Part shown: positions 1-10,984 of the stretch, one piece after another
Numbering within the stretch: the stretch's first letter is position 1
How the letters are laid out: each line of letters begins with the position of its first letter
Source of the DNA: Armatimonadota bacterium
Lineage (GTDB): Bacteria > Armatimonadota > Fimbriimonadia > Fimbriimonadales > GBS-DC
Length of the DNA: 10,984 nucleotides
Reading direction: 5' to 3'
Assembly: GCA_037445735.1 (NCBI GenBank)
Contig: JBBIJY010000044.1
Location: 1-10,984 of the forward strand
Notes under the pieces: model-generated
Told to the model about the DNA's origin: nothing
What the model saw: the letters and a program-made list of their open reading frames with translations, nothing else
Database searches by the model: none
Translations under genes and position numbers: made by a program

Positions 1-357
1 GGCGTTGCGACCCGACACCGAATGCACAATCAGCACATCGCCCGCCTGAATAGGCACCTCGCGCACTGCCGTCGCGGCGTAGCCATCGAGCCGCTCCAGC
101 CACGAGGTGAGTGTGATGGGGCGCACATCACAGGTCAAGCCCGGAATAAAGATGGGGCTAATGGGCACCAGCCCGCCCGCGCGATAGACCAGCTCCTCGC
201 TGAGGATGCCCGCGTGCGACGCGCCGAACACCCAGATCAGGTGGTCGTCAGCGAGCGCGTCGGCAATCCACTGCGCCGCCTGCTCCATCACCGCCTGCTG
301 GCTCGCCATCACCGCCTGCAGGCGGGTCAGCACCTGCTGAAAGTAGTCCGTGCGCAT
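1..357 (-). CDS. SIS-domain (sugar isomerase / phosphosugar-binding) protein, UPF0309-like; 5' part only, runs off the left edge
   Basis: Not in the ORF track. Manual translation from ATG (complement 355-357) is open to position 1: MRTDYFQQVLTRLQAVMASQQAVMEQAAQWIADALADDHLIWVFGASHAGILSEELVYRAGGLVPISPIF...LERLDGYA...GDVLIVHSVSGRNA. VFGxSH, E..YRAGGL and GDVLIVHSxSGRN are typical of this SIS family. Confidence 0.88.
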   Translation of the reverse strand, partial: MRTDYFQQVLTRLQAVMASQQAVMEQAAQWIADALADDHLIWVFGASHAGILSEELVYRAGGLVPISPIFIPGLTCDVRPITLTSWLERLDGYAATAVREVPIQAGDVLIVHSVSGRNA

Positions 358-366
358 GGCGACCCG

Positions 367-374
367 ATTATACC
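367..374 (-). promoter_or_regulatory. Putative -10 element (GGTATAAT) for the SIS gene, overlapping the argF stop codon
   Basis: Minus strand reads GGTATAAT-cgggtcgcc-ATG: a consensus TATAAT 9 nt before the ATG, with no Shine-Dalgarno in between. Confidence 0.5.
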
Positions 375-1336
375 GCGCCGAGCATGAGGGCAATCAGCGC
401 TTTTTGCGTGTGGAGGCGGTTCTCTGCCTGATCCCACACGGCGGACTGCTCGCCGTCCAGCACCTCATCGGTGATCTCCTCACCGCGGCGGGCGGGCAGG
501 CAGTGCAGCACAATCGCGTCGGGTCTGGCATGCTGAATCAGGTCGCGGTTCACCTGAAATGGCTGGAAGTGGCGCAGGCGGATTTCGCGCTCGGTCTCGT
601 AGCCCATCGAGACCCACACATCGGTGTAGATGACATCGGCGTCGGCGACCGCCTCATGCGGGTTGTGTGTGAGCAGGAGTTGCCCGCCCGATTGCGTAGC
701 GTTGTGCTGTGCCTGTGCAAGAATTTGCTCGTCGGGTTCATAGCCTTCGGGCGTCGCCACGCGCACCGTGTGCCCCAGCAAGGTGCCGAGCAGGATGAAG
801 CTGTGACACACATTGTTGCCGTCGCCCACCCACGCCAGGGCGAGCGGTCGATCGCCTTTGCGCTCCTGAATGGTCATCAGGTCGGCTAATGCCTGGCAGG
901 GGTGTTCGCGGTCGCTGAGCGCGTTGATGACGGGCACGCCCGCGAACTGCGCCAGCTCGCCCAGCACCGAATGGTGGTAGACGCGCGCGATGATGCCCTG
1001 CACCCAGCGTCCCAGATTGCGAGCGATGTCCATCACCGCCTCGCGCTTGCCCATCTGGATGTCCGACTGAGTGAGGTAGACGCCGTGCGCACCCATCTGA
1101 TATAGCCCGACTTCTAAGGTGACGCGCGTGCGAAGGGAGGGCTTCTCGAAGATGAGCGCGACGGCGGTCGGCTTCTCGAATCGGAACAGCTCGGCGCCCG
1201 CGCGGGTGGCGCGTTTCATCGCGTGCGCCAGCGCCAGCACCACCTCCGCCGCCTCCCGATTAAGGTCAGTGATTGAGAGGAGATGCGACGGAGGAGTCGC
1301 ATTTTTCCAGTGATGATAGTAATCATCAAAATTCAT
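368..1336 (-). CDS. argF: Ornithine carbamoyltransferase
   Basis: Carbamoyl-phosphate motif FEKPSLRTR, HPCQALAD, GDGNNV, ornithine-binding DVWVSMG, HCLP and QAENRLH. GGAGAG lies upstream of the ATG. Confidence 0.95.
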   Translation of the reverse strand: MNFDDYYHHWKNATPPSHLLSITDLNREAAEVVLALAHAMKRATRAGAELFRFEKPTAVALIFEKPSLRTRVTLEVGLYQMGAHGVYLTQSDIQMGKREAVMDIARNLGRWVQGIIARVYHHSVLGELAQFAGVPVINALSDREHPCQALADLMTIQERKGDRPLALAWVGDGNNVCHSFILLGTLLGHTVRVATPEGYEPDEQILAQAQHNATQSGGQLLLTHNPHEAVADADVIYTDVWVSMGYETEREIRLRHFQPFQVNRDLIQHARPDAIVLHCLPARRGEEITDEVLDGEQSAVWDQAENRLHTQKALIALMLGAV

Positions 1337-1351
1337 TGAACCGCTCTCCGC

Positions 1352-2581
1352 TTACCACCGTTTTACACCCGATATGAGAAACTCCACCAGCTCTTTCTTG
1401 GAGTTGCGTTTACGCAACGGTTCGACTCGAATATGGTTTATTCCTGTCTCCTGCATCAGGCGTGCCAGTAGCTGTTCCGTCGGCACAATAACTTCGTAGA
1501 ACTTGGCGTTTCCCGCCACATAGTATATTTGCGCCCCTGCGTGCAGAAGATGACTCAGACTGTGGAGGTGTGTTCGCATGTCCTGAAAATAGCGCAGGAC
1601 ATAGCGTGAAAGCAGATGACTCCGCTTGTCGATAGCCTGTACCAGTTCGCGCAGTTCGGGCAGGGTAGCATAGAGGGATGGATCGTTGAGTTCGAGGCTT
1701 GTCAGGCGGCTGGTGGCAATGCCCCATGTGCCGCCGATGGCTTGCCAGTCCAGCTCACCTGCTTCGCGGGCATCTTTCAGGAAGCCCAGCCAGTAAAGGA
1801 AAGGGCGCACCTCACGGACATAGCTCATCCGATTTGGATAGGGCGGTGAGGTGATGACAATATCGTACAAACGCCCTGGCAGGCAATCCAGCGTGCGTGC
1901 ATCTCCAGCGAAGACTTCCGCTTCGCCGTTTAGCGCTTCCTGCGCAGAGCGCGCGATCCTGCGGGCAGTGTCCAGAAAATCATTCAGTATCAGACCTGAG
2001 TCTTCCTGCAAAAATAAGCTGGGTTCCGCCGCTTTGAAAGTCACTGAGGGGTGATGGTAGCCCGCGTTTGACCATCGTATCAGTGTTTGGCAGAAAGCAA
2101 TCAGGAGAAGATCGGCAACTTGCGGAGGTTCAGCCTCACAAAGGCAGCGGATGGCGGTATACAGGTGAGCCAGTGTGTAAAGGCGTTGAGGTGTCCACCA
2201 GCGATCAATGCGATGCATAGGCGGTATCCATTCGGGGGGTTGAGAGAAGTTGCGCTTGCTCTGAAGGACAGCCTGATAAGCCAGATTGATAGTGCGCTCG
2301 ACGCAGGTCGTCGGGTACTGCTGCACTTTCGCTCGCGCCAGCCACACAAGGAATGGATTAATCTCCACCATATCGCACTGGAAGCCCCGTTCAGCGCAGA
2401 CAAGCCCTGTTGTACCTGTGCCAGCAAAGGGGTCTAACACTCTGCTATGAACAGACGCCTGTTGAAGCAGTTGTTCCACAAGGGTAGCCGCATAGGCGGG
2501 CGTTAGTCGGAGCCAGCCATGCCGCCCATTGCGCAGGTTCGCCTTAAAAGTTAGCTCACTCCGCCGTGTTAACTTCTGCAT
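1352..2581 (-). CDS. DNA amino-methyltransferase, probably N4-cytosine-specific, alpha motif order (409 aa from MQKLTRR)
   Basis: SAM-binding motif I VLDPFAGTGTT near the N-terminus and catalytic motif IV ITSPPY far downstream (SPPY is typical of m4C MTases). Start placed at ATG 2579-2581, overlapping the end of the upstream gene by 26 bp; the longer ORF-track start lies inside the endonuclease gene. Confidence 0.88.
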   Translation of the reverse strand: MQKLTRRSELTFKANLRNGRHGWLRLTPAYAATLVEQLLQQASVHSRVLDPFAGTGTTGLVCAERGFQCDMVEINPFLVWLARAKVQQYPTTCVERTINLAYQAVLQSKRNFSQPPEWIPPMHRIDRWWTPQRLYTLAHLYTAIRCLCEAEPPQVADLLLIAFCQTLIRWSNAGYHHPSVTFKAAEPSLFLQEDSGLILNDFLDTARRIARSAQEALNGEAEVFAGDARTLDCLPGRLYDIVITSPPYPNRMSYVREVRPFLYWLGFLKDAREAGELDWQAIGGTWGIATSRLTSLELNDPSLYATLPELRELVQAIDKRSHLLSRYVLRYFQDMRTHLHSLSHLLHAGAQIYYVAGNAKFYEVIVPTEQLLARLMQETGINHIRVEPLRKRNSKKELVEFLISGVKRW

Positions 2582-3374
2582 CGCCCAACAACACTCCCAG
2601 AATACCCTGCACAGTTTCTCGCAACGCCGAGCTATTTCGCTCGAAAAAGCCTGCCAGATCAAATCCGATGACCGAGTGGCAGAACGCATAGGTGGAACGA
2701 GTGGGATCGTTTCCCCTACTGCCCCGCAAGAGGAGCCATTTTGCACCCATGTATCGCTGAGCCACCACCTCGTCAATCTGTTCGGATAGCACGAGCATCA
2801 CTGGCATATAGCCTGCTGCATAGGCGCGGACTGCGCTTTGAATGTCAGCGTTCTGCCGCTTCGAATCGCGACTCTTGTAGCCCTGTCGCACCTCGAAAAC
2901 GACTCCTTGCAGGCGCCCCGGATCGACATCCTGCAGCCGCTGAGCGGCATCGTGCATCCATGCAGAAAATCGCTCGCGAGCATCGGGGGACCTGATGGCG
3001 TCCCGCTGAACCCTTGCATCCAGCTCCAGAAAGGCGATCCTGCCCGCCTCCCGCTGCACCTGATAGCGCCATTCGATCTGCTTTTTACTGAGTCCCAGAT
3101 GGTCAATCACTATTTGTTGAAAGAGTCTCTGGCAGCCAATCCCCAGCTGGCGGTACAGCGAAGTGATACCGCCACCTGCACGATGTGTTTTATAGACCAG
3201 CGTTGTATCCAGACCAATCCAGTGATAGAAAGGGTCAGCTGCATACTGCTGGAGAAATCGCTCGAGGGAGACAGGTTCCTGTCCACCCAATCGAGGCTGG
3301 TATCCCCGACAAACCTCGAGGGCGTCCAGTAAGATGCGAAGATAGCGCTCCTCTCGTTCGCTCGTCGTTCTCAT
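2556..3374 (-). CDS. Putative Type II restriction endonuclease (PD-(D/E)xK-like), 272 aa
   Basis: Directly upstream of and overlapping the MTase, with typical REase size and a candidate catalytic pattern LELDAR...VVFEVRQGYKSRDSKRQNAD. Its ATG (3372-3374) overlaps the gltX TGA (ATGA). Assignment rests on context plus a motif-like pattern. Confidence 0.7.
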   Translation of the reverse strand: MRTTSEREERYLRILLDALEVCRGYQPRLGGQEPVSLERFLQQYAADPFYHWIGLDTTLVYKTHRAGGGITSLYRQLGIGCQRLFQQIVIDHLGLSKKQIEWRYQVQREAGRIAFLELDARVQRDAIRSPDARERFSAWMHDAAQRLQDVDPGRLQGVVFEVRQGYKSRDSKRQNADIQSAVRAYAAGYMPVMLVLSEQIDEVVAQRYMGAKWLLLRGSRGNDPTRSTYAFCHSVIGFDLAGFFERNSSALRETVQGILGVLLGDAEVNTAE

Positions 3375-4834
3375 GCTGTGTACACCCACTGTTGTGCCTG
3401 GCGGAGTCGGCGCAGCACGCGCGGCTTGCCCAGCACTTCCAGCATCTCAAAGAGGCTCGGTCCTGTCGTGCGCCCGCTGACCGCCACGCGCACAGGATGG
3501 ATCACAGACCCGCCCGACACGCCCAGCCAGGCAATCACCTCGCGCGTCACGCGCTCAATCTCGGGCGCCACAAACGGCTCCAGCGCCTCATACCGCCGGA
3601 TCAGCTCCTCCAGCATCTGCGGGATGTGCGGCAGACCATACCACTTCTTGACCGCACTCTGGTCAATCGGGAACTCCTCTTTGAAGAAGAAGTCGGTCAG
3701 TGTCACCACATCTTTGAGGGTTTTCATCTTCTCCTGCTCCAGCGGGATGACCCGCTCCGCATAGGCGCGGGTCTCGTCATCCAGCGCGGGCGGCAGAAGC
3801 CCTGCCTCCTGCAGGAAGGGCAGGCAGCGCTCCACCAGTTCCTGCGGGCTGAGCTGGCGAATGTAATAGCCGTTCATCCAGAGCAGTTTGTTGTGATCAA
3901 AGATAAAGGGGTTATCCGAGACGCGCTCCAGACGGAACAGCTGAATAATCTCCTCGCGGCTGAGAATCTCGCGGTTGTCGCCGGGGTTCCAGCCGCAGAG
4001 CGCGAGAAAGTTGAACATGGCTTCGGGCAGGTAGCCGTCGCGAATGAACTCGGTGAACTGCACGGCGCCGTGCCGCTTGGAGAGCTTCTGGCGGTCGACG
4101 CCGAGCAGCAGGGGCAGGTGCGCGAACTGGGGCGGCTTCCAGCCCAGCGCCCTATAGAGATTGAGATGACGCGGCATGCTCGAAATCCACTCATCGCCCC
4201 GAATCACATGGGTGATCTCCATCAGGTGGTCATCCACCACATTGGCGAGATGGTAGGTCGGGTAGCCGTCCGATTTGAGCATCACAAAATCGTCGGTGAG
4301 CGCGTTGCGGAAGGTGGTGCGCCCGTGAATCAGGTCGTCGTACTCCACCGTGCCTTCCAGCGGCATGGCGAAACGGATCACATAGGGCAGTCCGTCCGCC
4401 TCGCGGGCGCGCACTTCGGCGGGCGTGAGGCGTCGGCAACGGCGGTCGTACATCGTGACGGATGCACCCTGCGCCCGCTGCTGTGCTCGCATCTGCTCCA
4501 GCTCTTCGGGCGTGCAGAAGCACTTGTATGCTTTGCCCGCCTCCACCAGCTGGTGCGCAATCTGCTGATAAATCGCCAGCCGCTGCGACTGGTGATAGGG
4601 CGCGTGCGGACCGCCCACTTCGGGTCCCTCGTCCCAGTCCAGCCCCAGCCAGCGCAGCGATTCTAAGATTTCGCGCTCCGATTCAGGCACATAGCGGCTG
4701 CGGTCGGTGTCCTCGATGCGCACGATGAACTTGCCGCCGTGATGGCGAGCGAACAGCCAGTTGAAGAGCGCGGTGCGAATGTTGCCCACATGGGGCGCTC
4801 CCGTCGGGCTTGGTGCGTATCGTACCCTTACCAT
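3371..4834 (-). CDS. gltX: Glutamate--tRNA ligase (487 aa from MVRVRYAPSPTG)
   Basis: RYAPSPTG, HIGH-type HVGN, RIEDTD, CFC...YDRRC zinc-binding region, VVDDH..ITHVIRG, KMSKS-type KLSKR, and a C-terminal anticodon-binding domain (PVRVAVSG..GPSLFE). GGAGAGG lies upstream of ATG 4832-4834. Confidence 0.97.
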   Translation of the reverse strand: MVRVRYAPSPTGAPHVGNIRTALFNWLFARHHGGKFIVRIEDTDRSRYVPESEREILESLRWLGLDWDEGPEVGGPHAPYHQSQRLAIYQQIAHQLVEAGKAYKCFCTPEELEQMRAQQRAQGASVTMYDRRCRRLTPAEVRAREADGLPYVIRFAMPLEGTVEYDDLIHGRTTFRNALTDDFVMLKSDGYPTYHLANVVDDHLMEITHVIRGDEWISSMPRHLNLYRALGWKPPQFAHLPLLLGVDRQKLSKRHGAVQFTEFIRDGYLPEAMFNFLALCGWNPGDNREILSREEIIQLFRLERVSDNPFIFDHNKLLWMNGYYIRQLSPQELVERCLPFLQEAGLLPPALDDETRAYAERVIPLEQEKMKTLKDVVTLTDFFFKEEFPIDQSAVKKWYGLPHIPQMLEELIRRYEALEPFVAPEIERVTREVIAWLGVSGGSVIHPVRVAVSGRTTGPSLFEMLEVLGKPRVLRRLRQAQQWVYTA

Positions 4835-4852
4835 CGGCTCAACCTCTCCATC

Positions 4853-4870
4853 GGTAAAAGAGATTTTACC
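4853..4870 (-). promoter_or_regulatory. Putative gltX -10 element (GGTAAAAT, 4863-4870) within a 7-bp inverted repeat
   Basis: GGTAAAA(4853-4859)-gaga-TTTTACC(4864-4870). Minus-strand TAAAAT lies about 28 nt before the gltX ATG, upstream of its SD. Confidence 0.4.
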
Positions 4871-4932
4871 TGCTGCACCTCTGGGAGCCGCCTTCCCTCC
4901 GGAAGGATGGTTCAAGGGCGAGGGCAACTCCT

Positions 4933-5100
4933 GAGGGTGTTCGGAAATTCGGGGCATAGTATCGACCTGAGTGAAGCCCCCTCACCCGTACCCTCTCCCC
5001 CGCCTGCGGGGGAGAGGGGCTAATGACTCCCTCCCCCCGCTGGGGAGAGGGTCGGGGTAAGGGGCAGCCTTTCCTCTGGTTGGATTTTTCGAACACCCTC
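4933..5100. mobile_element. MITE-like non-autonomous element, 168 bp
   Basis: Terminal inverted repeats GAGGGTGTTCGGAAATTC (4933-4950) and GATTTTTCGAACACCCTC (5083-5100), 16/18 match. Immediately flanked by GCAACTCCT (4924-4932) and GCAACCCCT (5101-5109), an 8/9 direct repeat. No transposase. Confidence 0.7.
4978..5064. repeat. GC-rich palindromic intergenic repeat (RIME/CIR-like architecture) inside the MITE
   Basis: Outer arms CCCCTCACCCGTACCCTCTCCCC (4978-5000) and GGGGAGAGGGTCGGGGTAAGGGG (5042-5064) match 20/23 as an inverted repeat. Perfect 13-bp hairpin at 4991-5003/5006-5018 and a second imperfect hairpin at about 5027-5051. Confidence 0.85.
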
Positions 5101-5108
5101 GCAACCCC

Positions 5109-5138
5109 TTGACATTCCTGTCTTGAACAGGGTATCCT
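5109..5138 (+). promoter_or_regulatory. Housekeeping-type promoter for the sigma-factor gene
   Basis: TTGACA (5109-5114), 18-nt spacer, TATCCT (5133-5138, preceded by GG), then SD GGAGG (5152-5156) and ATG 5163. Confidence 0.65.
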
Positions 5139-5162
5139 GCTTTTATCCAGCGGAGGTCAGCG

Positions 5163-5797
5163 ATGCCCGCAAAGAAGCGAGCAAAGGAGCAAGCGGTGCA
5201 TCCAGCAAAATCTCAACCACCATCGCAACTTCGCGGGGGGGGGGTGAACCTGAGTTGGCTGAACTCAATCCCGCTCTGCGCAAAGCCATTCGCCGCGCTG
5301 TTCGGCGCTTCCGACCCACATGCCCACCACCGAACTGGAGCCAGTCCGAATGGCAGGACGAACTCCTGCACGAAGCCGTTCTATGTGCCTTGCAAGCCGA
5401 ACAGGAGTTTGAACCTGAGCGGGGTGTGTGTCTGGAAAAGTTCGCCTATGATCGCATCTGCGCTCATCTGAAGACTTTCACCAACCGCGAGTGGGGTTAT
5501 CAGAAGGCGGTAGTCGCATTTGAAGAAGATGAGGAAACAGGCGAAGTGTGGGAGCCTGTAGATGAGCGGAGTATGGAGGCTTATGAACAGTTAGAGGCTC
5601 GGGTGTTAGTGGAGTGGTTGCGGGGTCAGCTGGAGGAGTGGGAATACCAGTTATGGGTGTGGGTAGCAAAGAAGCGTTCGTATCGGTGGATTGGAAAGCA
5701 GTTAGGAGTCTCGCATGAGGTAGTGCATCGGCGATGGAAACGGTTGCAGGCGAAGCTGCGGGCACTGTTGGAGAATCGGGGTCAAAAAGAGAGATAG
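5163..5797 (+). CDS. Small sigma-70-family (ECF-sized) RNA polymerase sigma factor, frameshifted at a G10 tract as sequenced
   Basis: Region-2-like segment ELLHEAVLCALQAEQEFEPERGVCLEKFAYDRI and region-4 HTH SYRWIGKQLGVSHEVVHRRWKRLQAKLR are in the 5123..5797 frame. The SD-supported ATG 5163 is in another frame and joins it only with G11 or G8 (211 or 210 aa). Alternative in-frame start: TTG 5255. Confidence 0.8.
5235..5244 (+). repeat. G10 homopolymer tract (candidate slipped-strand or frameshift site)
   Basis: CTTCGC-GGGGGGGGGG-TGAACCT; the longest homopolymer seen in the window. Confidence 0.9.
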
Positions 5798-5850
5798 AGG
5801 TGTTGACAAAGAGCAATCGCGGGGCAACTCCATTTAATGGAGGTGCGAGA

Positions 5851-6327
5851 ATGAAAACAAAGGATCTTTTGATGAGGAACGGTGTTGCGAACCAGCGCAA
5901 CGCGGTACGGTTGTTGGGGATACTGGTGTTGTTGATGTTATATCTTCATGCCCTCGGTCAGCAGGAAGAGCCAAGGGAGCTTCCGGATCACAAGTGCGTA
6001 CTTCGCCCGGCAGGTTACTTGTGGCAGCAGAACAGTTGCTTGCAATCGATTGAACCTAACCCAGCTCCTACGGAAGCATATACCCTGTTTGGTTGCTCTG
6101 GTGGATGCCTCAGAGGTAAAACAGATCAAGACATTTATATATGTGAATTTAATCGTGGCACGAGCTGCCTTATGCGTCAGATGGGGTCCTTTGAGATCAG
6201 AGTAACAGAAATTGCCGATTGTGAACCAGCTGGTTCGGGATGCGATTGCATTGATTGGAGACCTGCAGATCCATCCACACCACCACGACTTATTTTTTAT
6301 CCCGATTGTTCAGCACCACCGCAATAG
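5851..6327 (+). CDS. Secreted cysteine-rich hypothetical protein (158 aa, 10 Cys in the mature region)
   Basis: SD GGAGG 5839-5843 and ATG 5851. Basic N-region, hydrophobic stretch LLGILVLLMLYLHALG, likely cleavage ALG|QQ, and 10 Cys including CSGGC and GCDC. Confidence 0.75.
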   Translation: MKTKDLLMRNGVANQRNAVRLLGILVLLMLYLHALGQQEEPRELPDHKCVLRPAGYLWQQNSCLQSIEPNPAPTEAYTLFGCSGGCLRGKTDQDIYICEFNRGTSCLMRQMGSFEIRVTEIADCEPAGSGCDCIDWRPADPSTPPRLIFYPDCSAPPQ

Positions 6328-6359
6328 AAACGCGTTGGCACTAAGGGAGGTGATCGAAA

Positions 6360-7550
6360 ATGATTCGAAAATGGCATGCCTGGTGGGCACTTGTTTCCAT
6401 GTTCACAGTGGCGGGGCTTACAATACGGTTCTCGATCGCTGCTTGTAGTGAGACTTCTAAGAGCGAGTTGGCTGATTGGAGTGCAAAGCGTCAACAAGTT
6501 GCTCGTAGTCACACTTTTATCTGGAATGTGGCGGGTATGCTGCATATTCCTAAGGAGGCTGTTTGGGGGAATATGATAAGTACTTTACTAATTGCTCAAA
6601 AAATATTAGAACAAAAAATTTCGTCAGCTTCTGAACAAGTTAATTGGTGGAAATATAATATTTCAATGATTAATCCACCGCAAATGGATTTATTTGCTTC
6701 TGGAATATCAGAAAACTATATTATTACCAATAGTCCGCACATTGTTCACATTGCCGCATATAGGGAAAGACTGGCTTCTTATGAGGCTACTGACAAAATT
6801 GCGGAGACCTTCGAAGTTTACTTTCAAAACGAGCTCGTTGTTCATTTGCGTAATCAGGGTTCGGTAGTCGCGGATATTGCGCTCCATCCTGCAGGTACTG
6901 TCAGCATGGGTGATCCTTTCGAAACCTTTATAGGACCGGCATTTTTAGTTTTTCTGGCGGGTGTTCCTCCTCTCTGTATGTTTGCTGGCAGCGAGAAAGA
7001 CTGGCAGTTAGTCGCCACGACTCCTGATGAATGGGTTTATGAGCGCAAAACCCCTGATAATTGGGAGTTAGAACTTCATGTAAGTCGAATCCACAAAGGG
7101 GCCCCAAAGAGCCTTCTGATGCGTCGTACTGGTGCCCAGTTCTATTGGAATGTGCTGCAATTCACTCAAATTGATGGACAATGGTTTCCATTAGAAATAG
7201 AAATGATATATGAATATTATGACTTAACAACCCCTGCGACTCGTGAGGATATTGAGAAGATTTTAGAAAACTATATCGTGAAAGATGATAATGGAAGAGA
7301 GCAGGCGATCGTTTCTCTACCCTTACATCGTTGCAGCAGACCCTCTATGAGTAGGCGTCGCTACATGTTGGTTAGTGCCAAGCCAGCGAGCACCGCCTGT
7401 TTCACGCTGCCTCAGGGTACCTTCGTGCGTGATTGGCGATTAAGCGGTGGTAACCTCTGGCACAAGGGAAATGGAATAGTGGTCGAATACACATGGGAAG
7501 GTTTTCTACCAGACCTAGAAACACTGAATCAGAAGGCGCATGCCAAATAG
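6360..7550 (+). CDS. Exported or membrane-anchored hypothetical protein (396 aa)
   Basis: Long open frame in AT-richer DNA with SD GGAGG 6346-6350. N-terminal signal-like segment MIRKWHAWWALVSMFTVAGLTI followed by lipobox-like IAAC; the body looks rich in beta-strands. No family recognised. Confidence 0.75.
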   Translation: MIRKWHAWWALVSMFTVAGLTIRFSIAACSETSKSELADWSAKRQQVARSHTFIWNVAGMLHIPKEAVWGNMISTLLIAQKILEQKISSASEQVNWWKYNISMINPPQMDLFASGISENYIITNSPHIVHIAAYRERLASYEATDKIAETFEVYFQNELVVHLRNQGSVVADIALHPAGTVSMGDPFETFIGPAFLVFLAGVPPLCMFAGSEKDWQLVATTPDEWVYERKTPDNWELELHVSRIHKGAPKSLLMRRTGAQFYWNVLQFTQIDGQWFPLEIEMIYEYYDLTTPATREDIEKILENYIVKDDNGREQAIVSLPLHRCSRPSMSRRRYMLVSAKPASTACFTLPQGTFVRDWRLSGGNLWHKGNGIVVEYTWEGFLPDLETLNQKAHAK

Positions 7551-7557
7551 AGTGGAT

Positions 7558-8793
7558 TCAACGGTGTTGAGCTTCACGAGGATTCACCTCCTCTAACTGA
7601 TGCAGAGCCGACTCGTACTGTTCTATCAGGTGGTGGACGACTTCGCGCACGGGCTGGGGGTTCGCGCCAGCGGCGCTGGGGGTGATAATCTGGCGGATGG
7701 CATTCAGCGGGTGTTTACGGCGCCTGGCAACCGATAGCAGCCAGTCGCATGCCTGGTCGGGCGGCAGGTGCGTGTCGTAGCCGTTGATCTGCAGGAAGGT
7801 CAGCACGCCAATCAGCGCAGTGCCCGGATTGCCGCGCGCGAAGGGGCGATAGGTCAGATAGCCCCACAGGAACCGCGCCGCCTGCAACGGTACATCCATG
7901 CTCTGGCGATAGCTGTATTGATAGCAGGTCGCCTCCTCTAAGCGGTCGTAGTTGTATGGCTGGGGCGCGCCTGTGATTTCGGTGTTAATCCAGATGAGGT
8001 CCTGCACGGTGAGGTATCGCCAGCGCGAGGCGGGACCGGGCACGGGCTGCGGGCTGACAGGCATCATGGCGGGCAGGGTGTCGCGCTGTGCGAGCTGCTG
8101 CCTTTCCCGAAGCGCTCGCTCCGCCCGCACCAGCGAATCGCGATAATCGGCAATCATCTGCTCAATCAGGTCGGCATAGGTGAGGCGAGTCGTGCTCTCG
8201 TCGGGCTGAAGGGACAACGATGCCCATTCACCTGATAGCAACCGTTCGGCTGCCTCATCAGGCGAGAGCGTGGCGCGGAAGCCGTTCGCGCCCAGAAACG
8301 CCAGCGCTGCAATCGATGCGGTGGTGGCGTTGTATTCGCGAAACGGCTGCAGGGTGTTGAGCGCATCAAAAAGCGCGGCGGCTCGCTGAAGTGCGTCCGC
8401 ATCAGGCGGGGTCAGCATCGTTAGTAGTCGCGCACGGTTCAGGCGGTCGGCGTCGCACTCGGGCGGCGCGAGGCAGATGCGCTCGTTGATCAGCTGGAGG
8501 TCGCTCGCGGTGGGATAGCGCCAGCGGTCGCGCTGAACCGCCGCGCGCCGAATCGCCCTGCCGTGCGCTTCAAGCTGCTCCAGCAGAATGGGCAGAGTCT
8601 CATGGTTCAGCGGTCGCGCCGCTTGAAAGGCATCTAACAGGCTCTCCTGCAGCGGTTCGTCCAGTGCGTCCAGCCCTGTGTTCACCGCCTGCAGCCAGCG
8701 GGCAAGTTCCAGCCAGGCGGGTGAGCCATCCGTCAATATCTTCTCCCGCAGGCTATCGGTCAACTCCATGAGTGTATCGCGTAGTGCGTCCAT
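7558..8793 (-). CDS. Protein with two degenerate Fic/Doc (Fido) domains (411 aa from MDALRDTL)
   Basis: Two similar modules: WRYPTASDLQLINERI...AAALFDALNTLQPFREYNATTASIAALAFLGANG and WRYLTVQDLIWINTEI...AARFLWGYLTYRPFARGNPGTALIGVLTFLQINGY, resembling the Doc core HPFxDGNKRTA...FL..NG. The start could instead be the Met 8 codons downstream. Confidence 0.8.
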   Translation of the reverse strand: MDALRDTLMELTDSLREKILTDGSPAWLELARWLQAVNTGLDALDEPLQESLLDAFQAARPLNHETLPILLEQLEAHGRAIRRAAVQRDRWRYPTASDLQLINERICLAPPECDADRLNRARLLTMLTPPDADALQRAAALFDALNTLQPFREYNATTASIAALAFLGANGFRATLSPDEAAERLLSGEWASLSLQPDESTTRLTYADLIEQMIADYRDSLVRAERALRERQQLAQRDTLPAMMPVSPQPVPGPASRWRYLTVQDLIWINTEITGAPQPYNYDRLEEATCYQYSYRQSMDVPLQAARFLWGYLTYRPFARGNPGTALIGVLTFLQINGYDTHLPPDQACDWLLSVARRRKHPLNAIRQIITPSAAGANPQPVREVVHHLIEQYESALHQLEEVNPREAQHR

Positions 8794-8806
8794 CGTGCCG
8801 TTGAGA

Positions 8807-8814
8807 ATTGTACC
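8807..8814 (-). promoter_or_regulatory. Putative -10 element (GGTACAAT) for the Fic-domain gene
   Basis: Minus strand reads GGTACAAT, 13 nt, ATG(8793), with no SD. Confidence 0.45.
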
Positions 8815-8874
8815 TGCCTGCTGACAGGAAGAGGCGCACGGGCGGTGAACTATCCGCATCGGAGGGATGTACCG

Positions 8875-9597
8875 ATGGAACAGCTGTTTGCGGGTCAGGT
8901 CGCGCTGATCACAGGTGGCGGACGGGGTATTGGCGCATGTATCGCTCGCCTGCTAACGCAACAGGGCGCTCAGGTGATGCTTGTTGCCCGCACCGAGAGC
9001 CAGCTTCAGCAGGTTGCGGGTCAGATTGAGGCGGCGGGCGGCAGGGCGTTTTATTGTGTTGCCGATGTCGCCGACGAGCCAGCCATTCGCGCAGCGATTG
9101 AGCGCACGCGCCAGCTCACCGGGCGAATCGATATCCTGATCAATAACGCTGGCTCGGCGCGGGCGGGACTCATCGAACAGAGCGATCCTGCCGAGTGGTG
9201 GCAGGTGGTGGAGAGCAACCTGAAGGGGCTGTACCTGACCACGCGATTCACGCTGCCGATTATGCTGGAGCAGGGGCGGGGACAGATTGTGAACATGCTC
9301 ACGATTGCTGCCAGTCGCGCCTTCACGGGCTTGAGCGCGTACAGCTGCGCCAAAGCTGCCGGGCTGATGTTCACGCGCGTTCTCTCTAAAGAGGTGCGCA
9401 AGCGTGGCATTCGGGTCACGGCGGTGTTGCCGGGCGCGGTGGACACCGTGCTGTGGGATGCGTTCCCGACCGCGCCCGAACGCGAGCGCATGATCCGACC
9501 TGAAACCGTCGCCCGGATTGTGGTGCAGATTCTCGCCACACCACCGGACGCCAGCATCGACGAGATTGTCATTCTGCCGCCAGAGGGCATTCTGTAG
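8875..9597 (+). CDS. Classical short-chain dehydrogenase/reductase (240 aa), likely NADP(H)-preferring
   Basis: [15 protein letters not shown], catalytic YSCAK (YxxxK) and PGAVDT. Basic Arg in LVART at the cofactor-specificity position. SD GGAGG 8861-8865 before ATG 8875. Confidence 0.93.
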
Positions 9598-9600
9598 CGG

Positions 9601-9608
9601 GGTATACT
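9601..9608 (+). promoter_or_regulatory. Putative -10 element (GGTATACT) for a near-leaderless trpB transcript
   Basis: GGTATACT-cgcctgcg-ATG(9617) in the 19-nt gap after the SDR stop, with no canonical SD. Confidence 0.5.
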
Positions 9609-9616
9609 CGCCTGCG

Positions 9617-10813
9617 ATGACCTACACACTGCCTGATGAGAAGGGTTATTTCGGTCGGTATGGGGGGCGATATGTGCCTGAAACGCTCATTCCTGCCCTG
9701 GAGGAGCTGACCGACGCCTACCTGCGCTTTCGCGATGACCCCGACTTCCAGCGCGAGCTGAACTACTATCTGATCACCTTTGCAGGGCGCCCGACGCCGC
9801 TCTATTTCGCGTTCAATCTCAGTCGGGCGACGGGTCATCAGGTCTATCTGAAGCGTGAGGACCTGTGCCACACGGGAGCGCACAAAATCAATAATGCGCT
9901 GGGTCAGGCGTTGCTGGCGCGTAAGATGGGCAAACGGCGCATTATCGCCGAAACGGGCGCGGGTCAGCACGGCGTCGCGACTGCCACCGCCTGCGCCCTG
10001 CTGGGACTGGAGTGCGAAATCTATATGGGTGCGGAAGACATGGCGCGGCAGGCGCTGAATGTGTTCCGCATGCAGCTGCTGGGCGCGAAGGTGCATCCCG
10101 TCCGGAGCGGCACCGCCACGCTCAAAGACGCCACCAGCGAAGCCATCCGCGACTGGGTCACCAATGTGCGCACGACCCATTATATCATCGGCTCCTGCGT
10201 GGGACCGCATCCGTATCCATCGATGGTGCGCGATTTTCAGGCGGTGATCGGGCGCGAGGCGCGGGAGCAGATTGTCGCCTACGCAGGTCGCCTGCCCGAT
10301 GTGGTGCTGGCGTGTGTGGGCGGCGGCAGTAATGCGATTGGAATCTTCTATCCCTTTATTGAGGATGAAACGGTGCGCCTGATCGGGGTGGAGGCGGCGG
10401 GCAGGGGACTCGAAACGGGCGAGCATGCTGCCAGCCTCGTCGCGGGCGAGTACGGCATCCTGCACGGCAGCGCAAGCCTCATCCTGCAGGACGAGAACGG
10501 GCAGATTCGCACCACGCACTCGGTCTCCGCAGGGCTGGACTATCCGGGCGTGGGACCCGAGCATGCCTATCTGAAGGAGATTGGGCGGGCGGAGTATGTG
10601 GCGGTTTCGGACGAGCAGGCGCTGGGCGCGTTCGCGTGGCTGGCGCGACACGAGGGCATCATCCCCGCGCTGGAGTGCGCCCACGCCTTCGCCTACTTGC
10701 AAACTCTCGCACCCCAGCTGCCCGAAAACTCGGTGATTTTAATCAATCTGTCCGGTCGCGGCGATAAAGATGTGCAGCATGTGGCGCAGCTGATGGCTCA
10801 ATCGAGTGTCTGA
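9617..10813 (+). CDS. trpB: Tryptophan synthase beta subunit (TrpB1 type, 398 aa from MTYTLPD)
   Basis: [18 protein letters not shown]-lysine motif [54 protein letters not shown] and NLSGRGDKD. Confidence 0.97.
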
Positions 10814-10914
10814 CCTTCATGAAGGTGCAGGAGAAGCCGCCCGCCAGGTTTAATCCCAACCAGCAGGAATCGCGCTGAACAAGGCGAATCGATATGCTAT
10901 AGCAGGAGGCAACG

Positions 10915-10984
10915 ATGCCTGCCCGGTGTGAGGCTCGGATTGTTGATAAGCGGGCAGAGCGCTCACGCGATAGCGCTCTCGTCC
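10915..10984 (+). CDS. Start of an unidentified ORF (MPARCEARIVDKRAERSRDSALV...), truncated by the window edge
   Basis: Strong SD AGGAGG (10904-10909) 5 nt before ATG 10915; frame open to the end; too short to assign. Confidence 0.45.
   Translation, partial: MPARCEARIVDKRAERSRDSALV

Follow-up and report, generated by a model that had tools for sequence, protein, structure and literature searches.

A restriction-modification pair between gltX and argF

The analysed stretch of DNA, referred to here as the window, comprises 10,984 nt and corresponds to contig JBBIJY010000044.1 of assembly GCA_037445735.1, from an Armatimonadota bacterium of the GBS-DC family (Fimbriimonadales). The draft source genome (G000) has 59 contigs and 2.78 Mb, the window being one whole small contig. 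On the reverse strand, two genes lie between gltX (3371..4957; TIGR00464, E 2.8e-164), the upstream flank, and argF (368..1336; PF00185 and PF02729), the downstream flank. The first encodes a candidate Type II restriction endonuclease (REase) of 272 aa (P0001; 2556..3374), the second a DNA methyltransferase (MTase) of 409 aa (1352..2581), and the start of the MTase gene overlaps the end of the REase gene by 26 nt.

The 272-aa protein matches the PADLOC REase_II profile PDLC03512 (E 6.3e-76; residues 5-263 align with positions 8-273 of the 276 in the profile) and has no match in Pfam or NCBIfam. Its AF2 model has a pLDDT of 86.5. As to a PD-(D/E)XK nuclease fold, which REases of orthodox Type II systems have, a Foldseek search with this model gave no match at E <= 0.001; the top VIA-align matches are REases, i.e., PspGI (Z 7.4, rmsd 6.2, 169 aligned) and EcoO109I (Z 7.0), at a level where Z values below 8 are common. 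The protein has more than 1900 homologues, and the 120 listed are unnamed or called 'hypothetical protein', with the exception of one odd DUF1722 label. In the MTase translation, whose start was set at Met66 of a 474-aa ORF as homologue alignments begin near residue 65-71, motif I (FAGTGTTG) precedes motif IV (SPPY), which points to N4-cytosine or N6-adenine as the target. The protein matches PF01555 weakly and PADLOC MTase_II profiles down to E 3e-28. PDB searches with the pair returned generic MTase matches only.

Of 80 loci in a wide range of phyla, 76 have an MTase homologue within 200 nt downstream of the REase homologue or overlapping it; the four loci without an adjoining MTase are all cyanobacterial. 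With its small REase, overlapping downstream MTase and conserved gene order, the pair resembles orthodox Type II operons of the XcyI/Cfr9I and BsoBI/AvaI type, and the genome also encodes a paralogue of its MTase, adjacent to an XcyI/BsoBI-like REase. It differs from these systems in that its REase belongs to no Pfam or NCBIfam family. The GC3 values of the two genes are 0.585 and 0.60, compared to 0.759 +/- 0.065 for the genome, and the pair holds no ACGT, GGCC or CTAG. The pair is a real, widespread and horizontally mobile Type II restriction-modification (R-M) module. ACGCGT is missing from the surroundings of carriers more often than any other palindromic 6-mer (24 of 53 loci), with a weak signal within the family; as a candidate site of the pair this is a weak lead.

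Depletion of ACGT, GGCC and CTAG in the genome and the family

ACGT is absent from both strands of the window (1..10984), while 200 dinucleotide-preserving shuffles contain 27.07 copies on average (sd 4.66). The first-pass annotation had reported this absence from the letters, with ACG and CGT both common, and the counts bear this out: the sub-words occur 104 and 145 times, respectively. It had put the expectation at roughly 40 sites; the zero-order expectation is 40.5, and a Markov-2 model gives 15.6. The annotation had also proposed Markov-corrected k-mer counts for window and genome. Genome-wide, ACGT is far from expectation, with 167 sites observed against 5848 expected (O/E 0.029, Markov-2, 2.78 Mb). 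Among the 256 tetranucleotides its O/E is the lowest; next come GGCC (603 against 18184, O/E 0.033) and CTAG (109 against 3227, O/E 0.034). All contigs give the same ACGT pattern, the O/E being 0.022 within called genes and 0.078 outside, and the 167 residual sites are Poisson-scattered (variance/mean 1.1). Even the 5% of genes with the lowest GC3, which are compositionally foreign, are depleted 11-fold (17 against 193). Besides the three tetranucleotide palindromes, the depletion reaches some ten longer words of the restriction type, among them ACGCGT (O/E 0.09), GAGCTC (0.10), GAGCCC (0.08), CCWGG (0.32) and the CYCGRG-type words CTCGAG (0.19), CCCGAG (0.31) and CCCGGG (0.32).

The depletion extends through the family. 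Of 24 family genomes, surveyed in stretches no longer than 20 kb each, 21 have an ACGT O/E that does not exceed 0.18; the exceptions are G004 (0.90), G008 (0.51) and G005 (0.36), determined in 80-103 kb. In 16 genomes from four sister families, the pooled count is 924 against 910 and not a single genome is depleted. The window is thus one unexceptional sample of a genome-wide and family-wide depletion. The purge is still enforced today, as illustrated by the comparison of the source genome with its relative G002. The two are 94.1% identical over 382,615 aligned columns and 81% of all 4-mers are conserved, but none of their 29 ACGT sites (15 in the source genome, 14 in G002) is held in common. 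The same is true for CTAG, with 0 of 24 sites conserved.

The depletion works on DNA and not on proteins, since coding and non-coding sequences are both purged and synonymous codon choice removes ACGT in all three reading frames. In the ten window genes, NAT|GTN occurs 26 times and NAC|GTN never, although NAC accounts for 234 of 440 such codons elsewhere in the same genes; the T-ending codons before Val that had been read as ACGT avoidance are therefore real. Throughout the source genome, GAC|GTN is found 8 times against 2233 for GAT|GTN, although GAC makes up 60% elsewhere, and ACG|T and A|CGT stand at 0.7% against 41.8% and 0.6% against 11.2%, respectively. The footprint reaches the dipeptide level as well. 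The O/E of [D/N/H/Y]-Val is 0.62-0.85 in the source genome and 0.60-0.76 in depleted relatives, compared to 0.98-1.04 in non-depleted families. For Trp-Pro, whose codons cannot escape GGCC, 160 copies are observed against 860 expected.

A draft assembly and a window consisting of one small contig could raise the suspicion of an assembly or binning artefact, or of chance in a short sequence. The chance of this being the case is negligible and this explanation was rejected: the pattern recurs in all contigs and in independent assemblies of the family, is lacking from those of the sister families and is written into codon-pair usage, while the Poisson probability of finding no site with 15.6-27 expected is below 1e-6.

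Restriction-modification systems and the role of the window pair

The genome is rich in R-M genes. PF01555 has 22 matches at 19 places, so that 18 N4/N6-MTase loci are present besides the one in the window, and the number of matches per genome is 4-23 in the family and 0-9 in the sister families. Two of the depleted words appear to have a resident cognate system. A homologue of RE_MjaI (E 2.4e-28) adjoins an MTase and matches the depletion of CTAG, which is the site that MjaI recognizes (PMC11033074), and the XcyI/BsoBI-like REase mentioned above matches the depletion of CYCGRG. Searches with Pfam, NCBIfam and PADLOC identified neither an REase nor an MTase specific for ACGT in the source genome or its relatives, which is weak evidence, as about ten MTases of the source genome have unclassified neighbours. 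GGCC enzymes of the NgoPII and HaeIII types were not found either, in searches that matched no control genome and therefore carry little weight. None of the four genomes of the genus, the source genome included, has a C5-cytosine MTase (PF00145), and an ACGT methylase in this genus would thus have to be an N4C or N6A enzyme; within the family, PF00145 is present in 6 of 24 genomes, including the non-depleted G004. A putative archaeal ACGT m5C MTase is listed in PMC11033074. A 2026 preprint on hot-spring Fimbriimonadia (10.64898/2026.06.24.734251) reports a large number of methylated motifs, CTAG, CCWGG and CTCGAG among them; the motifs in its main text include neither ACGT nor plain GGCC.

The first-pass annotation had put forward the window pair itself as the candidate ACGT system. 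According to this explanation, the site recognized by the MTase and the 272-aa protein is ACGT, alone or as the core of a longer site, and the pair has driven the depletion. The pair is indeed a real Type II module, the SPPY motif is compatible with m4C, its own DNA is free of ACGT and the family members with an intact copy (G001, G016 and G017) are strongly depleted (30 against 1266). However, the depletion is independent of the pair. In two sister genomes, G002 (gltX 98.8% identical) and G003, gltX abuts argF and the pair is absent, and the ACGT O/E is nevertheless 0.05 and 0.04; the rapid site turnover described above is seen in G002, which has no pair. The depletion is as strong in no fewer than 15 additional members of the family that lack an orthologue. 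G013 and G015 carry pseudogene copies, and their samples nevertheless give 0.14 and 0.00. Elsewhere, 67 loci with homologous pairs contain 2945 ACGT sites against 3125 expected, with a pooled and median O/E of 0.94. Seven of these fall below 0.7, and only one, the Armatimonadota relative L051, falls below 0.5, the cut-off for strong depletion. This carrier comparison presumes that a resident system as a rule leaves its mark as avoidance of its site, and that specificity is the same among homologues with 45-50% identity. By these proxy tests the proposed role is not upheld and is very unlikely: with 18 other N4/N6-MTase loci at hand, the pair is probably one of many R-M systems in this genome and not responsible for the loss of ACGT.

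Probable restriction pressure and alternative explanations

The avoidance of restriction sites, i.e., of short palindromes, in prokaryotic genomes is said to have been described by Gelfand and Koonin in 1997, Rocha et al. in 2001 and Rusinov et al. in 2015-2018. ACGT is the recognition site of the Type II enzymes MaeII, TaiI and HpyCH4IV, of which thermophile sources are known, and GGCC and CTAG are cut by HaeIII and MaeI, respectively. Short-palindrome avoidance is stated in general terms in PMC11033074. The present case agrees with such avoidance in that classic Type II palindromes are under-represented after Markov correction and that the avoided set is lineage-specific, with CTAG and CYCGRG matching resident R-M genes. 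The present case differs from known site avoidance in that three tetranucleotides are at approximately 3% of expectation over most of a family, no residual ACGT site is held in common at 94% identity, the effect on dipeptides is measurable and no cognate system was identified for ACGT and GGCC.

We consider long-term Type II restriction pressure, with the window pair as one mobile module and not the agent, to be the best explanation of the family-wide purge, with an estimated probability of roughly 0.62. Such lasting pressure fits because the depletion is family-wide and still enforced, and because other depleted words match resident R-M genes. For ACGT itself, we infer restriction as the selective agent by analogy with CTAG and CYCGRG, since no ACGT-specific enzyme was identified. 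The earlier suggestion that the lineage has long carried an ACGT-specific system is thus retained as far as long restriction pressure is concerned, and not for the specific system. In the proposed course of events, ACGT, GGCC and CTAG would each be held near 3% of expectation in this thermophile-type Fimbriimonadales lineage by selection that removes new sites, as the chromosome, or the DNA exchanged among relatives, would be exposed to Type II enzymes. These enzymes would circulate densely and turn over fast in the lineage, and the pair inserted between gltX and argF is one such mobile module.

Alternatively, the sites could be lost by mutation without selection, when methylated ACGT, GGCC and CTAG decay, for instance by deamination of 5-methylcytosine, or are subject to biased repair. 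The low CTAG content of other bacteria is ascribed to repair bias, and a hypermutable site would give equally short-lived residual sites. Several elements make this explanation improbable. Besides the lack of C5-MTases in the genus and their scarcity in the family, the C-to-T products ATGT and ACAT show no particular enrichment (O/E 1.15-1.16, with 1.13-1.36 for other neighbours); of the 29 differing ACGT sites, just 2 have them as the partner state, compared to 18 with GCGT/ACGC. A purely mutational process would moreover have to override protein-level selection to lose four fifths of Trp-Pro, and would have to hit three unrelated palindromes as well as the longer restriction-type words.

It is also conceivable, though doubtful, that selection is real but that its agent is a restriction enzyme without full cognate methylation, or a transmission bias among recombining cells. 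The family would then be immune to several 4-bp cutters mainly by means of a site-free genome and not by methylation, the agent against ACGT being an unprotected enzyme or a population filter. New sites of the three palindromes would disappear so fast that two genomes with 6% divergence have none in common. In the first variant, cells would be immune to their own enzyme by having no sites; in the second, many sets of R-M systems would be present in a recombining population and only site-free alleles and mobile DNA would pass between cells. Ordinary avoidance due to resident R-M systems would not predict an O/E as low as 0.03 together with rapid turnover, since a fully protective methylase should leave selection weak; this counts against the preferred explanation. 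An approximately 35-fold depletion that is still enforced is hard to square with fully methyl-protected sites. The failure to find a cognate ACGT system, the 11-fold depletion of compositionally foreign genes and the foreign-looking pair free of all three palindromes, as if incoming DNA were filtered, point in the same direction. On the other hand, the 167 scattered sites that persist imply temporary tolerance of sites, genes of foreign appearance may stem from relatives with the same avoidance, and the empty database searches weigh little, as noted above.

Under lasting restriction pressure, the preferred explanation, the family is a natural example, exceptionally clear and extreme, of such pressure shaping a whole genome, with three tetranucleotides depleted approximately 35-fold family-wide, footprints that reach codon pairs and amino-acid dipeptides, and direct evidence of a continuing purge. 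The non-depleted G004 and the intermediate G005 and G008 provide natural contrasts within the family that are usable to find the enzymes and to time the gain or loss of avoidance. In practice, DNA meant for these organisms should be free of ACGT, GGCC, CTAG and the depleted 6-mers, and thermostable 4-bp cutters as well as N4/N6 methylases are likely to be obtainable from the lineage. If immunity by absence of sites were true, the pressure would reshape proteins, i.e., Trp-Pro and [D/N/H/Y]-Val, and would filter the mobile DNA that enters these bacteria.

Depleted words in the window and in the genome

The tetranucleotide ACGT is missing from both strands of the window, while dinucleotide-preserving shuffles give an expectation of 27.07 +/- 4.66 sites. 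Its absence had been noticed in the first-pass annotation, whose rough expectation of about 40 sites corresponds to the zero-order figure of 40.5; a Markov-2 model expects 15.6. Its further remarks, that ACG and CGT are both common and that codons ending in T are preferred before valine codons, also hold: ACG was counted 104 times and CGT 145 times, with 26 NAT-GTN pairs vs 0 NAC-GTN pairs in the ten window genes. In other contexts, NAC makes up 234/440 of the choices in the same genes.

The Markov-corrected count that the annotation had proposed for the whole genome (G000; 2,782,722 bases, 59 contigs, 62% G+C, with the window being all of contig C44) confirms the depletion of ACGT and shows that it is much broader than previously described. 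ACGT occurs 167 times against 5848 expected, an observed/expected ratio (O/E, Markov-2) of 0.029. Together with GGCC (603 vs 18184, O/E 0.033) and CTAG (109 vs 3227, O/E 0.034), it forms the lowest three among the 256 tetranucleotides, the next in rank being CCGG (0.42), GATC (0.50) and AATT (0.50). Longer words of restriction type are depleted as well, i.e., GAGCCC/GGGCTC (0.08), ACGCGT (0.09), GAGCTC (0.10), CTCGAG (0.19), GAGCAC (0.20), AGATCT (0.27), GTGCAC (0.28), CCCGAG (0.31), CCWGG (0.32), CCCGGG (0.32) and words of the CCNNGG type (0.3-0.5).

The residual ACGT sites are distributed in a near-Poisson way (variance/mean 1.1 in 5-kb windows), and no preference for flanking bases was found among them. 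The possibility that the 5-kb windows richest in these sites are rRNA operons was rejected, as an Rfam search there gave no match. CRISPR-like 30-nt repeats with 36-nt spacers are present at contig ends (ends of C20, C41 and C9, and C45:4385-4480 and 10529-10671). In C45, 4 of the 167 genomic ACGT sites arise where a preceding AC meets the GTTTC start of the repeat; four spacers searched against viral_contigs gave 0 matches. Genes of foreign composition, taken as the lowest 5% in GC3, have an ACGT O/E of 0.088 (17/193), compared to 0.016-0.024 in typical genes. In the window, an island of low GC3 (0.40-0.58) at 5123-7550 (+), encoding an ECF-type sigma factor followed by two ORFs without family (197 and 396 aa), holds the only GGCC (7100), CTAG (7515), ACGCGT (6330) and GAGCTC (6831). 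It is conserved in the relative G002 at 87-93% identity. A 433-aa protein (7558-8859, -), which has a weak Fic/DOC match (PF02661, E 7e-8; TIGR01550 below cut-off), is conserved in G002 (91%) and in another relative, G003 (61%).

Codon choice, dipeptides and turnover of sites

The effect on coding sequence was analyzed with 2030 ORF-based gene calls for G000, an approximate set in which the restriction endonuclease (REase) gene of the window is replaced by an ORF on the opposite strand. ACGT is rarer in genes (O/E 0.022) than elsewhere (0.078), and synonymous choice purges it from all three reading frames. Asp-Val is encoded 8 times by GAC-GTN and 2233 times by GAT-GTN, while GAC accounts for 60-61% in other contexts, and Asn, His and Tyr codons behave in the same way before Val. 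The Thr codon ACG is used in 0.7% of cases before a codon starting with T and in 41.8% otherwise; the Arg codon CGT in 0.6% after a codon ending in A and in 11.2% otherwise. GGCC is avoided in genes in a similar manner. As Trp-Pro (TGG CCN) imposes an unavoidable GGCC, this dipeptide is itself lost, with 160 occurrences vs 860 expected (O/E 0.19).

The same pipeline was applied to relatives. In 16 samples from sister families, Asp, Asn, His or Tyr followed by Val has an O/E of 0.98-1.04, with 496 NAC-GTN and 388 NAT-GTN pairs, and Trp-Pro has an O/E of 0.50; the last value is 0.71 in G004, a non-depleted member of the family. In the depleted family samples, the Val dipeptides fall to 0.60-0.76 (20 NAC-GTN, 675 NAT-GTN) and Trp-Pro to 0.31, and in G000 the Val dipeptides have an O/E of 0.62-0.85 (39 and 5439 pairs). 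Site avoidance has therefore shifted dipeptide use besides codon choice, thereby altering protein composition in the depleted genomes.

The purge of ACGT is ongoing, as illustrated by the alignment of approximately 455 kb of G002 to G000 (382,615 columns, 94.1% identity). Of 15 ACGT sites in G000 and 14 in G002, 0 are shared, although conservation stands at 81% for 4-mers overall and at 77-88% for neighbouring words. If about 0.78 of sites are conserved, the probability of finding 0/15 shared is, by our own arithmetic, near 1e-10. CTAG behaves likewise (0/24 shared), and for GGCC 23 sites are shared between 61 in G000 and 46 in G002. Two other words differ between these genomes: GTGCAC (32 in G000, 6 in G002, 2 shared) and GAGCAC (61 and 34). 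Such lineage-specific differences suggest that one of the two genomes has recently acquired or lost a system of the GTGCAC or GWGCWC type.

A mutational origin of the depletion is disfavoured by three elements. First, no C5-methyltransferases were found in G000; in the family they occur in 6/24 genomes, none of them within the genus of G000. Secondly, C-to-T products are not enriched; at differing ACGT sites, the partner word is ATGT or ACAT in 2/29 cases, and GCGT or ACGC in 18/29. Thirdly, Trp-Pro dipeptides are lost.

Spread among relatives and the pair between gltX and argF

The argF homologues that come closest carry the names Armatimonadota, Fimbriimonadales and 'bacterium HR15'. When 40 related genomes (24 of the family, 16 of four other families of the order) were sampled in stretches no longer than 20 kb, ACGT had an O/E <=0.18 in 21/24 family genomes, while the other families together had 924 sites observed vs 910 expected. 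Larger samples gave 24/478 (observed/expected) in G001, 35/994 in G002, 0/215 in G016 and 6/574 in G017. The exceptions within the family are G004 (ACGT 0.90, GGCC 0.80), G005 (ACGT 0.36, GGCC 0.04) and G008 (ACGT 0.51, GGCC 0.06, CTAG 0.06). A sister-family genome, G038, has another pattern, with GGCC at 15/113, TCGA at 5/56 and CATG at 9/67. The avoided words are therefore lineage-specific, changing at the scale of genera. A literature search found no paper on such ACGT/GGCC/CTAG depletion in Armatimonadota.

The window itself carries a candidate agent between gltX and argF, consisting of a methyltransferase (MTase; 1352-2581, -; start at Met66 of a long ORF, motif I preceding SPPY) and a 272-aa REase candidate (2556-3374, -). 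Along its full length, the latter fits the PADLOC REase_II profile PDLC03512 (E 6.3e-76); profile searches found no Pfam or NCBIfam family. Its AF2 model (pLDDT 86.5) had no Foldseek match at E <= 0.001, and VIA-align ranked restriction enzymes at the top (PspGI Z 7.4, EcoO109I Z 7.0, then EcoRII-C, PfoI and NgoMIV), Z values that are only suggestive of a restriction-enzyme fold. The protein has >1900 homologues of 45-70% identity in many phyla; almost all of them lack a name or are called 'hypothetical'. A homologue of the window MTase is the next gene in 76/80 genome loci. Four cyanobacterial loci (L081, L084, L085 and L117; Nostoc, Microcoleus and others) have an REase homologue of 44-46% identity, with no window-MTase homologue detected within the locus; this REase may pair with another methylase or act alone as a nuclease.

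The pair has a GC3 of 0.585-0.60 vs 0.759 +/- 0.065 for the genome. It occupies the same position in G000 and G001, with identities of 68% (MTase) and 69% (REase), compared to 83% for argF and 90% for gltX. In G002 (gltX 98.8% identical) and G003, gltX abuts argF with nothing between. In G013 (C67:7393-8732) and G015 (C11:16265-17661), window-MTase orthologues are broken by 4-5 stop codons, being decaying versions of the module. Within the 819-bp REase gene lie 2 of the genome's 109 CTCGAG sites (3261 and 3315).

The annotation had read the missing ACGT as restriction pressure, with this pair as a candidate agent. The first part is supported; the second is not, as G002 and G003 lack the pair and are equally poor in ACGT (O/E 0.05 and 0.04), with the same site turnover in G002. 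Moreover, in 67 carrier loci of >=8 kb (1.17 Mb in total; 13/80 shorter loci were dropped), ACGT is close to expectation (2945/3125, pooled and median O/E 0.94). It falls below 0.7 in 7/67 and below 0.5 in 1/67, an Armatimonadota MAG. Several results thus speak against the pair as the ACGT system and none for it. A contrast of carriers and non-carriers within the family, ranking ACGT first, was rejected as an artefact of the large samples from the three non-depleted genomes.

Among palindromic 6-mers, none is missing around carriers as often as ACGCGT (24/53 loci with >=2 expected; pooled 96/255, O/E 0.38, from carrier loci alone), and in aligned DNA it is rarer in G000 (8) than in G002 (19). 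Within the family, an early signal (1/31) became weaker once more sequence was added, as carriers have 16/77 (G001), 0/40 (G016) and 8/101 (G017) and non-carriers an O/E of 0.21. With counts drawn from carrier loci and a weak contrast within the family, ACGCGT is treated as no more than a lead to a site that the pair might recognize. PDB sequence searches and plasmid tblastn found no specificity for the pair, and all clusters from the ESM Atlas were 'hypothetical', the leads there being TdeIII/HinfI-like and ApaLI-like ones at 0.87.

Restriction-modification repertoire and origin of the avoidance

G000 has 22 PF01555 matches in 19 places and two N6_Mtase matches, one of which is a Type IIG enzyme. 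Per genome, PF01555 matches (E <= 1e-10) number 4-23 in the family and 0-9 in sister families; the sister family with 0-1 shows no depletion. Cognate genes for CTAG and CYCGRG are present in G000. One MTase neighbours a RE_MjaI homologue (E 2.4e-28), MjaI being described as a CTAG enzyme with an m4C partner (PMC11033074). Beside a paralogue of the window MTase lies an XcyI/BsoBI-like protein, in agreement with the CYCGRG-type depletion. Other MTase neighbours include one more PADLOC REase_II, while about 10 MTases have neighbours without any family. A SfiI-like protein (C1:34185-35036, E 3.1e-53) adjoins an MTase at C1:33236-34333. The SfiI site, GGCCNNNNNGGCC, holds GGCC twice, which makes this homologue curious in a genome nearly free of GGCC. 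NgoPII- and HaeIII-family GGCC enzymes were searched for and none were found; the control genomes gave no match either. A hot-spring epigenome preprint of 2026 describes many methylated motifs spread through Fimbriimonadia, among them CTAG, CCWGG, GGNCC, AGCT, GANTC, CATG, CTCGAG as well as GCATGC; in its main text, ACGT occurs only within GACGTC, for another genome (10.64898/2026.06.24.734251).

Read most economically, the pattern is an extreme form of classical restriction-site avoidance. Type II systems are dense and quickly exchanged in this lineage; every new ACGT, GGCC or CTAG site would be costly and would be removed. For ACGT and GGCC, we infer the restriction agent. Ordinary avoidance explains the strength of the purge poorly, as a site under full methylation should be close to neutral. 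There is thus room for a less conventional and, in our judgement, improbable reading, in which restriction acts with incomplete methylation or exchanged DNA passes through a filter. Taken as classical restriction-site avoidance, the phenomenon is of a known kind; the case of this lineage is new and extreme.

Follow-up and report, generated by a model that had tools for sequence, protein, structure and literature searches.

A variable poly-G run between a leader reading frame and a divergent sigma factor gene is probably a mutable translational switch in uncultured Armatimonadota

Homopolymer phase variation is a device of host-adapted pathogens, in which it acts mostly on surface structures. 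Poly-G and poly-C contingency loci occur in Campylobacter, Neisseria, Haemophilus and Helicobacter; examples include pilC, with poly-G in the part that encodes the signal peptide, and the 'phasome' of C. jejuni, which takes in the regulators flgR and flgS. In H. influenzae, lic1 shows three-level translational phase variation based on CAAT repeats and alternative start codons. Overlapping stop and start codons (ATGA, GTGA) give translational coupling by termination-reinitiation, and in dnaX, prfB and IS elements programmed frameshifting or transcriptional slippage takes place. Homopolymer contingency loci are the subject of a general survey (Orsi et al. 2010, PMC2831843), phasevarions, which involve mod methyltransferases, have been reviewed (PMC5149525), and a flagellar inversion switch of C. 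difficile that governs SigD is named in PMC12360218.

We analysed a window of 10,984 nucleotides, which is the whole of contig C44 in a draft genome of 2.78 Mb (59 contigs, 62% G+C). It carries a poly-G run inside a short leader ORF, just 5' of a sigma factor gene (Table 1), and we propose that this run is probably a mutable switch altering translation of the sigma regulator. Homopolymer contingency loci are already well known as a class of mechanism. What looks new is the target, a sigma family with several paralogues per genome, together with the three-state design of leader, poly-G run and stop-start, and the lineage. Word searches of the open-access literature, which covers print incompletely, returned no poly-G-switched sigma factor and no phase variation in Armatimonadota, Armatimonadetes or Fimbriimonadales.

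Table 1. Positions of the leader, poly-G run, sigma gene and downstream reading frames in the window.
Feature	Position	Strand	Details
Sigma-70-like promoter, predicted	5109..5138	+	TTGACA 5109-5114, 18-nt spacer, TATCCT 5133-5138; GGG just before
Shine-Dalgarno GGAGG and leader start	5152..5165	+	GGAGG 5152-5156, 6-nt spacer, ATG 5163-5165
Leader ORF as assembled	5163..5471	+	102 codons; stop 5469-5471
Poly-G tract G10	5235..5244	+	inside leader ORF; 10 nt 5' of sigma start
Two TGA codons	5245-5247, 5251-5253	+	in the frame that G9 or G12 would give the leader
Sigma-70/ECF-type sigma factor gene	5255..5797	+	180 aa from TTG 5255; stop TAG 5795-5797
Downstream ORF	5851-6327	+	158 aa, N-terminal hydrophobic segment, Cys-rich
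Downstream ORF	6360-7550	+	396 aa

The gene product is a divergent sigma factor, an identification that rests on its TIGR02937 score, a confident predicted structure and the PDB neighbours of that structure. The TIGR02937 profile (sigma-70/ECF) matches the sigma ORF (5123..5797) at 46.5 bits, above the cut-off of 42.9, which places the protein in the family; residues 52-214 of the ORF align with profile positions 10-163 of 165, and the match begins at nucleotide 5276. The Pfam models of region 2 (PF04542; 15.8 bits, cut-off 24) and region 4 (PF04545; 13.9 bits, cut-off 24.1) both score the protein under threshold, and for this reason we consider it divergent. An AlphaFold model (pLDDT 87.7) is all-helical, with the predicted two-domain sigma2/sigma4 fold. 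Most of the PDB matches listed by Foldseek for this model are sigma factors at a probability of about 1, including sigma H (6jcx_F), sigma 32 (8hkc_E) and sigma L (6dv9_F); E ≤ 0.001 is attained by only two PDB matches and TM values are about 0.3, so the model arranges its domains differently from the PDB sigma factors. The first start-type codon of the sigma frame 3' of the tract is TTG 5255, in place of which the orthologues have ATG. A start at TTG 5123 was considered and rejected, since this codon lies inside the promoter spacer and the extension is supported by 0 homologues; a preliminary description of this DNA had likewise held it to be unlikely.

Upon re-reading the sequence, we find all the upstream elements listed in that description, namely TTGACA-18-TATCCT, GGAGG, ATG 5163 and the G10 tract. 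The predicted promoter is the only sigma-70-like site in 4950-5900 (10/12 matches; shuffle mean 0.3), and its TTGAY...TAYNNT arrangement recurs in 8 of 11 loci of the window's orthologue group; its role as a promoter is one that we infer from sequence. Set against this sigma-70-like site at the window's sigma, CAGGAAT-N13-19-GAA[TC] is present in 18 of the 32 leaders of paralogues. The Shine-Dalgarno sequence and ATG of the leader are kept in orthologues and paralogues, and in orthologues the leader peptide begins M-x-A-K-K/R. As assembled, the leader ORF consists of 24 codons of leader proper, then GGG GGG GGG, then the first 214 nt of sigma out of frame. Translation from ATG 5163 gives MPAKKRAKEQAVHPAKSQPPSQLRGGGVNLSW..., and this frame reads MPAKKRAKEQAVHPAKSQPPSQLRGGG and then holds no domain up to its stop. 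The sigma frame lies at -1 relative to it. The ORFs, the translation and the TIGR02937 match therefore bear out the preliminary description, which had put the sigma domains in the -1 frame and found the ATG frame free of domains as far as 5471.

The tract is preceded by C, as are the other tracts. The three overlapping G8 matches of the window all fall within it, with a shuffle mean of 0.30 and 3 matches reached in 2 of 200 shuffles. Adding one G or removing two joins leader and sigma into a protein of 211 aa, so that the description's statement that one extra G, or G8, restores this frame holds by arithmetic. The first stop of the window's leader lies at +214 as assembled (G10) and at -10 in the G9/G12 frame, in which TGA 5245 would end the leader 7 nt, and TGA 5251 1 nt, before TTG 5255.

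The two ORFs downstream of the sigma gene may be co-transcribed with it or be its targets. Pfam finds no family in either, in agreement with the earlier remark that no anti-sigma is recognisable nearby. An Atlas search with the 158-aa ORF gave no usable match, and one with the 396-aa ORF gave only leads under 0.9, to TP_0789-like, LolA and MucB_RseB clusters. An anti-sigma gene adjoining sigma was accordingly considered and rejected on the Pfam result and on the Atlas searches, which yielded leads only. The downstream genes and gltX lie beside sigma in 1 of 15 orthologue loci searched, the same-genus L010, and therefore give no conserved partner. A permissive Rfam search of 4900-5900 returned no family match within the leader; its 8 weak matches, all under gathering, fall within a repeat at 4971-5073.

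We searched for relatives with the sigma protein and read the DNA 5' of every match. Counting as family loci those with an HMM match beginning no later than profile position 8, we obtained 47, of which 4 are cut by contig ends, leaving 43 usable. An uninterrupted run of G7-G12 directly 5' of the sigma start is present in 33 of the 43, across four genera, and in every one of these 33 non-independent loci a start codon follows 0-10 nt after the tract. The recurring layout consists of a promoter motif, a strong Shine-Dalgarno sequence with ATG, a leader ORF of about 20-35 codons, C and poly-G, and an ATG, GTG or TTG 0-10 nt further on. A threshold of E ≤ 1e-25 places the sigma family in 17 of the 28 other genomes belonging to the window's family, and 52 genomes from four sister families gave 0; judged by these searches, it is lineage-specific, found in one Fimbriimonadales-like family only.

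Furthermore, tract length varies among orthologues. Two related genomes, a protein database and 13 metagenome loci, 11 of them covering the start region, supplied these; a profile search with the orthologue alignment found no relative in genome contigs, and the 13 loci came from metagenomes. With the caveat that the lengths come from short-read metagenome assemblies and each may be off by one, the tract is G9 in L010, L047, L048 and L053, G10 in the window, L041, L044, L046 and L049, G11 in L011, L042, L045 and L051, and G12 in L043. L042 (G11) and L044 (G10) share 98.05% identity across 2056 nt, with a total of 2 gap openings, and L047 (G9) and L049 (G10 followed by AG) are 99.25% identical over 2143 nt. 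At a GerE-regulator locus, G9 here stands against GGTGGGGGGG in the sister genome G002 (99% identity over 701 nt), and the L134 leader has GGGGGGA in the window's genome against G8 in the sister. Tract length differs between near-identical relatives and shifts the reading frame, as at contingency loci. A check named in the preliminary description, whether a variable-length G tract is conserved in homologues, has been carried out, with a positive result. In the protein database, the orthologues P0005, P0007 and P0010 are in-frame proteins of the form leader-GGG(G)-x-Met-sigma, and five others begin at the post-tract Met.

Next, we classified the relation of leader to sigma, taking a leader as coupled if its stop lies within 20 nt of the sigma start and as read-through if it runs out of frame into sigma. 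Among the 33 tract-bearing loci, 13 are fused, 7 coupled and 11 read-through, and in 2 the leader is undetected by these criteria, one of which, L051, is in frame on the orthologue reading. The window as assembled is in the read-through state, its leader stop lying 214 nt inside sigma. Near-uniform numbers such as 13, 7 and 11 are also expected of a tract that has no effect on expression.

Upon examining the sigma start itself, we observe that NTGA stands there in 26 of the 32 family loci that lie beyond the window's orthologue group; for the tract-bearing ones among them the figure is 20 of 22. Like those for the start codon, these counts come from a non-independent mixture of paralogues and orthologues and overstate significance. 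For comparison, A occupies +4 in 41% of 485 SD-ATG starts of the window's genome. In NTGA loci the codon after the NTG start has A as its first base and varies at the second and third, and a TGA of the +1 frame consequently overlaps the sigma start codon. The leader stop falls exactly on this TGA in L020, L027 and L028, where the run is interrupted or absent, and at C17:23302 of the window's own genome (G11-A-G5); the tract-less L022 is in frame, without a separate leader. Read from sequence, the NTGA overlap is a classic signature of translational coupling in the sigma family. The window's orthologue group has a variant of it, in which one frame has a stop just ahead of the sigma start (in the window TGA 5245 and 5251; a stop at -4 in L010 and L043), and in other orthologues the stop comes 5 nt after the sigma start, as ATGGCTAA or ATGGCTGA. 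In L010, a sister species with G9, the leader ends at the second TGA; in the window a stop-start overlap is absent at G10 and would be present with G9 or G12, as in L010. Because a start follows the tract in 33 of 33 loci and the leader stop lies at or beside that start in one frame, we read this arrangement as a leader coupled to a sigma gene with its own start.

A structural basis for dependence on coupling was sought by RNA folding of the leader and of 34 loci, and none was found. The leader (5146-5290) folds no better than its shuffles (z 0.27), and folds of the tract to +66 in the 34 loci have a mean z of -0.07 against mononucleotide shuffles. The folds usually predict that the G run pairs with C-rich (Pro) codons further downstream and that the start is enclosed; this was set aside as indistinguishable from composition.

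The sigma locus belongs to a genome-wide set. Each added base, up to a length of 8, makes G/C runs about ten times rarer (3400, 440, 39, 5), and from this decay fewer than 1 run of greater length is expected; the genome has 15 runs of 9-17. Homopolymers of at least about 8 at 5' coding regions, in genome-wide excess, are what contingency loci present. The same module is found at 12 of the 15 runs, comprising a promoter-like extended -10 (e.g. GGGGTATAAT), a Shine-Dalgarno sequence, ATG, a leader of 16-33 codons, C and the G run. Eight of the 12 module tracts precede ORFs of secreted or surface type, with a signal-peptide-like segment right after the run; the C13 tract precedes the gene of a GerE/LuxR regulator, whose own ATG lies 4 nt past the run, and other module tracts precede further sigma paralogues. 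The secreted-type ORFs of C18, C20, C27 and C28 contain Big_1, PKD or galactose-oxidase-like E-set with Kelch and dockerin, the C57 protein is 57% identical to that of C28, and the remaining secreted-type ORFs match no Pfam family. In five of these eight (C20, C27, C28, C30 and C57) there is no in-frame ATG, GTG or TTG within about 45 nt after the tract, and in C30 the only in-frame start-type codon near the tract is a TTG 6 nt before it. Tract length must therefore decide expression at these five genes. As assembled, one of the eight secreted-type loci, C3:121494, is in frame. Additionally, the C59 run lies between the 3' end of a sigma gene and a DUF1573 gene, and the G8/C8 runs C9:95816 and C36:4017 lie inside long open frames. 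G9-or-longer runs occur in all 41 sampled genomes of the order, in counts of overlapping matches and not of tracts.

These observations are drawn together by a slipped-strand, three-state translational switch, which we consider reasonably likely. The G10 run would be hypermutable, its length altered by slipped-strand mispairing at replication, and it would lie where a short leader ORF with efficient initiation (ATG 5163) meets a sigma gene that has a start of its own, TTG 5255. The frame in which leader ribosomes reach the sigma start would depend on tract length modulo 3. With G8 or G11, an in-frame leader fusion would give a 211-aa sigma with an N-terminal extension; with G9 or G12, the leader would end at TGA 5245 or 5251 and re-initiation at TTG 5255 would give the 180-aa sigma; with G10 or G13, the out-of-frame leader would cross the sigma start for 214 nt, and sigma synthesis would most likely be lowered or shut off. 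We assign the G10 allele to this low or off state on the grounds that the G run, 10 nt away, is the only ribosome-binding site for TTG 5255, itself a weak start. The G9 state, as in the sister species, would be a third and probably productive one, which the preliminary description does not mention. A fraction of cells would then express sigma, in a stochastic and heritable manner. How the tract mutates, that populations switch and which states are productive are points that we infer. With a conserved post-tract start and the G run as Shine-Dalgarno sequence, sigma could be made in every state, so that 'OFF' would be a reduction only. The preliminary description took the run for a candidate ON/OFF switch. 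The switch itself is favoured by the conserved variable tract, the in-frame fusions in relatives and the genome-wide tract set; its two-way form gives way to three states and a sigma gene with its own start.

A different reading of the G run is that it serves chiefly as a Shine-Dalgarno mimic, pairing with the CCUCC anti-SD, and as a coupling element, with a length that drifts, a similar sigma level in all states and at most mild tuning. It accounts for the start codon 0-10 nt after the run in 33 of 33 loci, and for the GGAGG-type Shine-Dalgarno sequence that tract-less paralogues (L020, L027, L028, L013) have at the very position taken by the G10 of the window; the state frequencies of 13, 7 and 11 are near uniform, as under neutrality. 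Yet a Shine-Dalgarno sequence needs 4-6 nt, and unstable runs of G8-G12 should decay without selection but persist in 33 of 43 loci. The NTGA overlap, kept in 26 of 32, indicates that the position of the leader stop matters, in the window a weak TTG follows the run at a distance of 10 nt, and the five secreted-type genes out of eight offer no in-frame start within about 45 nt for a mimic to serve. On balance we regard this reading as rather unlikely. Recoding, by RNA polymerase slippage on G10 or a ribosomal -1 frameshift, would yield some leader-sigma fusion with the junction peptide ...LRGGGGEPELAELNPALR, and the frame in the DNA would then not be decisive. Long homopolymers are slippage sites, and the window shares its -1 relation of leader and sigma with the G017-type orthologues L011, L042 and L045; but of 33 loci 13 already have leader and sigma in frame and 7 show the other offset, and in L010 (G9), the closest orthologue, the shift needed would be +1. 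The leader region gave no downstream stimulatory structure beyond shuffles and no Rfam match, so that neither the conserved offset nor the stimulatory element of programmed frameshifting or slippage was found. We judge recoding to be quite improbable here, and the preliminary description's option of a fixed -1 frameshift is contradicted by a frame relation that varies: 13 loci are fused, 7 are coupled and 11 are read-through, and offsets of +1 and of -1 both occur.

An error of sequencing or assembly, by which the true allele would be G11 or G9, the gene intact or coupled and the frame break artefactual, is highly unlikely in our estimation. Homopolymers of at least 10 are error-prone, and this is a 59-contig draft with a word depth of about 16x for the window contig, in which several contigs stop at or close to such leaders and tracts. 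The run evidence consists of assembled Logan contigs from 4 DNA runs of one study, and these cross the tract unbroken. A second assembly (run X1, record 8), possibly of the same reads, also gives G10, with 0 differences and 0 gaps over 5073-6300, and a sister-strain contig from run X2 has one G fewer at 5235 and the same SNPs as L010. Independent metagenome assemblies are concordant within lineages (three G11, two to three G9, two G10), which argues against random assembly error; conservation of the tract across relatives makes an assembly accident unlikely, and the architecture and the variation among relatives stand even if the length is wrong by one.

Under the three-state switch, the homopolymer device spans a family, probably an order, of uncultured environmental bacteria, and is attached to sigma factors and secreted proteins. 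If tract length sets sigma output, each switch would toggle a regulon and not one gene, and the combination of leader ORF, poly-G and NTGA would, if this is true, be a compact natural three-state translational switch. A broader proposal, which we put forward tentatively and with some doubt, is that the sigma family, with several paralogues per genome, is wired to the three-state homopolymer switch, giving stochastic, heritable regulon combinations, a secreted-protein 'phasome' and combinatorial bet-hedging. If so, single cells would draw combinations of alternative sigma regulons, and bet-hedging would act at the supply of a transcription factor in a non-pathogen. For annotation, gene callers give inconsistent starts for these sigma genes, and contigs break at or near such leaders.

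Overall, the locus resembles the poly-G/C loci of pathogens in its runs of 8-12 nt near 5' ends, its genome-wide excess and its frames that are in or out among relatives, as well as in targets that are mostly surface or secreted proteins with some regulators. It differs from them in that the lineage is apparently environmental, an uncultured Armatimonadota group (Fimbriimonadales-like), that the target is a sigma family, and that the tract lies at the junction of a leader ORF and a gene, where an internal start is conserved and a stop overlaps it. As in lic1, repeat number modulo 3 would pick the frame relation and give graded expression rather than plain on/off, but lic1 has a tetranucleotide and two in-frame ATGs upstream of the repeat, whereas here the states would be fusion, termination-reinitiation and read-through. 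The NTGA at the sigma start of 26 of 32 paralogue loci is like ATGA/GTGA coupling, with the difference that a hypermutable run in the last codons of the upstream ORF would make coupling dependent on tract length. With dnaX, prfB and IS elements the locus shares a homopolymer between two overlapping frames that jointly encode one protein; in those systems one fixed frame relation holds across homologues, whereas here the relation varies. Finally, a regulator that switched stochastically would carry its whole regulon with it, as in phasevarions and the C. difficile switch, but phasevarions have repeats in methyltransferase genes and C. difficile relies on DNA inversion and Rho-dependent termination, whereas here a homopolymer, present at several paralogues in each genome, would act on sigma factor translation.

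Directly 5' of the G run that separates the leader ORF from the ECF-type sigma gene lies the stretch GGCRATYTNGCAC, and we find its DNA conserved in family loci L014, L016, L023, L138, L140-L145, L148 and L150, with the base that abuts the run being C without exception among the loci read. This stretch is translated in differing leader frames, giving GNLAR-GGG in one and AILH-GGG in another, and since the DNA is conserved despite the change of frame, the comparison points to a constraint on the nucleic acid and not on the peptide. Among the A/T homopolymers of the window's own genome, length 9 is likewise in excess, with 15 runs against 9 runs of length 8.

At its 3' end the window carries a second leader of the type described above, in which a promoter-like motif (CAGCAGGAATC...GGCGAATCG) is followed by AGGAGG, an ATG at 10916 and a leader ORF that runs off the contig. 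This truncated leader is similar to those of loci L134 and L137, where G8 and the start of a sigma gene are found about 25 nt beyond. Leaders or tracts of this type also occur at or near the ends of further contigs of the genome, namely C17 (G17 at 3-19), C1 and C48.

A sigma paralogue on contig C17 (23323-23571), preceded by G11-A-G5, breaks off at codon 82 or so, where a signal-peptide gene unrelated to it comes next. At the end of contig C26 (35472-35854) a near-identical stretch (...YQPDRGVSLEGFAVRCAVRAI...) carries on. The arrangement represents either a broken copy of the gene or a mis-join of the assembly at a repeat. Split sigma copies are also seen in several relatives.

Immediately 5' of the promoter of the window's sigma we find a dispersed repeat, rich in G/C, partly palindromic and coding for ...PLTRTLSPRLRGRG-like strings, with 58 matches in the genome, including one of 100% identity over 101 nt (contig C28, 20246-20346). 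This repeat explains why the assembly comparison shows a depth spike and numerous contig joints, and it is also the source of the weak miRNA-like Rfam matches.

Features of the window around the sigma gene
Feature	Position	Strand	Remark
Dispersed repeat, ~100 nt	4971-5115		Genome-wide matches
158-aa Cys-rich protein, hydrophobic N-terminal segment	5851-6327	+	ORF 3' of the sigma
396-aa protein	6360-7550	+	ORF 3' of the sigma
Fic/DOC-domain protein, 433 aa	7558-8859	-	Flanks sigma region
474-aa protein, weak DNA-methyltransferase matches	1352-2776	-	Flanks sigma region
Truncated second leader	10862-10984	+	Motif, SD, ATG, ORF

The two ORFs 3' of the sigma adjoin it in the same genus only. For the 396-aa protein the Pfam search gave no family, and among the named clusters of the Atlas it comes closest to TP_0789-like, LolA-like and MucB_RseB (0.88-0.89), a possible kinship that we treat as a lead only. 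The remaining genes of the window are gltX, an ornithine or aspartate carbamoyltransferase, an SDR and a PLP enzyme.

Finally, a motif search with CAGGAAT[CTA]-N12-18-[CT]GAA[TC]C returned 33 sites in the genome, for example C44:10864 (in the window), C17:23150, C3:120813 and C59:1123, the majority immediately 5' of SD-ATG starts and frequently ahead of sigma-like genes. This motif type lies upstream of 18 of the 32 paralogue leaders, whereas none of the 11 loci in the orthologue group of the window's sigma carries it. The motif looks like an ECF-type promoter and is possibly autoregulatory.
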